DNA from: Candidatus Fermentibacterota bacterium
Lineage (GTDB): Bacteria > Fermentibacterota > Fermentibacteria > Fermentibacterales > JCC-6
Assembly (NCBI GenBank): GCA_963845085.1
Contig: CAWJQI010000005.1
Coordinates: forward strand, 1-64,000
Reading direction: 5' to 3'
Length of the DNA: 64,000 bases
In this document: positions 1 through 64,000 of the stretch, one piece after another
How the letters are laid out: every line of letters starts with the position of its first letter
How positions within the stretch are numbered: the first letter of the stretch is position 1
Notes under the pieces: generated by a model
Databases searched by the model: none
Seen by the model: only the letters and a program-made list of their open reading frames with translations
What the model was told of the DNA's origin: nothing
Made by a program: the position numbers and the translations under genes

Positions 1-11
1 GACCAGCGGAG

Positions 12-224
12 TTATCCACCACTGGTCCCTCCACCTCCACACCGTCGAAGTTCTTCCAGGATAGTTGCAGCGGAGGCGAAGCCCGATTCCGAAAAGAACT
101 CGTTGTTGGATGCCCGCATGCCGATGATTGGAATGGTGTTCTCCCCGGGTTCCGCTGCGATGAGTGTGTGAACGGAGAGCAGCAATACGATGATGGCGGC
201 TGCAGTACGCTGAAGATTGGTCAT
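12..224 (-). CDS. Small putative exported protein, possibly truncated
   Basis: From the ATG at 224 (GGGAG upstream): MTNLQRTAAAIIVLLLSVHTLIAA resembles a signal peptide. The ORF stops early, near the window edge. Confidence 0.35.
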   Translation of the reverse strand: MTNLQRTAAAIIVLLLSVHTLIAAEPGENTIPIIGMRASNNEFFSESGFASAATILEELRRCGGGGTSGG

Positions 225-348
225 GACAAGACTCCCTTCAGGGTAGTGCTCTGAGAGAATAAACCTGACAAGCCAAATCACATACTTAGGGGTTTAAATG
301 TCAAGGAGCAGCATGACAGTAAACCAGGGCTGTGGTCGTCAACTTCCT

Positions 349-723
349 TCACGGTGCGAAAAGATTCGCCGGTTTGGCCACGACACTTCTGTGGTTCCTC
401 AGCCCCCTCTCCGTCACCAGCCTCCGCTCCCAGTAGTCCCCCATCGCCAGAACCCTTTCGATCTCAATCTTGGGCAGATCCAACAAGGATAACCACTGAG
501 TTACTCTGGCTCGGGACAAACCATGCCTTCTTGCCAGTTCAGCCCTGGAGATACCGTCTCGCTTCAGTTCTTCAACGAGTTCGAGAGCGATAACCATGGG
601 GTTGCGGAATATCTTCCTGGGTTTCGGCTCAGAAACAGCGGCTGGAAGGGTTCTGATGATTGTGAAATCAGGGGCTGAGAATTTCGAGCGGGTAGCGGAA
701 CGAGGCGCCAATCTTCTACCCAC
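349..723 (-). CDS. Small HTH protein, copy 1 (ParB/KorB-like HTH region); true start uncertain
   Basis: RNPMVIALE...GISRAELARRHGLSRARVTQWLSLLDLP...AMGDYWERRLVTERGLR. Paralogous to 1334-1570 and 2291-2903. Confidence 0.7.
   Translation of the reverse strand: MGRRLAPRSATRSKFSAPDFTIIRTLPAAVSEPKPRKIFRNPMVIALELVEELKRDGISRAELARRHGLSRARVTQWLSLLDLPKIEIERVLAMGDYWERRLVTERGLRNHRSVVAKPANLFAP
407..448. repeat. ~41-bp repeat within the HTH genes (copies at 407-448, 1410-1450, 2547-2588)
   Basis: ctctccgtcaccagcctcc(g/t)ctcccagta(g/a)tcccccatcgc occurs three times and encodes AMGDYWERRLVTER on the minus strand. Confidence 0.95.
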
Positions 724-762
724 TGGTTCATCACCATTAAGGGGGGCACCCCCCGATCCTAA
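701..762. repeat. Conserved end sequence, copy A: CGAGGCGCCA core plus a 39-bp block containing G6-CA-C6
   Basis: 701-710 cgaggcgcca equals 2843-2852. 724-762 tggttcatcaccattaaggggggcaccccccgatcctaa matches 2878-2916 with one mismatch. Confidence 0.95.
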
Positions 763-843
763 TCACATAACACCTTGACGGGTGGACGTGTTTCTGGGGG
801 CAGGTCAGACAAGGGCGGAGTTTCGTTGATTCTCCACACAAGG

Positions 844-1206
844 TCAGATGTATGGGTTTCCCTTGTGTATTACAGTGCCCTTCAGGACCTGGCCGTTTAG
901 TGTAACCTCAATCCCAATCGGGATGAAGAAAAATTTCTTCAGGACGATATGAAGTTCCCCTGAAGAGGGAATCTGACACCGGAATCCCATAGGGGGTTTC
1001 AGTAGTTTAACATCACCGATCTGAAGGACGAACTCGATAGTGCCATAGTCCCGAACTCCGTGCCGGCCTCTTCCAGGATCAGGTTCAGTCTGCAGAAGAT
1101 CCCGGTCTGTGCGGTACACGGAGGCACCAGTTCGCTCCCCGACGATGTCCAGTAGTATTCTTGTATCAATCGCTCCCGAATCATCACGGAATTCATACAG
1201 CGGCAT
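844..1206 (-). CDS. Hypothetical protein (cargo between HTH copies)
   Basis: 120-aa ORF with AGGAGAG just upstream of the ATG. No family recognised. Confidence 0.6.
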   Translation of the reverse strand: MPLYEFRDDSGAIDTRILLDIVGERTGASVYRTDRDLLQTEPDPGRGRHGVRDYGTIEFVLQIGDVKLLKPPMGFRCQIPSSGELHIVLKKFFFIPIGIEVTLNGQVLKGTVIHKGNPYI

Positions 1207-1333
1207 AATCTCTCCTGACTGGTTCAGCCACTGGTGCTTGCACCCATATATAACACCTGTCAGGGTTTATTGGATCATTCTTATTGAATCTTGGGTTGTG
1301 CTGGGCGTGCTTGTTTCAATCCAATGTAATGAA

Positions 1334-1570
1334 CTATTCTTTGAAATGCTTCCGAAGCACTTTCTCGGTTTCTGCTTCATCATTCATGGGTTTGAGTTTC
1401 CTTAGTTTCCTCTCCGTCACCAGCCTCCGCTCCCAGTAATCCCCCATCGCTTCTATCTCCAGCAGCAAATCCCTGGGAAGGTTCAGAAGGTTCAGCTTCT
1501 GGGTAACCCTGGCCCGGGAGCAACCGAACCTCCTGGCAAGGTCTGCCCTGCTCAATCCTTCCAGCTCCAT
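1334..1570 (-). CDS. Small HTH protein, copy 2 (frame stays open upstream to ~1722)
   Basis: LSRADLARRFGCSRARVTQKLNLLNLP...AMGDYWERRLVTERKLR. Upstream in-frame codons read KKFRNPVIQAREIALA, which includes the conserved RNP motif, but contain no ATG/GTG/TTG start. Confidence 0.65.
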   Translation of the reverse strand: MELEGLSRADLARRFGCSRARVTQKLNLLNLPRDLLLEIEAMGDYWERRLVTERKLRKLKPMNDEAETEKVLRKHFKE

Positions 1571-1821
1571 TGCGAGAGCAATCTCCCTGGCCTGGATGAC
1601 CGGATTCCTGAACTTCTTGTGTTTTCTGCGTCTTACAAGTTGTTTATGATTTGTATAGTAGCAGATAATGGCTTGATATACTATAGAGATATCGGCATTA
1701 TATCCTATTATGTTATTTATTTGCTATCTATCATAGCCATATTATGCGATATTTTCTTTATCTTCTTCATTATAGTGTGTCTGCATTGTTTTCATTTGCT
1801 TCAGATCAATGTGTGGCTGAC

Positions 1822-1849
1822 TTGACTTGTGATAGGAATACTGTATACT
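1822..1849 (+). promoter_or_regulatory. Sigma70-like promoter for 1886-2449
   Basis: TTGACT-N16-TATACT in an AT-rich tract, with GGAGG before the ATG at 1886. Confidence 0.55.
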
Positions 1850-1885
1850 ATTAAAGGCTATTAGTAAATTTATTCGGAGGTTATC

Positions 1886-2449
1886 ATGAAGAATGTTATC
1901 CTCTGTCTCATCTGTTCAGCTGTAGTCGCATATTGTGATCAGACTGTCTGGAGTTACGATCTTACTCAATTGCCTGATGGTTGGAGCTATACCGGCGGGT
2001 GGCAGTTCGATTCAACCGGTGCTCATGTTTACATCCAGATTTGGTCCGACATTACCGGAACTAACAGTATTTACACCGAAACTCTTCTTATACCAGAGGG
2101 CACTGATTCCCTGACACTGTTTATTCCCCAGTTCGTCAGCGGAGGCTGTAATGATGGTTTTGCGATTGCCAGGGTGAAGGTCACTCTGAACGGCGGCGCA
2201 TCACAGACAGTGTGGGAGGAAGTCTGGTATGATTCTTTTGGCGAAAACTCCGATCCCATAACTGTGGGTCTGGATGTTTCACCCGGAGACTCACTCTCCT
2301 TTTACTTCGGGTGTGATGTATGTGTTGTGGGAAGCTATGGAGTAGGGAACATTTTCTGGAATCTGTGGGATCTTGAGCTTGTGCTGCATGGCGATATTCA
2401 ACCATTGCCTGCGGTAACCTGGGGTGAGATAAAGTCCTGTTTTCAATAG
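1886..2449 (+). CDS. Secreted beta-rich protein with C-terminal TWGEIK motif
   Basis: Strong RBS, signal-peptide-like MKNVILCLICSAVVAYC, ends LPAVTWGEIKSCFQ. Confidence 0.8.
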   Translation: MKNVILCLICSAVVAYCDQTVWSYDLTQLPDGWSYTGGWQFDSTGAHVYIQIWSDITGTNSIYTETLLIPEGTDSLTLFIPQFVSGGCNDGFAIARVKVTLNGGASQTVWEEVWYDSFGENSDPITVGLDVSPGDSLSFYFGCDVCVVGSYGVGNIFWNLWDLELVLHGDIQPLPAVTWGEIKSCFQ

Positions 2450-2903
2450 CCTCCCTTTAAGCGCCGGAGGCAAACGCAGGACGAGTGGTTTCTGCCGCTT
2501 CATATCGCATGCAGTCAATTTCCCTTGATACTGCTCTCGCAGTTTTCTCTCCGTCACCAGCCTCCTCTCCCAGTAATCCCCCATCGCCTGAACCCTTTCG
2601 ATCTCAAGCTTTGGAAGGTCCAACAGGAATAACCACTGAGTAACCCTGACCCTGAGACATCCCGTGCCTCCGTGCAAGCTCTGCCTGGGACAATCTATGC
2701 CTATGAAGTTCTTCCTTCAATTCCATCGCGAGCACTATTGGATTGCGGTAAAAACGTGGTTTCTCGCGATTTGTAGCTGGTGAAGAAGCCAGATAAACAT
2801 AGGGGTAAGAACTGCTCAAATGGGTTCGTCCTGATACAGAACCGAGGCGCCAATTCGCTACCCACTCGAAATCTCGGTGGTTCATCAGCATTAAGGGGGG
2901 CAC
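2291..2903 (-). pseudogene. HTH protein copy 3, frameshifted near 2655; ends uncertain
   Basis: RNPIVLAMELKEELHRHRLSQAELARRHGMS in one frame continues as RVRVTQWLFLLDLP...AMGDYWERRLVTERKLR in another (one extra base). Similarity to the other copies ends near 2540. Confidence 0.7.
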
Positions 2904-2916
2904 CCCCCGATCCTAA
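2843..2916. repeat. Conserved end sequence, copy B
   Basis: Same as 701-762, with a 12-bp insertion (tcgaaatctcgg) between the core and the 39-bp block. Confidence 0.95.
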
Positions 2917-3016
2917 GCAGATCATTTTGGGACGGTTTCAGGATCCTTACAACCTACGGATGAATCAAGTTCATAAATGCAGTTCATCTCTGTTCTTCAG
3001 ACAGCGACACCGTGAC

Positions 3017-3045
3017 TTGACCGCAGGTTCCTCTGATGCTATTAG
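3017..3045 (+). promoter_or_regulatory. Possible sigma70-like promoter for 3073-3705
   Basis: TTGACC-N17-TATTAG with an extended TG. Confidence 0.35.
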
Positions 3046-3072
3046 GTACGACATGAAGATTCGCGGTGAATT

Positions 3073-3705
3073 ATGTACTTTTGTCTTCTAGCCGCATCCT
3101 TTCTCCTGTCCCCGAACATGATGCTTCCGGTCTGGGATGATGTCCTGGTGACACAACCTTATCAGGGGTACTTCCCCGTGGTACTTTCTTGCGAAAGCGT
3201 CCCAGGCTACATGCTCGCAGAGGACTGCTACCCCACGATGGATTTTGTCCCATGCCAGGTGGATCTCTGGCTGGGATTCGATCCGCCGGGCACTGTGGAC
3301 ACATACAACTTTGGTTTTCAACTGGACGTATCGGGAGCACCTGAGGGTTTGTTCTTCTGGTACGGCGTTGAGGACGACGTGATCTTCGAGGACATAGGCC
3401 TCACATGGGGGGGTTACGATTTTTTCCACGCAATGATTACCATCGCCAATCCTCCGGTTCTGGCTGCGGGGCAGCCCTGCTGGTTCTGCTTCCAAGCGGT
3501 GAACAGCTCGTCTGTGGCATGTCTGGCTAACAACAATCAACCAGGTTGGAACAGCCAGTGCTTCTTTAGTGGCGACAACGGTGAATCGTGGCAGAGCAGC
3601 CAGTCCACCTGGGGCTCTCCGTTCGGGGTTTTCATCATAATCTCAGGCACAACCGGGCTGGAAAGGTCTACGTGGGGTTCGATTAAGGGAAGTTATAACT
3701 ACTAA
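3073..3705 (+). CDS. Secreted protein with C-terminal TWGSIK motif
   Basis: Short hydrophobic N-terminus, beta-rich body, ends GLERSTWGSIKGSYNY. Confidence 0.8.
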   Translation: MYFCLLAASFLLSPNMMLPVWDDVLVTQPYQGYFPVVLSCESVPGYMLAEDCYPTMDFVPCQVDLWLGFDPPGTVDTYNFGFQLDVSGAPEGLFFWYGVEDDVIFEDIGLTWGGYDFFHAMITIANPPVLAAGQPCWFCFQAVNSSSVACLANNNQPGWNSQCFFSGDNGESWQSSQSTWGSPFGVFIIISGTTGLERSTWGSIKGSYNY

Positions 3706-3740
3706 CACAAGGTGATCTCCACTCCTCCCTTCGGGACTGC

Positions 3741-3947
3741 ACAGCACCTGTTAGGGATGTCTGCCGTGAACTCGGGGTAAGCGAGTAGTCTTTCTATACC
3801 TGGAAGCGGAAGTACGGCTGGATGAGGATCAGCTAACTGCGTGTGCTTCGTCAGCTCCGTGACGATAACAGGCCGTTAAAACGGATCGTGGCTGAACTTA
3901 CCCTGGACAAGCACATCCTCCAGAAGGTTGCTTCAGACAAAGTCTGA
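3741..3947 (+). pseudogene. IS3 orfA fragment with in-frame stops
   Basis: PVRDVCRELGVSE*SFYTWKRKYG...S*LRVLRQLRDDNRPLKRIVAELTLDKHILQ; TAG at 3786 and TAA at 3834. Confidence 0.85.
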
Positions 3948-4016
3948 AGCCAGCCCGGAAGAAGGAGCTGGCCATGCAGATCATCGAGTGGTACGAGATC
4001 AAGCTGAGCCTGCCGG

Positions 4017-4478
4017 TTGATGGGATTGTCCCGTTCAGGCCTCTACAAGAAGAGCAGGGTGAAGGATCGGACGGCGTTTAGGCTTCGTCTTCGGGAACTG
4101 GCCTTGAGTCGTGTCCGGTACGGGTTCCTGAGGTTGACGGTTCTTCTCAGGCGGGAAGGGTGGCCAGTTGGCAAGAAGCTGGTGTACAAGATCTACACCC
4201 AGATGGGCCTCACATTGCATTCCAAGCGCGGCAGGAAGCTGGCCAGGCGCGGGAGGATATCAAAGCCGCCTTCTGCGGAGTCGCCCAACCAGAGATGGTG
4301 TATGGACTTCGTGACCGAGCGGTTCGAGAACGGCCGCTACTTCAGGATCCTGACGTTGATGGACCAGTACACGCGGGAGTGCCTGACGTTGGAGCCGGGG
4401 ATCTCCATGAGCGGAACGAAGGTGGCCCACTGTCTGAATGACGTGGTATTCATCAGGGGAGCTCCGGAATCGGTGACC
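4017..4478 (+). pseudogene. IS3 orfB transposase fragment, truncated within the DDE core
   Basis: RYGFLRLTVLLRREGW; PNQRWCMDFV...FRILTLMDQYTRECL...RGAPESVT, then the homology stops before the expected DNGxEF. Confidence 0.85.
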
Positions 4479-4634
4479 ATGCAGGATCGCAATGATCTGC
4501 GTTTCCACAAACCTGGATTGTTTCATCCCGACCTCCTGGGTTGGCAGGAAGTCTCACTCCAACAAATGTCCCCTAAACGGGGGAGCCTATAACGAAGCGT
4601 CTCCAACCACAGGCAAAACTGGAATTGTTCCGCT

Positions 4635-4663
4635 TTGACAATGCAGGTCAACGGTTCTATGCT
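4635..4663 (+). promoter_or_regulatory. Sigma70-like promoter
   Basis: TTGACA-N17-TATGCT upstream of 4742. Confidence 0.55.
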
Positions 4664-4741
4664 TCTCCTTCGGCACGGGCGAAGGTGTGAGACTGACTTG
4701 TAAATGCAATACTTACGGTCCAGGAGCACCCTGCATAAGCC

Positions 4742-6688
4742 ATGAAATTCGAAGACACGCTAAGCAAAAGCTTTGTAATGCTCGATCCCGAAGCCCGCAC
4801 GGCCCGGGAACTTTTCCGGGCTTTCGCTGCACTTCTCCACGAAAAGGGTGTCATAGAGGACGAGGACGGATTCGTTTCCGAACTCATTGCAAGCGAGTCG
4901 ATGGGTTCGACCGGGATCGGACAGGGAATAGCCCTTCCGCATCTCATGATGGACGAACTGGACCAGAGCCATATCCTTATCGCCCGGGTAAAAACCGGTA
5001 TTCCTTTCAATTCTCTGGACGGACAACCGGCAAAACTCATCATTCTTCTGCTGTCGGCGAAAAAACAACGGGCGGAGTACCTTAAGAACCTCGCCCGAGT
5101 CGCAAAGGTCCTGCAGCGAGAACATGTCATCGACCGGATCATGGAAACACCCGATCCGGTATCGGTGGTTTCAATTGTCTGCTCGAAGCACAGGGCAACA
5201 TATCTCCGAACTCACTCCCGGCTTCTCTACTTCTTTGCCACCGTCGCTGTAGTGTTCCTTCTCTTTGGACTCATATTGCCGAGAATCATGATCCCTGCCG
5301 ATGACGCCTCCGCCGTGGAGATGGGATACCTGAAATTCAACGAACCGCAATGGATCCAGAAACAGATCGTCGCAGCCGGTGTTTTTCTTGCCACCGTGAT
5401 CGGAACACTGCTGTTCTGGAAGCACCGTGTGGCCATCGCGGCATTCGGCCTTGGGATACTCCTTATGTCAGGAACGATGGACCTGGAGACGGCGGTCCAG
5501 TTCATGAACATCCCGACGATTCTCTTCCTGATCTCGATGATGGTAGTTATTTCCTATATGGGGTCTCTCGGCTTCTTCGAGTATGTAGTTTCCTGGATAG
5601 TTAAAAAGACCGGCCCTTATCCTCGAAGGATATTCCTGGTTCTGATGCTGTCAGCTGGCGTTCTCGGCGGCCTCGTCAACGAGGTTACGGCCATTTTCAT
5701 TGCGGTGGCAATAGGGATTACCATATGCAATGAAATGAACCTGAATCCCTTCCCCTTCGTGATCGGGCTTGTTTTTGCAACGAACACTGCATCGGCCCTG
5801 ACCATGATAGGCAACCCCATCGGCATCTACATCGCCTTTGCCGGGGGGCTCTCTTTCGGGGATTTCCTGCGATGGGCGACACCCATCTCCCTTGTGATCG
5901 TGCTGATCATTTCGGGTCTATTGCTCCTGCTCTTCCGCAGGCAGATACCGGCGCATGCAAAAGCCAGGTCGGAGGAGCTGATTCCGGCCGGACCCGAGGT
6001 GAATCTGGACAGGGTGAGGGTCAGTGGCATCCTGTTCATTCTTCTCATCCTCTTCATAGGGTTTTCCAAGCAGATCGACGATTTGCTGGGACTTCTGCCG
6101 AACACGAGCATTGTCGCCATTCCGATCGCATTTGCCGGTCTTGTCATCTTCATGGCACGGGACAGGGGAAAAATGCTTATCGAGGATGGTGTGGACTGGT
6201 GGGCGATACTTTTCTTCATGTTCCTGTTCGCGAAGGCAGCCTGCCTTGAGTACACGGGGGTGACACCCAAAATCGCCTACCAGATCCTCTCGTTCGCCAA
6301 CAGTTCTCAGGCCGGCCTCTTCGGCGCAGCTTACAGCGTCACGATCGTGGCGCTCATAATAATCACTGTCTTCACTGCGCTTGCTTCCGGTTTCGCCGAC
6401 AACCTGCCCATCATCGCCGCCCTTGTTCCCGTCATTAAGACCCTGGAGATCGCCGGCCTTCCACACTCTTCAATACTCTGGTGGGGTCTGCTCTTCGGCG
6501 GGTGTCTGGGAGGCAACCTGACGATGATAGGCTCTTCAGCCAACATGGTTGCGCTGTCGATCTTCGAGAAATCCGAAGGCAAGCAGATCGGGTTCCTCAA
6601 GTGGCTCAAGTACGGGTTCCCGGTGGTTGTGATATCGCTTCTTGTTGCTTTGCTGCTTCTTGTTATTCAGATCGGTGTTGCACCCTGA
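4742..6688 (+). CDS. PTS EIIA (Fru/Ntr-type) domain fused to an ArsB/NhaD/SLC13-type ion transporter
   Basis: N-terminal STGIGQGIALPHL (phosphorylatable His). Many TM helices with ALTMIGNPIGI, ADNLP and GGNLTMIGSSAN motifs. Confidence 0.85.
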   Translation: MKFEDTLSKSFVMLDPEARTARELFRAFAALLHEKGVIEDEDGFVSELIASESMGSTGIGQGIALPHLMMDELDQSHILIARVKTGIPFNSLDGQPAKLIILLLSAKKQRAEYLKNLARVAKVLQREHVIDRIMETPDPVSVVSIVCSKHRATYLRTHSRLLYFFATVAVVFLLFGLILPRIMIPADDASAVEMGYLKFNEPQWIQKQIVAAGVFLATVIGTLLFWKHRVAIAAFGLGILLMSGTMDLETAVQFMNIPTILFLISMMVVISYMGSLGFFEYVVSWIVKKTGPYPRRIFLVLMLSAGVLGGLVNEVTAIFIAVAIGITICNEMNLNPFPFVIGLVFATNTASALTMIGNPIGIYIAFAGGLSFGDFLRWATPISLVIVLIISGLLLLLFRRQIPAHAKARSEELIPAGPEVNLDRVRVSGILFILLILFIGFSKQIDDLLGLLPNTSIVAIPIAFAGLVIFMARDRGKMLIEDGVDWWAILFFMFLFAKAACLEYTGVTPKIAYQILSFANSSQAGLFGAAYSVTIVALIIITVFTALASGFADNLPIIAALVPVIKTLEIAGLPHSSILWWGLLFGGCLGGNLTMIGSSANMVALSIFEKSEGKQIGFLKWLKYGFPVVVISLLVALLLLVIQIGVAP

Positions 6689-6720
6689 CCGTACCGGCAG
6701 AAGCGTGCCCGGATCACGCC

Positions 6721-7332
6721 CTATTGACCCAGGATGTACTTGATCCTGCCGAACGTTTCACAATCCAGGTTGAGCTCGGAGCCAGCAAGCAATAGATGAA
6801 TCATCCAGTCGTGCAGTGAACCCTGGGATGGTGCTGGTGCTCCGAGGGCGATAACCGAGCGGTCAGCTCCGGATTCCCAGAGGTAGTTGTGCATCTCTGA
6901 AGATGTGCCGCTGAACTGGATCTCGAGAAGCAGATTGTGGTCGGACGAATACTCAAAGGGTGTGTCCAGCTCAAATACGCACCAATCACCCACGCCGGCC
7001 GAAAGGAAGATGCTGTCCGCCTGCAGAACAACCCGCTCTGTCCCGGGCAGATAATTGGCATCGAAGGAAGGGTTGAGATCAAGGCTATCCGTAAAACCCA
7101 TGGTGACCTCAAGGTTGTACAGAATGAGGGAGGATCCGAAGCCGTAATTCCTGAAGGCGAAGGATTCAACGATGAAGCCGTCTGCCAACTCATCTGCATA
7201 TGCAACAGTCATGTAGCGCGCTGGTATATTGCAGCAGCCGATAGGTTCTTCCCCTGCGTACTGGTCGAACCCGATCTCGAATTCCGTCGCACCGACTGTG
7301 GCAACCGCAAGCAGAACCGGAATCAGCTTCAT
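6721..7332 (-). CDS. Secreted protein with C-terminal TFGRIK motif
   Basis: Signal peptide MKLIPVLLAVATVGA; ends LDCETFGRIKYILGQ. Confidence 0.8.
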   Translation of the reverse strand: MKLIPVLLAVATVGATEFEIGFDQYAGEEPIGCCNIPARYMTVAYADELADGFIVESFAFRNYGFGSSLILYNLEVTMGFTDSLDLNPSFDANYLPGTERVVLQADSIFLSAGVGDWCVFELDTPFEYSSDHNLLLEIQFSGTSSEMHNYLWESGADRSVIALGAPAPSQGSLHDWMIHLLLAGSELNLDCETFGRIKYILGQ

Positions 7333-7594
7333 GACAACCGCCCTTCAAAAGCGTTCGAAAAGTGGTATCGAACCCTTCTTCAGGTTCTTTGCCGTGGTTG
7401 TAATTGAACCCGAATTGCTCTGTATAAGACCCTCCATCAGTATAATGCGATTAATGACACCAGTCAATACCGGCTGCTAATGAGCACAATTCACCGGTAT
7501 TGAATGGATCATAAGCAGTATTCATTTCCTTCCCGATGTTCGCACCAGAGATTTCGCGCGAAGTGAATTGAGCCCAGTACCGTCTGCGAGGGTT

Positions 7595-9445
7595 CTAATA
7601 CGGGCTCGATGCCGGCTCCCTGCGCCGTCTTGCGAGCAGGAAGATGTCCCGTAATGCCTGCTCGCCCCGGGCAGCCCGCCACATCTTCTCGAAGTTCTCC
7701 TGCTGAACCGTTTGGGCGATTGCCGCCAGGCTTCTGAGATGAAAGTTTCTTTCCCTCATGGAACCGGCAAGAAAAACCACGGCTTGAACCGATGATGCCT
7801 CCTCGCTGAAGCGCACACCATCAGAGCAGCGCACCATGAGAACTTCGAACGAGGACAACCCTTCGAGAACGAGATGCGGGATGGCAAGATGGGGGGAGAT
7901 TGCTGTCGAGCTTTGTTCCTCGTGTTCTGCCAGAAGCGATCGCACCTTCCCCGGATCAACACCCATGCGGGATCCAAGGATATCGGCTGCCAGCTTGAAA
8001 AGCTCCTCCTTCGAATGCGAACCCGCAAGGTCAAGAACCGGGCAGGATTCAATGAGGGAGTCGAACCGGTCCGTCTCAATCCCATCGCGCTCCCGGATGA
8101 TTTCCCTGAGTTCGCTTTCGAGCAATCCCGACACCAGCTCCCTGGAGGTCAGCCGTTGAACGACGTGAAGCAGTGCGGATTCATGCATCGCCCTGGATCT
8201 GCCGTAGAACCAGTAGATAAGAAAGCCGGATACTGCCAGCCCGGTGCTTATCAGAAAAGCCTCTTCCTGCATCTCGATCAGAATGAAGCCGAACCCGATG
8301 AGCCCGATGATCTGAAGCCACGGATAAAGCGGAGCGCGGTAAGTGGGCCGGTAGTTCTGAATACCGCTTTCCCGGAGGATGATCACTGAAACAAGCGAAA
8401 GCATGTTCGTAAGAATCAACCCAAGAGAGGCCGCTTCGACAAGAGTATGCAGATCAAGAAACTGCGGCAGGATGACAAGCAATCCTGTCAGAAGAATCGC
8501 TGCATGGGGGGTGCCTGACCTTGATCCGGAACGGCTGAGGATCGATGGAACAATACCGTCACGACTCAGGGCGAGAAGGTACCGCGATCCTGCCATAATG
8601 CCCGCATTTGCCGTTGTGAGGAAGGCGAGAGAGGCAGCCAGCCCGATGAGCAACACTCCCGTGCCGCCCATGAGCAATCCGGCTCCGTCCGATATGGGTG
8701 TGAGAGTTGCGGCAAGTGCCGAGGGATCTGAAATGCCAACCGTCACACCGACCATCAGCACGTAAAAAATGCTGATCAGCACCAGGGAAAGGATCATCCC
8801 ATGCGGGAGGGTCTTTCCGGGATCCCTCACTTCCTCCGCCATGCTTGCAACTTTGAGCAGACCACCGAAGGCTACAAAAACAAGCCCCGCAGTGGAAAAG
8901 ACCGATGTGAGCCCTCCCGGAGCGAAGTTCTCGAACCTGGAGATGTCAACTTCGGGGAGTCCCCTGACCACGAACAGGAGCATCAGCCCCAGCAGAACCA
9001 TGACAAGGGCAACCTGAAGCTTTGCCGCTTCCTTCACTCCGGCAAGGTTTATACCCACGAAGGCAATTCCGAGGAGTACCCCCGACAACCTCATGTCAAC
9101 ACCAAGGATTACCTGGATTAGGGCTGCCATGCCAACGAGCGCGAATGAGCTCTTGAGAGAAAATGAGACCCAGTTGAGAACACCGGCGATGGTCCCGAAT
9201 GCCGGGCCCACACTTCTTGTAATGAAGAAATAGTCGCTTCCCGCCCGGGGCATGGCAGTGGACAGCTCGGCCGTGCTGAGCAACCCTGTCGAAGCCAGCA
9301 TCGCGGCAAGTGCATACGACATGATGACGGCCGGCCCTGCCTGGGCGAAGGCCATGCCGGGCAGAACGAAAATCCCTGAACTTATCATCGCTCCGGAGGC
9401 GATGCAGAAGACATGGATCAAGCCAAGATTCCTGTGAAGCTGCAT
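7595..9445 (-). CDS. APC-family amino acid permease with C-terminal PTS EIIA domain
   Basis: LGLIHVFCIASGAMISSGIFVLPG; AEEVRDP; C-terminal STAISPHLAIPHL and NFHLRSLAAIA. Start moved to the ATG at 9445 (GGAG upstream). Confidence 0.85.
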   Translation of the reverse strand: MQLHRNLGLIHVFCIASGAMISSGIFVLPGMAFAQAGPAVIMSYALAAMLASTGLLSTAELSTAMPRAGSDYFFITRSVGPAFGTIAGVLNWVSFSLKSSFALVGMAALIQVILGVDMRLSGVLLGIAFVGINLAGVKEAAKLQVALVMVLLGLMLLFVVRGLPEVDISRFENFAPGGLTSVFSTAGLVFVAFGGLLKVASMAEEVRDPGKTLPHGMILSLVLISIFYVLMVGVTVGISDPSALAATLTPISDGAGLLMGGTGVLLIGLAASLAFLTTANAGIMAGSRYLLALSRDGIVPSILSRSGSRSGTPHAAILLTGLLVILPQFLDLHTLVEAASLGLILTNMLSLVSVIILRESGIQNYRPTYRAPLYPWLQIIGLIGFGFILIEMQEEAFLISTGLAVSGFLIYWFYGRSRAMHESALLHVVQRLTSRELVSGLLESELREIIRERDGIETDRFDSLIESCPVLDLAGSHSKEELFKLAADILGSRMGVDPGKVRSLLAEHEEQSSTAISPHLAIPHLVLEGLSSFEVLMVRCSDGVRFSEEASSVQAVVFLAGSMRERNFHLRSLAAIAQTVQQENFEKMWRAARGEQALRDIFLLARRRREPASSPY

Positions 9446-9568
9446 GCAGCGCTCCAATCATGGCAAGGTCGGAGTACGGCAGCCGGAAGGGTTTCTTCCT
9501 GTCGGAACATAGTCGATCACTTTCCCGAAGTGCCAGAGTTACGTGCAGTACAGCATCAGCGGGCCGTG

Positions 9569-11404
9569 TCAGGCGTGATCCCGGGCTATCTTCCTTGCAA
9601 TGGTGATTCCCAGAGCCATGATGGTCAGGATGGGAGGTTGTCCCGGAGAAGCCGGGAAAAGGGATGAGTCGGCAACGTACACGTTGCCCGGCAGGCGATC
9701 GTGATGAAGGGTCACAGCCTCTGCACGGGTCAGGGGAAACATTCCTCCGGGATGACCGGCGTTCAATGTCCCGGTGAAAAGCTTCGCCCTCGGAATTCCA
9801 AAGCGGTCAAACACCTCCGCGCACAAGTCAACGGCTCCCGCAAGTTTCCCACGATCTTCGGGGCTCAGTTCCCTGCGGATCGAAGGGCCTTCAATGCATC
9901 CGTTCCCGGTGTCGGCCAGCTTGATCATAAGGCTCAGGATGTTGCTGGCCGGTGGTTTCCAGCCTTTGTTGAAAAAGTAGCTGAGATGATCGAAGTACGG
10001 TGACAGGATGAAGCCGTCGAGCCGGGCGATGAAGGGCATTGGCAACTCGCGGTTCTGGTTGGCTTCAGGGCAGGGGGCGGCAACACATAGAACCGGATCC
10101 ACGAATAGTCGCGGTTCGACAGGGATCCCGGAGTTTTCAAGAATGACGGGGGTTCCCAGCCCTCCGGCGGCGAGAACAACAAGGTCTGCGGGATGGAACA
10201 GGTGATGGCGACCACGCTTCACCATCACTCCGCGGGCTTCGCCTCCGTCGACAACGATTCTCTCGACTTCCGCCCCTGTAACCAATGCGGCGCCTCCTGC
10301 CACAGCCTCTCCGAGGAAAACACGGCTGTCCCACTTGACGCCGAACGGACAACCCAGCACGCATCTGCCGCAGTTTCTGCAGTTTTCGTAATGCCCCATC
10401 TTGGGTGTGGGAAACGGGTCAAGGCCGAGTTCCCGACAGGCGTTGAACAGACGGACCGTCGGCGGACGCCAGAGGCTCCCGTGGTCATCCGTGATGGGAA
10501 CGGACCTCCCCAGTTCATCAAAGGCTTCGTCCATGTCGATCCCGAGCTCTTTGAAACCCTGATCGAGACGGAATGCATTGGCTGTGGCAATCGTGGTGGT
10601 GCCACCCGTTCCCCGGCCGCGGACGACGATCATTCCATCGTTCGTTTTGATTGTTTGCATTGCCGGGAAAAGCAGGCTGATCTCACGGGGATCGACAAGG
10701 AGCCCCGCTCTCTTGCCCAGTTCAGGTACCCAAAGACCGGCAGTGAACGGTTTAAACTCACGTCCGGCTTCAAGTACCGTAACCTCAAACCTGCCCTGGA
10801 GCTCGCGGGCAACAGCGGCTCCGCCAGCCCCGCTTCCAACCACGACCACTTTCTTCATGGCATGTCCGCCGGGAAACTCGAAACGTGCCCTGCAGACCGG
10901 CCGGTTCTCAGTGATCCTCTCCGTGAATTCCAGACGGCCGCCACCGGCCAGCCCGGTCAGGATGCCCGCATCCAGCGCTGAGATCAATCCACAGGTTCCA
11001 GCCGTGTAGAAACCGGCGAAGAAGCATTTCTGAACAACGATCCCGCCTGCGCTCGACCAGTTCAAGTCAATGCCGAGGAGTCCGTAAAGCAGACGCGCCG
11101 CGCGCACGACGTCCGTTCTGGATTTCAGGCGGAGGCTGCAGCGAAGCTCCTGACCATAGACAAAGGCAGAATCATGAAGCCTTTTCACCACATCCATCGG
11201 CGAAACACCGCCCGCGAGACAACGTTCGGCACAAGCAGCCGTAAACCCGGCATACTCCCTGAGAATCCCGGCGTATGACAAGCCGTCGAAACGGGGTGTT
11301 TCGTTCCCGAAGGCCCGGGCTGTCAGGGCGAAAAGTCGCAGAAGTTCCCTCCTGCGAACGCGCCGCGGTATGTGGACTTCAGCGATGGAAAGACGCAGGT
11401 TCAA
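9569..11404 (-). CDS. GMC-family FAD oxidoreductase with an in-frame N-terminal V4R/ATC-hydrolase-like domain (or two genes; internal ATG at 10858)
   Basis: VVVVGSGAGG Rossmann motif, GRGTGGTT, CRNCGRCVLGC, LAAGGLGTP, GHPGG, VYVADSSLFP...PILTIMAL. The N-terminal part has a C...C...D...C pattern. Confidence 0.75.
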   Translation of the reverse strand: MNLRLSIAEVHIPRRVRRRELLRLFALTARAFGNETPRFDGLSYAGILREYAGFTAACAERCLAGGVSPMDVVKRLHDSAFVYGQELRCSLRLKSRTDVVRAARLLYGLLGIDLNWSSAGGIVVQKCFFAGFYTAGTCGLISALDAGILTGLAGGGRLEFTERITENRPVCRARFEFPGGHAMKKVVVVGSGAGGAAVARELQGRFEVTVLEAGREFKPFTAGLWVPELGKRAGLLVDPREISLLFPAMQTIKTNDGMIVVRGRGTGGTTTIATANAFRLDQGFKELGIDMDEAFDELGRSVPITDDHGSLWRPPTVRLFNACRELGLDPFPTPKMGHYENCRNCGRCVLGCPFGVKWDSRVFLGEAVAGGAALVTGAEVERIVVDGGEARGVMVKRGRHHLFHPADLVVLAAGGLGTPVILENSGIPVEPRLFVDPVLCVAAPCPEANQNRELPMPFIARLDGFILSPYFDHLSYFFNKGWKPPASNILSLMIKLADTGNGCIEGPSIRRELSPEDRGKLAGAVDLCAEVFDRFGIPRAKLFTGTLNAGHPGGMFPLTRAEAVTLHHDRLPGNVYVADSSLFPASPGQPPILTIMALGITIARKIARDHA

Positions 11405-11825
11405 GGCTCTTTTACCGATCCATCCTGATGCCTGATGCTCCTGAAGATGGCGAAGGCCGCGATCGCAAGGCCACCGTCCAGAACGCCGTTGACCAGCAGA
11501 ATGAAGTACGGGCTGTGCAGCATGAAGATGCCGAGGGAAAACAGGCTGCTTGCTGCCTTTGCCTGAGCAAGCAGAAGCGGGTGGACCGCAAGTGTTGGAA
11601 AGCGGAACATCCGCCAGGAAAGGATGGTCACTACGGCCATGTAAGCGGAGGTCATTGCGGAAAAAAACCCCTGCCCGTGGACCGGAGATTCACCCATGCC
11701 AAGACTTCTGCCGAGGGAGTTCAACCCTGTGAGCACTGACTCCGGAGCGAGCAGGAAAAAAAGCCCTGCCGACGCGAAGACCACTGAAAAAATAAACCGA
11801 TGGCTCGGACAGTTGCAGTCTTCAT
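11401..11825 (-). pseudogene. Four-TM membrane protein with an apparent frameshift at a T6 run (11787-11792)
   Basis: The ATG at 11825 overlaps the rSAM stop (ATGA) and reads MKTATVRAIGLFF. One extra T joins it to SVVFASAGLFFLLAPES... Confidence 0.6.
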
Positions 11826-13048
11826 GGGGTCCCCTTCCTCCTGCCGTCAAGTATTCGCTGGAAGCTTGATTGCCCTGAAAATGAAACATCCCCGACCAGG
11901 GCACGGGAAGCCTCAGGCTGTAGTGGAAGCCGATCTGTGTCGTATCGGGAATAGAGGGAGTAGTTGGCATTGGCGAAGCAGGTCGATGAGGGCTGGAACA
12001 CTGCCCGCATGTCATTCCAGATTTCCGGGAGCGGACGGTTGCGGACATTGCCGAAGGAGAGAGGCGTGAACACGCATGGGCTGACCTCGCCAAAGGCATC
12101 CACATACACCATCTTCGTTCCCGCATTGCATCCGAAGTGCTCTCCGCCTTCAAAGTGGCCAAGGTAGTTGACCGTCATCCCGCCTTTCCGGTTGTGACGA
12201 TCCTGAAGCGAAGCAAGCAGGGCCCGGTCTTCCTCACCGCACACGAATTCACCGCTCCAGTGTGCACGGCTCGAAGGCTTTACCTCGCTAAGCCAGGCTT
12301 CGTCGATCCCAAGGGTTTCGAGGAATTGAAGAAACCTGCCGGTTCCGCCCATCCGGATCATTTCCTTTGAAAGCACGGCTGAAACTCCGGTGTCCAGACC
12401 GACCGACTTGCAGACTTCTACAGCCCTGAGCGCCTCGTTGAATGCTCCCGGGCAGCCCCTGCCCCGGTCATGGATATCGGCTTCCCAATGATCGAGGCTG
12501 ACGGATACTGAAAACAGGCCGGCCTGCTTCAGTTTTTCAGCCAGTGCGGCCGTCAGACCGCTGCCGGTCGTAAACAGCTTGACCGAGCACTTTTCTGCCG
12601 CTTTTCGTACGATGGGTTCGATATCGTGATTGAGAAGCGGCTCCCCGCCTGTCAATCCGAGCCAGACGACCCCCATCTCCCCCAGCTCACGGATCGAATT
12701 CATGATTGTGGGGGTATCGATCGGCTCGCCTGTACGGTCGCGGTTGTAGCAGTAGGGGCAACGCTGGGGGCACGCGTTCGTCAGTGCGATCTGGGCGTGC
12801 GACGGACCCCGGCTTTTGCCAAGGATGTGCACATCCACGAAACGCGCAAACGCGGGGCTGTTGACGGGTGGAAGGTGCGAATGAAGGATGAGGCTGCTGC
12901 CCGACCTGCGCGGTTTGAACTTCCAGATGTATTTGATCAGAAAGAGGTTGACCGAAGGCCTGGCTTTGAGAAGCCGGGGATTCGTCGCCAGAGAAGCCAA
13001 TACCGCAGCTATTCGTCCTGGCATTTTCTTTAGCAGCCATCCAATCAA
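11822..13048 (-). CDS. Radical SAM protein with SPASM/twitch-like C-terminus; start uncertain
   Basis: CPQRCPYC, LTGGEPLL, VSVSLD; GCNAG...VDAFGEVSPC...GNV...C. Confidence 0.9.
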   Translation of the reverse strand: MIGWLLKKMPGRIAAVLASLATNPRLLKARPSVNLFLIKYIWKFKPRRSGSSLILHSHLPPVNSPAFARFVDVHILGKSRGPSHAQIALTNACPQRCPYCYNRDRTGEPIDTPTIMNSIRELGEMGVVWLGLTGGEPLLNHDIEPIVRKAAEKCSVKLFTTGSGLTAALAEKLKQAGLFSVSVSLDHWEADIHDRGRGCPGAFNEALRAVEVCKSVGLDTGVSAVLSKEMIRMGGTGRFLQFLETLGIDEAWLSEVKPSSRAHWSGEFVCGEEDRALLASLQDRHNRKGGMTVNYLGHFEGGEHFGCNAGTKMVYVDAFGEVSPCVFTPLSFGNVRNRPLPEIWNDMRAVFQPSSTCFANANYSLYSRYDTDRLPLQPEASRALVGDVSFSGQSSFQRILDGRRKGTP

Positions 13049-13091
13049 AGGCTGGTATCAACCCTGCCGGTTGCCCCGGTCAGCAGGCGGA

Positions 13092-13262
13092 TCAGCCCTG
13101 TCTGCCCCTGCTTGATGCAATTCTGAGCAACAACACACCGACGGCGCCTGCAGCGATCGGTGACCATGTCACGCCGGTAAGGTCTGTAATGTTGAGCTGA
13201 TAAAGGGCGAAGTCGGCGATGCCGAATGCAATGCATGCGTAGCCGAGTATTTTCAGCAACAT
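13092..13262 (-). CDS. 56-aa two-helix membrane protein absent from the ORF track
   Basis: MLLKILGYACIAFGIADFALYQLNITDLTGVTWSPIAAGAVGVLLLRIASSRGRQG*, with GAGGGG RBS and an upstream promoter. Confidence 0.7.
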   Translation of the reverse strand: MLLKILGYACIAFGIADFALYQLNITDLTGVTWSPIAAGAVGVLLLRIASSRGRQG

Positions 13263-13321
13263 GAAGGTCCCCTCTCTTCATCTTTGTTCCGGTGAACGGC
13301 CCGTTCCGGGCGAAGCGCCCG

Positions 13322-13350
13322 ATTATGTCCGGCAGAATAAAGCGGGTCAA
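13322..13350 (-). promoter_or_regulatory. Sigma70-like promoter for the small-ORF/rSAM/GMC operon
   Basis: TTGACC-N17-CATAAT on the minus strand. Confidence 0.55.
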
Positions 13351-13409
13351 CGGCGAATCCGTCGGCACCCCGGTAAAAGATAAGTCCGATACTGCCATCT
13401 GAAAGGACA

Positions 13410-13455
13410 TTGACGCTCCTGCATGGATTCATATATTCATATTTGTGAATGTATG
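13410..13455 (+). promoter_or_regulatory. ars promoter with overlapping ArsR-type operator
   Basis: TTGACG-N16-TATATT. The inverted repeat CATATATTCA-N6-TGAATGTATG (13430-13455, one mismatch) covers the -10 box. Confidence 0.6.
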
Positions 13456-13475
13456 TATAAATGAATGGAGATCTC

Positions 13476-13820
13476 ATGGACGAGGATGCTGCGCTGTTCA
13501 GGGCTCTCTCAGATCCCACGCGATTGAAGCTTGTCGTGATGCTCGCCAATGCGGGTGAAACCTGTGTCTGCAGGCTTACCGAAGCTTTGGAGACGTCTGA
13601 AAGCAATGTCTCAAGACATCTCAGGATACTTCGTGCGCAGGGCGTCGTGAAAGCCCGGAGACAGGGCACATGGATGCACTACAGCCTTGTCCCCAATGAA
13701 GAAGGTCCATTCCGTCACCTTGGGGAGTACCTGACCCTCGAGCTGCCCCGGAAACCCGGGGTCGCCCTGATGCTGAAACGACTCGAACAAAGCATGTGTG
13801 GAACACGGGAGGTTTCATGA
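13476..13820 (+). CDS. arsR: ArsR/SmtB-family repressor
   Basis: [26 protein letters not shown]...G.WMHYSL. GGAG RBS before the ATG at 13476. Confidence 0.9.
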
Positions 13821-14983
13821 TGGCTGAAAGAAGGATGTCGAACCCTTTCGAACGCTACCTGACCATCTGGGTGATTCTCTGCATCATCGCCGGCGTGGCT
13901 CTCGGACGGACGGCTCCAGGCTTGGCGCAACGGCTCGATTCGATGGCGATAATGGTCAACGGTGCGCCTGTTGTCTCAATCCCGATCGCGATATGCCTCT
14001 TCCTCATGATGTACCCCATAATGGTGAAGATCGATTTCGGAAGGGTTGTCAGGGCTGGCAGGAACGGCAAGCCGGTGCTTCTGACCCTTTTCATAAACTG
14101 GTGCGTGAAGCCTTTCACCATGTACGGCATTGCCATGCTTTTCCTCGGCGTTCTCTTCCGCGGATTCATCGGCGCCGATGCAGTCGATCTCGTCAAGATG
14201 CCCTTCGGCCTTGACCTTCCCGTCGGGGCGGCGCACGGCGCGGGCACGGTGGTGCTTCATGAGGGGGTCCGCATGCTTGAAGTGCCGCTGTGGCGAAGCT
14301 ATCTTGCGGGCGCCATCCTCCTTGGCGTGGCTCCCTGCACGGCCATGGTCCTGGTCTGGAATTACCTCGCGAGGGGAAACGACGGACTCACGCTCGTGAT
14401 GGTCGCCATCAATTCGCTCACCATGCTTCTTCTCTACGGGATTCTCGGCGGGTTTCTTCTTGGTGTCGGCAGACTTCCCGTCCCCTGGCAGGCGCTTCTG
14501 CTCTCCATAGGGATCTACGTGGCCCTTCCGCTTCTCGCGGGCTTCCTTTCCCGCAAGTGGATCATTGCAGCCAGAGGCGTGGAATGGTTCGAGAACAGGT
14601 TCCTCCACATCCTCACCCCGGTGACGATCAGCGCGCTGCTCCTCACCCTTGTGCTCCTTTTCAGCTTCAAGGGCGATGTCATCGTGTCAAATCCCCTTAC
14701 AATCCTCTGGATAGCGGTCCCCCTCTTCATCCAGACCATTCTGATCTTCACGCTCGGTTACTGGCTGGCCCGAAAGCTCCGTCTCCCGTATGAAGACGCC
14801 GCCCCCGCTGCCATGATTGGCGCTTCCAACCACTTCGAGGTGGCCATCGCCACTGCGACAATGCTTTTCGGCCTTTCTTCCGGCGCAGCCCTGGCCACGG
14901 TAGTCGGCGTGCTCATTGAAGTCCCGGTGATGCTGATGCTGGTGAGGTTCTGCACTCGTACAAGGAGTTACTTCCATTCTTGA
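13817..14983 (+). CDS. acr3: ACR3-family arsenite efflux transporter
   Basis: [56 protein letters not shown] overlap with arsR. Confidence 0.95.
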
Positions 14984-15038
14984 CGCCGAAGGCCCGGGAA
15001 AATAGGGTTGACTGGTGTTTGCCGACAGGAGGACGCCG

Positions 15039-15365
15039 TTGAACGATTCACGTGATCTTGCCCGGGCATTCAAGGTGCTTTCGGTCGACGCACGGGTCAG
15101 GATCGTTATGTTTCTGAAGAGAAGGCCGATGTGCGTCAATGCTCTGGCCGCCAGCCTCGAAATGACTCCCGCAGCGGTTTCGCAGCATCTGAGGGTGTTG
15201 AGGGATGGCGGTGTGGTTCTCGACTGCAGGAACGGCAACTTCGTTCATTACAGCCTGAACCCGGAAACGATGGCCGTATGGAGATCAATGACGTCGGACC
15301 TGCTTGAATGCGGCGCTCCGTCGGAACGCTGTGCCGCAGAAGGCGGCAAAGCGTGCGCCACATAG
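15039..15365 (+). CDS. Second ArsR/SmtB-family regulator
   Basis: FKVLSVDARVRI, MCVNALA, AVSQHLRVLR, GNFVHYSLN. TTG start after AGGAGG. Confidence 0.85.
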   Translation: MNDSRDLARAFKVLSVDARVRIVMFLKRRPMCVNALAASLEMTPAAVSQHLRVLRDGGVVLDCRNGNFVHYSLNPETMAVWRSMTSDLLECGAPSERCAAEGGKACAT

Positions 15366-15370
15366 GGGCA

Positions 15371-15399
15371 TTGCACGAGGCTCGGGAATTGCGCATACT
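15371..15399 (+). promoter_or_regulatory. Sigma70-like promoter
   Basis: TTGCAC-N17-CATACT with an extended TG. Confidence 0.4.
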
Positions 15400-15440
15400 A
15401 GTTTGAGAGTGAATCCCGGAGGGGCAGAAGGGTCACTTTA

Positions 15441-16244
15441 TTGCCTGATTTTTCTCACGCCGACACCCTGCTGGGTGTACTTGAATCGGTTTCCGAGCCA
15501 GTCGTCTCCTACAACGAATCCATGCGGATCGCATGGATGAACCCTGCGGCCGAGATATTCCTCGGCATCAGCATTGAGCGGGCCAGGGGTCTTTCCTGCA
15601 TCGACATCTTCCCCGATGACCTTCCATGCCGCAACAACTGCCCGGTGCGCAAGGCATTGAGGGAGTGGGAAACGGTGGCCCTCCTGACTGAGGGGCTTGC
15701 CACGGGAGACTGCCTGCTTACCGCTGTTCCTCTCCTCCAGGACGAGGGCGACAGAAGAGTGCTGGAGATCATCCAAGGCTCCTTCATGGAGATACCCAAG
15801 GCTCCGTTCAGATCGAGGATACTCGAGGAGCTGAACCGCGCTTTCGGGATGGATGAGGCAGCCCCCGTCCTTGTGAACGCAATGAGGGAAGTCGCCGGAC
15901 CTGTGGGTGCCGGCGTCTACTCGATAGACGGGAACGGCTTCACGCTGGTGTCAGGGCTCGGAGTCAGGCAGTCGATGGAACGGATCCCGCACCTTGACAT
16001 GATATCGCATTCTCCTCTTTACGTGAGGTCTTCCTCGGTTTTCCCCGACCCTCCGGAGAAGGACCTTCCGGATGAACTCTCGATACTTCCCATCTACGGT
16101 CCGGACGGTCCCGAAGGCCTTCTGCTCTGCTGCACGATTCCCGATTCCGACGGCAGGGAAAGGCTCGAGGAGCTTCAATCCGTAATGAGCATCGCAATGA
16201 GAAGGTTCATGCTCGCCGAAGGATGCCGGAGGCATCAGGGGTGA
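15441..16244 (+). CDS. PAS-domain protein with GAF-like C-terminal half and no output domain
   Basis: IAWMNPAAEIFLG...GLSCIDIF...CRNNCPV. Confidence 0.65.
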   Translation: MPDFSHADTLLGVLESVSEPVVSYNESMRIAWMNPAAEIFLGISIERARGLSCIDIFPDDLPCRNNCPVRKALREWETVALLTEGLATGDCLLTAVPLLQDEGDRRVLEIIQGSFMEIPKAPFRSRILEELNRAFGMDEAAPVLVNAMREVAGPVGAGVYSIDGNGFTLVSGLGVRQSMERIPHLDMISHSPLYVRSSSVFPDPPEKDLPDELSILPIYGPDGPEGLLLCCTIPDSDGRERLEELQSVMSIAMRRFMLAEGCRRHQG

Positions 16245-16281
16245 ACCGGGCTATATTCCTTCCGGACCGAATGGAGGGCTG

Positions 16282-16674
16282 ATGGAACTCACCGCCGCCA
16301 TGAACGCGTTTCACTGCCTTACCCGGCAGGTCGAACCCCACATGACCGCTGCGGCCGTCGGGTCCGGCGGCCTTGAAGTGCTGTCCACACCGTGGATGAT
16401 CGCATTGATGGAATCCGCCTCGAGGGATGCGGTCCAGGGGTTTCTTCCTGCGGGATACACCACGGTGGGAACCCGTGTCGACATCAGACACACAGCCCCC
16501 CTGTTCCTTGGTGCGCAGGTAACGGTCGAGAGCAGGCTCGTCGAGATCAAAGGCAGGCTTTTGATGTTCGAGGTGAGGGCCTTCGGTGAAAACGGCGAGA
16601 TCGGTTCCGGAAACCATGAGAGGGCAGTCGTGAACATGGACAGGTTCCTGTCCAACATGAAGAAAGGCACCTGA
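16282..16674 (+). CDS. Hot-dog thioesterase (fluoroacetyl-CoA thioesterase-like)
   Basis: TAAAVGSGGLEVLSTPWMIALME; TTVGTRVDIRHTAP; GNHERAVV. Confidence 0.9.
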   Translation: MELTAAMNAFHCLTRQVEPHMTAAAVGSGGLEVLSTPWMIALMESASRDAVQGFLPAGYTTVGTRVDIRHTAPLFLGAQVTVESRLVEIKGRLLMFEVRAFGENGEIGSGNHERAVVNMDRFLSNMKKGT

Positions 16675-18494
16675 TGACCGCAAAGCCACTTAAAAGGAGT
16701 GAGGTTGCCCGCGGGGACAGCTGGGACCTCTCTCCAATGTATTCATCAGACGCGGAATGGACGGAGTGCTTTTCCCGAGCCCTCGACCTTCCCACCGAAG
16801 CCTCGCACTGGAAGGGCAGCCTCGGTGACTCGCCCGAAACACTGGGCAAGGCTCTTTCCTGCGCCATGAATGCATTCCGCACAGTTGAAAAGCTCTACGT
16901 CTACGCACACCTCAGGCAGGACCAGGACCTTTCCGACTCTGCCGCTGTCGAGATGTTCGAAAAGGCTGCCTCGCTCAATTCCAGGCTGATGGCGGAAACC
17001 AGCTACATGGCTCCCGAGATCCTTTCGCTTGACCAGGACCTCGTCGGGGGATGGATCACACATGAAGCAGTGAGCCCGTTCAGGGTCTGGCTCGAGGAGA
17101 TACTCAGGGCGGCGCAACACACACTGAACGCATCCGAGGAGGCCCTGCTGGCACGCGTCTCCGAAATCACCAGGTGCTTCAGCGGAGCCAGCGGCAAGCT
17201 GACGAACGTAGAATTGCCGGCCAGGCTTCCCGAGGTCGACCTGGATGAAGGCGGCACCCTGAAGCTCTCGAACAGCAATTTCATAAGGGTTCTCACCGAG
17301 GGTTCACCCGAACTCAGAAAAAGTGCTTTCACTGGATACTACAACGAGCTTTCCGGCAACACCGCCACCTTGGCGGCCCTTCTTGAAGGGCAGGTGAAGG
17401 CTCACGCATTCCAGGCCACGGCAAGAAACCACGCATCCTCCCTTGAGGCCTCCCTGTTCAATGACAGGGTGAGCAGAAAGGTCTACGACGCACTCATAGC
17501 TTCGGTGCACCGGAACCTCCCCTCACTGCACCGCTACTACCATCTTAAAAAGGGAATCCTCGGGCGTGAACGCCTTCGCATGTGCGACCTCTACGCACCC
17601 ATAGCCGGCGAGTGCAACAGACGGTTCACCTTCCAGGAGGCTGTAGAAATCACGCTCGATGCGCTGGAACCGCTGGGCAAATCATACGTCGACACCCTGT
17701 CCTCAGGCATCGGGAACGGATGGGTTGACCGCTACGAAAACATCGGGAAGCGTTCCGGAGCCTACTCCAGCGGCTGCTACGACAGCCCGCCATACATGCT
17801 TCTCAATTTTACGGGCACGCTCGATTCGGTTTTTACGCTCGCACACGAAGCGGGCCACTCCATGCACAGCTACTACTCCAGGAAGAACAGGCCCTACCAG
17901 GAATCCGATTACCCCATCATTCTGGCAGAGGTGGCGAGCATCACCAACGAGATCCTTCTTTTCGAGCACCTCTCCCGAAAACTTTCAGACGAGGGTGATC
18001 TGGTCCCGATGCTCGACCATCTCGTCAACAGCTTCCGCTCCACCCTCTTCAGACAGGCCATGTTCGCGGAGTTCGAGCTTCTGATCCATGACCACGTCGA
18101 GGACGGCGGGGTCCTGACCGCAGACTTCCTTCGCGACCGCTACTACTCCCTTGTCAAATCCTTCCACGGCGACGCCTTCGCGTGGGATGAGACCGACGGG
18201 CTGATCGGTGCCGAATGGGCACGGGTGCCCCACTTCTACTACAACTTCTACGTCTACAAGTATGCAACCGGCATGGCATCGGCTGTCGCAGCCGGCGAGG
18301 CCGTGCTTGCAGGCGGTGAGAAAAGTGTGGGCAACTACATTTCATTCCTTTCGGGCGGACGCTCAAAACCCCCGCTCGAGCAGCTTCTCGGGATCGGGAT
18401 TGACCTCGAGTCACCCGGACCCGTGAACACGGCAGTAGCGCGGTTTGAAAAGGCTCTTGGAACCCTGGAGGATATCCTTGGCAAAAAAGGATAG
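16674..18494 (+). CDS. pepF: Oligoendopeptidase F (M3B)
   Basis: WDLSPMY, GKRSGAYSSG, TLAHEAGHSMH, AEVASITNE, WARVPHFYYNFYVYKYATG. Confidence 0.95.
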   Translation: MTAKPLKRSEVARGDSWDLSPMYSSDAEWTECFSRALDLPTEASHWKGSLGDSPETLGKALSCAMNAFRTVEKLYVYAHLRQDQDLSDSAAVEMFEKAASLNSRLMAETSYMAPEILSLDQDLVGGWITHEAVSPFRVWLEEILRAAQHTLNASEEALLARVSEITRCFSGASGKLTNVELPARLPEVDLDEGGTLKLSNSNFIRVLTEGSPELRKSAFTGYYNELSGNTATLAALLEGQVKAHAFQATARNHASSLEASLFNDRVSRKVYDALIASVHRNLPSLHRYYHLKKGILGRERLRMCDLYAPIAGECNRRFTFQEAVEITLDALEPLGKSYVDTLSSGIGNGWVDRYENIGKRSGAYSSGCYDSPPYMLLNFTGTLDSVFTLAHEAGHSMHSYYSRKNRPYQESDYPIILAEVASITNEILLFEHLSRKLSDEGDLVPMLDHLVNSFRSTLFRQAMFAEFELLIHDHVEDGGVLTADFLRDRYYSLVKSFHGDAFAWDETDGLIGAEWARVPHFYYNFYVYKYATGMASAVAAGEAVLAGGEKSVGNYISFLSGGRSKPPLEQLLGIGIDLESPGPVNTAVARFEKALGTLEDILGKKG

Positions 18495-20229
18495 CCCGGA
18501 GCACCTCCTCAACCTGTTTCTGAACAACGGTCAGGACCTCATCGCAATCAAGGACACCGCTCTGAGATGCACCGTGGTCAGCCGTTCGTTCGCGGATTTC
18601 TTTGGCTGCGACGACACCTTCGCCTTCCGGGGAAAAACCCTCGGAGAGGTTCTCGGAGACGCCGAGTCAAAGGATGACGAGATAGCCGACCGTCAGGTAA
18701 TTGACAGCATGGAGCCCAGAACCGTCCTGCTTCAGTACAGGTCGGCGGATGGAAGCCTTCACGGCTTTCAGTGCCTCAAAACCCCCCTGTTTCAGGCCGA
18801 CGGCAGCCTCTGGGGCGTTCTCAGCGTTTCGCGCGACACCACGGAGCAGGAACAGAGGCTTAAAAAACTGCAGGAAGACGCCGCAGTCTATGAAGCCGTG
18901 ATCATGAACGCACCCCTCGGGGTCTCGGTGAGGGACTCGTTCGGCAACCTCGTCATGGTGAACACTGCATGGAAGAAGATATGGGCCCTCTCCGACTCAT
19001 CCCTGAAGAAGGACATGCAGAAGACCCGGACCGAACTGGTGTTTGACGAAACGGACAGCTACCTGGGGGGATACAACCAGGAGGTCAGAAAGATCTACAC
19101 CGAGGGCGGCCAGCTCTATATCCCGCAGCTGCGGGTGGCCGAACCGAGGCCCGGGGGCGCTTCCTGGGTCAGCCATCACTTCTACGCCCTTCACAACAGC
19201 GAAGGCCTTGTCGACAAGGTCGTCGTGCTGACCGAAGACCTCACAGAACAGGTCAGGAGCAGAAAAGCGCTCGAGCAGAGCCAGATAAACTACAGGAACC
19301 TCTCGGAGAACGTTCCCGTTGGAATATTCAGCGCGGAATTCCGGGTCGGGGGTCCCATTCTATTCTGCAATCCGGCGTTCAAGCGAATGTTCGCGTTCGC
19401 CGGGCAGGATTCCCCGATCGGAATGCCCATGGATTCATTCGTCGCAGATCCCGAACTGCTATCCGAAACCATTCCCGGCCTTCTCGACAAGGGAAGGGCT
19501 GATGATGTAGAGATCCAGATGCGCCGTGCTGACGGAACCGATTTCTGGGGTTCCCTCACCCTGAGGCTGCACCACACCGACGACGCCGTTGTAATGCAGG
19601 GGGTCATAACCGACATAAGCCACAGGCGGGAATCGCTTGAAAAACTTCACAAGACCGTCATGGGAACCGTTTCGGCCATGGGCCGTCTTGTGGACATGAA
19701 GGATCCGTACACGGCGGGCCATCAGGAAAGGGTGGCGCACCTGGCAACGGCCATCGCCACCGAAGCGGGTCTGAGCCAGGAGCGGATCGAGGGCGTGAAT
19801 ATCGCAGGCAAGCTTCATGACATCGGAAAGATGTGCGTGCCGGCAGAGATACTCACCAAACCCGGAGTTGTATCTCCCGAAGAGATGAGGCTCCTGAAGA
19901 CCCACCCCTCAAGCGGCTACAACATACTCAGGAACATAGAATTCCCCTGGCCGGTGGCCGAATTCGTCCTTCAGCATCACGAACGGCTTGATGGAAGCGG
20001 TTACCCCGCCGGGCTGACAGACAGGCAGATCTGCATCGAGGCAAAGATACTCGCGGTGGCGGATGTTGTTGAGGCGATGGCGACAAGACGACCATACAGG
20101 GCTGGAAAGGGTGTTCACGAAGCCCTTCAGACAGTAACGCTCGGCGCGGGCATCCTCTATGACAGAAAAATGACGGAGATCTGTGTCAATCTCTTCCTGC
20201 AGAAGGACTACAACCTTCCACCGTACTGA
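18478..20229 (+). CDS. Multi-PAS HD-GYP c-di-GMP phosphodiesterase
   Basis: Three PAS-like repeats; KDPYTAGHQERV, LHDIGK, HHERLDGSGYP, RRPYR. TTG start after GGAGGA. Confidence 0.9.
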   Translation: MAKKDSPEHLLNLFLNNGQDLIAIKDTALRCTVVSRSFADFFGCDDTFAFRGKTLGEVLGDAESKDDEIADRQVIDSMEPRTVLLQYRSADGSLHGFQCLKTPLFQADGSLWGVLSVSRDTTEQEQRLKKLQEDAAVYEAVIMNAPLGVSVRDSFGNLVMVNTAWKKIWALSDSSLKKDMQKTRTELVFDETDSYLGGYNQEVRKIYTEGGQLYIPQLRVAEPRPGGASWVSHHFYALHNSEGLVDKVVVLTEDLTEQVRSRKALEQSQINYRNLSENVPVGIFSAEFRVGGPILFCNPAFKRMFAFAGQDSPIGMPMDSFVADPELLSETIPGLLDKGRADDVEIQMRRADGTDFWGSLTLRLHHTDDAVVMQGVITDISHRRESLEKLHKTVMGTVSAMGRLVDMKDPYTAGHQERVAHLATAIATEAGLSQERIEGVNIAGKLHDIGKMCVPAEILTKPGVVSPEEMRLLKTHPSSGYNILRNIEFPWPVAEFVLQHHERLDGSGYPAGLTDRQICIEAKILAVADVVEAMATRRPYRAGKGVHEALQTVTLGAGILYDRKMTEICVNLFLQKDYNLPPY

Positions 20230-20770
20230 GCCCGTGCGACAGCACCCGTAGAAGCATCTCCCGCAACCGGTCGACCGCCACGGCGGTATCAAAGCAATCG
20301 CCGTTCGGACGGCTGTTCAGAACGCCTATCGCGGGGATCGGCAGCGAGTCGATGATGCCCTGACCCAGATCCCTCGGGCACGCCACGGCCACTACAAGGG
20401 CGGGCGCCTTCTCCCTGAGAAGCCTTCTGGCGAGCGTGCCGCCGGTCGTTACCCGGGCCTCGACGCCCATCGAGCCGGACAACTCCACAATCTCACCGAT
20501 GACGCATTTCCCGCAGCGCCGGCAGTTGTCGATGCTGTAGGTAACCCTGTGCGGGCACTCGTGGTGCTGAAGGCAGTGCGGGAGCAGAAGCAGGATCCTG
20601 TCTGCCGGCGCAGTAATGCCCAGCTTCAGTGTTTTTCGCGTCACTGCGGAAACGGCATGCAGCTCGGGCGCTTCCCTCGGAACGAGAGCCAGAGCCTCGA
20701 GCAGCTTGAGAAGAAAAAAGGCTGCCTTCACGCGAAGACAGAACAGGGCGGGAAGAAGCCTGCGCTTCAA
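20186..20770 (-). CDS. DUF116-family protein
   Basis: LLLLPHCLQ, NCRRCGKC, TGGTLAR, AVACPRDL, NSRPNGDCFDT. TTG start overlaps the fmt stop. Confidence 0.85.
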   Translation of the reverse strand: MKRRLLPALFCLRVKAAFFLLKLLEALALVPREAPELHAVSAVTRKTLKLGITAPADRILLLLPHCLQHHECPHRVTYSIDNCRRCGKCVIGEIVELSGSMGVEARVTTGGTLARRLLREKAPALVVAVACPRDLGQGIIDSLPIPAIGVLNSRPNGDCFDTAVAVDRLREMLLRVLSHGLSTVEGCSPSAGRD

Positions 20771-21675
20771 ACGCAACCCTGACTGGTTCTGAGACCGCAA
20801 AGGAATGCGGCGGCATTCATCCTGCGCCCTCCCTCGGGCTGAACCTCGAGCAGTTCGAGCAGACCGGTGCCCGTCGCCACCCGAAGGGAGGTGTTCCCCC
20901 CGCGAATGAACGTGCCAGGAACGCCCGAGCCTTCAACAACACCTGCCCTGTGGACCTTGAGAACCCTGCCGTCGAAATCGGTCCATGCACCGGGAACCGG
21001 GTTGAAGGCGCGCACCACTCTCGCAAGCTCGACCGCCGGCCTGTTCCATTCAAGGTGCGCGTCGCTCCGGCAAATCTTGTCAGCGTATGAGCCGCCGTCC
21101 GCCTGGGGGTTCGGAATCAGTGTCCCCGCCGCGTAGTCGTTCAGGATGCCGGGAGCAGCGCCTGCTGCGAGCAACGAAAGCCGTTTCGAAAGGTCACCCG
21201 CCGTTTCATCGGCCTGGACAGCAGTCCGCAGGGTGTGGATGACGGGTCCGGTGTCCCAGCCTGCATCGGTGAGCATGAAGGAAACCCCTGTTTCAGGAGC
21301 ACCCGAGAGGATGGTGCGAATGACGGGAGCCGCGCCTCGAAAGTCAGGGAGCAGGGAAGGATGCACATTGACTACACCCAGCGGAACCGATTTCAGGAGC
21401 CACCCGGGAAGCCAGGCACCGAAAGCCGCGCTGACCATCATGTCGACCCCGTCGAACACCGGAAGACCGGGGACGAGCTTTTCCGGTTTGCAGAGCGGAA
21501 CGCCAAACCGTTCTGCGCTCTCCGAAACGGGCGTGCAGCATGGTTTCCTGCCCCGTCCGGCCCTGCTGTCCGGCCTCGTTACAGCTGCAAGCACATGGAA
21601 CCCGGGGGTGACACACAACCGCTCAAGGATGGGAACGGCAAAATCGCTTGAACCAAGGAAGATAAGTTTCAGCAA
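20767..21675 (-). CDS. fmt: Methionyl-tRNA formyltransferase
   Basis: IFLGSSDFAV, VTRPDSRAGRG, NVHPSLLPDFRGAAP, DTGP. Confidence 0.95.
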   Translation of the reverse strand: MLKLIFLGSSDFAVPILERLCVTPGFHVLAAVTRPDSRAGRGRKPCCTPVSESAERFGVPLCKPEKLVPGLPVFDGVDMMVSAAFGAWLPGWLLKSVPLGVVNVHPSLLPDFRGAAPVIRTILSGAPETGVSFMLTDAGWDTGPVIHTLRTAVQADETAGDLSKRLSLLAAGAAPGILNDYAAGTLIPNPQADGGSYADKICRSDAHLEWNRPAVELARVVRAFNPVPGAWTDFDGRVLKVHRAGVVEGSGVPGTFIRGGNTSLRVATGTGLLELLEVQPEGGRRMNAAAFLCGLRTSQGCV

Positions 21676-22178
21676 GATTCTTCCCTGAGTTTCTTAAGCC
21701 TGTTGCGCATCATGCGGCGTTTCAGGGGTCCCATCCTGTCCACCAGCAGAATCCCGTCGAGATGATCGTTCTCATGCTGAACAAGGCGGGCGGCCAGCCC
21801 GGTAAGTGAAAGCTCAAAGGGTTCCCAGTTCGAATCGAGAGCCCTGACCACCACTCCCTGGCTCCTGTCGACATCGGCATAGATGCCCGGGAAGCTCAGA
21901 CATCCCTCCTCACCCCTGACGACGGGTCCGCAGAGCTCGATGACAGGGTTGATGAACACGGTGTGCCCCGCCAGCGGCAGGCCGGTTTCCTCGCCCGCGA
22001 TGAAGACCCGAACGGCCTCCCCGACCTGGGGACCGGCGAGACCCAGCCCGTCCTGGGCTGCGAGGATCCTCTTCATGTCCCTGATCAGGATCTTGAGAAG
22101 TTCCCCGTCGGCCGCAGGATCGAGGGGACGGCAATGCTCCCTGAGAACATCCCTGCCGAAAAGAACTATGTCCCTCAT
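21669..22178 (-). CDS. def: Peptide deformylase
   Basis: GLGLAGPQVG, EGCLS, QHENDHLDG. Confidence 0.95.
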   Translation of the reverse strand: MRDIVLFGRDVLREHCRPLDPAADGELLKILIRDMKRILAAQDGLGLAGPQVGEAVRVFIAGEETGLPLAGHTVFINPVIELCGPVVRGEEGCLSFPGIYADVDRSQGVVVRALDSNWEPFELSLTGLAARLVQHENDHLDGILLVDRMGPLKRRMMRNRLKKLREESC

Positions 22179-22558
22179 TTTGTGTCGGGTTCGCCGTTTT
22201 CTGCGGAAGATTCCCTCACGGTCAGCGCGCTCTTGTCAACGTCGACCTTGACGCTTTCGGCGATCCTGATCGTGACGACATTTCCCTTCACGTTGGTAAC
22301 AACACCGTGGATACCGCCCGAAGTGACCACGCCGTCACCCTTCTTCATCGCTTCCCGCATCTCGTTGAGCTTCTTCTGCTGTTTCTGCTGGGGTCTGATG
22401 ATCAGGAAGTAGAAGATCGCCACCATGGCGATGATGGGCAGAAAGCCAGCTATCCCTCCGCCGCCGAGGCATCCGGCAGCCGGGTCCTGGGTCGCGGGCG
22501 CATCCTCGGCAAAAAGGCACAGAACGTGGAAAAGGGGCAGCATTGCGAAAACCTTCAT
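22175..22558 (-). CDS. yajC: Preprotein translocase subunit YajC
   Basis: FYFLIIRPQQKQQK, GDGVVTSGGIHG. Start set at the ATG at 22558. Confidence 0.9.
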   Translation of the reverse strand: MKVFAMLPLFHVLCLFAEDAPATQDPAAGCLGGGGIAGFLPIIAMVAIFYFLIIRPQQKQQKKLNEMREAMKKGDGVVTSGGIHGVVTNVKGNVVTIRIAESVKVDVDKSALTVRESSAENGEPDTK

Positions 22559-22574
22559 GTTCTTGTCTCCCGAT

Positions 22575-23453
22575 CTAGTTGTTCCCACCGCCGGCAACCT
22601 TGCCGGGCCTGATGCCCAGAACGGCTCCGACGGCACCGGTTGCGCCGCCAAGAAGCACAACCGTCCAAAAAAGCCCCGGGGGCAGGAACGAATGGCCGAC
22701 GGCCCCCTGAAGCATCATGCTGAGAAAAGCTGAGAGCAGGAGCCCTCCAAGTGCTCCGGCCAGTCCGGTAATCGTTCCCTCGACCAGGAACGGAGCGACG
22801 ATGAACCAGTCCGGAGCACCCACAATACTCATGATCTCGACCGTAAGGGATCTTCTTAAAACGGAGAGCCTGACGGTATAGGCGACAACAAGTGCGATGC
22901 TGATCGCGAGGACGGTTCCGAGGAAGACGAGGAGTTTTCTGAAAGCAGAGACCGTTCGGGTCAGTCCCGGCAGGTACTCCTCTCCGTAAACGGCCTCGGA
23001 TACGCCCTCCAGGCCCTGGATAGCAGCAGCGAGAGACCTCACGCCCTCCTCGTGATCCCATCCCGGCTCAAGTGAGACCTGTATTGAGGCCGGCAGCCTG
23101 AACTGCCCCGAGAGGAGGTCGAGGAGCCTCTCCTGCTCGGGCATTTCCGCGCGGAAGAGGGCTTCGGCCTCGAAGACGGAGACATAGTAGACCGACCGCA
23201 CTCCGTTCATGCCGGTGATGAGGTCGGCAAGGCTCCTCCCCTCCGCCTCGCTCAGCTCGGGGGCAAGGAATGCTTCAATTCTCACCGACTGCAGCTCCCT
23301 TTGAAGCAGCTTCTCAAGGTTCCAGCTCACAAGAAGGAACGTGTCGAACACAACGAATGCGAGGCTGACCATTACGAGAGTGAGCGCCCGGGCTCCCGGC
23401 TTCTGCCCGAGGTGGTTCAGAGTCTCCCGGCCGAGGGCTTTCCAGAGGCTCAA
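22575..23453 (-). CDS. ftsX: Cell division permease FtsX
   Basis: TVRLSV...VEIMSIVGAPDWFIVAPFLVEG; downstream of ftsE. Confidence 0.85.
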   Translation of the reverse strand: MSLWKALGRETLNHLGQKPGARALTLVMVSLAFVVFDTFLLVSWNLEKLLQRELQSVRIEAFLAPELSEAEGRSLADLITGMNGVRSVYYVSVFEAEALFRAEMPEQERLLDLLSGQFRLPASIQVSLEPGWDHEEGVRSLAAAIQGLEGVSEAVYGEEYLPGLTRTVSAFRKLLVFLGTVLAISIALVVAYTVRLSVLRRSLTVEIMSIVGAPDWFIVAPFLVEGTITGLAGALGGLLLSAFLSMMLQGAVGHSFLPPGLFWTVVLLGGATGAVGAVLGIRPGKVAGGGNN

Positions 23454-24136
23454 TGCGCCTCCTCCAGGTCCTGCCAGCTGCCTGCATCGGCAAGCTTTCC
23501 ACCGTCGAGGAAGAGGAAACGCGCGCTTCCGGGCGGGATCCTTCTGGGATCATGGGTGGCCATGACAACCGCAGTGCCTCCCCTGTTTATGTCTATCAGC
23601 TGCTGGATCACCTTCGCAGATGCTTCCGGGTCAAGATTGCCCGTCGGCTCGTCGGCAAGGAGTATCTCAGGATGGGCCACCATCGCTCTTGCTATGGCCA
23701 CCCGTTGCTGCTCTCCACCCGACAGCTGATGGGGAAGCGAATTCCGTCTGTGGCTAAGCCCCATGAGGGCAAGCAGGCTGAATACCCGCTTTCTCGTGGC
23801 CCGCGAGGACGAGCCGGAAACCACGAGAGGAAGGGCTACGTTGTCGAAAACGGTCCTGTCGGGAAGCAGGCGGAAATCCTGAAAGACTATTCCGATCTTC
23901 CTTCTGAGCTGGGCGAAATGCTTCCTCTTCATCATGTCGCTGCGGAAACCGGCAACCTCGACTGTTCCACGGTCGGGCATGTCGCCCATCCAGATAAGTC
24001 TCAGCAGAGTTGTCTTGCCCGCACCGCTCGGGCCGGAAACAACAACGAACTCTCCGTTGGCCACCTGCAGGCTGACCTGGTCAAGCGCCGGCCAGCGACC
24101 GTAGCTTCGGGAGGCCCCCTCTATCGCTATCAGCAT
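23450..24136 (-). CDS. ftsE: Cell division ATPase FtsE
   Basis: GPSGAGKTTL, IGIVFQDFRLL, LSGGEQQRV, ADEPTGNLDP. Confidence 0.9.
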   Translation of the reverse strand: MLIAIEGASRSYGRWPALDQVSLQVANGEFVVVSGPSGAGKTTLLRLIWMGDMPDRGTVEVAGFRSDMMKRKHFAQLRRKIGIVFQDFRLLPDRTVFDNVALPLVVSGSSSRATRKRVFSLLALMGLSHRRNSLPHQLSGGEQQRVAIARAMVAHPEILLADEPTGNLDPEASAKVIQQLIDINRGGTAVVMATHDPRRIPPGSARFLFLDGGKLADAGSWQDLEEAH

Positions 24137-24396
24137 TCGACGTCGCCATCGAGGACGGAATAAAGCCTGGCCCTGTCGGCCCTCGAAACGCTTTTCGACT
24201 GGGGCACCTCGTTTACGGAGATGGTGATGATTCCACCATCGGGCCTTGCAAGCGATACAACGGAACCAGGCCCGATACGGGAGGCGCTCTTTGCAGCCCG
24301 GCCGTTTATTGTTACGGCACCCGCGTCACACGCTTTTTCAGCAATTGAGCGTGTTTTTACAAGACCTGACAGCTTGAGGAAAAGGTCGATCCTCAT
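24130..24396 (-). CDS. S4-domain RNA-binding protein (Hsp15/RqcP-like)
   Basis: MRIDLFLKLSGLVKTRSIA...VTINGRAAKSA. Confidence 0.85.
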   Translation of the reverse strand: MRIDLFLKLSGLVKTRSIAEKACDAGAVTINGRAAKSASRIGPGSVVSLARPDGGIITISVNEVPQSKSVSRADRARLYSVLDGDVEC

Positions 24397-25655
24397 TCCA
24401 GCCCCGGGTAAAAGACAGGGATCCGGGTTTTCAGTGAATCTATGGTTTCATCGAAAACCTGCTGCCACATGTACGATCCCACAACGGATTCGATGTCTTC
24501 GGGCGCATAGCCTGAAAAGTCGGGGGTCTGGTCTTCCGTGAGGCGGAACAAAGCCACTGCCGATCCGCGCTCGATCATGAGAGGGCGTGAAATCTCACCC
24601 GGAAGAAGCTCGGAGACGACGTCGGAAAGGCTCTGATCCCAGCCGGCGAGGAACACGGTGCCCAGACTCCCGCCGGTGAATCTTGTCTCGGGGTCAAGGC
24701 TGTATGTGGCCACGGCTTCCGAAAACCCGATCTCGCCGCGCCCAATCGATGCAAGTATTTCTTCGGCTGTGTCGGTGACCCTCTGCAGGTCTTCCTGCCG
24801 CACTTCGACCAGTCTGAGAATGTGGCTGGCGCGAAGCCTGTCCCCGTCCCGTTCATTGAGCATCACAAGATGCACTCCGAACGGCGTCACGAATGGACCC
24901 GCCATCTCGCCGGGCTCGAGATCCCTCACCCTGGCCTCGAACGCAGGTGTCATGTCGCCAGGGCCGAACCAGTCAAGATCTCCGCCCGTCCTCGCGGAAC
25001 CGTCCTGAGAGTACTCCATGGCCATTACGTCGAAGGTTGTCTCGCCGGACTCAATCCGGTTCCTTACCTGGGTGAGAAGAAGCTCGGCATCGGCTGTGTT
25101 CCCGGGAAGGACGGGAAGGTAGATCCATTCCAGATTGGCAAGGCCCATCAGGGAGCGGAAATCTTCGACATGTTCGTTCAGAAACGCGACCGGATCGGAG
25201 GGGGTCGAGATGCCGGCCGAACCGCCCATGCCCCGAACATAGTTTTCAGCAGCCATGCGATCGGCAAGTGTGTTCACAAGCACGTCGCGGTAAGAAAGCA
25301 GGCTCATGCCCGACTCGGAGAGTGCCTGCATGAAGGCGGTTTCACTGGGAAACTCGGCCCTTCTTTCCTCGAGATAAACGTCAACCCGCTCGTTCACCTC
25401 GGCCGGGGTGGGGTAAAGCCCCTCCCTCCTGGCGGCCTCGACCAAAAGCTTTTCCTCCACGAGCTCGGAGAGGGCGGCATCGTAAACCGGGTTACCGTGG
25501 ATCATACCGCGGGCCACCGGGTCCTCTATCCCTGATTCGAGAAGAAGGCTCACAACATCGCTGTGCAGGATGGGAATCGATCCCACCACCGCGGAGATGC
25601 CGTCGATCACGACCGGTTCCGCAAGAAGCGTCAGAAGCATGAATGGAAGCATCAA
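24393..25655 (-). CDS. SurA-like chaperone/parvulin PPIase
   Basis: IDGISAVVGSIPILHSDV N-domain; YSQDGSARTGGDLDWFGPGDMTPAFE; TPFGVHLV; second parvulin domain. Confidence 0.8.
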   Translation of the reverse strand: MMLPFMLLTLLAEPVVIDGISAVVGSIPILHSDVVSLLLESGIEDPVARGMIHGNPVYDAALSELVEEKLLVEAARREGLYPTPAEVNERVDVYLEERRAEFPSETAFMQALSESGMSLLSYRDVLVNTLADRMAAENYVRGMGGSAGISTPSDPVAFLNEHVEDFRSLMGLANLEWIYLPVLPGNTADAELLLTQVRNRIESGETTFDVMAMEYSQDGSARTGGDLDWFGPGDMTPAFEARVRDLEPGEMAGPFVTPFGVHLVMLNERDGDRLRASHILRLVEVRQEDLQRVTDTAEEILASIGRGEIGFSEAVATYSLDPETRFTGGSLGTVFLAGWDQSLSDVVSELLPGEISRPLMIERGSAVALFRLTEDQTPDFSGYAPEDIESVVGSYMWQQVFDETIDSLKTRIPVFYPGLE

Positions 25656-26470
25656 GGGATCACCTCGCAGTCATATCTCCGGGAAGCGGCGGCAGCAACG
25701 CTGTCAACCGCCGCCAGAAATCTCTGGTTGTACAGGTGGCCACGGACTGCGGCCATCACCCTGGTAGTGTCCTCGAGGGCGCGGGTCTCGGTCACCATCA
25801 GAATGTGCCAGCCGTCGGCCGTATGAAAGACGGGACCAAGCCCCTCGAGCGCGGCTGCCTCGGCGGGCAGGCCGGAAAGCATCAACTCGCCGCCGGTCAC
25901 GAAGCCGAGGTCGCCTCCGACAACGGCTTTCTGGCTCAGCGAAAGCCTCTGAGCCGTGAGTTGAAATGCGGCGCCCCTCGAAAGCACGCCGTGCACCGAA
26001 TCTGCGGTGGCGCTGTCGGCCAGAAGGATGTGGAAACAATGCCTTTCGAGCAGGTAGTCTTCGGGGTGCTGCCGCATGAAGGCCAGAGCCTCCTGATCGG
26101 TCGGATCGTCAAGCGAGGAGGCAATGTGTTCGAGAAGGGTGTCTCGAAGGTAGACCTGTCTTGCGCGGCGCTGCAAAAGCCCGCTCATGGCAGGGTTCTC
26201 AAGCCCCTCGTCGATGGCCGACCTGGCAAGAAGCTCATCACGGTACCAGTTCCGTGCGTCTTCATCATCGAGGTTTAAAAGGGCCATGTCCTCTCGGTAC
26301 AACACCGCGTCGTCCACCCTGGCAGCCACCACGCCCCTTTCGACCCCACCGGCATCGGTCGACGGCACGCCGCGAAGGGCAGTGCCGAGAACCGGAACAA
26401 CGACAAGCAGGGTCAGCCCGAGAAAAAGCCCTGCCGCGGCAAGGATCACCCACGTGGGAAACCTGTTCAT
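25652..26470 (-). CDS. Membrane-anchored parvulin-type PPIase
   Basis: VAARVDDAVL, FHILL, GGDLGFV, GWHILMV. Confidence 0.75.
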   Translation of the reverse strand: MNRFPTWVILAAAGLFLGLTLLVVVPVLGTALRGVPSTDAGGVERGVVAARVDDAVLYREDMALLNLDDEDARNWYRDELLARSAIDEGLENPAMSGLLQRRARQVYLRDTLLEHIASSLDDPTDQEALAFMRQHPEDYLLERHCFHILLADSATADSVHGVLSRGAAFQLTAQRLSLSQKAVVGGDLGFVTGGELMLSGLPAEAAALEGLGPVFHTADGWHILMVTETRALEDTTRVMAAVRGHLYNQRFLAAVDSVAAAASRRYDCEVIP

Positions 26471-26480
26471 GAAGACCCTT

Positions 26481-27290
26481 CTAAAGCCTCTCGAGCAGTC
26501 TCTGAGGGTAGGTTGTCACGCTGTGGCCCTCACGCAGCGAGGCCAGAAGGTCCATTACAGCAGTCTCCTGGCGCGTCGCGAGAAGCTCTTCGCCCGCGAT
26601 CTCCAAAAGCTGTGCGGATGGCGGGGGGGTTGCAAGGTTCCTGACCTCGATCAGCTGGATGATGTGAAATCCGGCCGTAGTCTCGACTATTTCGGAAACC
26701 TGGCCCGGCTCGAGCGAGCAGACCGCCTCCATGAAAGTGGCGGACGTCATGCCCCGCTGGATCCAGCCAAGCTCTCCCCCATCCTGCGCGCTCGGGCAGG
26801 AAGAAAAGTTCACAGCAAGCGATTCGAATGATTCGCCCCCGGAAAGCCTGGAGAGAACGCTTGCGGCAAGCACCCTGCTGTCGAGGAGTATGTGCCTGAC
26901 ATGGTATTCCCGGGCGTAGCTGTCGCGCCAGATGTCGAGGTAGTTCTCAACCTCGAGGCGGGAGACCTCAACATCAGCAAGGGCGTCGCCGATGTACGCC
27001 TCGATGAGGACCTGGTCAACCGCGGCCTGTATGGCCTTTTCGACATCGGGGCGGCTGCTGATGCCAGACGTGCGCGCGGCCGCGACAACAAGCCTTTCAC
27101 GCACCCAGGATTCCAGGATCTGGGAGGCTGCGGATTCGCTTGTTATTCCCATGTAGGTGAGGGCCTCGATACCACCGGCCTGTTCCAGCAGGTCCTCCCA
27201 GGTCAGGACATCCTGGTCCACCTGGGCAAGGACGTCGGCGGAAAGGACGGAAGCGCAGCAGAGAATCGCGAGCAGTAACAATGCTTTCAT
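26481..27290 (-). CDS. Parvulin-type (PpiC/PrsA-like) PPIase
   Basis: HVRHILL, FSSCPSAQDGGELGW, GFHIIQL. Confidence 0.85.
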   Translation of the reverse strand: MKALLLLAILCCASVLSADVLAQVDQDVLTWEDLLEQAGGIEALTYMGITSESAASQILESWVRERLVVAAARTSGISSRPDVEKAIQAAVDQVLIEAYIGDALADVEVSRLEVENYLDIWRDSYAREYHVRHILLDSRVLAASVLSRLSGGESFESLAVNFSSCPSAQDGGELGWIQRGMTSATFMEAVCSLEPGQVSEIVETTAGFHIIQLIEVRNLATPPPSAQLLEIAGEELLATRQETAVMDLLASLREGHSVTTYPQRLLERL

Positions 27291-27308
27291 TGGTGCTTCC
27301 CCATTCTT

Positions 27309-28859
27309 TCAACGACCGGGTGCCGCGGCCCAGGGATCCACCCGTTCGACGGCGGCAGTGTCAATCTCAACGCCAAGTTCATTCGTCAGGCTGTCAATGA
27401 ATGAAGCGAACGAGCTGCCGAAGCGGCTCCGGAAAAGGTCGCGTTCCACCAGCCCGAAAATGGAATCGATGGGAATGGTTTCGGGCTGCGCCACCTCGAG
27501 CACCTGGAAATAGGCTGCAAGCTCGCCTCCCGTTTCGACCGGGCCCTGGAAAGTGCCCGGCTCCGAAGAAAACACCATTTCTCCGAGAACCGATCCGAAC
27601 GCTTCGGAAGGCTGAAGCGGGGTGGGGACAAGGTTGCCGGAGGAGTCGGTCATGGACTGGTATTCCCCCAGATCGGAGAAGGAGGTTGCTCCCTCAAGCC
27701 CGGGCACCCGCTCGGAGGCAACGTAGACAAGAAGCACGCTCCTGCGCTCAGGGAGGGCGTAAAAGTCCTTCTCTGTCTCGTAGAAGGCAAGGACTTCGGC
27801 GCTGTCAGGCAATGCAGGGCGTATCACCCGCTCGCGGATCAGGGCTTCCGTTCTGGCGAAGTCGACCACGGCCTCGGGCACCTCGGCACCCTGTTCCCGG
27901 GCAATGTCAGCCATGGCAATTGTTCTGGATGTGGACATGACGACAAACCACATCGATGTGGCCGGGTCAGCCTGAGCATTGAACCTTGTGAACGCCGAGA
28001 GTTCGGGAGGAATGCTGTCGGGGAATGAGGACGGCGAAACCTGTTCGAGAATACGGGCCATCATGGCTGCGGTGAGAGTGCCGCCGCCCCAGGAAGCAAG
28101 CACGACGCTGCCGTCGTAGTCGGTGGGATAACCGGCGGCGAACGTGTTCACGGCCCGGGCGTCGATCGTTGTGTCGGTTATCCTGTCGATCTCCCAGCCG
28201 AAAAGCGACATGCCGGCGTTCTGGTCGGGAACCGCCTCTGCATCGGTCTTCTGAGACACTCCCACGAGCCAGCCCCCGTAAAGGGGCAGCACCTGAACGT
28301 CGGTGCTCGAAAGAAGCGGTACAAGGTTTGCAGGGAAATGCCACGCGGGGCTTGCCATGAGCCTGAAACTGCTGCCGGAACCGGCGCTCCAGGGGGCGAT
28401 CATGCTTCCGCCGGGATCGGCCGGTCCGCTTTCCCGCCAGGAATTGGCTGTCTCCAAAGCGGCAGCGCTGTCGGCCAGGAGAACCAGGTGCACGGCGTAA
28501 ACCGATGAGTCAAGACCGGCAAGGACGGGCTGGGGGTCGAAATCCATCGCCATGCTGCGGGTCAGGGAATCGGAAAGCCAGGCCGAGGAGTACAGCTCCA
28601 CCCAGAAATCGGAATCGGCTGCCGGCGAGGCGTTGCACTCTGCAAGGAGAAGCCTCTTGGTTGCGATGCTCGTGACCAGTGCCATTCTGCCGCCGGGTTC
28701 GAGTACGGCAACCTGCCTGTCCGGGGAAAGGCCGCTGAACGCAGCAAGAAATTCGTCGACCGTTATGGGTTCGCCGGCAACGGTTCCGAGTTCGTCCGGA
28801 GAACCGCCGCACGAGATGAACAGAACGGAAAGAACGCAGAACACAGAAATCCTACTCAA
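27309..28859 (-). CDS. Degenerate parvulin/SurA-like lipoprotein
   Basis: TTG start overlapping the mfd stop; lipobox-like LFISC; GTVAGEPITVDEF; FYETEKDFYALPERR; GTFQGPVET. Confidence 0.6.
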   Translation of the reverse strand: MSRISVFCVLSVLFISCGGSPDELGTVAGEPITVDEFLAAFSGLSPDRQVAVLEPGGRMALVTSIATKRLLLAECNASPAADSDFWVELYSSAWLSDSLTRSMAMDFDPQPVLAGLDSSVYAVHLVLLADSAAALETANSWRESGPADPGGSMIAPWSAGSGSSFRLMASPAWHFPANLVPLLSSTDVQVLPLYGGWLVGVSQKTDAEAVPDQNAGMSLFGWEIDRITDTTIDARAVNTFAAGYPTDYDGSVVLASWGGGTLTAAMMARILEQVSPSSFPDSIPPELSAFTRFNAQADPATSMWFVVMSTSRTIAMADIAREQGAEVPEAVVDFARTEALIRERVIRPALPDSAEVLAFYETEKDFYALPERRSVLLVYVASERVPGLEGATSFSDLGEYQSMTDSSGNLVPTPLQPSEAFGSVLGEMVFSSEPGTFQGPVETGGELAAYFQVLEVAQPETIPIDSIFGLVERDLFRSRFGSSFASFIDSLTNELGVEIDTAAVERVDPWAAAPGR

Positions 28860-31800
28860 GAATGCCTTCCTCTCCTGACCTTGCCGCCATGTAATCCCTG
28901 AATATACGCAAAACCGCGAGAAGAGTTTCCCTTTCCTCCGCATCGAAAGAGCCCCGCGTGCGCCGGTGGAGCACCAGTCTCCCCGTGGACTCGGTCGAAG
29001 CCACCCACCCCTGTCCGGCGAGCGACTGGGCCTTTTCCCTCCTTGGCGACATTCCGACAGCGAACACCAGCCTGACGACCGCAGAGGAAGCCACAACTTC
29101 CTCCAGGCCGGCGTTCCGCGCCAGCAGATGGATCAGCGATCGCTCGGCGACGCCCGCCACCGGATCGGGAATCTCACCGAAACGGTCCTGTATGTAGCTC
29201 TGCCACTCCTGAACGGTTTCCTCGCTGGCCGCGCGCCAGACCCACCGGTACAGGTTCACCCTTTCGGAAGTGTCGGGCATGTATTCCTCGGGAATGTACG
29301 CCCTGCCGGGGATCTCAACCCTGACCGACCTCGCGGTTGAGGGCATCTCCCCCTTGAGCTCCTGTATCTCCCTTGAGAGCAGTTCCTCGAACAACCCGTA
29401 CCCCACTGAATCGATGTGACCGTGCTGTCCGGCGCCGAGAAGTTCACCGCCGCCCCTGATCTCAAGGTCCCTCATCGCCACATGCCAGCCCGAACCCAAC
29501 TGCGTGTAACGCTGAACGGCCTCGAGCCTTCCCCTGCTCTCCGGTTTCAGTTTGGCCTTGCCCCCCGGGGTCAGAAGGTAGCAGTAAGCCTGATGGTGGC
29601 TTCTGCCGACCCTCCCCCTGAGCTGGTACAACTCCGCAAGGCCGAATGTGTGTGCGTTGTCGATGAACATCGTGTTGACCCTGGGAAGGTCGAGGCCGCT
29701 CTCGATGATCGATGTGCAGAGCAGGATGCGGTACTGCCCCTCGATGAAGGAGTGCATGACCTCCTCGAGCTGAGAGGGCGGCATCTGACCGTGGCCCACA
29801 ATCACGTCGGCGTCAACGATGGATTCCAGCCGTTCCCTCACCCTCTCGAGCGACTGCACTCTGTTGTGGACGAAGAAGATCTGCCCATCCCTCTCCAGCT
29901 CCCTGTCCACGGCCCTCCGAATGATCGCCTCATCCCAGGGAATGATCTCGGTCTGGATGGGATACCTGTCGCGGGGGGGCGTCGTGATGAGGCTGATGCC
30001 CCTGAAGCCCGACAGTGACATGTGCAGCGTGCGGGGAATTGGCGTGGCGGTCATCGAGAGCGTGTCGACCGTGGATCTGATCTCCCTCAGGTACTCCTTC
30101 TGGCGAACCCCGAAACGATGCTCCTCATCGATGATCAACAGCCCCAGATCGTTGAAGCGAACATCCTTCTGAAGCAGACGGTGGGTGCCGACAACTATGC
30201 CCACCCTGCCCTCTGCAAGGCCCCGCAGCACGGTCCTCTGTTCGGAGGGGTTCTGGAACCTGCTGAGAAGGCAGACGGTGACAGGGAACTCGGCCGTTCT
30301 GTCTCGAAAGGTGTTGTAGTGCTGCTCGGCAAGGATCGTGGTGGGAACAAGGACGGCAACCTGCCTGCCCGTCTCTGCCACCCTGAATGCAGCCCTCACC
30401 GCAACCTCGGTTTTTCCGAAGCCCACATCACCGCAGACAAGCCTGTCCATCGGGACCGGTATGTCGAAGTCGTTCAGCACCGAGGCGATCGTGCGGGACT
30501 GGTCGGGGGTTTCCTCGTAGGGAAAGCTTTCAACAAGCGACTGCATGTGCCTGCCCGGAGGCGGAAACACAGGCCTGCTCCTGGCTTTTCTCTCGGCGTA
30601 GAGCATCGCGAGCCTGCCTGCGATCTCGCCCGCCCTTTTCTTCGCCCTTACCAGCCTGCCCTGCCAGACCTGGCTGCCTATCCTGTCCAGTGCGGGCTCG
30701 GCGCCTCCGGGCGAGAGGTATTTCCTGACCTTGCCTATCTCATGAAGCGGAACCAGCAACTGGTCCCCGCCCTCGTACTCCATTTCGAGGCAATCCCATG
30801 AGCCGTCTCCGGTCTCGATCCGCTTGATCCCGAGAAAGCGGCCGATGCCGTGGGCTTCGTGAACGACGAACGAGCCAGGTGTGAATTCGTCCCAGTCCGA
30901 GACCACCTGCCCGCCCCTGAACTTCCTTATCCTGTCCGGCCTTCTCCTGCGGCTCAGGAGACCCCTTTCAACAAGGAATACGATCGGACCCACAGGCGTC
31001 TGCGGGGCAATGAAGCCGTCGGAAAGCGAGGCAACCGCGATGTTCACCCATTCCCTTACATCCTCGGGCAGCAGTTCCCCAATGGTTTCAGCCTCGGCCC
31101 TGGTATCGCAGGCGATGAGAATACGGTAGCCTTCAGCAAGCCAGCTTCTGAACTGCCTGGCCATTTCATCGGCATGGCCGGCGAAGCCCGAAACGGGGGC
31201 TGTCGGCATTGAGAAATCGCAATCCTCGGTGGGAACGGCAACATGAGTGAGAAGCTGCCCCGCCCCCGCCATCCCGGCGCTCAGTTCCTCCCAGGAGGTG
31301 TACAGGTCGGTGAAGGAAAAGGGCAGTTCCGCGGGGAAGGATGCAGCCCGCGACTCAAGGGTGGATTGCACGGCAGCCTCGAGGCTTTCCGGCTCAACGA
31401 GCACCAGGGTTCCGATCGATGGCAGGTAGGAGAGCAGGGTTCCGGTGCTTTCATTGAATAGCGGGACATAGTGCTCGATGCCCGGAAAGTCGCAGCTTCC
31501 GGAAAACTGCTCTTCAAGCGGATGGCCCTGTGGAATGAGGTCAAGCGCCCTGTTCCAGTGCCCCGGAGTCAGGAAAAGCTCCCGGGCGGGAATGACGACA
31601 ACCTCCCTCATGCTTCTGACACTGCGCTGCGACTGCGGATCGAACAGCCTGAGCGACTCGACCTGATCGTCGCTGAACTCTATCCTCACAGGATTGGAAA
31701 GGCCGTACGACCCCACATCGATCACTCCGCCACGCCGGGACCACCGGCCCTGCTCGAAAACCCCGGTCTCACGGCGATATCCTGCAGCGAGGAGCCAGTC

Positions 31801-32262
31801 GCCGAGAAACTCGGGACAGAGGCGCATCCCCTCATGTATCCTCATGAAGGGAAACTCGGAAGGCGGGGGAAGCCTTTTGACGAGGGCCGCCGCCGATGCA
31901 ACAACAAGTGTCGAGGAATCGCCCCTCAACAGGCCCGCCATGCATTCCACCCTGTCGGCGATCACACCCTGATGCGCCTCTTCGGAGTGGAAGGGCAGCG
32001 TCTCGTACGCGGGGAAAAACAGAACGGGGTCGGCAAGAAGTGCAGCCAGATCATCCCTGATCGTCTCGGCCTCCCTCGTGCCGGGAACGACGACCATGGT
32101 TGGACCGGCAAGCCTGTGCGCCGAAGCTATCGCAAGGGGAAGGGCCGCGCCTCCAAGACCGCCCATGGTTACGCGACCGCCTTCTCTTGACGAGAGCCTG
32201 TCGAGAAGGGGAGCGAATACCGCGTCCCAGAACTGCTCGTCGCGGATCAGTGGACTATCCAC
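28852..32262 (-). CDS. mfd: Transcription-repair coupling factor
   Basis: FPYEETPDQ, MDRLVCGDVGFGKTE, IIDEEHRFGV, TATPIPRTL, QLRGRVGRS, RDLEIRGGG. Confidence 0.97.
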   Translation of the reverse strand: MDSPLIRDEQFWDAVFAPLLDRLSSREGGRVTMGGLGGAALPLAIASAHRLAGPTMVVVPGTREAETIRDDLAALLADPVLFFPAYETLPFHSEEAHQGVIADRVECMAGLLRGDSSTLVVASAAALVKRLPPPSEFPFMRIHEGMRLCPEFLGDWLLAAGYRRETGVFEQGRWSRRGGVIDVGSYGLSNPVRIEFSDDQVESLRLFDPQSQRSVRSMREVVVIPARELFLTPGHWNRALDLIPQGHPLEEQFSGSCDFPGIEHYVPLFNESTGTLLSYLPSIGTLVLVEPESLEAAVQSTLESRAASFPAELPFSFTDLYTSWEELSAGMAGAGQLLTHVAVPTEDCDFSMPTAPVSGFAGHADEMARQFRSWLAEGYRILIACDTRAEAETIGELLPEDVREWVNIAVASLSDGFIAPQTPVGPIVFLVERGLLSRRRRPDRIRKFRGGQVVSDWDEFTPGSFVVHEAHGIGRFLGIKRIETGDGSWDCLEMEYEGGDQLLVPLHEIGKVRKYLSPGGAEPALDRIGSQVWQGRLVRAKKRAGEIAGRLAMLYAERKARSRPVFPPPGRHMQSLVESFPYEETPDQSRTIASVLNDFDIPVPMDRLVCGDVGFGKTEVAVRAAFRVAETGRQVAVLVPTTILAEQHYNTFRDRTAEFPVTVCLLSRFQNPSEQRTVLRGLAEGRVGIVVGTHRLLQKDVRFNDLGLLIIDEEHRFGVRQKEYLREIRSTVDTLSMTATPIPRTLHMSLSGFRGISLITTPPRDRYPIQTEIIPWDEAIIRRAVDRELERDGQIFFVHNRVQSLERVRERLESIVDADVIVGHGQMPPSQLEEVMHSFIEGQYRILLCTSIIESGLDLPRVNTMFIDNAHTFGLAELYQLRGRVGRSHHQAYCYLLTPGGKAKLKPESRGRLEAVQRYTQLGSGWHVAMRDLEIRGGGELLGAGQHGHIDSVGYGLFEELLSREIQELKGEMPSTARSVRVEIPGRAYIPEEYMPDTSERVNLYRWVWRAASEETVQEWQSYIQDRFGEIPDPVAGVAERSLIHLLARNAGLEEVVASSAVVRLVFAVGMSPRREKAQSLAGQGWVASTESTGRLVLHRRTRGSFDAEERETLLAVLRIFRDYMAARSGEEGILE

Positions 32263-33424
32263 GGCGGAAGAGGCGTTTCAGAAAGCCGATCACGCCCTTT
32301 CGGGATTCACGGCCCTTCGACCCTTCGCCTCCCATGAGAGCCCGCAGGATTGCTTCCGGGTCGATGGCGCCCGCCACCATTTCGATGATGGCCGATATTT
32401 TCCCGCTCTCCTCCGGCTCTATCTTGAAGAGGCTGCGGGAAAGCCTCGCAGCAGATCCCTCGAGGGTCGTGCGGGTGCAGAACAGGGGTATCCCCGCGGT
32501 CAGACAGGCTGACTGCCGGCGAAGGTCAGGCTCGCCGCCGCAAACGATGACAGCGGAGGGGCATGCCCCCCCTGAAATCCTCGAGACAATTACGGCATCG
32601 ATGACATCAGGCCTTGTATTGCTCACCAGCATGGCTTTTCCGGCATCCTGAGCAACCCTCTTGAGTACTTCCTCGGATGAATCAAAGGCTGTTATGAAGC
32701 CGGCGCCCCCGGTGTCTTTCGCTTCGCCGGAGCCGTTGAGGGAAAGCGCGCCGATCTCCCTTGCCAGTGTCGCAACGGAAGGACGGGCGATCCGTTCCTC
32801 GAACGGGAGGATGCCGAAAATGGGAACCCCTTTCGAAGCGAACCACAACCTGAGCACGGGAGCGACCGAATCCATCTTCTCCGGTTGCACACGGTTGATC
32901 ACAACGCCGAGAAGCGGCACCCCCTGCGCCTTGAAAACGGCCTGGCACAGGCAGAAGCTGTCTATCGTGCTGCCCACGCCACCGTCGAGAACGAGAATGA
33001 CAGGAATCTCGAGAAGTGATGCAACCCTGGCGTTGCCGAGTTCGAACACGGACCCCACTCCCGGATGCCCGGTGCCCTCAACGAGCACGAGGCCGCTGCT
33101 CCTCCGGTGTTCCCTGTATGATCGCCTGACGGCGTCGGGCAATCCGCGGGGTTCGCCGGTTCTGACGAACCTTTCCGCTGCGCCCCGTGAGGCGAGCACC
33201 GGCGTAGACTCGCCCTGTGCGATCGGGAGCCCCAGCGCCCTTGAGATGAACCATGAATCCTGCCCGACCGAAACGCCGTCGATCACCGTGATCTTCTGTC
33301 CGAGCGGTTTGAAGAAGGAGACGCCGCCCTCGATCAGCGGGCCGAGGGCGCGAGCCAGACCGAGGCACAGCGTTGTTTTGCCGGCGTCCTTGCCGGAGCC
33401 CGCTATGAAGAGCCCGCCGCTCAT
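32255..33424 (-). CDS. BioD-like (AAA_26) phosphotransacetylase N-terminal/DRTGG-type protein
   Basis: GSGKDAGKTT, FFKPLGQ, VEGTGHPGVGSV, GVVINRV. Confidence 0.8.
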   Translation of the reverse strand: MSGGLFIAGSGKDAGKTTLCLGLARALGPLIEGGVSFFKPLGQKITVIDGVSVGQDSWFISRALGLPIAQGESTPVLASRGAAERFVRTGEPRGLPDAVRRSYREHRRSSGLVLVEGTGHPGVGSVFELGNARVASLLEIPVILVLDGGVGSTIDSFCLCQAVFKAQGVPLLGVVINRVQPEKMDSVAPVLRLWFASKGVPIFGILPFEERIARPSVATLAREIGALSLNGSGEAKDTGGAGFITAFDSSEEVLKRVAQDAGKAMLVSNTRPDVIDAVIVSRISGGACPSAVIVCGGEPDLRRQSACLTAGIPLFCTRTTLEGSAARLSRSLFKIEPEESGKISAIIEMVAGAIDPEAILRALMGGEGSKGRESRKGVIGFLKRLFRRG

Positions 33425-34821
33425 GTCTCACCCTGCCGGGGCGAGGCTCCCTCCGAGGCTGGCACAGGAAGCGGAGAGCCGTTCAGAAGAGCCCACGCCG
33501 ACTCAAGAACGGGAAGCTGTTCAACAAACGCTTCAAGCTCCTCACCTTCAAGCGGATCGGAGGGCGGTACTATCTCGTCGGCAGGATTGACCTGCGTGCC
33601 GTTTCGGATCATTTCGAAATGTACGTGCGGTCCCGTCGAAAGCCCCGTCGAGCCGACGTACCCGATGATCTCGCCCTGGCGGACGTGCGTTCCGACGGAC
33701 TGACCCGAGGCGAACCCGTTCATGTGCCCGTACGCGGTCTCATACCCGTTGGCATGGCGGATCTTCACGAAGTTGCCGTAGCCGCCCTGCCACTGCCTTA
33801 TCGTTATTACACCGTCTCCCACCGCGTAGATCTCGGTTCCCAGCGGCGCTGCGTAATCCGTCCCCCTGTGGGCCCTTGTGTAGCCGAGCACCGGGTGGAG
33901 CCTGGCGCTCGAAAACGGTGAACTTATCCTTCCGTACGGAACAGGCATCTTGAGGAACATCGTGCGCAGTGAGGCGCCGTCCCGGTGGAAGTGGTCAAGG
34001 TATGCAACGGTTTCGCCCTCAGGGAAACGGTAGAAGGGCAGTGCTTCAGCCAGTCCGCCCGCAGCGAATCGGTATTTCGCACCCAGAATGCGGAGGAAGC
34101 CTGATTCTCCATCCTCGGGGTATCTCGTTTCCTCGAGGAGGATCCAGAGGCTGTCACCCTCCCGCACGTCGTAATAGAAGTCGATGTCGTAGCAGAACAG
34201 CCTGTCCGTGAGCTCGTGCTGGAGCTCGGAGATGTATCCGACCGCCCTCGACGAGTCCCTCGAGTTCAGCAGCATGCCGGTGGGCGTGAGATCGGAGGGG
34301 ATGGCGGAATCCCAGAGGGCGCTCCAGACGGTGGACGTGATACGGCAGCTTATGGCCCTCGTCCTGACCCAGCTCTCCTGCGGGGCGTACTCCCACAGGC
34401 AGGGTGAACCGGCTGACCAGCAAATCCTGAAGAAGCCCCTCCTGGAGCGCGGATAAGCCCGGAGTTCCGCGATGTTCCCCCTGTGATAAACCGCAATGAT
34501 GGTATCGCCGGGCTGATGCACGGTCCAGCCCAGACTGTCGATGAGGAGCCCGCATACGCGGACATACTCGGAGCCCGCAAGACCGGCATCCCTCAGGGCT
34601 CCGCCAAGGAACCCATCCCCCACAACCCCGGTAAGCGTTTCGACAGTGTCGGCCAGAACCTGGAGAGCATGTTCCCGTTCTTCATCGAGTTCGGCCAGGT
34701 TATCGTGGAATGGCCAAGCCGCTTTCTCGCCACCGTCATTCCCCGGAATGGAAACCCAGGTGACGAAGCCGGCCAGAACAATGATCCCAACCGCTGCGAA
34801 GTTGCGCCTGCTTCTCTGCAA
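33421..34821 (-). CDS. M23-family peptidoglycan endopeptidase (MepM-like)
   Basis: HRGTDYAAP, GGYGNFVKIRH, YGHM, GSTGLSTGPHVHFE; N-terminal TM. Confidence 0.9.
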   Translation of the reverse strand: MQRSRRNFAAVGIIVLAGFVTWVSIPGNDGGEKAAWPFHDNLAELDEEREHALQVLADTVETLTGVVGDGFLGGALRDAGLAGSEYVRVCGLLIDSLGWTVHQPGDTIIAVYHRGNIAELRAYPRSRRGFFRICWSAGSPCLWEYAPQESWVRTRAISCRITSTVWSALWDSAIPSDLTPTGMLLNSRDSSRAVGYISELQHELTDRLFCYDIDFYYDVREGDSLWILLEETRYPEDGESGFLRILGAKYRFAAGGLAEALPFYRFPEGETVAYLDHFHRDGASLRTMFLKMPVPYGRISSPFSSARLHPVLGYTRAHRGTDYAAPLGTEIYAVGDGVITIRQWQGGYGNFVKIRHANGYETAYGHMNGFASGQSVGTHVRQGEIIGYVGSTGLSTGPHVHFEMIRNGTQVNPADEIVPPSDPLEGEELEAFVEQLPVLESAWALLNGSPLPVPASEGASPRQGET

Positions 34822-34833
34822 TTGTTCCTTCCG

Positions 34834-35454
34834 TCAGCTTCCTCCGGAGAAAAGCCTTTCCCCGTAGTCTCCCATCCCGGGACGGATGAACCAGTTTTCA
34901 TCCAGTTCCCTGTCGACATTGGCGGTGATGAGCGTGAGCTCGGAAAACTCCCTGAGCCTTGCGATGCCCTCGGGCGCCGCAATCACGCAGACCATGATTA
35001 TCGACTCGACTTTCCTCTCCATGAGGAACGACACCACTTCGGCAGCGGTCCCGCCGGTGGCGAGCATCGGGTCAAGCACGATCACGGTTCTTCCCGCAAC
35101 ATTCGGGATGAATTGGTACTGCCACTGCGCAATGCCTGTGGCCTCGTCCCTTCGCAGGGCGACGAACGCCACCGGCGAATCAGGGAGAAGGTCCATGAAG
35201 GGCTGCAGAAGCCCGAGACCCGCCCTGAGAACCGGAAGGAGAACGGGCGGCCGCTTCAGAACCTCGCCGAAGGTCAGCTCCAGGGGAGTATCGACCTCGA
35301 CGGGAACGGTTTGAAGGTTTCTTGTCGCCTCCACCGCAAGCATGGAGGCAAGCCTCTGGGTGTAGGCTCGGAACCGCGAGGGCGGGAAATCCTTGCAGCG
35401 CAGCCTTGTGACCAGGTCACGGGCGATGGGGTGCTCGAATTCGATAAGATCCAT
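34834..35454 (-). CDS. upp: Uracil phosphoribosyltransferase
   Basis: PVLRAGLG, RDEAT, LDPMLATGGT, AAPEGI, IRPGMGDYG. Confidence 0.95.
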   Translation of the reverse strand: MDLIEFEHPIARDLVTRLRCKDFPPSRFRAYTQRLASMLAVEATRNLQTVPVEVDTPLELTFGEVLKRPPVLLPVLRAGLGLLQPFMDLLPDSPVAFVALRRDEATGIAQWQYQFIPNVAGRTVIVLDPMLATGGTAAEVVSFLMERKVESIIMVCVIAAPEGIARLREFSELTLITANVDRELDENWFIRPGMGDYGERLFSGGS

Positions 35455-35481
35455 GAAATGGCCCTTCCCTGTGATTGTTTG

Positions 35482-35510
35482 TTGACAAGATACATCGAAC
35501 TTCTTACAGT
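35482..35510 (+). promoter_or_regulatory. Sigma70-like promoter of tyrS
   Basis: TTGACA-N17-TACAGT. Confidence 0.55.
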
Positions 35511-35547
35511 CGCCAGATGCGGTGCGAAAACCACGGAGGGCCGATGC

Positions 35548-36780
35548 ATGGAACTGCTTGAATCACTTGCTGAACGGGGTCTCGTCTATCAGATGACGGG
35601 CGTGAACAGCCTTCAGGGCTTTCTGCGGGAAAAGCCAAGGGTTTTCTACGTCGGGTTCGACGCCACAGCCGCAAGCCTGCATCTCGGCCACCTGGTTCCC
35701 CTCATGGCCGCTGCACACCTGCAGAGGGCCGGGCACAAACCTCTTATTCTCGTGGGGGGCGCCACCGCACTCGTCGGGGATCCTTCGGGGCGAAATTCCG
35801 AACGGACGCTTCTTGCCTCGAACGAGGTCGAGCAGAACTCGGTCGCACTGAAAACACAGATGATGCGCTTTCTGGATTTCGAACCGGGCGGCGCGGAACT
35901 GCTCGACAACTCGCAGTGGCTTCTGGGGCTGAACTACATCGATTTCCTCAGGGAAATAGGGAAACACTTCAGCGTGAACAGGATGCTTACAGCCGACAGC
36001 GTCAGGACAAGGCTTGAGACCGGCCTGAGCTTCCTCGAGTTCAACTACATGCTCCTGCAGAGTTACGATTTCCTCCACCTGTACAGAACGCGGGGATGCC
36101 TCCTGCAGCTGGGCGGAGCCGACCAGTGGGGGAATATCGTTGCAGGGGTGGATCTTGTCAGACGGGTTACGGGAGCGGAGGTTTTCGGCCTTACCTGCCC
36201 CCTGGTGACCACCTCCACCGGCGAAAAGATGAGCAAGTCGCAGCCGGGAGGTGCGGTATGGCTTGATCCGTCACTCACCTCTCCGTACGAGTACTACCAG
36301 TTCTGGATCAACACAGACGACAGGGACCTGGGCCGTTTTCTGAGGTTGTACACGTTTCTTGGAATTGAACGGATCAGGGAGCTCGAATCGGCGGTGGGGG
36401 CCGATGTACGTTCAGGGAAAGAGGTTCTGGCATTCGAAGCCACGGCGATAGCCCACGGGATCCCGGAGGCCGATGCCGCCCGGAATGCCAGCAGAGCGTT
36501 ATTCCAGGGAGAGGGCAATTCCGGGACCGCACCCGCCCTGACGGTCGGCAGCGAGGCTGTCGCCGGGGGACTGACCCTCCTTGACCTGTTCATGATGGCC
36601 GGACTTGCGGCCTCCCGTGGTGAGATCAGGCGGCTCGCCGATCAGGGCGGCCTTTATGCTGGCGGAGAAAGGGTCACGGATCCCTTGAAACCCGTGACCC
36701 TTGAATCCGTGCAAGGCGATGGCCTTCTTCTCAGATACGGAAAAAAGCGCTACTGCAGGGTACTTCTGGAAAAGGGCTGA
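35548..36780 (+). CDS. tyrS: Tyrosine--tRNA ligase
   Basis: YVGFDATAASLHLGH, GDPSGR, QLGGADQWGN, KMSKS, C-terminal S4 domain. ATG at 35548 after GGAGG. Confidence 0.97.
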   Translation: MELLESLAERGLVYQMTGVNSLQGFLREKPRVFYVGFDATAASLHLGHLVPLMAAAHLQRAGHKPLILVGGATALVGDPSGRNSERTLLASNEVEQNSVALKTQMMRFLDFEPGGAELLDNSQWLLGLNYIDFLREIGKHFSVNRMLTADSVRTRLETGLSFLEFNYMLLQSYDFLHLYRTRGCLLQLGGADQWGNIVAGVDLVRRVTGAEVFGLTCPLVTTSTGEKMSKSQPGGAVWLDPSLTSPYEYYQFWINTDDRDLGRFLRLYTFLGIERIRELESAVGADVRSGKEVLAFEATAIAHGIPEADAARNASRALFQGEGNSGTAPALTVGSEAVAGGLTLLDLFMMAGLAASRGEIRRLADQGGLYAGGERVTDPLKPVTLESVQGDGLLLRYGKKRYCRVLLEKG

Positions 36781-37283
36781 AACCCTTTTACCTTCCGCCG
36801 CCCGTGGTGCCGCCGGTTGTGCCGCCCCTGCCGCCGCTCGATCCCGGATGTGCTGCCCCGTCCGCTTGAACCACTGCTGCCGGATGAGCCCGATGACCTG
36901 TTCTCGAGGGTCGTGATCCTTGAGGAAAGCGTTTCGATGCGATCCTCGAGGCTTTCGATAACCTCGGTGAGGCTGTCGACCTCGGCCTGGCCGTTTTCCA
37001 TCACCGTCTCGACGCTGGCCTTCACCGAATCAACACTCGAGGTGATGTCAAGGATGATCTCGTCGAAATCGGGAAGCCCCATCCCGCCGGTTTCGGGGAT
37101 CTCGATCCGGCCCAGCTGGTCCTCGATCTCGGAAAGCCTGTCATCGAGGTCCTCGCCTTCGGACGCGAGCTCGGTGACCTGGCCGGATACCGCTGTAACC
37201 TTGTCTTCCACTTCCTTCACCCCGGGCACCTGACAGGCTGTGAAGACAAGAACCAGAACAGCAACAGCAAGACAATGCTTCAT
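36750..37283 (-). CDS. Coiled-coil lipoprotein with Gly/Ser/Thr-rich tail (probable frameshift near 36844; likely true stop 36788)
   Basis: Lipobox VFTAC, acidic heptads, (SSG)n tail. Confidence 0.7.
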   Translation of the reverse strand: MKHCLAVAVLVLVFTACQVPGVKEVEDKVTAVSGQVTELASEGEDLDDRLSEIEDQLGRIEIPETGGMGLPDFDEIILDITSSVDSVKASVETVMENGQAEVDSLTEVIESLEDRIETLSSRITTLENRSSGSSGSSGSSGRGSTSGIERRQGRHNRRHHGRRKVKGFQPFSRSTLQ

Positions 37284-37831
37284 TTCTTCCTCTCTTCCGT
37301 TTCTCTGATTACCTGAGCTGTATATACAAAAATCTCTGTTCCATCGTGCTTCCAGGAGTCAGCGGGAATCCCCGCCTTGAGGCATGCGTGGGAAAGAAAG
37401 GTTTCCCGGTCCCATCCCTCTTCCGATGCGACCTGTGGAAGCAGTGTGCCCGCCCTGTTCCCCCTTTTGACGTAGACTCCGTGAACACCGGGAATAACAT
37501 CCCCGGCGGCCGATGCCGTCATTGGAGAGAGAAGCGAGATCTCGATCGTGAGGCCGTCTACCTCGGATGGACGGACCGGGCTGAAGCGGGGGTCACCCAC
37601 GGCGGCCTGTACTGCCATGTCCCGGATGGTTTCACCCAGTGCGCCTGTGCCCCTGAAACTGCCTATGCATCCCCGAAGCCTTCCATTCGATTTCAATGTT
37701 ACGAAGGCGCCAAGGCGAAGAGCGAACACGCCCTCAGCAGCCGGTGCGGGAAATCGTTCTCCACCTGCAGCCCCTCTCACCGTGTTCCTGGCGAGATCCA
37801 GAAGAAGCTTCGCGTCACTGCCGCTGATCAT
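37280..37831 (-). CDS. amrA: AMMECR1-family protein (AmmeMemoRadiSam protein A)
   Basis: GAFVTL, LRGCIG, DPRF, EISLLSP, LLPQVA, CLKAG. ATGA overlap with the MEMO gene. Confidence 0.9.
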   Translation of the reverse strand: MISGSDAKLLLDLARNTVRGAAGGERFPAPAAEGVFALRLGAFVTLKSNGRLRGCIGSFRGTGALGETIRDMAVQAAVGDPRFSPVRPSEVDGLTIEISLLSPMTASAAGDVIPGVHGVYVKRGNRAGTLLPQVASEEGWDRETFLSHACLKAGIPADSWKHDGTEIFVYTAQVIRETEERKK

Positions 37832-38628
37832 GGTTTCGGGCCTCCGCCAAGTATCATTCCCGAAAAGTAGCCGACAACCTGGCTGTCTCCTGCGCCCGCG
37901 TCGGCCGAGGTCGAGTAGTGGATCTCGACGGCGGTCTTGCCGCCTGAGAGCGCGGCAAAATGAAGCAGAGTGAGCATGGCCGCCCTGCCGCAAGCCTCAG
38001 CGCCCCGTGAGAGAGCCCTTATCATGGAATCCGGAGACAGGGTCATGAACGCATCCCTCACCAGCGAATCAAGCTGCAGCGCGGTTTTCAACCCGTGGTA
38101 ATGGGAGAGGTCGCTGCTTGCGATGAAGAAGGCATCGGGCGCCTCGTCGTGAAGCGTTTGCGCCAGGTCCGAAAGGTAGGAGGGGTCGTCAGAGACGGTG
38201 ATCACAGGGATCACAAGGGCCTCCGGCCACTTCGAATGCAGGAAGGGAAGCTGAACCTCAATGCTGTGTTCAGCCATGAAAGCGCATCCAAGCCCCCGCC
38301 TGCGGAGCCTCATCGTTGCATCACCGTCGATCCTGACCTGTCCGAGGGGGGTATTGAAAGCCCCGGCGTCAAGCAGAACGGCGCCCCTCACGAATGCCCT
38401 GTGGCTGGGAGCACACAGTATAACCCGGGATGCGTTCCGGGGAGCCCTGGCGTACGCCCTGCCTGCGGTCAGGCCGGAGTAAACCATCCCCGCGTGCGGC
38501 ACCACCATGCCCACTGCGTCTTCGAAGGGGTCTGCAGCCTCCATCAGGCGCGAAAGCAGAGTCAAAAGCTCCGAGGGGTCGGATGGATAGAAGCTGCCCG
38601 CGAAGGACGGCTCAAGTACGCTCCCCAA
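37828..38628 (-). CDS. amrB: MEMO1-family protein (AmmeMemoRadiSam protein B)
   Basis: AGSFYP, PHAGMVYSG, EHSIEVQLPFL, ASSDLSHY, ACG, VVGY. Confidence 0.9.
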   Translation of the reverse strand: MGSVLEPSFAGSFYPSDPSELLTLLSRLMEAADPFEDAVGMVVPHAGMVYSGLTAGRAYARAPRNASRVILCAPSHRAFVRGAVLLDAGAFNTPLGQVRIDGDATMRLRRRGLGCAFMAEHSIEVQLPFLHSKWPEALVIPVITVSDDPSYLSDLAQTLHDEAPDAFFIASSDLSHYHGLKTALQLDSLVRDAFMTLSPDSMIRALSRGAEACGRAAMLTLLHFAALSGGKTAVEIHYSTSADAGAGDSQVVGYFSGMILGGGPKP

Positions 38629-39316
38629 ACATGTCCTCCATTCCGAAAAGACCCGGTGGCCTGCCGGAAAGGAACCGGGCCGCCCTCAGCGCACCGAGTG
38701 CAAAAACCCGTCTGTCCGTTGCGATGTGCGTCATGCAGAGGCGCTCACCCTGCCCGAGCAGATGGACCTGATGTTCACCGTGCACATCTCCACCCCTGAG
38801 GGAATGCACCCCGATCTCCCCGCCGGGCCGAACACCCGTGTTCCCCGATCTGCCGAAAACCCTGGTCTCGGGCATTCCGTCGAGAAGCAGGAGGGCGGTG
38901 CCGCTGGGGCTGTCCGCCTTGTTCCTGTGGTGGATCTCAACCAGCTCCATGTCGAATCCGGCTCCGAGCATGGCCCTTGCCTGCCTGACCAGCCGGTTCA
39001 ACACGAAAACCCCTGTGCTCATGTTGGAGCTGTAGAACACGGGCCTTTCGAGCGACCATTGTTCGATCAGGGACCAGTGGCGTTCGCCGAGCCCCGTCGT
39101 TCCGCTCACCAGAGCCGCCCTGGAACCTCCGAGAAGGATGTTGAGGTCATCCCAGGCACCGGGTGTGCTGAAATCGATCAACACCTCGGTTTCGGGGGGC
39201 AGCACAAGTTCGGAACCCCGATCTATCTGCGCGGTGATCTCAATGGACTGCGCGGAAGCTTCGTGAATGAGTATCCGACCCATCCGTCCCGTCGCTCCGA
39301 AAACCGCGCACTTCAT
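38612..39316 (-). CDS. dapB: 4-hydroxy-tetrahydrodipicolinate reductase
   Basis: GATGRMG, IDFS, SGTTG, EIHHRNKADSPSGTA, SLRGGDVHGEH. Confidence 0.95.
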   Translation of the reverse strand: MKCAVFGATGRMGRILIHEASAQSIEITAQIDRGSELVLPPETEVLIDFSTPGAWDDLNILLGGSRAALVSGTTGLGERHWSLIEQWSLERPVFYSSNMSTGVFVLNRLVRQARAMLGAGFDMELVEIHHRNKADSPSGTALLLLDGMPETRVFGRSGNTGVRPGGEIGVHSLRGGDVHGEHQVHLLGQGERLCMTHIATDRRVFALGALRAARFLSGRPPGLFGMEDMFGERT

Positions 39317-40191
39317 GAAAGTATGCCGGCCCCCCTCATTGCCTCGCGAAGGATTTCCACACCGGCATCCCCCATTCCGACAAGTGGAAGGCGCAAAGAC
39401 GGGTCGGGGAATATCCCCATCATGTGCAGGGCCATCTTCAGAGGTCCGGGGCTTGTCTCGATGAAGAGCGCCCTGAAGAGCGGGAACAGCCGTTCGTGTA
39501 TCTTCCTTGCAGGCTGTACGTTGCCTGAAAGCCCCTGCCGGATCATTTCGCTCATGGCCGCCGGCGCCACATTCGATGTGACAGAGACAACGCCGTCCGC
39601 GCCCATGAAGACCTGCGGAAGGGCAAGATGGTCGTCACCGGAAAATACTTTTATTCCGCAGGCGCGCCGTATCTCGGTCACCCTCTCAACGCTTCCGGCT
39701 GCGTCCTTGAGGGCCGTGATGTTTGGGTGGAGGCTGAGGGCTGCCACGGTTTCGACCGTCATGCAAATGCCTGTTCTTCCGGGAACGTTGTAGATCATCA
39801 CCGGACGATCCGATGCATCGGCGGCGGCTGTGAAGTGGGCGATCTGCCCTGCCGGGGTTGGTTTGTTGTAGTAGGGGGTTATGACGAGCACTCCGTCGAT
39901 TCCTGTTCGAAGGGCCTGCCTGGTGAACCTGACCGTGGATTCAGTGCAGTTCGTGCCGGTGCCGCCAAGCACGGGAACCGCGCCGGCTGCCTGATCGACC
40001 ACGGTTTCCATGACCGAAAGCCGCTCGGCCTCGCTCATGGTCGCAGGCTCGCCGGTGCAGCCGCACGCGAGGAGACCCTCCACGCCGTTCTCCATCTGAT
40101 GCGCAACAAGCCGGCGAAGGGCCCCCAGGTCGGGGGCCCCGTTCGCAAATGGGGTGGCGAGGGCGGTGATCGTTCCCCGAAGGGTCATCAC
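39313..40191 (-). CDS. dapA: 4-hydroxy-tetrahydrodipicolinate synthase
   Basis: [35 protein letters not shown]. Confidence 0.95.
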
Positions 40192-40946
40192 TGCTTGTCC
40201 CGTTTGGCGATCATGTCCATGAATGGTTTCATGAGTTCGATAGGGATCGGGAAGGCGATCGTCGAATTGTTCTCGACAGCGATCTCGCCGAGCGTCTGCA
40301 GGTATCTGAGCTGAAGGGCCACAGGGTGCTGTTCAATTACAACCGCGGCCTCGCTGAGCTTCTTGGAGGCCTGGAATTCGGCGTCGGCGCGAATGATCTT
40401 GGAACGACGGTCCCTCTCGGCCTCGGCTTCCTTGGCCATGACCCGCTGCATCTCTACAGGAAGGTCGACATGCTTGACCTCGACCGCTGTGACCTTGATG
40501 CCCCACGGGTCGGTCGCACGGTCGAGAATATCCTGCAGCTTGGCATTGATCTCGTCGCGCTCGGCGAGGAGCTGGTCAAGCGTGGTTTCGCCGAGAACGC
40601 TTCTGAGGGTGGTCTGGGCGAGCTGGTTGGTGGCGTACATGTAGTTGGTCACTTCGAGGACGGCCCGTTTGGGGTCCATGACCTTGTAGTAGGCGACTGC
40701 GTTCACCTTCACGCTGACGTTGTCACGGGTGATGATGTCCTGCGGGGGCACGTCCATCGTGATGATCCGGAGATCGACCTTCTTCAGCACATCGATGATC
40801 GGGTACACAAGAACGAGCCCCGGTCCCTTGAGGCCGATGACCTTGCCCAGCCGGAACACAACGCCCCTCTGGTATTCCTTGAGAACCCTGAGGGAGATCA
40901 GGATGAAGAATCCAATAATTCCGAGTGGAATGCAGATCGCGCCCAT
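40188..40946 (-). CDS. SPFH/stomatin (slipin) family protein
   Basis: [43 protein letters not shown]. Confidence 0.93.
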
Positions 40947-40948
40947 GT

Positions 40949-41251
40949 TCAGTTTCCTTTCTGCTTGCAGGGTTCAACTATGAGAACGGGATCGTTCGGA
41001 TCGTGCGAGACAACCCTTGCTTCCTGACCCGGGGACAGGGGCGAATCGGAACGGCACCACCAGAGTTCTCCCCGAACCTCCATGACCTGTCTGCCCCTGA
41101 AACCCGGATATCGCTTCACAACACCGCACTCCCCCACCATGCCTTCATAGCCGGTGGCCAGGGGTTTCTTCTGTGCCTTCAGCCCGACGATCACCAGAAA
41201 AACGATGATCAGGGCAACGGTTGCGGCCATCAATGCAAATTCGATGTTCAT
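40949..41251 (-). CDS. Short NfeD-like protein (TM plus OB fold)
   Basis: [14 protein letters not shown]; adjacent to the stomatin gene. Confidence 0.8.
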
Positions 41252-42357
41252 TCCACCCTCCAATCGTCCGCCGACTCCACTCCTTTAATCCTGAGCATGA
41301 GACCCGTGGGATTGGTGGCTGCGGCGAGCGCTGTTTCCTGGTCGATCGCCCCCTCCGAGAGAAGCCTGTAGAGGGCCATGTCGAATGTCTGCATCCCGTA
41401 CTGCCTGCCGCTCTGTTCCATGGTTTCGTGGATGAGGTAGGTCTTCTCGGGATCGGATATGCAGTTCATGATCGTGGATGTGTGCATCATGATCTCGCAG
41501 GCCAGCACCCTTTCACCCGAACCGTCGGATCTGGGCAGCAACCTCTGGCAGATCACGGCCCTCAAAAGACCTCCGAGCTGGATGCGCACCTGCTTCTGCT
41601 GATGGGAGGGAAACATGTCTATGATCCTGATTATCGTTTCCACGGCGTCGGTGGTGTGAAGCGTGCTCATCACGAGATGCCCTGTTTCAGCGCCCGTAAG
41701 GGCAATGAGGGCGGTTTCGGCGTCGCGCATCTCGCCGATGAGTATCACATCGGGGTCCTGTCGGAAAACCGACTTCAGGGCATTTGCCCACCCCCCGGTG
41801 TCGATCCCGATCTCCCTCTGACAGATGCTTGAATTCCTGTCGGAATGAAGGAACTCGATCGGGTCTTCGATGGTGACGATGTGCGCCTTGCGGTTCTCGT
41901 TGATGTGCCTGATCATGGCGGCCAGCGTGGTCGACTTCCCGCTTCCTGTAGCACCGGTGACCAGGACAAGGCCCCTCTGGGTCATGGCGATATCCTTCAC
42001 AGCCGAGGGAAGGCCGAGGTTGGCAATGTCGGGGACGCTGAAGGGTATCTTGCGCATGACCACGGCCGGCGTACCCCTCTGGTGGAAGATGTTCACCCTG
42101 AACCTTGCCTTCCCTCCGAGGCTGTAGGCAAGGTCGATCTCGTTTCCTTCATTGAGCGAACTGATCTGCTTTTCGCTTGCGATCTCGGCGATTATCCGCT
42201 GTACGTGCTCGGCGCCCAGGACCGGAAAGCCCTCGGAATGGACTATGAGGCCGGATTTTCTCACCACTGGCGGCGAACCGGCCTTGAAATGAATGTCGCT
42301 TACCTGATCATCGACCAGGGCATCAAGTATCTGATCAATCGCCTTTTCGCGGACCAT
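41248..42357 (-). CDS. pilT: PilT/PilU-family type IV pilus retraction ATPase
   Basis: VSDIH, RFRVNIF, GATGSGKSTT, TIEDPIE, RQDPDVILIGEMRD, AETGHLVMSTLHT, GMQTFD. Confidence 0.9.
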   Translation of the reverse strand: MVREKAIDQILDALVDDQVSDIHFKAGSPPVVRKSGLIVHSEGFPVLGAEHVQRIIAEIASEKQISSLNEGNEIDLAYSLGGKARFRVNIFHQRGTPAVVMRKIPFSVPDIANLGLPSAVKDIAMTQRGLVLVTGATGSGKSTTLAAMIRHINENRKAHIVTIEDPIEFLHSDRNSSICQREIGIDTGGWANALKSVFRQDPDVILIGEMRDAETALIALTGAETGHLVMSTLHTTDAVETIIRIIDMFPSHQQKQVRIQLGGLLRAVICQRLLPRSDGSGERVLACEIMMHTSTIMNCISDPEKTYLIHETMEQSGRQYGMQTFDMALYRLLSEGAIDQETALAAATNPTGLMLRIKGVESADDWRVE

Positions 42358-42922
42358 ACAACCCCTTTTCCCGTATATATGACCTTACCCCTTCCCTTAC
42401 AAGGTACCTCAGGCTCATCCCCTCAGACACCTTTCTCCGAATGGCCGAAGAGGAAAGGCACACCCCCGGAAAGTCGAACAGGTGCACGGACGCGAGCAGT
42501 GCGGGATCGACTTCCAGTGTCGAAAAGCCGGGTCTCGTGCCCACCACAACGCTGGCCCGGTCGAGAATGGACAGGGGTTCACGCCAGAAAGGCATTTCCA
42601 GAAGACTGTCGAGCCCGAGGATCAGGCAGGGCTTGCCTCCGAACATTCCGGAAAGCCTGTCCACGAGGTTAACGGTATATGACGGTCCCTCGGCGGGCTC
42701 AACGTCAAGTATTGAAAAACGCCGGTCCCCGCTCAGCGAGAGACGCAGCATTTCAAGGCGGTGATGGACGTCGGAAACGGCGGATCCACCCTTGTGCGGG
42801 GGGTTGCGCGAGGGAATGAAATGAACGTGTCCGAGTCCGAAACGTTCCAGGGCTTCCTGGGCCAGAACAAGATGCCCGAAGTGGGGCGGATCGAAGGTCC
42901 CTCCCAGAAAGCCATCTTTCAT
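42335..42922 (-). CDS. nadD: Nicotinate-nucleotide adenylyltransferase
   Basis: GGTFDPPHFGH, PPHK, PSYT, ILGLD, LSSSAIR. Confidence 0.93.
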   Translation of the reverse strand: MKDGFLGGTFDPPHFGHLVLAQEALERFGLGHVHFIPSRNPPHKGGSAVSDVHHRLEMLRLSLSGDRRFSILDVEPAEGPSYTVNLVDRLSGMFGGKPCLILGLDSLLEMPFWREPLSILDRASVVVGTRPGFSTLEVDPALLASVHLFDFPGVCLSSSAIRRKVSEGMSLRYLVREGVRSYIREKGLYGPRKGD

Positions 42923-43662
42923 TGCTCCTCCGAGAGGCGCTCCTCCACCCTGACCAGCTGGGCGGGGGTGAGTTCGCATTCATCCCTCGCCCTGCGGTAG
43001 TAGCTGTTTGCCGAGTAATCGTTTCCCTGCGCAAGATAGGCGTCGCCTATCGTGATCAGGATTTCCGCCCTGCAGGTTGCGCTCGCGTAGTCGTCAAGAG
43101 CTTCCCGGAGGTAAAGGATGGCCGCGTCGGGCCTGTCGCGTCGAAGGTAGAATCGGCCCGTATCGAGTGCGCGCAGCGCAAGGTGTTCGTCAATGACCCC
43201 CAGAAGCTCCTGTGCTTCTCCCATGAGTTCCGAGCCGGGGTATCGGCTCATGAAGGCCTCGACCTCTTCAAGGGCACGCAGCACCGGGCCGGGGTCTCTC
43301 CTGTGGTCACGGCGCTGTCGCCAGAGGGTTTCTGCAAGGGAAAGCTGGGCGTCATCGGCCCATGCGCTCCTGGGAAACTCGTTCACCACCCTGTAGAGAT
43401 TGAACTCGGCGTCGGCCCACAACCGCTGCTCGGCTGCGCAGAGGGCGCCGCGGTAGAGGAAGTAATCGTAGAGCTCGTCGCCCGGGAAACGGAACTGGAG
43501 CTCGGTGTAGATCAGCGACGCTTCGGACCAGGAGCCTGCGTCGAACCTGCCGTCGGCGAGCTCTACTATCTCCTCCCGGGACAGGTTCGTGGTGGAGAGC
43601 GATGTTCCGCAGGCGTTCATCAACAGCGCTGCGGCGACGGCAAGCAAAGGAAGTCTGTTCAT
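42919..43662 (-). CDS. bamD: Outer membrane assembly lipoprotein BamD
   Basis: Lipobox LMNAC, TPR helices, FPRSAWADDAQ, YPGS, GRFYLRR. Confidence 0.8.
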   Translation of the reverse strand: MNRLPLLAVAAALLMNACGTSLSTTNLSREEIVELADGRFDAGSWSEASLIYTELQFRFPGDELYDYFLYRGALCAAEQRLWADAEFNLYRVVNEFPRSAWADDAQLSLAETLWRQRRDHRRDPGPVLRALEEVEAFMSRYPGSELMGEAQELLGVIDEHLALRALDTGRFYLRRDRPDAAILYLREALDDYASATCRAEILITIGDAYLAQGNDYSANSYYRRARDECELTPAQLVRVEERLSEEQ

Positions 43663-43669
43663 TCCACTC

Positions 43670-44674
43670 CTATGGGGTGAGGAAATACCTCAGGGAATCC
43701 CGGCGTGCGGCTGCAGTTATGGCGGACGAGGAGGTGAGCCCGGGTGATACCTGGCACGCACGGGTGTACCAGGAAAGGGCTGTCTGTGGATCGCCCGCGC
43801 CCTGGGCCATCTCGCCCAGCAGCAGAGCTGCATCCACCCTGACGCCGGTGAAACTGGAGTTCCAGACCTCGGTCAGCCTCTCCCTCGCCAGGGCAATCTG
43901 ACCGTTCTCAAGGTCGTTTCTGGCGGAACGGAGAAGAAGCTCCATCCTTCGGTGCCTCCAACCCGGATCTATCTCGCCCAGCCTGTCAAGCTCGGTCAGG
44001 ACCTCCAATTCATCTTCCCAGCGCTCAGGGACGTGCTGGATCAGCATCGCCCGGGCTTCGAGGCGCGGGGTTCGAAGGTCCGTCCTCACGAGGGGTATCC
44101 TGTCGAGTTCTACAAGATGGATCTCGGCACTGTACGCGAGGATGCTGTCTTCCGTGGGGGTTCCGACAAGTGAGTCAGGGACCATCGCCACCGTGGAGAG
44201 ATGCCAGGAGGCGAAGGCGCCCCTGAGAAGCCATTCCTCCTCGAAAACCTCGGCGAGTTCGGGGCAGCAGGCAACGGCCTGGCCGAATGCCGAGTAAGCC
44301 TGGAGGGAATCGGAATCCCTCGCCATCTCCCATCCCAGCCGTCGCCAGAGTTCACCGATCTCCCTGCCCGAGACCTCGCCGGGCGAATCAGTGAGTACCT
44401 GGAGGGTTTCAAGGGCCTTCTGCCTTGCCGCCCTGTCACGGCCGGCCTGGGCGGCGAGAACCGCTGTTTCAACGATCTCGAGCTGAAGTGCTGCATCGTA
44501 CTCGGGAAGCAGGGCGGCGGCTTCCTCATAGAATACGAGAGCCTGTTCGTACTGACCGGAAGTCATGAGATTTCTGGCCTGTTCAAGCAGGTTCTCACTC
44601 TCCTTCGAGGCGCCGGTGTCACATCCCGTCGCAGGAAGAAGCAGCAACAGAAACAGAAGAAAGTTTCGCATCAA
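43670..44674 (-). CDS. TPR-repeat lipoprotein
   Basis: Lipobox ATGC; TPR-like helices. Confidence 0.7.
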   Translation of the reverse strand: MMRNFLLFLLLLLPATGCDTGASKESENLLEQARNLMTSGQYEQALVFYEEAAALLPEYDAALQLEIVETAVLAAQAGRDRAARQKALETLQVLTDSPGEVSGREIGELWRRLGWEMARDSDSLQAYSAFGQAVACCPELAEVFEEEWLLRGAFASWHLSTVAMVPDSLVGTPTEDSILAYSAEIHLVELDRIPLVRTDLRTPRLEARAMLIQHVPERWEDELEVLTELDRLGEIDPGWRHRRMELLLRSARNDLENGQIALARERLTEVWNSSFTGVRVDAALLLGEMAQGAGDPQTALSWYTRACQVSPGLTSSSAITAAARRDSLRYFLTP

Positions 44675-45255
44675 TCCGCCCGGCTTGAATAGAACAGGTA
44701 AATGAGTGCCGCAACCACGCCGGTCACGACTATCGGTTCAAGAACCTTGTTGCCCGACCCGGTTGGAAGGACATCGTTGACCCAGGTTTCGGTTCGGTGC
44801 TCGAAAAGGGGGGCATCGCCGGGTGATACCGTGTCCTGGATCAGCCCCTCGGTTCTCCAGGTTTCAGCAACCACTCCGTTCTCATCGACCAGCGATGACG
44901 AAATGCTGCAGACCGCGGATCTGCCCATGCGCCTTCCCCCGAGGAACCATGACCTCTCGACGGCTCCGTACACGACCCCGAGCTGCATGGGGCGCACGAT
45001 GAGCTGGCAGCCACCGGTTTCCGTTCTTCCGGAAACCACTCCTATGCCCTTCTCTGCGAGAAGATTCGTTATGGACTGCGAGAGAAGCCATCCCCCTTCA
45101 TGGGTGCCGTCGACGGTTATGAAAATGCTTTCGACACCGCGAAGCGCAATGGAATCGACCACGGGCTGAACAGCCTGGAAAACAGCCTCCTCGGTGATCT
45201 CAAGGTTTCCCTGAACCCCTGTGAGGGATGCTAGGACCAGCGCGAAGAACATCAT
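44671..45255 (-). CDS. Hypothetical exported protein with C-terminal membrane anchor
   Basis: N-terminal hydrophobic segment; ends LEPIVVTGVVAALIYLFYSSR. Confidence 0.7.
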   Translation of the reverse strand: MMFFALVLASLTGVQGNLEITEEAVFQAVQPVVDSIALRGVESIFITVDGTHEGGWLLSQSITNLLAEKGIGVVSGRTETGGCQLIVRPMQLGVVYGAVERSWFLGGRRMGRSAVCSISSSLVDENGVVAETWRTEGLIQDTVSPGDAPLFEHRTETWVNDVLPTGSGNKVLEPIVVTGVVAALIYLFYSSRAD

Positions 45256-45308
45256 TAGGATACCCTTCCTTCAGAGTGGAATGCCAGAGCCGTTTGGCGA
45301 ATATAGGT

Positions 45309-46553
45309 TCATTCCGCAGACTCGACTACCATTCCCGAGCTTGAGCCCTCGACCAGTCTGCACTCCATGATGGAGCCAGGCACGCAAGGCCTGGTGAAGG
45401 TGGCCTGCAGATCGGCTTCAGGAGCGTCGTAGCAGGAATGGCCAGTCAGCCGGGTGTCGGCCATGACCGGAAAGACCGAACCGGAAAGCCTGTCGATCCA
45501 TGAATGGTAGATCCCCTCCCCCAGCGATGAGAGGGCGAAGAGCCTCTGCCGCGCGATGTGTTCGGGCACTGAATCTTCCGCGCGTGCGGCTCTTGCGTAT
45601 TCCTCCGTCCCCTCTTCGGGCCACCAGGAAAAGGCCGCTATATGCCTCAGAGATGGCCATCTGCCCAGAAAATCCTCGAGACGGGAAAAATCCTCATCCG
45701 TCTCCCCGGGGTAACCGGTGATGACGGTGAACCTCACGGCCACAGGCCTTGAGAGACCCTCGATGGTGTCCATGATGCGGCTGAGCGTCTCCGGGCCGTA
45801 CCCGCGCCCCATCCTGCGAAGCACGGAAGGGGATGAATGCTGTATCGGCAGGTCGAGGTAGGGCGCCAGGTTCATCCGTGATTCGAAAAGCCCGGGAAGG
45901 TCGCGGGGAAAATGCGCGGGGTGAATGTAATAGAGCCTGAACCAGATGTCGGGGTGGCTGCGGGTGGCCTTTTCCAGCAGTTCCGCAAGCCCCGGATGTG
46001 CGCCGGTATCCTGGGCAACGATCCCGATCTCCCTTGCGCCCTGGCGAGCTACGTCGTCGATCGAATCAAGCACGGCCTTTGCCTCGTAGGGACGGAACGG
46101 CCCCCGGATCATCGGGATTGTGCAATAACTGCAGTTGTTTCCGCACCCCTCGGCGATCTTGACGAACCTGCACACTCCTCCGCCCGCCTGCCGGTGAGTT
46201 GCGGAAGCCGCCCCCAGCCACTCCGAAAACCTCGTCTGCTCACCCGGCTTCAGCACCAGATCGATTTCCTCGAGCCCGCCGCTGCCGTCGTCGGGGTAGC
46301 GTGCAGGCAGGCAGCCTGCGAGCACAACCTTCCTGTTTTCCCCGGCGGCCTTCCAGTCGAGCAGCTCGTTGAGCTTCTCAAGGCTTTCGTCCACGGCGGG
46401 CGAAATGAATGCACAGGTGTTCAGGATCAATAGATCAGCCCTCCCGGGATTCTTCACGCACCGCAGCCCGGCGTCGAGACAGACGCCGGCAAGAACCTCG
46501 GAATCGACCTGGTTCTTCGGACAGCCCAGAGTGATGACGTGGAAGCTCTTCAA
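45309..46553 (-). CDS. rimO: Ribosomal protein S12 methylthiotransferase
   Basis: LGCPKNQVDSE, NTCAFI, KIAEGCGNNCSYCTIP, AQDT, LDLPIQH, GYPGET, DAPE. Confidence 0.9.
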   Translation of the reverse strand: MKSFHVITLGCPKNQVDSEVLAGVCLDAGLRCVKNPGRADLLILNTCAFISPAVDESLEKLNELLDWKAAGENRKVVLAGCLPARYPDDGSGGLEEIDLVLKPGEQTRFSEWLGAASATHRQAGGGVCRFVKIAEGCGNNCSYCTIPMIRGPFRPYEAKAVLDSIDDVARQGAREIGIVAQDTGAHPGLAELLEKATRSHPDIWFRLYYIHPAHFPRDLPGLFESRMNLAPYLDLPIQHSSPSVLRRMGRGYGPETLSRIMDTIEGLSRPVAVRFTVITGYPGETDEDFSRLEDFLGRWPSLRHIAAFSWWPEEGTEEYARAARAEDSVPEHIARQRLFALSSLGEGIYHSWIDRLSGSVFPVMADTRLTGHSCYDAPEADLQATFTRPCVPGSIMECRLVEGSSSGMVVESAE

Positions 46554-47126
46554 TCAACGATCCCCGGAGACGGTTGTGTACCCGGCCGGCACCGTCATGC
46601 GGAAATATCCGGACGGGGGTTCACCGGCAGTTTCAAGGTCGCTCAGGCTCCAGACCGTGAGATTCCCATTGACATCGGATGTTGAAAAATAAAAAGGAAG
46701 TGAATCAGAGCGGTTGTACCTGACCTCCATCGATGAAATCCCGCCGCCGAGATCCCCTGTTACCGTCACGGCGACCTCGTCGCCGTTTGTGTGCTCTTCC
46801 GTGACCATCCCCTCATCGTCCGCACGCTCAAGAAGGTGGAGGAAACCCTCGGCGCCGGAATCTCCGTAGACGACGACCTCGCTGTAAAGGGGGTCGATAG
46901 TGTAGACCGAGCCTCCGTCGCAGCCTGTGACCCGCCCGGGCGGGGTGGAGTAGTCAAGCCTGAACAGATTGGGATGGGCGATACCCATGACACCGCGCGA
47001 GACCTCGGTCTCCCTGGTCAGGGCCCAGGTGTCGGTCTGAACGAAGGTTCCAGAGAGAAAACCCGTTTCCGAGAGCTTCAGTGTGAGGGGGTCAAGAAGA
47101 CTTGAAACAAGTGCAAGCCAGAACAT
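46554..47126 (-). CDS. lolA: Outer-membrane lipoprotein carrier LolA
   Basis: GTFVQ, PNLFRLDY, CDGGSVY; located downstream of ftsK. Confidence 0.75.
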   Translation of the reverse strand: MFWLALVSSLLDPLTLKLSETGFLSGTFVQTDTWALTRETEVSRGVMGIAHPNLFRLDYSTPPGRVTGCDGGSVYTIDPLYSEVVVYGDSGAEGFLHLLERADDEGMVTEEHTNGDEVAVTVTGDLGGGISSMEVRYNRSDSLPFYFSTSDVNGNLTVWSLSDLETAGEPPSGYFRMTVPAGYTTVSGDR

Positions 47127-47150
47127 GCATCAACCTCTCCGCAATGGGAA

Positions 47151-47759
47151 TCACTGTTCAAGAACAGCGTCGGTGCCTATGACCAGCATCACGCCGCCGC
47201 CTTCCGGAGCAACTGCATCTATAAGACCGCCGCCTCCCTGATGTTCCACGACGGTCGGGCGCTCAAGCCAGGTGCCGACGGAATCGGCGAGTACGGAGGC
47301 AGCATCTTCAAATCCCTGCCGGTGAAGGACCACGGTGACCTCCGGAGCCTGGGGATCGTATATCGTGTTCACCGTGCAACCGCTTGATTCGAGTCGGTCG
47401 GAAACCCATTCCATGACAGCTTCGCCCGCGGTCTGTCCAACAACGGTGACGGCCATCCCGTCGAGCGCACTCGGGACTCGGGCGCCGTCGGGCGCTGTCG
47501 CGCCGTTGCCCAGCTCGACGTCGATGCGCCTGACGGCAAGCCTTGCGTCATCGGCAAGCGGTGAGGAGGGGAACCTGTAGACCACGCCGTTGAACTCCTC
47601 GCGTGAGGCGGAAAGGCTGCCGCGGAAGTAGAGCTGGCCGGCTCTGGTGAACTGGCCCGCAGCGTTGTCTCCAAACGCCAGACCGTTCTCGTCGAGGCCT
47701 TCATTTCCACCGCCGCATGAAAGCACGGCCAGAAGAAGGCCGAGCAAAACACATCTCAT
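47151..47759 (-). CDS. Lipoprotein with TPR hairpin and possible LytR_C-like C-terminus
   Basis: Lipobox VLSC; FPSSPLADDA; ends VMLVIGTD. Confidence 0.6.
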   Translation of the reverse strand: MRCVLLGLLLAVLSCGGGNEGLDENGLAFGDNAAGQFTRAGQLYFRGSLSASREEFNGVVYRFPSSPLADDARLAVRRIDVELGNGATAPDGARVPSALDGMAVTVVGQTAGEAVMEWVSDRLESSGCTVNTIYDPQAPEVTVVLHRQGFEDAASVLADSVGTWLERPTVVEHQGGGGLIDAVAPEGGGVMLVIGTDAVLEQ

Positions 47760-49990
47760 GGAATCTCCATTTCACCATCGGGAAGGCTCAATGCCGAATC
47801 GGCCTTTTGCAGAACCTCCCTTGCCTTGCTTCCGCAGTACGGACCAACGACACCGATCTGTTCAAGCATCTCCAGAAGCCTTGCAGCCCTCGTGTAGCCG
47901 ACCTTCAGCCTTCGCTGCAGGAGCGATGCGGAACCCCTCTGATAAATGACAACGACTTTCCGGGCTTCTTCGAGCAGCGGGTCGTCGAGGGTAAGATCCC
48001 CCGTAACGTCGCCGCCATCCTGCTCGTCGTCACTCGGCTCGTAATCGTACGGCATGTGGGGCTGGGCCTTCCAGAAGGCCACGAGTTCCTTGATCTCACG
48101 TGATGAGACGAAGGAGCCGTGGACCCGGACGGGATCGGGAGCGCCGGCAGGCATGAACAGCATGTCTCCCTGGCCAAGGAGTTTTTCCGCCCCGTTCATG
48201 TCGAGAATGGTTCTCGAATCCGTCTTTGATTTCACGTTGAAGGCGATTCTGGAAGGGAAGTTCGCCTTGATCATCCCGGTGATCACGTCAACGGAGGGAC
48301 GCTGTGTGGCCACGACGAGGTGGATGCCCACCGCTCTCGCCTTCTGGGCGAGCCTTGCAATGGGTTGCTCAATGTCGTTGCCAAGAACCATGCGGAGGTC
48401 GGCAAGCTCATCGATGACCGCCACGATCGATGGCATGGTGTCGGGCGTTTCCGGCGATTCCTCCCCGGGTTTTCCGATCCGGTCGGCAAGCGCTGCACTT
48501 CGGATGTTGCCGTTGTATTCGTCGATGGATCTCACTCCCTGCCTTGTGAGGAGCGCGTACCTGTCCTCCATCTCCCTGACGAGCCTGTCAAGCAAAGCCT
48601 TGGCCCGCTGCGGATTCAGCACCACGGGCGCCCAGAGATGCGGAACGCCCTCGTAGATGGACAACTCAAGCATTTTCGGGTCGACCAGCACCAGCCTGAC
48701 CTGGCTTGGTGTTCTCGTCATCAGAACCGACGTGAGGATGGAGTGGATGCAGATGCTCTTTCCGCTTCCAGTGGCGCCGGCGATGAGAAGGTGCGGCATG
48801 TTGGCGATGTCGACGACCAGCGGCTTTCCCTCGGCATTCTTGCCAAGGGCCACGGGGATCCTCTCGTTCTCGACCGACACGAGCACTTCCCTGAGGTAGA
48901 CCATCTCCGGGTTCTTGTTCGGAACCTCGATGCCCACAGTGCCCTTCCCGGGGATCGGCGCAAGAATCCTGATGCGTTTTGCAGCCAGGGCAAGCGCAAG
49001 GTCATCCGCCATGTTCACGATCCGGTTCACCTTGACACCGAGCCCCGGGGAGAGTTCGTACCTTGTCAGCACGGGGCCTGCGCAGACCGTATTCTCAAGG
49101 CGGCATTCTATTCCGAAATCACCGAGTTTCTCAACGAGGATGTTGCCCCTCTCCTGAATCTCGCGGCTGGACTGCCTCACACGCTCTCCCGGAGCCGGCA
49201 TCTTCAGGCACTCGATGTCGGGAAGGGTGTAGACCGCCTCATCCTTCTCCGAAGCATCCGTCGGGGCGGCTGCCCGGCCCGGCGGGACACGCCTTGCAGG
49301 AACCGGTTCCGCATGTTCAACGACGGTCTCGACGGGGGCAGGCGTATCGTGGTAAAGCACCTTCACCTCGGGGGATATGACAACGGGAGGGGTTTCCTGG
49401 CGGATCCAGGGGCTGCCGCCTGTTTCCGGCAGCGGTTCGGCGGTTCTTACGGCAACCGCCCTCGGGGGCTTCTCCGCGGGCTTGAGCCTGCGAAACAGGG
49501 CTTCGATGTCCGACCCTATCTCCCAGCGTGCGAGAATGGCAATCGAAGCCGTGAAAAGCATGAAAAGAGCGAGCCAGGAGAGCACACCGCCGATCAGTCC
49601 CTCCAGGATCACTACGAGCCTGAAGACAAGGGTTCCGCCGGGGAAAAGCGCACCCGAGGGTGAGAACCTCGCCAGTATGCAGGTGACCGAGGACGCGAGG
49701 AAGAAGGCGGTGAGAAACACTCCGAACGTTGTGCGCAGCCATCCCGGAACGAAGCGGAAACGCATGGCGAGCGAACCGAGAAGGAACAGGACCACGGGCG
49801 CGAAAAATGCGAGAAGCCCCACCCGATGCCGGACGGCCTCACCCACGGTCACGAGAAGGCCGGCCCTTTCGGGCGGGAATGAGATCGCAACCAGCACTGC
49901 CAGAGAGGCGAAGACCGAAAGGAAAAAGACAATCACGCGGACCGGATGAGTTTGTCTCGGGGCGTTCCTTTTCACCGGCCTGCCCGTCAT
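47756..49990 (-). CDS. ftsK: DNA translocase FtsK
   Basis: N-terminal TMs; MPHLLIAGATGSGKS, DPKMLEL, IDELADL, ATQRPSVDVITG; gamma domain LQRRLKVGYTRAARL. ATG at 49990. Confidence 0.97.
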   Translation of the reverse strand: MTGRPVKRNAPRQTHPVRVIVFFLSVFASLAVLVAISFPPERAGLLVTVGEAVRHRVGLLAFFAPVVLFLLGSLAMRFRFVPGWLRTTFGVFLTAFFLASSVTCILARFSPSGALFPGGTLVFRLVVILEGLIGGVLSWLALFMLFTASIAILARWEIGSDIEALFRRLKPAEKPPRAVAVRTAEPLPETGGSPWIRQETPPVVISPEVKVLYHDTPAPVETVVEHAEPVPARRVPPGRAAAPTDASEKDEAVYTLPDIECLKMPAPGERVRQSSREIQERGNILVEKLGDFGIECRLENTVCAGPVLTRYELSPGLGVKVNRIVNMADDLALALAAKRIRILAPIPGKGTVGIEVPNKNPEMVYLREVLVSVENERIPVALGKNAEGKPLVVDIANMPHLLIAGATGSGKSICIHSILTSVLMTRTPSQVRLVLVDPKMLELSIYEGVPHLWAPVVLNPQRAKALLDRLVREMEDRYALLTRQGVRSIDEYNGNIRSAALADRIGKPGEESPETPDTMPSIVAVIDELADLRMVLGNDIEQPIARLAQKARAVGIHLVVATQRPSVDVITGMIKANFPSRIAFNVKSKTDSRTILDMNGAEKLLGQGDMLFMPAGAPDPVRVHGSFVSSREIKELVAFWKAQPHMPYDYEPSDDEQDGGDVTGDLTLDDPLLEEARKVVVIYQRGSASLLQRRLKVGYTRAARLLEMLEQIGVVGPYCGSKAREVLQKADSALSLPDGEMEIP

Positions 49991-50517
49991 ATCCTGCGCT
50001 CCGACCTGCCGTCCGCGCCGGCGGGGTTGCGGGAGTCGGGTTTCAGAACGCCGTCGACACTGAAGCAGTACCTGATGGACTGCCCGGAATGAAGCGATAT
50101 CTCGGCGACCCAGCTTCCGTCTGGAAGCTTCTGCATCGGACTGGCCGAGGCGTCCCACCCGTTCCAGTCCCCCACAACCGAAACCTCACGGGCGTCGGAA
50201 CAGCCGAGGCAGAGGAACTCGACCCGGGTTCGCTCCGACAACCCGAGATGGATTGCGTCCTTCAGGTCATCGTAGGGGCGGAACACGGGTTTGACTCTCG
50301 GCGGTATCTCCATGACGCCTCCCCGACCGGGATTCCTGGCCCTTCGCATCTTGCCTTTTTTGGTGAAGAAGCAGCCGAAACCCCTCAGAAACACGCTCTC
50401 CCCGGCGCTCAGCCTTTCGGTGATTATCGAGAGCAGGACCACGGTCAGGGACTGCACCTCCCGGACCGTAAGCCCGGTTCTCCTCGCAGCCTCCCTGGCA
50501 AGCTCCTCGCGTGTCAT
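49987..50517 (-). CDS. HU/IHF DNA-binding protein fused to a CBM48/early-set glycogen-binding-like domain
   Basis: aa 1-89: GESVFLRGFGCF, RARNPGRG, EIPPRVKPVFRP. aa ~96-176: AREVSVVGDWNGW, PMQK..DGSW, YCFSVDG...D. Confidence 0.85.
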   Translation of the reverse strand: MTREELAREAARRTGLTVREVQSLTVVLLSIITERLSAGESVFLRGFGCFFTKKGKMRRARNPGRGGVMEIPPRVKPVFRPYDDLKDAIHLGLSERTRVEFLCLGCSDAREVSVVGDWNGWDASASPMQKLPDGSWVAEISLHSGQSIRYCFSVDGVLKPDSRNPAGADGRSERRI

Positions 50518-50629
50518 GGCGCCCCCCCGGTACGGATTGTTATCTTCTCATGGCATGACGGTTTGAATATACTAATTCTTCGCGGGACAGCTGGGAACCG
50601 ATGGCTCAGTGAACTGAAAGGTTTGACCA

Positions 50630-51151
50630 ATGCTCTTCTTCATCGCAGGGCCGCCCTTTTCGGGAAAAACAACCGTGGGACGGCTTCTTGCCGGCATTAT
50701 GGCATGCCCGTTCACCGACCTCGACCGCTTCATTGAAGAGCGCGCCGGCATGAGCATTGCGGATATTTTCAATAGCATCGGCGAGAAGGGGTTCAGACTG
50801 CTGGAATCAGCCTCGCTCGCTGAGCTTGCCACAGGGACGCACGAGCACATGGTCGTGGCCCTGGGCGGCGGAACACTGCTGATCCCTGAAAACCTTGCCG
50901 TGGTGCGGGCGCGGGGCGCCCTGTTCACCCTGTCAGCCGAACCTGCGGTGCTTGCGGGAAGATTCTCACAGGGCCGCCCTCTCGCGCGTGACCGGGAGGG
51001 TCTTGAACGGCTTCTCAGGGAAAGGGCTGAGCACTACGACAGCCTGCCGGGAAGGATAGACACCCGGGGCAAAACCCCCGGGCAGGTCGCCGGGCTCATC
51101 GCGGAGCAGATCGCATCCCTTCCGAGGCTTCAACAAGCCCCGCCCGCCTGA
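50630..51151 (+). CDS. aroK: Shikimate kinase
   Basis: GPPFSGKTTVG, DLDRFIE, GEKGFRLLE, ALGGG, RPL. Confidence 0.93.
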   Translation: MLFFIAGPPFSGKTTVGRLLAGIMACPFTDLDRFIEERAGMSIADIFNSIGEKGFRLLESASLAELATGTHEHMVVALGGGTLLIPENLAVVRARGALFTLSAEPAVLAGRFSQGRPLARDREGLERLLRERAEHYDSLPGRIDTRGKTPGQVAGLIAEQIASLPRLQQAPPA

Positions 51152-52106
51152 TCGTTTCCCTCGCGTGGGCGAGCCCCACGAAAAACCTGTTCGTGTACAG
51201 CGTGTAATCATCCCTGAGCCTTGGAGGGGTCATGTTGACAGTGATCACGTTAGCCCCCGCCATGAAGCATCGGTACTGCCCGTCGGGCAGAAGCTTCTGA
51301 AACGTGCTGGTTGCAGGGATCAGCGTGCGCCCGAGGTACAGCCGCATTGCGGCAATAAGTCTCAGCCCCAGTTCCGGGTCTCCGTGGGGATGGTCGGCAA
51401 GGGGCGTGGAAGCCGCGGGCATGAACACCGAAACACTCGACATGTCCACATCGAGTTCCTTCAAAAGCAAAAGATCGCCAACCAGGCTGTCGACGGACTG
51501 GCCGGGCAGGCCCAGCAGCGTTCCGGACCCCACGCTGTAGCCGTGATCGTGCAGTGTTTTTAGCATCGCGATCCTGTCGCTCAAAGTGAAGCCGGGCTTC
51601 ATCCGTGAGAACAGCTCGGGATCGGATGTTTCGTGTTTCAGAATGAACTTGCCCGCGCCCGCGGCACGCCATGCATCGAGGTCACGAACGTCATGAAAGC
51701 CCACGCAGAGCAGGACCTCCATTCCCATTGCGGCGATCTGACGGATCACATCGGTAAGCCATCCCGATTCGTAGACCTCGCTCTCCGCGGCCTGAAGAAA
51801 GAATGTCCTGATGCCGTTCTGCAGGGCCGTCCGAGCGGTTTCGACGATCTCTCCCGCTTCAAGCCCGTATCCCGCGGCTCCCTGGTTGCCCAGCCGCATG
51901 CCGCAATACAGGCAGCTGCACCTGCACCTGTTGGCGAACTCAATCACAGCCCTGATGTACGCCTTGTTGCCGAAGTGCCGCTCCCTGACCTGAACCGCCT
52001 TCCTGCAGATCAACTCGAAGTCCTTTTCGTCGGACTCCAGAAGGGCCCTCAGATCACCGGGAGAAAACCCCTTCTCAAGTCTCTCGTCAATCCAGCCGGC
52101 GTCCAC
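51096..52106 (-). CDS. HydE-like radical SAM enzyme (BioB/HydE/PylB group)
   Basis: RAVIEFANRCRCSCLYCGMR, LKHETSD, GSGTLLGLPGQ, TPL, IPAT, GANVITVNMTP...YTLY. Confidence 0.8.
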   Translation of the reverse strand: MDAGWIDERLEKGFSPGDLRALLESDEKDFELICRKAVQVRERHFGNKAYIRAVIEFANRCRCSCLYCGMRLGNQGAAGYGLEAGEIVETARTALQNGIRTFFLQAAESEVYESGWLTDVIRQIAAMGMEVLLCVGFHDVRDLDAWRAAGAGKFILKHETSDPELFSRMKPGFTLSDRIAMLKTLHDHGYSVGSGTLLGLPGQSVDSLVGDLLLLKELDVDMSSVSVFMPAASTPLADHPHGDPELGLRLIAAMRLYLGRTLIPATSTFQKLLPDGQYRCFMAGANVITVNMTPPRLRDDYTLYTNRFFVGLAHARETIRRAGLVEASEGMRSAPR

Positions 52107-52857
52107 CCATCAACCTCCTGACATGCACCAGAGCCTTTCCGAAGACATCGCTCCCAATTTCAACACCCGTCCAGAACCTGAACGACAGGGCCGCCTGCCT
52201 CACGAGCATGCCTTCGCCCGTCACAACGCCGACCCCGTGACCGCCCAGAACGTTTCTGAACCTCCAGCCGGGGTTGTAGTTGAGGTCCATGAAGGTCCAT
52301 CCGGCGGGCGGGGTGACCGGGAAAGGGTCGTCCTCGCACCAGCCGAGGGGTGTGCAGTTCACCACGGTGCCCCTCCCCTCCCCGAGGTGCCTGACGGCGT
52401 CGGAAAGCGGCAGATGCCCGGGTTCCGAGGGGTTCCGCGAGAAGACGAGGTGCCTTCTCCCCTCGAGTGCGGCAGAAACAGCCCTTGAAGCGCCACCGCT
52501 GCCCACGACGAGAAAAGGCTCGCACAGCCCACATGCCTCTGTGAGAAAGGCTTCAATGTCGGTATTGCATCCCGACAGCATACCGTTCCGCACGGCCAGG
52601 GTGTTCACCGCCCCGGTCTGCGAAGCTCCGTGAGACACCGTATCGCAAAGCCCGAAAACCCGTCTCTTGTAAGGCATGGTCACGTTCAGCCCCTGTAATT
52701 CCCCGCACCGAAGACGTCCGAGCACATTGCCGAGGCTTTCGGGCGGTGTGGGGATGAGAACGAACGTGCCCTCAATGCCGGACTCCTTGAGAAAGACACC
52801 ATGGATGGCCGGAGAGAGGGAATGACCCACTGGAAAGCCGACAAGGCCGAGGTTCAC
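52087..52857 (-). CDS. aroE: Shikimate dehydrogenase
   Basis: GFPVGHSLSP, GLNVTMPYK, GAVNT, NTD, GSGGAS, NCTPLG, DLNYNP, GMLVRQA. Confidence 0.93.
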   Translation of the reverse strand: MNLGLVGFPVGHSLSPAIHGVFLKESGIEGTFVLIPTPPESLGNVLGRLRCGELQGLNVTMPYKRRVFGLCDTVSHGASQTGAVNTLAVRNGMLSGCNTDIEAFLTEACGLCEPFLVVGSGGASRAVSAALEGRRHLVFSRNPSEPGHLPLSDAVRHLGEGRGTVVNCTPLGWCEDDPFPVTPPAGWTFMDLNYNPGWRFRNVLGGHGVGVVTGEGMLVRQAALSFRFWTGVEIGSDVFGKALVHVRRLMGGRRLD

Positions 52858-54077
52858 CTGTGCCTTCTCCTTCGCACACCCGCGAAAACCCTGAATACGA
52901 ACGCCGAAAGGCCTTTCGGGGCATTGAAGACGGGGGGCAGAAGGTCTGTACCCGGGGGAAGCTCCTCAGCCATCGGACTCCCCGGGTAAACCCTTATCGT
53001 TCCGATGTTCACAAAGGTGCTCCGAAATCCCAGGAAAAGCCTCGCCCTGAACATGAAAAGCATTTTGAGAACCAGAGCGGGGAATCCCTCTCCCGGGTTT
53101 CCGTTGAAGAAGTTGACACCGACGGCGAGACCCTTTTTTCTTGCGCTCCTCACAACCGAATACAGGCTGCCCTCAGAGTGGGGCTTTCCGAGAAGGCGCA
53201 GCCCCCTGCGCGTTATGGCGTCGGGCGAGAAGTCCACCCAGCGGCAGCCGTTCTCGTAAAGCAGTTCAAGAAAGGCGGGGGAAACCCCCTCGGAGAGCCA
53301 TGCACCCCAGGAAAGCCGGGCACCGGATGCACCAACGGCCTTCACAAGGTTCCAGGCGTATTCAGCCGGGTGGTCGAACACCGAGTCGACGAACATGAAT
53401 GATCCGGCTCCGAGTTTTCCAAGTTGAACGATGTCGGCGACGACGGCGGGGATCGGGCGGTTCCTGAACACCCGGCCGCCTATCCGGCCGTAGGTGCAGT
53501 AACGGCAGCCGAACGGGCAGCCCCGTCTGCTCTGGACACCTATCGCCCCCCTGTCCGGGTAATCGGCCACAGGGAAGAGAGTGTAGTCGGGGTTCAGAAG
53601 GCATTCGACATCGGGCATGGCCGGCGTGACAAGCCTGTCGGAAGGCGCGCGTCCCTCGGTGATGGCCTTCAGGAGGGCCGGAAGGGCTTCCTCACCCTCT
53701 CCGGAAATCCCGTATCCGATCTCCGGCCACATTGAAAGAATCCGCTCGGCATAGATCGAAAAACCCGGTCCCCCCACGATCACAACGCCAGGGAAGCCCT
53801 TCAGTTCAGAAATCACCTCGCTGAAAGCGTCAAGATATGACCAGGTGACCGGCCAGCTGCTGTCGTCTATGTTCCGAAGCGAAACGGCTGCCACATCGGG
53901 CAGACAGGCCGAAAGCGCCGCCCGCAGATCAGCCCGGCAGTCTTCGGAGCGGCTCAGGTCCACCCCGTGAACCTCGTGTCCCGAGGCACGGAGATGTGAT
54001 GAAAGAAAAGCCAGGCCGATCGGATATATTGGAGTCTCCCGTCTTCCTGTGGGAGACTGGATCAGAAGCACCTTCAT
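52854..54077 (-). CDS. Cobalamin-binding radical SAM protein
   Basis: N-terminal YPIGLAFL...SLRNID...VGGPGFS; RRGCPFGCRYCTY; FVDSVF. Confidence 0.85.
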   Translation of the reverse strand: MKVLLIQSPTGRRETPIYPIGLAFLSSHLRASGHEVHGVDLSRSEDCRADLRAALSACLPDVAAVSLRNIDDSSWPVTWSYLDAFSEVISELKGFPGVVIVGGPGFSIYAERILSMWPEIGYGISGEGEEALPALLKAITEGRAPSDRLVTPAMPDVECLLNPDYTLFPVADYPDRGAIGVQSRRGCPFGCRYCTYGRIGGRVFRNRPIPAVVADIVQLGKLGAGSFMFVDSVFDHPAEYAWNLVKAVGASGARLSWGAWLSEGVSPAFLELLYENGCRWVDFSPDAITRRGLRLLGKPHSEGSLYSVVRSARKKGLAVGVNFFNGNPGEGFPALVLKMLFMFRARLFLGFRSTFVNIGTIRVYPGSPMAEELPPGTDLLPPVFNAPKGLSAFVFRVFAGVRRRRHR

Positions 54078-54125
54078 CGAACCATCCTTCCAGGGGGATT
54101 TGACCGGACCGGAATAAAAACTATA

Positions 54126-55055
54126 ATGAAAAGCATGATAAGCGGCCTGTTTTCAATGCTGGCTACTGCAACCGCCCTGTCCGGAGGCAGGTACGCCTCG
54201 CTCGACAGCCTGGCCGCGGCAATCCTTGATCTTGACAGCCTTCCAACGGGTGCTGCTCTGCTTGGGCTGGCCGCCAGGCACGAATGGGTATGGCCGCTCG
54301 GAGAAGTGCTTTTAAGCGGTGGACAACCCGATTCCCCGCCCGATTCACTCGCATGGGGCATCGCTGTTTCAGACCGCGCCGCATGCGTTGTAACGGCCCC
54401 GCCGCCGGCATTCACCCTTAACCCTCCCCTGCCGGTCGCGGCGCATCCCGGTGACATCCTGTGCATCAGCCCCGTCGGCAACCCCCCGCCCCTGAGGGGG
54501 GCAGCCCTTTCACCCTCACTTTCCGTCCTACCGGTGACAGACGGCACCATCGTGCTCGACGAGGAGGGGACATGGTGGATAGAACTCATGACCGACTCCG
54601 AGTTCGGCCCCACTGTACTGATGCTGTCACCGGTCGATGTTGGATCGTCCGGGGCGTGGCCTGGAAACGGATGGAACCGGGATGGGATCCTGCGGGGAAT
54701 CAACGGCCTGAGGAGAAAGCTCGGAGCAGAACCCCTTGCGGAAAGCCCGTTCCTGAACGCCCTTGCTTACATCCGGGCGCGCCAGGCGAGAAGCTGGGGC
54801 GGCGTGCTGCACAGCTTTCCCGGCAGTGCGGGCACCAGCGAAATGATGCCCCCGGCGTACGGAGGCTGGGCGGAGAACATCGCCAGCGGATCGGATGTGT
54901 CCGAGGCGGTGCAGATGATCCTCGTCAGCCCCTTCCACCTGGCCTCCATCGTTGACGAAAGGTATGGTTTCATGGGGTTTGGAACGGTGTCGGGGCAGGA
55001 TGGAACTCTGCTCGTTCTCATCCTTTCCGAGGCTTCCGGAGACGGGGAAAGATGA
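54126..55055 (+). CDS. Exported CAP/SCP-domain protein
   Basis: INGLRRKLGAEPL, LHS, AENIA, SPFHLASI, MGFG. Confidence 0.75.
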   Translation: MKSMISGLFSMLATATALSGGRYASLDSLAAAILDLDSLPTGAALLGLAARHEWVWPLGEVLLSGGQPDSPPDSLAWGIAVSDRAACVVTAPPPAFTLNPPLPVAAHPGDILCISPVGNPPPLRGAALSPSLSVLPVTDGTIVLDEEGTWWIELMTDSEFGPTVLMLSPVDVGSSGAWPGNGWNRDGILRGINGLRRKLGAEPLAESPFLNALAYIRARQARSWGGVLHSFPGSAGTSEMMPPAYGGWAENIASGSDVSEAVQMILVSPFHLASIVDERYGFMGFGTVSGQDGTLLVLILSEASGDGER

Positions 55056-56596
55056 AGAGACGCGCTCCATGGATCATAGCGGCATCGGTCACGATCGGGC
55101 TTATGGCCATAGCGGGGGCCGTTCTCCACGCGTCGTCACCCAGGATTACACTGATGCTCGCCGTGACGGCCTTTGTGAGTTCCGGTCTTCGCATCACATA
55201 CAGGGGGAGGGAGTATGAAACACTCCACACGATGCTTCTCTTCCTTTGCTTTTTCTACGGCGGCATCGTATCGGGCCTCCTTGCCGTACTGATCCTGGCT
55301 TCCGGGTCGGCTGCCGGCATCGGCAGCGGGGGGAGGATCGGTGTCTTTCACCTCGGGACCGCCCTGCAGGCCCTGCTTATCGTCCCATTCGCACTTTTGT
55401 CACCCCGCGGCGCTCTCCCCTACCCGGCTCCGGTCTACCTGGCGCTTGTTCCCCTCCTCTACCTGGCCAGACGGATCACAGTCGTTGAACCCCCTGCCGG
55501 AAGGTGGCGAAGCCTGGCGTTTCTCGGCTTCCTCACCAACGTCCCCGCCGTGCTCCTGGCGGTGCATGTAACCGAAACATTCGGCCCGGTGGCCACGGTG
55601 CTCTTCTGTCTGCTGTGCGTGCTCTACCTCTTCCTTGTACGCAGGGAAACGCTCGAGATCGGCAGACGGACTGCACGGCTGGTGCACCTCACCGAGCACA
55701 ACGCCATATCCCGTTCACTTCTGTCGGCGGTGTCCCTCACCGAATTCGTCGCAGGGATCGAGGTAAGGACCGGGCCGGGGCTGCACTTCTACGAAAAGGC
55801 GCCAGACGGCTGGCTCGAGTGGACCTCGTCGGGGTGCGTCAAGACGGCGGGGATCCCATCATGTCCGGTCGACGGCCGTGAATACCGCACGCCGGGCATT
55901 CCGGGCGTGGTGGTCATGGCGACAGATGACGCGGCACGCTCGGCCGCCGCCCTCGATGCTGATGAAGCGGCGGATTTCTACGAACAGCTGGCAAGGAACT
56001 GGCAGGTGGTGTCGGCAAGGATCCACCAGGAGGAGGCCCTGTTCAGCGTGGCGCTCCTTCTTGCCCGCATAGCCGACCTGAAGGACAGGTACACGAAGAT
56101 GCACTCGCTCAGGGTGGCCGAGCTCTCAACCGCCATTGGCCGGGAGATCGGTCTTTCCGAGGGCGAGCTTTCCATGCTCAGAACCGGGGCCCTGCTTCAT
56201 GACATAGGCAAAGTCAGCCTGCCCTCTGAGATCCTCGGCAAGAAGGGCATACTGACCTACCGGGAAAGAAACATCATAAAGAGCCATCCGGGCGAGGGGG
56301 CGGCACTGGTCTCGGGGCTTAGCCGGTTCAGAAAGGCTGCGGAGACAGTTCTTCACCATCATGAAAGGCTCGATGGAAGCGGCTATCCAAACGGCCTGAG
56401 GGGAAGCGCGATCCCGCTGCACAGCCGCATCGTCGCGGTTGCAGATACCTTCGATGCCATCACGGCGGACAGACCCTACCATCCCGAAGGTCAGTCGGAA
56501 AACGCCCTCAGGGAAATTCAGGCCGGCAGGGGCACGCTGTACGACGCAAGGGTCGTCGATGCACTGAGCAGGCTGGTGGAAGGGGGAACATGGTGA
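55052..56596 (+). CDS. Membrane-bound HD-GYP phosphodiesterase
   Basis: Multiple TMs; KDRYTKMHSLRV, LHDIGK, HHERLDGSGYP, DRPY. Confidence 0.9.
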   Translation: MKRRAPWIIAASVTIGLMAIAGAVLHASSPRITLMLAVTAFVSSGLRITYRGREYETLHTMLLFLCFFYGGIVSGLLAVLILASGSAAGIGSGGRIGVFHLGTALQALLIVPFALLSPRGALPYPAPVYLALVPLLYLARRITVVEPPAGRWRSLAFLGFLTNVPAVLLAVHVTETFGPVATVLFCLLCVLYLFLVRRETLEIGRRTARLVHLTEHNAISRSLLSAVSLTEFVAGIEVRTGPGLHFYEKAPDGWLEWTSSGCVKTAGIPSCPVDGREYRTPGIPGVVVMATDDAARSAAALDADEAADFYEQLARNWQVVSARIHQEEALFSVALLLARIADLKDRYTKMHSLRVAELSTAIGREIGLSEGELSMLRTGALLHDIGKVSLPSEILGKKGILTYRERNIIKSHPGEGAALVSGLSRFRKAAETVLHHHERLDGSGYPNGLRGSAIPLHSRIVAVADTFDAITADRPYHPEGQSENALREIQAGRGTLYDARVVDALSRLVEGGTW

Positions 56597-58092
56597 CCGC
56601 GAACAGGCGAACCGTGTCACCCCTTATAGCGTCCGCCATCATCGCCGCAGCCCTGGCCGTGCCCTCAGGGCCTTCAGAACCGCTGTCACTCATGCAGGTT
56701 CCAATACTGCTTGCACTGGCTTCAGGCATGCTGGTCTCGGTGGTCTTCACGGGGTTCTCGACATCCGGCGCCCCCCTGAACGCATTCCCCTTCGCCATTG
56801 CAATGGGAGTCACACTGCTCGGTTCCCTGGAAGCAGCGTTCGTTTTCTCGCTCGTATCAGGCGTGGGGTCCCTCTACCTCGAATCAAGGCAGGGGCGCAG
56901 GAGGATGGAGGGCAGAAAGGGCGCACTCGAGCTTTTCGCATCGGTTTTTCTGCTCTGCAGGGTGCTCTCGCTCATCCAGTCCCAGCTGCATCGCTTGTCG
57001 GGCGTGTCAGCGCTAACCCTCGACGTCGTCTCACTGCTCATCCTCACCACCCTCGCCACTGTTTCAATGGGCTTTCTTCCTGTACCGCAGGAGTTGCGAA
57101 CAAGAAGGAGGTCGCCTGTTCTCTTCAACCTCATCCCCCTGCCCATGGCCCTGCCCCTGCTCGAAGTAAGGGATGACCCGGAAACCCTTCTCGTGCCGCT
57201 GGCGGGTGCGGTTTTCCTGGTTGCTGTGGTGCAGCTCGGTGTATTCCTGCTGACAACCCGAAGACGTGCTCTCGAGAGAAGCATGGAGATGGAGAGGGCG
57301 CTTGCCGATCTTACGAGCAAGCTGTCTTCGGCGGGCACAGGAGCCGCCGCCCTCAAGATAATGCTCGAGGAACTTCTCAGGGGAAGCGGCGCCTCCAGGG
57401 TGACCGTCACTCGGGGAAACCTGTCGATGTCGCTTCCCGTGAAACCCGCGGAATCAACATGCGCTGTCAGCAGGGGGCTCGCCGGCCTTACCGCCGTTCT
57501 CGAATACCCGGTGATGCCCCTGGTGAGCCCCGAGCGGGTTGATTCCTTCCTCACACGGACGGCCGTGATGCTGGAATGGATCACAGTGACCGAGACGATC
57601 ACCAGGGAAACATGGGAAAGCATCGAGACCCTTGTGCTTTCCCTGGAGAAAACCGACGAGAAGGTGGCCGGCTTCAGCAAGAGGGTTGCGGAAACTGTCG
57701 CCGGTCTTGCGGAGGGCATGGGGTTCGACAACTGGTCGGTCAACTCCCTCAGGGTGGCGTCACTGCTTCATGCCGGATCGGCCGCCATAATGGGCAGCCT
57801 TGATGCCGAGGAACCGCCGATGATGGGATCGATGAGCCTCCCGCCGGTGACGATCGATGCCCTGCGGTATCACGCTGAATGCTGGGACGGCTCGGGGCCG
57901 ATGGGGCTCTACGGTGAGCGGATACCGGCCGGGGCCAGGGCGCTGGCGGTGGGAATCAGCTGGGAGAAGGCTTATGCCGCCGGCGGGCTCAGGGAAGCCC
58001 AGCGGGCGATGCGAATGGGCAGCGGGCTGATATTCGACCCGACTATCACAGGCCTGCTGTTGAAAATGAAAACGGCCGGGCCTCAGGGATAG
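56590..58092 (+). CDS. Membrane protein with degenerate HD-GYP domain
   Basis: Multiple TMs; LLHAGS in place of LHDIGK; YHAECWDGSGP; GERIPAGAR; GLIFDP. Confidence 0.75.
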   Translation: MVTANRRTVSPLIASAIIAAALAVPSGPSEPLSLMQVPILLALASGMLVSVVFTGFSTSGAPLNAFPFAIAMGVTLLGSLEAAFVFSLVSGVGSLYLESRQGRRRMEGRKGALELFASVFLLCRVLSLIQSQLHRLSGVSALTLDVVSLLILTTLATVSMGFLPVPQELRTRRRSPVLFNLIPLPMALPLLEVRDDPETLLVPLAGAVFLVAVVQLGVFLLTTRRRALERSMEMERALADLTSKLSSAGTGAAALKIMLEELLRGSGASRVTVTRGNLSMSLPVKPAESTCAVSRGLAGLTAVLEYPVMPLVSPERVDSFLTRTAVMLEWITVTETITRETWESIETLVLSLEKTDEKVAGFSKRVAETVAGLAEGMGFDNWSVNSLRVASLLHAGSAAIMGSLDAEEPPMMGSMSLPPVTIDALRYHAECWDGSGPMGLYGERIPAGARALAVGISWEKAYAAGGLREAQRAMRMGSGLIFDPTITGLLLKMKTAGPQG

Positions 58093-59468
58093 AGGCCGGC
58101 TTCGAACTCGTCCTCAGATACATCCATGTTCCATGATGTGGGCGCCCATTTCCATACCTGCGGAAAGCCTGGGGGATGGTGAGAGGAAAGACCCTCATCC
58201 ATCGCGATCCCCAGAGTGTAACCCGCCGAACCCGAAGGCGACCAGGAAAACGACCTCACTGCCAGCCCCCCATGTACTGTCACCCGCGTCGGTTCGGCAG
58301 GAAACTGAGTGCTCCTCGGCCTCAGCCTGCCACGGGGGGCTGCGAGCGAGGCCCGGACGACGAAAGGCGACGAGGTCTCGATGTCCCACGGGCTTTCCCA
58401 GTCGGGTCCCCCCGTGAAGTCGGGATCATTCTCGATGATTATGTCACCCATCGCCACAAGCCCGAGCGGACCCTCGAATCCCGCTGCCCCGCCGGTGATC
58501 GTTCCCCCGATCACCAGGTCGCCCCATGACAGGATCGTGACGGGGACCGTCAGAGGGCTGAGGGATTTGACCATCACACCGTTGTATGACCCGGTTACGG
58601 CAAGAACGTTTGTGCCCCTCAGGGAAAGCGTTTCCGGCGCTGTACCGATTTCGGAACGGTAGATGATCCTGTCACCGTCGAGGAGAATGCGTGATGCACG
58701 GATCGAAACGGCAGCCTGTGCCATCCCCGCCAGTTCAGAGGCGGCCGCCGTCATATCGACGGGTTCCTGGTCGCCGTACCAGAAGGGTCTGCCCTGGTTG
58801 TGCCTTGGCCACGGGCGAACCCAGGTGCGGCTTCCCTGGGGATGGGGAATTGTGGAAAAACCGGCGTCGGCGAAAACAAATCCGCCGTTCCCGGTGGTCG
58901 TAACCGATGCAACCCACGGATCGCCCGTGGAATCGGGGGTCGAACTGTCAAAGAAAATCATGCCGTTCGCATGCACGGGTCCGTCCACCACGGTTCCCTG
59001 CATGAAGAAACCGTTCGGGATATCCGTGTCGACCGCCAGCGCGAAACCGGAAAGGTACCTTGGAACCGCCCTCACGGCTACCCTGTAAACCTGTGAACGG
59101 TGGGTTCCCAGGCTTCGGATCTCGGCGGCGCCGTTGTCCGTCAGCGGTTCGCTCGCGAAAAAGGGAACGATCCTGACCAGGACCGTTGATCCCTCGGGCA
59201 TGCTGATGCCCTCGGGAAAAGGCTCGAAAACCTGCCGCGGCAGCTCTTCAACGGTCTTCAGGTAGTGCAGGGCGAGGTTTGCTCCGGTCTCGGCCGCGTA
59301 CTCCGCGTACAGCCTGTCCCTCTGGTAAACCGCGGTGTTCGCGTTCGAACGGAAGTACATGTACGCGGCGAGGACGAGCAGCATCATCACGGCCCCCACA
59401 CCGACAACCATGGCGAGCACCGCGCCCCTCCCGGCGCGCGGTGCCCCCATGGAACGTGCATGGGTCAT
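58083..59468 (-). CDS. PilX-N-terminal prepilin-like protein
   Basis: RG|AVLAMVV hydrophobic helix, AEYAAETG, GPVHANG, HHPPGFP. Confidence 0.7.
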   Translation of the reverse strand: MTHARSMGAPRAGRGAVLAMVVGVGAVMMLLVLAAYMYFRSNANTAVYQRDRLYAEYAAETGANLALHYLKTVEELPRQVFEPFPEGISMPEGSTVLVRIVPFFASEPLTDNGAAEIRSLGTHRSQVYRVAVRAVPRYLSGFALAVDTDIPNGFFMQGTVVDGPVHANGMIFFDSSTPDSTGDPWVASVTTTGNGGFVFADAGFSTIPHPQGSRTWVRPWPRHNQGRPFWYGDQEPVDMTAAASELAGMAQAAVSIRASRILLDGDRIIYRSEIGTAPETLSLRGTNVLAVTGSYNGVMVKSLSPLTVPVTILSWGDLVIGGTITGGAAGFEGPLGLVAMGDIIIENDPDFTGGPDWESPWDIETSSPFVVRASLAAPRGRLRPRSTQFPAEPTRVTVHGGLAVRSFSWSPSGSAGYTLGIAMDEGLSSHHPPGFPQVWKWAPTSWNMDVSEDEFEAGLYP

Positions 59469-60961
59469 AATGCGTTTGTCATCATGAAATCAAGGTCCAT
59501 GGAAGGTCTCTCCTCCCAGTAGAGGTTGTGCCACCGGCCGTTGTTGGGGAAATAGGGCGGGTGCATCGTCATAAGCCTGGGGTCGAAGTAGATCTGGACA
59601 TCGTGGCCGTGCCATGTCCCGTCGTTGCGCGCGGTAGGCCCCTTCCTCTGGTACATGAAGCCGCCGAGGAGGAACATGCTCCTTCTGGGAGTCGGTTCGG
59701 TAACCGGCTGCAGTTCGGCCTGGAACATCCCGTCGAGCGAGACCACCACTGCATTCACCTCGATATCGCCAATGGTGGAGATGTAGAACCTGGGATCCCA
59801 GTTCGTGTTGATGCTGCTCGGACGGGCGATGAGCATGTTCCCGTACACTGCAAGAAGACCGAGTATGACCTTGTTGTCGGGGTTCTGGGGGTTGCCGTCT
59901 TCGTAGAGTATGCTGCCGGCCAGCGCGAAGTTGCAGTTGGTGCCCATGGTCAGCGCCATGTTGAGGCCGTCGTTCCTGAGGTTGCTGTAACCCTTCAGGT
60001 AGATGGTGTCGGTGTTGTACTGCGTCCTCACCCAGATCACGGGCTTGCTGAGGTCTCCCAGGTAGTAGTTGGTCACGGCACCGAGCGGAGCCAGCTGAAC
60101 CATCAGGGTGTCCTGACGGAGAACCATTCGCATGCCGTTCCTGGCGGTGTTGTTGGCGTAGTCGAGCATGATCCCGCCCGACAGCGCTGCGTTCATCGCT
60201 GACTCCCAGTTCAGTTCGCCGCTGCCGTAAGGTATCGGGTCGGCATTCAGCGTGAACCAGGGTTCGCCCATAAGGTGCCTGTTTATGGGCTGGATCTGGA
60301 GGTTGCCGTACTCGGGCGTTGACACCTGGGGGGGGTTCAAGGTGCTGTTGGTGCCGTACAGGAAGTACGGCGCCGTTGTGGTGAAGCTGTAGAAGTACGG
60401 GTCGTTGGTGTGAGTGGCGCTCTCGCTCCAGATCCTGACCGAGCCGTTCGCGTAGTACGGACCGTCGAACACGAAGCCGTCGCCGATGTACACGTTGTCG
60501 CCGGGATTGTGCTGGAACACGCTGAAGCGCGACATGTTCTCGGGCATCATGCCGGTCACGAAGCCGAATGTCCTGACGCCGCCGAGGGCGGTAATGCGAC
60601 CCATGCTCCTGATCTCGTAAGCGTTGGCCGAAAGGACCTCGTCGTTCGCATCGTTGGGATCGACCGACACCACCACTTCACCAAGCGGGTCGGGCAGCTG
60701 GTACCACGAGTCCTTGTCGCCGAGGAACCACTCCGGAGATGTCCCCTGGGGTATGTCCGCCCCTCCGAGGATCATGTGAATGGCGAGGTGCGCTCCCGAC
60801 TCGGCGGTGAGTTTTGCCTGTATCTGCTCCTTCGTCCACTGGTAGGTGGAACCGCTGGACCTCATGTAGGTGTAGGCGGCGCCGGTCAGGGCGATCAGCA
60901 GCAGTGAGGCGATGACCACCAGCATGAGGGCGGAGCCTCTTCTTTCATATGCTCTGCGCAT
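59465..60961 (-). CDS. PilX-N-terminal prepilin-like protein (paralog of 58083-59468)
   Basis: RRG|SALMLVV, AKLTAESG, GPYYANG, DPRL..MHPPYFP. Confidence 0.75.
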   Translation of the reverse strand: MRRAYERRGSALMLVVIASLLLIALTGAAYTYMRSSGSTYQWTKEQIQAKLTAESGAHLAIHMILGGADIPQGTSPEWFLGDKDSWYQLPDPLGEVVVSVDPNDANDEVLSANAYEIRSMGRITALGGVRTFGFVTGMMPENMSRFSVFQHNPGDNVYIGDGFVFDGPYYANGSVRIWSESATHTNDPYFYSFTTTAPYFLYGTNSTLNPPQVSTPEYGNLQIQPINRHLMGEPWFTLNADPIPYGSGELNWESAMNAALSGGIMLDYANNTARNGMRMVLRQDTLMVQLAPLGAVTNYYLGDLSKPVIWVRTQYNTDTIYLKGYSNLRNDGLNMALTMGTNCNFALAGSILYEDGNPQNPDNKVILGLLAVYGNMLIARPSSINTNWDPRFYISTIGDIEVNAVVVSLDGMFQAELQPVTEPTPRRSMFLLGGFMYQRKGPTARNDGTWHGHDVQIYFDPRLMTMHPPYFPNNGRWHNLYWEERPSMDLDFMMTNAL

Positions 60962-60969
60962 TTGGCTAC

Positions 60970-63900
60970 CTACTTTCCAACGGTGCGGCCGAAGAACTGG
61001 ATGTTGTCAAGGTTCCAGCCCCCCGCCTGACCGTACGGGCCTGAGTCGAGAAGGAATCGCAGGAAGTAATACTGGTAGGATGAATGGTTGTTGAACTCCG
61101 TGGTGAGATTGACCGTTTCGTACTGCCAGTACTGGTGGAAGACACCGTTGTACTCCCTGACCGTGATCCAGCTGCCCTCGCTGGGAGTGGTTTCGGGATC
61201 GCTGCCGAACGCTATCTGAACGAGCCCGTTGCTGCTCATGGGCAGCCGCAGGCAGCGCATGTAGCGGACGGTGACCGTGTCGTAGGCAGAGGCTTCGTCC
61301 ATCGGGAATCCGCTCGAAACGAGCCACGCCCATGCACTGGGACTGTGGTAGCCCATATTCGTCGTGAGGGCGTTGCCCGCAACCTTCTCTCCGTTCTCGG
61401 CGAGCAGTGTGGGGTCGACGTCGGGGAAGAACAGCGGTGCGCCAATCTCCCAGTCGTTGTTCGTGCCCCCGCTGGTCCAGGTTATGCCGCTGCCCAGCCC
61501 GAGCTCCTCGGCCGTGTAGATGGCCTCGAAAGTGCTGAACTCGGACAGGAAGCTCATGGGAATGTCCGAACTTGACTGCGTCGCGGCCTCGTCAACCGTG
61601 ACCGGTTCGCCCTCGATCACGAACCTCGCGGTCGGCCTCACGCTCTGCATCGGCAGGAAGGTCGGGGGAGTCAAGCCCCATGCCGCCCTGCAGACATTCG
61701 CCCTGTCGGCCAGGGTGAAGCTTCCGCTAGGGCCCATTGGAACGTTCTCGGTCTCGATCCTCACGATGAGGTTTTCGCCGTCGGGGATGAAGTAGCTGTT
61801 GGGGAGGCCGATCGTCTGCCACTCCTGCGTGCTCGAGAACGTGACCGGCCCGCTGTAGGCCAGGAAGAGCTCGGAGGGATCCCACATCCCTCCCCCCGGG
61901 AAGGAGGAAAGGTCTGTGGAGCCGATGTAGACCTCGGCGTTCTGGAACGTGTAGTCGGGCGAGGAGGGTGTGCGGAAGGCAACGGAGGTCAGCTCGTGAC
62001 CGACGAGCATGCACTCCGCCACGAAATCGTCGAGGTACCAGCCTTCACGGACAACCGTCCCGTTCGAGATGAACACGAACCTGAAGGTGACGCTTTCGCC
62101 GATCCAGGGGGAGAGGTCGATGCTCTCGGTCCTCCAGCCGCCGGAGGTTCCGGAGAACACCCCGATGCCGCCCGCGGTGTGCGTGTACCCGCTGGTGAGC
62201 CAGCGGTCGGAAGCTACATGTGTCCAGGGGCCGCCCGACACCGAGACCTGCAGGTACCCGTAGTCGTTGGGGGACACAGCCTCCATGTCGAAGTAGTGCC
62301 TGAAGGATAGGGTCGGGTTCGTGGCCTGTTCGGGCACAAGGAAGGATGGGGTCTGGAGGCGGCAGCGGGAGAAGTTGCTGTAGACGTTGACGGGGGGGTT
62401 GGCGTGGAGCGACCACATGTAGTCGTTGGGGTTCACCGGGTTCTGCCGCACGCTCCAGTCATCGATCCCGCCGAAGGGTTTGTGGGTCCAGCCGGGGATG
62501 GAGAGCGTGGTGTCGATCCTGCCCACCTCGAAGTCATCCCAGCTGATGCCGTACTGCTCCCATGCACCCATGCCGGACTGGCTGAGATACACCGTGAAAG
62601 CGTCGGTGAAGGCAGTAATTCCACTGCTCAGTGCCGCCTGGTTCAGGTCGATCACCAGGGGGTTCCAGGCGGGCATGGAAGCAGGAGACGCTACCCCGTG
62701 ATAGGTTGAGTCGTACGTCATGGCTGTCACCACAATGTTGTCGAGGCTGATGCCCCTCGTTGCGGTGAATGATCCCGCGATGTTGTTGTCGTACTGGGAG
62801 AAGAGAAGGTAGAGGGGGTTGGGTGCGGCTCCCGCGACGGTGAAGGTCTGGCTGCGGTTGTGCCAGTTCGAGTTGCTGTAGCTGCCGGGGGTGAGATTGA
62901 CGATGTGGTTCACCGTGCCGCTTATGTTGCCATGGCTGTTCCAGCCGATGTAGTCGCCGTTTCCGGTGCCGGCGTCGTAGGCGTTGTTGGCGTCGTTATG
63001 ATCATGGAAGCGATAATCAACTGTAAACTGGGTGTTGTCGGACAGACCCGCGGCGGGCACCTGGAACATGGCCCTGACCCGGCCGGTCCTGTTGCTTGTG
63101 CGACTGTCCATTGTGAGGAAGTTGCCGTCGCCGCTCCATCCAGCAGGGTTGTGGATCCTGGTTCTTCCGTATGTTCCGTCGTTCCAGAAGGTGGCGCCGG
63201 TGTACGGTGATGTGTTGAAGTTCTGGGTGTAGAGTGTCTGCGGGTCTTCGGCAAGGTCAACCAGAAAAACGCCGTCGTTCATTCCGATCGACTCGCCCTG
63301 CCCCTTGAGCGTCATCACCCTCAGATAGAGGTCGTCGGTGTAAATGTCGTAGGCTGCGAGCGGGAGCGTGACCGCTGCAACGTTCCTTGTCTCGGCGCCG
63401 AAGAGCGGCTTGTGCATCCTGAGCATCTCGTCGACGATGACAACCTCACCGTCACCAAGGGGTGCGAGTGTCCAGCTCAGCGCGTCGAGGCCCGAGAAAT
63501 CGTCGTTCAGGATCGCGATGGAGTCGAGGCCCTCTTCGGGGGAGTTGATGTTGTCCTCCCAGAGGATCATGTGCCTTTCCTGCCCGGCCTCGCCCTCGAA
63601 ATCCTCGGCCATCGTGATGGGTTCGCCCGGCTCTTCATCTGCGTTGCCGCCCATCGACCAGTTGATGACGTTCCTGAAGAACAGGTGCCCGTCTTCGGTG
63701 TAGTCCTCGATTATGGGAAGACCGTAGAGAACCCTTCTCGTGGGAAGGTCTTCGTTCTTCACGCAGACCACTCCCGGAGTCGAGCCGTACCCTTCGATCG
63801 AGGTAATGATCTCGGCGTCAACGGCGATGTCGGTGAGGAAGTTCATGCTGTGGGGCGAAACGTAGACCTGGAATGAAATGCTGTCTGCCGGGTTCATACC

Positions 63901-64000
63901 CCCCTGGGGTACATCCAGATGAATGTCGTGATACTGGTTGATCTTCAGTGCCCGGGTGTAGCCTGCCGTTGTGGAGGCACCCAGCCCCATCTCGTAGACC
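60970..64000 (-). CDS. Large extracellular beta-sandwich repeat protein (MAM/cleaved-adhesin-like modules), 5'-partial
   Basis: Frame open to the window edge; LSFRHYFDME...WRTESIDLS...FRFVFISN...GWYLDDF and ...FLRFLLDS...GWNLDNI. Confidence 0.7.
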   Translation of the reverse strand, partial: VYEMGLGASTTAGYTRALKINQYHDIHLDVPQGGMNPADSISFQVYVSPHSMNFLTDIAVDAEIITSIEGYGSTPGVVCVKNEDLPTRRVLYGLPIIEDYTEDGHLFFRNVINWSMGGNADEEPGEPITMAEDFEGEAGQERHMILWEDNINSPEEGLDSIAILNDDFSGLDALSWTLAPLGDGEVVIVDEMLRMHKPLFGAETRNVAAVTLPLAAYDIYTDDLYLRVMTLKGQGESIGMNDGVFLVDLAEDPQTLYTQNFNTSPYTGATFWNDGTYGRTRIHNPAGWSGDGNFLTMDSRTSNRTGRVRAMFQVPAAGLSDNTQFTVDYRFHDHNDANNAYDAGTGNGDYIGWNSHGNISGTVNHIVNLTPGSYSNSNWHNRSQTFTVAGAAPNPLYLLFSQYDNNIAGSFTATRGISLDNIVVTAMTYDSTYHGVASPASMPAWNPLVIDLNQAALSSGITAFTDAFTVYLSQSGMGAWEQYGISWDDFEVGRIDTTLSIPGWTHKPFGGIDDWSVRQNPVNPNDYMWSLHANPPVNVYSNFSRCRLQTPSFLVPEQATNPTLSFRHYFDMEAVSPNDYGYLQVSVSGGPWTHVASDRWLTSGYTHTAGGIGVFSGTSGGWRTESIDLSPWIGESVTFRFVFISNGTVVREGWYLDDFVAECMLVGHELTSVAFRTPSSPDYTFQNAEVYIGSTDLSSFPGGGMWDPSELFLAYSGPVTFSSTQEWQTIGLPNSYFIPDGENLIVRIETENVPMGPSGSFTLADRANVCRAAWGLTPPTFLPMQSVRPTARFVIEGEPVTVDEAATQSSSDIPMSFLSEFSTFEAIYTAEELGLGSGITWTSGGTNNDWEIGAPLFFPDVDPTLLAENGEKVAGNALTTNMGYHSPSAWAWLVSSGFPMDEASAYDTVTVRYMRCLRLPMSSNGLVQIAFGSDPETTPSEGSWITVREYNGVFHQYWQYETVNLTTEFNNHSSYQYYFLRFLLDSGPYGQAGGWNLDNIQFFGRTVGK

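Follow-up and report, generated by a model that had tools for sequence, protein, structure and literature searches.

The left end of a 64,000-nt stretch of a Candidatus Fermentibacterota genome (the window, whose first base is base 1 of contig C5) raises the question why three copies of a helix-turn-helix (HTH) reading frame lie interleaved with unrelated cargo genes, two copies of a short core and two copies of an end block, with no recombinase gene in view. The order and coordinates of genes and end blocks were found to be as described in a first-pass annotation, and the end blocks at 724-762 and 2878-2916 are identical in 38 of 39 bp. The core, CGAGGCGCCA, is located at 701 and 2843, and the stretch common to the 3' parts of the three HTH copies begins at 407, 1410 and 2547. 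We also checked the reported lack of an integrase by genome-wide searches with PF00589, PF00239 and PF07508, which gave no match in C5:1-64000. No tRNA genes were found within the window, and Rfam searches of its positions 1-5000 gave no match. The features listed in Table 1 are most probably the remains of a decayed tandem stack of elements that carry attP inside the gene of a large serine recombinase (LSR), with insertion at tRNA-Asn likely severing a ParB/KorB-like HTH of ~100 codons.

Table 1. Features of the array, with positions counted from the first base of the window.
Positions	Strand	Feature	Support or remark
12..224	-	Broken 5' end of a gene for a ~970-aa exported protein; cargo of the leftmost unit	Remainder off the contig
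349..709	-	HTH half 1 of the phase-1 subtype, read as 3' part of an LSR gene and comprising att arm, linker and ParB-like HTH	Pfam HTH_28/HTH_ParB
682..700	-	HTH-side P arm of att; CGAAA at position 25 counted from the first base of the core	
701..710	+	att core 1, final 10 nt of tRNA-Asn(gtt)	tRNA-Asn ends of relatives
711..724	+	P' arm, truncated and mutated (end of the lost LSR gene); without motif at +15	
725..779	+	ISL3 right end: inverted repeat and final transposase codons (minus-strand VKVLCD-stop)	
844..1206	-	Cargo, 120 aa, without Pfam or NCBIfam family	93% identical block in G005
1334..1690	-	HTH half 2 of a phase-0 subtype, with decayed core and arm	
1886..2449	+	Cargo, 187-aa exported protein with TWGxIK-type tail at its end, without family	94% identical block in G005
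2531..2852	-	HTH half 3, second phase-0 subtype, WRL start at the core; holds att core 2 (2843-2852)	
2853..2878	+	P' arm, nearly full, phase-1 LSR subtype	26 bp identical to the arm behind tRNA-Asn of G004
2879..2919	+	Second ISL3 right-end remnant	
3073..3705	+	Cargo, 210-aa exported protein	
3750..4590	+	Remnant of an IS3-family element, disrupted by stops and frameshifts; right border of the array	rve and HTH_21

The proposed identity of the core as a tRNA acceptor end was confirmed in relatives, holding for tRNA-Asn in four of the six genes examined. The 10-mer ends the tRNA-Asn of the related genomes G005, G016, G014 and G024, and likewise of G001 and G002. By itself the core is not significant, as it occurs eight times in the genome with ~12 copies expected by chance; its significance stems from its arms. 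No tRNA ending in the core was found in the present assembly, and a refutation of its tRNA origin on these grounds was considered and dropped, as the relatives showed that the tRNA-Asn gene, present in them, is missing from this assembly. Asn-type junctions are found at three unlinked places of the genome (the window, C1:45924 and C4:411-413 kb), and with three such sites and no tRNA-Asn in the assembly a physical link between window and tRNA can only be presumed. Synteny gave no placement of the window beside tRNA-Asn, the genes of the right flank being rearranged in five sister genomes. Rfam searches of nine flank loci returned two unrelated tRNAs and nothing else, and those of 12 array loci and an RNA-like stretch of locus L137 gave no match.

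Serine recombinase genes running into the core, which had been suggested as a check, were indeed seen in relatives; of the 28 PF07508 loci retrieved for the order, 16 overlap the 3' end of a tRNA. In these relatives a protein with Resolvase and Recombinase domains lies at the element end, its gene body following the tRNA in opposite orientation and ending in a tail of ~13 residues read from the tRNA antisense, and the HTH half is located at the far end of the element, beginning at a copy of the tRNA end and in the reading phase of the LSR. A whole element of this kind is preserved in G016, where 29 kb comprise tRNA-Asn, LSR, cargo and the cognate HTH half. In large serine integrases the motif of attP sits 5 bp farther out than that of attB, as set out in the accessible text of PMC3783163. 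Here, the P-arm motif is found at position 25 in 60 of 63 copies, the P'-arm motif at +15 after CCA in 10 of 11, and the motif of the tRNA (attB) at position 20 in all five tRNAs. With a short core, inverted-repeat arms and a 5-bp shift between attP and attB, the att arms follow the rule for LSRs at the level of sequence, and the T-loop of the tRNA appears as the attB motif. The internal junctions of the window are attP-like tandem junctions, as had been anticipated; metagenome scans for a cognate attP found nothing.

The first-pass annotation further suggested that small, non-autonomous elements mobilised in trans accrete at one site and form an integron-like platform; in terms of the present findings, these would be core-bounded units that an LSR encoded elsewhere cuts out and inserts again. 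Small LSR-less units are present in many genomes, sister genomes carry intact LSRs of the same specificity, and the present genome contains, far from tRNAs, an LSR-less unit of 2.6 kb that extends from a 28-bp tRNA-Asn-like stub to a second core; LSR-less tandem islands are described for Dehalococcoides in the accessible part of PMC3146451. The units in the window, too, lack a recombinase and stand in tandem with related elements, but they are not flanked by intact cognate att sites. The arms of both the window and the 2.6-kb unit are truncated or non-cognate, the P' arm behind core 2 being non-cognate to the P arm at its left, and a recognisable P' arm in register is kept at just 8 of 55 junctions (the G005 copy of the junction at 711..724 has a longer arm). 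Moreover, no full-length LSR was found in this genome, the PF07508 matches being ORFs of 225-231 aa outside the window.

Comparison of arrays between genomes points in the same direction. Cargo order varies between strains, as expected from the initial proposal; the cargo at 12..224 matches locus L039 at the DNA level, and a 974-aa homolog from G007 matches it by tblastn over 81-188 at 75%. The window and G005 share two blocks, and all four block ends lie inside the HTH 3' stretch, which makes up 2% of the array DNA, with 1410-1450 in HTH half 2 being an exchange breakpoint. Among the ten shared blocks of the genus arrays only these two end at the HTH stretch; 13 of the 20 block ends coincide with no marked feature and none with a core. 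Cassette exchange at a repeated site, the hallmark tested for an integron, was thus not observed, nor does IntI stand beside the array, PF00589 matching only at C5:554370, C4:65007 and C5:332856. No core-to-core joints were found among the joints listed for contigs of 4 of 22 sequencing runs, which do not contain the strain (the best run shared 29% of words, and no RNA run was listed). Neither a circle nor an empty site was seen. Since the arms are truncated or derive from different elements and the breaks lie inside the HTH, mobilisation of cassettes in trans on an integron-like platform is unsupported, and we regard it as unlikely.

The HTH had been taken for a gene belonging to each unit, but turned out to be the 3' part of a recombinase gene, severed from the remainder. 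A tRNA-end core is located 90-108 nt upstream of the HTH in 63 of 77 anchored copies (phases 51/12/0) and is missing from 14, with kinship among copies and genomes making these and the following counts overstate independence. All eight LSRs that have an inverted-repeat arm in the same genome (16-19 of 22 nt; medians 9-11) agree with it in phase, two of the pairs being phase-1; for one LSR the best overall arm match (18/22) was an exception, a phase-0 copy of another family, and its same-genome match (17) agreed. Read in the HTH frame, the linker between core and HTH is interrupted by stops in 1 of 61 copies, compared with 49 and 42 copies for the two alternative frames, and its pN/pS is 0.32-0.44 versus 0.81-2.22. 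The linker is under purifying selection at the protein level. Two subtypes contain no ATG, GTG or TTG in the linker (9/9 and 10/10 copies). In the window, HTH half 1 has no start codon from the core to the HTH, its RNP motif follows 104 nt after the core with the frame open throughout, and the arm of its subtype is the inverted repeat of the arm of the tRNA-Asn LSR of G004, in identical phase. In HTH copy 2 the core is replaced by a stretch of 30% GC, and copy 3 carries a frameshift inside the HTH.

Both C termini occur in nature. The protein P0102 reads ...GKW followed by the 13-residue tRNA-derived tail, whereas P0100 and P0101 read ...W followed directly by the HTH, and the LSR parts of these two fusions are just 58% identical, so that the att site lies inside a recombinase frame with two alternative ends. 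In G016 an LSR is fused in frame with the tail of its neighbour, the arms agreeing at 6 of 22 positions, and a junction in G024 is out of frame. A weak search with the window HTH yielded no longer homologs among 2152 candidates, and a later search by region found three; metagenome scans for the fused tail found nothing. HTH_ParB matched 22 of 54 family members (best 1e-8), and the top Foldseek rows for a query model of pLDDT 72.9 were Noc, KorB and ParB, with no row at E 0.001 or better. Folding of the fused protein from a single sequence was uninformative (pLDDT 35.7), and a predicted LSR-HTH complex scored 0.12, which gives no verdict on binding either way.

Alternatively, the HTH could be an independent small gene, coding for a regulator or directionality factor beside attP, whose in-frame contact with the LSR is incidental. 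The family comprises 533 loci in the genome collection, and in 74 of the best 80 distant loci the HTH is a separate ORF directly behind the LSR, with a 4-nt overlap of stop and start in 39 of 58; in Planctomycetota and other groups the HTH is a gene of its own, tightly coupled to its LSR partner. In addition, some subtypes have an ATG in the linker (11/11 copies of the 99-nt group), and in L162 the LSR stops soon past a W like that at the core, with the HTH in an ORF of its own. However, two subtypes lack any start codon, the linker is selected as protein, the phase follows that of the cognate LSR even in the shifted subtype, and two diverged natural fusions exist, which renders an independent gene very unlikely.

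The end block, thought to be the end of the mobile element, actually belongs to an ISL3 insertion sequence, of which it forms the right end. An intact copy of 1296 bp is located in G001 inside a tRNA-Asn LSR, 18 bp behind the tRNA; it encodes DDE_Tnp_ISL3 (PF01610, 206 bits) and zinc-ribbon domains and has terminal inverted repeats of ~40 bp, of which the end block is one, positions 725..779 being 92.7% identical over 55 bp. The end block folds into a small hairpin only. Readings of the block as the tail of the LSR itself, an integron attC or a terminator were dropped once the intact IS had been found. ISL3 elements generate target duplications of ~8 bp; at the one intact copy only ~2-3 bp are repeated, as judged by comparison with the uninterrupted G005 gene. 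The right end lies at most 50 bp from a tRNA end or core in 19 of 21 copies, and the left end is represented by the intact G001 copy and one 47-bp footprint only. What sets the present lineage apart within the ISL3 family is its strong and oriented positioning immediately behind a tRNA end or att core, nearly always as right end alone, and a limited literature search on such placement found nothing relevant.

These findings bear on the idea that the ISL3 transposase itself carries modules of IS end and cargo among tRNA sites, spreading cargo in place of homologous recombination. The module of IS end, spacer and gene at 2879-3748 starts exactly at the IS end and lies at an Asn-type junction, a 74% paralog is found directly behind tRNA-Glu(ttc) in the same genome, copies in sisters stand behind Arg- and Glu-type junctions, and the IS is found behind many tRNAs. 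Yet no left end follows any such module and no ISL3 transposase was found in this genome, so that we consider transport by the IS hardly credible. Simple local duplication of the HTH gene followed by decay, for which the tandem paralogous units of some arrays (G027, G021) might speak, can be dismissed as already contradicted, because core and block are the ends of a tRNA and of an IS, respectively, and the three window copies belong to three att subtypes that each have relatives outside this genome.

We favour the reading as a stack of elements with attP inside the LSR gene. As the recombinase gene would hold its own docking site, insertion at the tRNA-Asn 3' end likely parts the HTH, its presumed DNA-binding tail, from the catalytic body. 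Fused enzyme would then be produced from the excised circle or from tandem junctions. DNA binding is the most likely role of the HTH, which is predicted to gate the activity or direction of the recombinase in the free versus the integrated state. The tRNA T-loop may act as the zinc-domain motif of attB, in which case the tRNA end remains usable and elements could accumulate. ISL3 would subsequently insert just behind the core, the body of the LSR gene would be lost together with most of the IS, and the surviving HTH 3' stretch and IS right end likely serve as homology islands for deletion and duplication of cargo and for swaps between arrays. The locus is likely a decayed tandem island array shuffled by homology, and its units are probably dead and no longer mobile.

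The window is thus a relic, and its interest lies in the system that it exposes. Tentatively, and with somewhat less than even confidence, we propose that tRNA-targeting serine integrases with a built-in, recombination-gated control domain are widespread, and that an ISL3 lineage specialised on their att sites makes dead islands into platforms on which exported-protein genes are shuffled by homology. In Fermentibacteria the control domain would span attP, and the enzyme would carry it solely in free or stacked elements. If so, directionality would be controlled by cutting the enzyme's own gene and not via a separate factor. The system makes excision control testable in LSR elements without a known directionality factor, offers LSRs with mapped attP that target tRNA ends for genome engineering, accounts for many startless 'HTH genes' annotated near tRNAs in the phylum, and points to a tRNA-end-seeking ISL3.

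Integrons are likewise arrays of small unrelated genes with repeats between them, based on IntI and attC; here IntI and attC are lacking, cargo genes run in either direction, and the repeated sequences consist of gene halves and IS ends. Cis-mobilisable elements, in the available text of PMC3146451, are also recombinase-less stacked units, but their attL and attR are functional, whereas in the present arrays ISL3 insertion has cost most junctions one arm. Canonical large serine integrases (A118/LI; accessible text of PMC3783163) have the Resolvase and Recombinase domains and inverted-repeat arms in common with the present enzymes. The 2014 view in the available part of the Islander paper (PMC4383910) was that tRNA genes were not among the known targets of serine integrases. 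According to the accessible portions of PMC12286644 and bioRxiv 10.1101/2024.08.21.608926, known directionality factors are separate proteins that generally play no part in DNA binding, and excision is favoured by engineered fusions of integrase and factor.

An att site within the integrase gene is already known from Mx8, rumA ICEs and dsiB. Integration of Mx8 exchanges 112 integrase residues for 13 and lowers activity, and integration alters the C terminus in serine integrases of streptococcal rumA ICEs (both from the available text of PMC4701971) and in archaeal SSV-type integrases (available text of PMC5861418). Mx8 and SSV have tyrosine enzymes and rumA elements target a protein gene, whereas here an LSR targets a tRNA; a ParB-like swapped tail on such an enzyme is not described for Mx8, rumA or SSV in the text available from these two papers. 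Nor did we find a conserved ParB-like tail on tRNA-targeting LSRs in the portions of the literature at hand, although the primary Mx8 and 2020 TIGER papers or supplements may note serine integrases at tRNAs. The Dehalococcoides ssrA islands (accessible text of PMC3146451) stand in tandem at an RNA gene, the tmRNA gene being their target, and the 3' end of the reverse-strand LSR DsiB overlaps attL; the integration module has six genes and is missing from many islands, and the authors speculated that the complete enzyme exists only on the circle or beside a neighbouring island. The tail domain is not identified in that text, and the present system supplies the missing 3' fragment guessed at there, which here is a conserved, selected HTH that also occurs in fused form.

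The source genome, G000, is assembled in five contigs and is 88% complete; the names of homologs assign it to Fermentibacteria. The window spans 64 kb from the start of contig C5. The order of cargo, end blocks, cores and HTH copies given for the array in the first-pass annotation was confirmed on the sequence. We found nine HTH matches in G000 and matches in 30 of the 41 genomes searched, with a maximum of 20 per genome. In the fetched stretches the copies are spaced 1-3 kb apart in arrays with unrelated cargo between them, and they are oriented towards the tRNA wherever one is visible (Asn, Arg-acg, Leu-caa).

Coordinates of the array parts in the window and of related features in G000 and in fetched loci (L)
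Location	Feature	Remarks
Window 349..709; 1334..1690; 2531..2852	HTH halves	
Window 701-710; 2843-2852	Cores 1 and 2	
Window 724-762; 2878-2916	End blocks	
Window 408-1450; 1410-2594	Blocks matching the G005 array	93-94% identity
Window 1640-1885	30% GC stretch where HTH half 2 would have its core	Upstream of a 187-aa gene; common to G005; possibly a promoter region
Window 1886-2449; 3073-3705	Cargo genes	Both proteins have a C-terminal TWGxIK-type tail, common on exported proteins of these genomes; FlgD/T9SS-like C-terminal domains on other array cargo
Window 2879-3748	Last module	IS end, spacer and cargo gene
Window 4742-6688; 7595-9457	Two transporters, CitMHS-type and amino-acid permease	Each with a fused PTS EIIA-like domain; the one at 4742-6688 found in this genus alone, in 6 of 41 genomes
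G000 C5:332856-333398 (L082)	Tyrosine recombinase	Adjoins tmRNA gene
G000 C4:876000-889026	Second such array, behind tRNA-Arg(acg)	Three HTH halves beginning W-Y-A, IS-end remnant, exported-protein cargo; PIN toxin-antitoxin pair close by
G000 C4:411062-413664 (L094)	LSR-less unit, 28-bp tRNA-Asn-like stub to second core	Near ribosomal protein operon; exact 10-nt shift of both P' arms, also present at a few G004, G005 and G007 junctions
G000 C1:30000-50000 (L095)	Island	Asn-type junction at 45924, short resolvase ORF, apparent defence genes; no linkage to any tRNA found
L137:3033-3222 (minus)	Conserved ~190-nt intergenic stretch with core-like end	Insertion site in G004; 88% match at G000 C4:218609-218798; resembles a structured, 6S-like RNA; no match by Rfam or ARAGORN
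L103:15453-18724; L104:8867-12062	Tandem serine recombinase pairs behind tRNA-Glu(ttc)	Different subtype; HTH not seen at far ends in the loci examined

The 10-bp core by itself is not unusual in G000 (eight copies versus about 12 expected), and an HTH copy adjoins four of the eight. Of the 40 tRNAs found in G000, not one has the core at its end; the assembly lacks tRNA-Asn and also the region that precedes it in a sister genome. The relatives' tRNA-Asn ends in the core in four of six genes examined and in a variant in the other two, supporting the earlier suggestion of a tRNA acceptor end, and in the variant-core lineage the HTH copies begin with the matching variant. A serine recombinase running into the core, likewise envisaged, was also found: 18 of the 30 PF07508 loci examined (16 of 28 within the order) overlap, on the other strand, the 3' end of a tRNA or tmRNA, and the Asn-type large serine recombinase (LSR) proteins carry a C-terminal W-R-L and a short tail translated from tRNA antisense.

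The HTH, which had been regarded as one gene per unit, proved to be half an LSR gene, as judged by phase, linker selection and fused forms. Among 90 position-deduplicated matches we kept the 77 with an RNP anchor, the other 13 being truncated or frameshifted, with window copy 3 (checked by hand) among them. A tRNA-end core lies 90-108 nt upstream of the HTH in 63 of the 77 copies (phase 0, 51 copies; phase 1, 12; phase 2, none). The arm next to the HTH is the inverted repeat of the arm next to an LSR: eight of ten LSR arms tested have a partner in the same genome, matching at 16-19 of 22 nt (medians 9-11), while one has no same-genome copy and one a non-cognate copy only. LSR and same-genome HTH partner agree in phase in all eight cases, both phase-1 enzymes included. 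For the 61 copies that belong to groups of at least three, reading the linker in the HTH frame meets a stop in one copy, whereas the two other frames are interrupted in 49 and 42 copies, and linker pN/pS is 0.32-0.44 versus 0.81-2.22 (six groups with comparable pairs, the pairs not being independent). The linker lacks any possible start codon in two subtypes; other subtypes have one.

In the fused proteins P0100 (from G016; 654 aa; Resolvase, Recombinase and HTH_ParB domains) and P0101 (678 aa) the HTH starts at the same tryptophan where P0102 has the tRNA tail that forms its C-terminal end, and the bodies of the two fusions are 58% identical, their tails 72%. G016 contains a whole element of ~29 kb that runs from tRNA-Asn and its LSR as far as the cognate HTH half; next comes a second LSR, which is fused to this half. 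A similar junction in G024 joins different subtypes out of frame.

Of 63 P arms (HTH side), 60 have a CGAAC-like motif beginning at position 25; of 11 P' arms (LSR side), 10 have it at the mirror position. In 5/5 tRNAs the motif begins at position 20 and is the T-loop. This difference corresponds to the 5-bp shift between attP and attB of LSRs described in PMC3783163, and the T-loop, we infer, is the site for the zinc domain of the LSR.

HTH_ParB is the most frequently matched family (22 of 54 members), and for the structure model (pLDDT 72.9) Noc, KorB and ParB rank first, none reaching E 0.001. The HTH family is common outside the phylum, with 533 loci in the genome collection. Among the best 80 of these, mostly Planctomycetota, a separate LSR gene lies directly upstream in 74 and none in four, two being too short to score, and the LSR stop overlaps the HTH start in 39 of 58 mapped pairs. 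Viral contigs have the same pairing (19 of 40 loci inspected). The frequency of the pairing in distant bacteria and viral contigs indicates, at the level of sequence, that the partnership is old and the wiring across attP a variant local to this phylum. The distant pairs (L203, L208, L218 and others) are often found on the strand of tRNA-Asn(gtt), 2.7-4.2 kb downstream of it; the tRNA is the same but the layout is different.

The end block is not an element end, as had been assumed: in G001 a 1296-bp ISL3 (PF01610, 206 bits) breaks the tRNA-Asn LSR gene 18 bp behind the tRNA, and the end block is its right end, last transposase codons included. A search of the G000 genome found no ISL3 transposase. 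Genome-wide, the end-block pattern has 21 matches in six genomes, including two tandem repeats and two that probably represent a single site in contigs that overlap; all share one orientation, the distance to a tRNA end or core is at most 50 bp in 19 of them and at most 81 bp in all 21, and nine are directly behind an intact tRNA. The ISL3 remnants are mainly 22-87 bp long, a left end having been found only in the intact G001 copy and one footprint, and in other families, too, right-end fragments turn up at places of this kind.

A related array lies left of the same transporter gene in G005, and comparison of cargo order between the strains revealed 2 kb extra in G005 between the two blocks that match the window. 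All four ends of these blocks fall within a 45-bp HTH 3' stretch. Such units could be cassettes that are still mobile, as the first-pass annotation proposed and as would suit a 2.6-kb unit in another part of G000, which has no LSR and lies at a tRNA-Asn-like stub, but we consider this improbable: none of 20 block ends between arrays of the genus is at a core (HTH 3' stretch, 4; IS ends, 2; contig end, 1; elsewhere, 13), the P' arm of junction 1 is cut, and junction 2 joins arms from different subtypes. The last module begins at the IS end, and further copies of it follow Glu- and Arg-type junctions, a pattern consistent with exchange via the IS end that they share. On these grounds we read the array as relics, reshuffled, we infer, by homology, and the parts in the window are probably dead.

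In the system behind these relics, control of a recombinase by self-splitting could be tested cleanly. Our searches of the open-access literature, supplements excluded, brought to light neither a conserved HTH tail nor a conserved HTH partner described for tRNA-targeting LSRs, and according to PMC4383910 serine integrases were not known at tRNAs as of 2014. We also consulted PMC12286644, PMC12424338, PMC12884075 and bioRxiv 10.1101/2024.08.21.608926. For DsiB, in tandem tmRNA islands, a missing 3' fragment is proposed in PMC3146451. As in Mx8 and the streptococcal rumA ICEs (PMC4701971) and the SSV-type enzymes (PMC5861418), the att site here lies inside the recombinase gene.

Follow-up and report, generated by a model that had tools for sequence, protein, structure and literature searches.

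What does a carbohydrate-binding type of module do on a nucleoid protein that is encoded immediately ahead of ftsK? The question is raised by a gene on the minus strand of the window (the whole 64,000-nucleotide stretch of DNA analysed here), which reads from an ATG at 50517 to 49987 and encodes a 176-aa protein joining an HU/IHF domain to a CBM48/AMPK-beta-like domain. A preliminary description had proposed the fusion and suggested that it tethers glycogen to the nucleoid. Classical HU rarely has globular extra domains, and none with a CBM48 was found described. The locus poses two testable questions, whether glycogen and nucleoid are coupled by a dedicated protein and how a carbohydrate module is turned into a contact module, in a protein that is small, predicted to be soluble, and easily expressed, and that occurs naturally with the sugar cradle either present or lost.

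Two domains in a single reading frame

Pfam and the predicted fold placed both domains within the one reading frame. The HU/IHF domain (residues 1–89; 50251..50517, minus strand) matched Bac_DNA_binding (PF00216) with 69.8 bits (cut-off, 22.4) over positions 1–89 of the 90 in the model, and the predicted structure (pLDDT 94.6) has the two helices, the sheet with an extended arm, and the C-terminal helix of the HU fold, with a Foldseek match to 5lvt (E 3.1e-7; TM on the target, 0.86). As in L. lactis HU (5LVT) and E. coli IHF (1IHF), the GFG motif, the basic arms, and the arm-tip proline (Pro63) are kept, but identity in the structure matches is 27–37%, an 83-aa globular C-terminal domain is added, and the classical R-N-P arm tip is R-D-P in 86 of the 99 family members, accompanied by an invariant Y82. 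R58, R59, R61, and P63 were each kept in 99/99. With nine basic residues (family average, 9.3) the arms look like those of classical HU (8.1) and unlike those of HU-CCDC81 (2.8; PMC5499826), the segments compared not being identical. F/Y43 and R45, considered as family-specific packing residues, were dropped as common to Bacteroidota HUs. The protein fell far short of every NCBIfam equivalog cut-off, with the best scores for IHF alpha/beta (46.8 and 45.5 bits; cut-offs, 111 and 115) and lower ones for HU alpha/beta (31.6 and 27.2 bits; cut-offs, 157 and 162), and a plain HU gene (genome C5, 410914–411180) coexists with it in the same genome. It is a second HU/IHF-type protein, predicted to form dimers and to bend DNA.

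The CBM48/AMPK-beta-like beta-sandwich (residues 96–176; 49990..50232, minus strand) matched CBM_48 at residues 108–154 (24.1 bits; cut-off, 22.4), while AMPK1_CBM at residues 108–169 scored 26.3 bits in the whole protein, just below its cut-off of 26.8, and 27.6 bits when the domain was scanned alone. Both profiles, each at E ≤ 0.1, matched 45 of 47 family members. The predicted structure aligned with 4aef and 2qlv (VIA-align Z 11.7; rmsd, 1.5–1.8 over 79 residues) and with 1z0n (Foldseek rmsd, 2.0). In the ESM Atlas the domain most resembled (score 0.95–0.96) stand-alone ‘isoamylase early set domain’ proteins, which are unfused, 86–99 aa long, and named automatically only.

Between the domains (residues 90–97; 50227..50250, minus strand) lies the stop-free HLGLSERT that had been described as a short linker. 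The residues are there, but flexibility is not predicted, as helix 83–93 runs into strand 96–103 (pLDDT 94–95). An indel at this point would have made the fusion an assembly artefact, an explanation ruled out by residues 77–105 being gap-free in 78/78 aligned homologues and by a public contig spanning 50191–50348 that crosses the junction without a single difference or gap; two further public contigs cross it with fewer than 31 letters on one side, and a fourth contributed nothing. Two separate genes are likewise ruled out, with no split into HU and CBM among 70 genomes. The fusion gene is real. The plus strand opposite it is likewise stop-free and was treated as an antisense shadow.

Two known groups of HU fusions offer comparisons (Burroughs et al. 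2017, PMC5499826). The HU-HIG clade also combines HU with a C-terminal Ig-like domain whose contacts are possibly non-ancestral; the fusion protein, however, begins its HU domain at residue 1 without the extra N-terminal hairpin, scores 17.6 bits against PF18291 (cut-off, 26.2), and is single-copy and slow-evolving in a fixed operon, whereas HU-HIG is lineage-expanded, fast, and without operons. Bacterial HU-CCDC81 (HU-TM-LysM/SPOR), for which nucleoid tethering at division has been proposed, also pairs HU with a polysaccharide-binding type of module, but the fusion protein has no transmembrane segment, LysM/SPOR, or disordered linker, its CBM48-like module is cytoplasmic, and its arms are full-length and basic where those of HU-CCDC81 are shortened and low in charge.

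Distribution and position ahead of ftsK

Of 70 genomes from the phylum, in which the relatives that have a name are Ca. Fermentibacterota, 60 carried a full-length fusion, in one copy per genome, and protein length was about 176–179 aa across three families. None was found outside the phylum among the best 150 of 36,960 matches or in a motif-based scan. Among 151 proteins (the matches listed plus four others) the two domains occurred together only in P0079 and P0080, which belong to the family, and the eight non-phylum loci of the 68 matched were plain HUs of 90–97 aa. Independent fusions elsewhere were accordingly set aside on the matches listed, which does not prove absence elsewhere. The ESM Atlas held one cluster with the HU-CBM architecture, and literature searches found no description of an HU-CBM48 fusion, in agreement with the earlier remark that no characterised protein of this kind was known to its author. 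Four odd forms seem to reflect errors or damage at the locus: codon 5 read as TAG (G023; genome 67% complete), a frameshift within the arm (G043/P0082; genome 71% complete), an HU followed by WD40-like text and lacking the CBM part on a 628-base contig (P0081), and a lost CBM part on a 1063-base contig (P0109).

The stop of the fusion gene (TGA, 49989–49987) overlaps the start of ftsK (ATG, 49990–49988; gene 47756..49990, minus strand; PF01580, PF17854, PF09397) in an ATGA, as had been noted, and conservation upstream of ftsK, which the preliminary description had proposed as a check, was evident in relatives, with ftsK starting within −4 to +2 nt of the fusion stop in 56/56 scored loci and standing next in 30/30 and 19/20 loci in two further scorings. 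A longer ftsK start (GTG at 50158, overlapping the CBM part) was rejected on the same spacing. The proposed ftsK-lolA-rimO run, all on the minus strand, is not exact: a gene for a 202-aa predicted lipoprotein (47151..47759; weak LytR_C and BamD matches) overlaps the ftsK stop and separates ftsK from lolA (46554..47126; PF03548, 38.2 bits), and the last gene is a rimO-like methylthiotransferase (45309..46553) whose best family, TIGR01125, scored 247.9 bits, below the cut-off of 356.95. The ftsK-lolA-rimO order is an old housekeeping synteny, so adjacency to ftsK need not mean a common function. As a phylum-specific, near-universal, single-copy gene fixed before ftsK, the fusion likely has a core role, and it is a candidate phylum marker.

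Upstream on the minus strand, a G-rich Shine-Dalgarno-like run (50522..50528) has counterparts in 31/32 scored relatives. An extended −10-like motif, TG-n-GAAGAT (50542..50550), is a putative promoter element identified by eye; TGn.RAGAT occurred in 14/32 upstream regions compared to 93/5000 random windows, an enrichment inflated by the motif having been picked from the same loci. A promoter consensus scan gave no minus-strand site at the fusion gene.

The sugar cradle and the glycogen reading

The residues V.VVGDWNGW..M..DGSW..Y.F.VDG, quoted earlier as the mark of an alpha-glucan binder, are present in the protein, yet they are mostly structural core and do not carry that claim. Sugar binding by AMPK-beta1 is assigned to W100, K126, W133, L146/T148, and N150 (PMC2642990, PMC4032982), and K126Q is reported to have abolished glycogen binding, W133L to have partly disrupted it (PMC6274970). 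Aligned to AMPK-beta2, the fusion protein keeps only W100, as W121 (50155..50157, minus strand), with C151 and L158 (50044..50067, minus strand) in place of K126 and W133 and the L146/T148 loop shortened. R171 is presumably the equivalent of N150, the register having been set by eye along the C-terminal strand. The AMPK/SNF1 beta CBM (PF16561; 1Z0N, 2QLV) resembles the fused domain in fold (rmsd 1.8–2.0 Å), in W100, and in presenting a protein-contact face, but sits on a kinase scaffold instead of on HU and has the other cradle residues, which are missing here.

The same pattern extends through the family (n = 99) when compared to control CBM domains (n = 415, of which 414 were scored at K126 and 409 at W133). 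K126 was kept in 10/99 (controls, 366/414), W133 in 8/99 (controls, 338/409), and the combination of W100, K/R126, and W133 in 6/99 (controls, 332/415). W100 was kept in 96/99, the other three having R at the position of W121, and it was the only one of four scored positions kept in 59/99, including this protein. About 20% of the family have Q at the K126 position, the substitution that abolished binding in AMPK-beta1. An in-phylum control, a lipoprotein CBM paralogue, has R at K126 in 11/11 and, shifted one residue further along, a W in the W133 loop in 8/11. Six members (6/99; P0013 and P0054 are examples) have a near-intact cradle of W100, R/K126, W133, and N150, so that glycogen binding may be ancestral in the family; the family tree has no outgroup, and its four W133-keeping rows fall at a fork of undecided order, giving neither the direction nor the number of losses.

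These counts weaken the reading of the protein as a glycogen tether or sensor, in which the arms would hold DNA and two CBMs would hold glycogen, whether through avidity or a non-canonical site. Granules would then be attached to the nucleoid for partitioning, or DNA binding would be adjusted to the state of carbon storage. The fold, W100, and the six near-intact cradles speak for it, as do a W at position 153, beside the lost W133, in 31% of members (never combined with an aromatic at 158) and the glycogen genes, which the earlier description had named as a check and which are present in this genome and across the phylum (glgA, 67/70; glgB, 62/70). A complete glycogen pathway is reported for Hyd24-12 (PMC5030696), in E. 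coli glycogen shifts nucleoids and division sites out of place (PMC11042326), and the PTST/FLO6 adaptors, which combine CBM48 with a second, non-enzymatic targeting domain, provide a model, although they are shown to bind glucan and carry enzymes through coiled coils (PMC6243121), whereas the fusion protein has a DNA-binding type of second domain and a degenerate cradle. Against it stand the losses at K126 and W133, a cradle side that is the most variable surface of the domain, a fusion gene that is not beside the glg genes in this genome, and a universal glgA that leaves no co-occurrence test. Overall the tether is a minority reading that we regard as unlikely; tethering through dimer avidity or another site is possible and more plausible for the six near-intact members. 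A bolder form, which we hold to be slightly less probable again, would make this the first dedicated physical link in bacteria between a stored polymer and the chromosome. Produced together with FtsK, the HU dimer would hold glycogen fast to the nucleoid and share out carbon reserves at division; it would be intact in a few lineages and, in the others, this genome among them, partway to becoming a protein-contact module.

A conserved second surface

With most glycogen-gripping residues missing, the domain is more likely a contact surface at cell division than a glycogen tether. A near-invariant, family-specific hairpin, M128-Q-K-L-P-D-G-S-W136 to E139 (50101..50136, minus strand), is the candidate surface: L131, P132, D133, and S135 were kept in 99/99, Q129 in 92/99, and E139 in 96/99, at positions that vary in the 415 control domains, and mean entropy was 0.67 bits on the hairpin side compared to 2.77 bits on the cradle side (columns hand-picked). 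Purifying selection acts on the domain (dN/dS, 0.07–0.29 in four genera). The hairpin aligns with AMPK-beta 106–113, and PMC8217686 and PMC6274970 place beta R83, S108, N111, and V113 in the CBM-kinase (ADaM) interface; by this alignment of sequences, on which the interface assignment rests, the hairpin would correspond to the protein-contact face of AMPK.

On balance, the protein is, more likely than not, a nucleoid protein that bends DNA and works alongside FtsK at division, its CBM having likely been converted into a contact module. Two beta-sandwiches would be fixed rigidly to the HU dimer, one at the end of each helix 3, and the Q129-LPDGS135/E139 face, with L/F102 and V/F137, would lie against the HU body or bind a partner protein, possibly FtsK. 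R174, which is basic, near-invariant, and exposed on the last strand (49996..49998, minus strand; 98/99), could contact DNA running along the flank, and translational coupling would tie the supply of the fusion protein to FtsK. The domain would derive from a maltodextrin/glycogen-binding module whose cradle likely decayed in most lineages. Several points still count against the contact-module reading, as W100 and the GxFNxW motif persist, the disruption of AMPK binding by W133L is only partial (PMC6274970), and the CBM48s of branching enzymes use different sites to bind glucans (PMC6243121).

Two further explanations are less probable. The beta-sandwich may be an extension for DNA, reshaping its path or specificity as HU-HIG accessory domains do (perhaps at an IHF-like site such as one close to dif), with neither partner nor sugar; the rigid predicted junction, the near-invariant R174, K/R130, and Y82, the ranking of the IHF scores above those of HU, all far below cut-offs, and the precedent of Ig and wHTH fusions (PMC5499826) are consistent with this, but the domain has a net charge of −2 (family average about 0; range, −9 to +7) and most of the invariant patch is neutral or acidic, making it an improbable account. 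Still less credible is a vestigial passenger kept only for the stability of the HU fold or for coupling to ftsK. The lost cradle, the R at W121 in three members, and a dN/dS that exceeds the HU value in each of the four genera fit such a passenger, yet the domain is not split from HU in any of the 70 genomes, is fixed in length, and has exposed positions that are invariant where the controls vary.

Conservation of the HU-CBM48 fusion

The fusion gene (49987–50517, minus strand; ORF 50517→49987) encodes 176 aa, with Pfam matches to Bac_DNA_binding over residues 1–89 (69.8 bits), to CBM_48 from residue 108 to 154 (24.1 bits, above the cut-off of 22.4), and to AMPK1_CBM over residues 108–169 (26.3 bits, just below the cut-off of 26.8). 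In the AlphaFold2 model (mean pLDDT 94.6, pTM 0.69), helix 83–93 continues into strand 96–103 with no linker of low confidence, and Foldseek matched this model to HU/IHF chains and the AMPK-β glycogen-binding domain 1Z0N (rmsd 2.0 Å, TM 0.80 by target). Modelled alone (pLDDT 94.9), the CBM domain resembled the Pyrococcus amylase N-domain and yeast SNF1 β (Z 11.7, rmsd 1.5–1.8 over 79 residues). The protein is a member of the HU/IHF superfamily, belonging to neither HU-HIG nor HU-CCDC81, and its second domain is a CBM48 by descent and fold.

The preliminary description treated the two domains as one gene, and the fusion is indeed real and conserved. A single-sequence search recovered 81 fusion-family proteins among 522 candidates (full-length ones 47–84% identical), and the few matches with an organism name were Ca. 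Fermentibacterota. None of the 78 aligned (P0079, a partial protein, P0081 and P0082 left out) had a gap across the domain junction (residues 77–105), which one public contig bridged without differences. Among 70 phylum genomes, a full-length match was present in 60 (59 with an open frame, one carrying an early TAG), broken or contig-split in three, and not found in seven (61–95% complete); the 46 high-quality genomes comprised 44 full, one split, and one in which it was not found. Counted over the rows of this survey, all 14 genera of the phylum carry the fusion. Scanning 185,579 species genomes by motif gave 68 loci (60 fusion family, eight plain Bacteroidota HUs), both domains were found together outside the family in none of 151 proteins checked (CBM-type search matches listed and four single-sequence matches), and the ESM Atlas holds one automatically named cluster with this architecture (100 members; commonest taxon, Fermentibacterota). 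Several relatives start the gene with TTG, GTG, or CTG (loci L049–L053, L055, and L004–L010; CTG in L055). A 335-aa antisense ORF across the entire gene (49729–50736, plus strand) was taken as a GC-rich shadow frame.

In Burroughs et al. 2017 (PMC5499826), the HU fusion partners described in the main text are wHTH, Ig, glycine-rich, LysM, and SPOR domains, with CBM48 absent, and the portion of PMC5683647 consulted mentions only low-complexity or Bacteroidetes C-terminal extensions, without the word ‘glycogen’. Within mostly non-subscription literature, there was no paper on Fermentibacterota and the nucleoid, no CBM48 occurrence among the best 15 of 210 matches listed for CBM48 with nucleoid terms, and nothing on HU, by title or abstract start, among the six entries listed for Fermentibacter and glycogen. 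The fusion is apparently undescribed, in keeping with the earlier statement that no characterised protein is known to have this architecture.

Sugar cradle and hairpin

AMPK-β1 contacts sugar through W100, K126, W133, L146, T148, and N150 (PMC2642990 and PMC4032982, both in part); binding is abolished by W100G and K126Q and partly disrupted by W133L (PMC6274970, in part). Profile alignment to AMPK-β2 places W100 at W121, K126 at position 151, and W133 at position 158, where the fusion protein has W, C, and L. Cradle residues were scored in 99 fusion proteins (103 collected minus P0079, P0081, P0082, and P0109) against 415 control CBM domains (>25 bits) cut from the CBM-search matches listed, a set biased toward repeat proteins. 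W100 was kept in 96/99 fusion proteins versus 410/415 controls, K126 in 10/99 (K or R in 25) versus 366/414, W133 in 8/99 versus 338/409, and W100, K/R126, and W133 together in 6/99 versus 332/415. If N171 is AMPK N150, as we assume in our own register, all four residues occur in 6/99, W, K/R, and N in 18/99, and W100 alone in 59/99, this protein included. By its cradle, the domain does not qualify as an AMPK-type glycogen-binding CBM48; of the alpha-glucan binding previously read from its motif, the CBM48 fold and profile stand, but of the AMPK-type cradle only W100 is kept here. Two members of family f2 (L051 and L053) have lost W100 too (R at 121, GVCDGR), an apparent final stage of cradle decay, with LPDGSW still kept.

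That the protein is a glycogen tether or sensor, the former proposed in the preliminary description, is possible, yet not best supported; we consider it rather unlikely and rank it below a contact surface, the cradle being mostly lost in this protein. In favour of a tether, W100 is retained, a dimer could add avidity, branching-enzyme CBM48s use other sites (PMC6243121, in part), a W at 153, adjoining the lost W133, occurs in 31% of members, and glycogen condensates shift E. coli nucleoids and division sites (PMC11042326, in part). According to PMC6243121, binding has not been demonstrated for those CBM48s of debranching enzymes whose canonical site is incomplete.

The in-phylum lipoprotein CBM paralogue has R at K126 in 11/11 sequences and a tryptophan within the W133 loop in 8/11. 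This second CBM48-like gene of many phylum genomes, encoding a predicted lipoprotein of ~125 aa (L098–L105 and L107–L109; e.g. L105:4653–5033, plus strand), often lies ~26–27 kb from a plain HU gene and, in L105 and L107, immediately upstream of a MalK-like-looking ABC ATPase. It was not found in genome G000 (88% complete), and possibly encodes a maltodextrin-capture lipoprotein.

Purifying selection acts on the CBM domain (in four genera, dN/dS 0.17, 0.07, 0.13, and 0.29; HU domain 0.07, 0.06, 0.08, and 0.17; from 7, 9, 10, and 6 pairs of pS no higher than 0.6), and we regard a mere passenger domain as very improbable. L131, P132, D133, and S135 are invariant among the 99 proteins and Q129 (92/99), E139 (96/99), and R174 (98/99, in a column that controls barely cover) nearly so, while hairpin columns are highly variable in controls save for core M128, G134, and W136. 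Mean entropy was 0.67 bits for nine hairpin-side columns versus 2.77 for nine cradle-side columns, all hand-picked. The hairpin aligns to AMPK-β 106–113, and AMPK-β R83 is presumably fusion position 102. An invariant hairpin on what is, by alignment, the AMPK protein-contact face and a variable cradle suggest that selection acts on that face and not on the sugar site.

Coupling to ftsK and neighbouring genes

The HU half looks DNA-competent because R58, R59, R61, and P63 of the arm are invariant (99/99) and the arm region has nine basic residues (family mean, 9.3); that the second domain extends this DNA binding seems unlikely. The fusion stop TGA overlaps the ftsK start within ATGA, as first described, and is followed in order by ftsK, a 202-aa predicted lipoprotein, lolA, and a rimO-like gene; the run had been given as ftsK-lolA-rimO, in which the lipoprotein was missed and rimO is only rimO-like. 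Conservation upstream of ftsK extends to relatives, with ftsK directly after the fusion in 30/30 loci and in 19 of another 20, where the remaining locus stops at a contig end. All four downstream genes are present in 17 of these 20, spanning three families. Among 59 motif-scan loci, all 56 that were scorable have an in-frame ftsK start near the fusion stop, at -4 (18), -1 (19), 0 (1), +1 (16), or +2 (2) nt.

The most likely reading, which we hold with moderate confidence, is an HU-type DNA-bending dimer carrying two rigid β-sandwiches with an invariant surface, supplied with FtsK for late segregation. Judging from its conserved residues, the dimer would bind and bend DNA, with the sandwiches offering a surface for packing on the HU body or docking a partner. 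The ATGA overlap suggests synthesis in step with FtsK; activity in late segregation would be the least certain step, because the gene order could be housekeeping synteny passed down by descent.

The same genome has an additional plain 90-aa HU and the glycogen genes that were looked for, namely glgA (470.9 bits), glgB (802.1 bits), a glgC-like gene (408.6 bits, below the cut-off of 424.9), and a phosphorylase. Across the phylum, glgA occurs in 67/70 genomes and glgB in 62/70, and Hyd24-12 reportedly has a complete glycogen pathway (PMC5030696, in part).

Between ftsK and lolA, a conserved gene (47151–47759, minus strand) encodes the predicted lipoprotein, whose N-part weakly resembles BamD and which also has a weak LytR_C match; it is a candidate division protein. 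aroK (50630–51151, plus strand) lies head-to-head with the fusion gene and shares 56 nt with the 3′ end of the radical SAM gene at 51096–52106 (minus strand), which is HydE-like; in family f2, aroK and the fusion share a strand, a local inversion. Two adjoining membrane proteins (55052–56596 and 56590–58092, minus strand) have C-terminal parts that are HD-GYP-like by eye, the second apparently degenerate.
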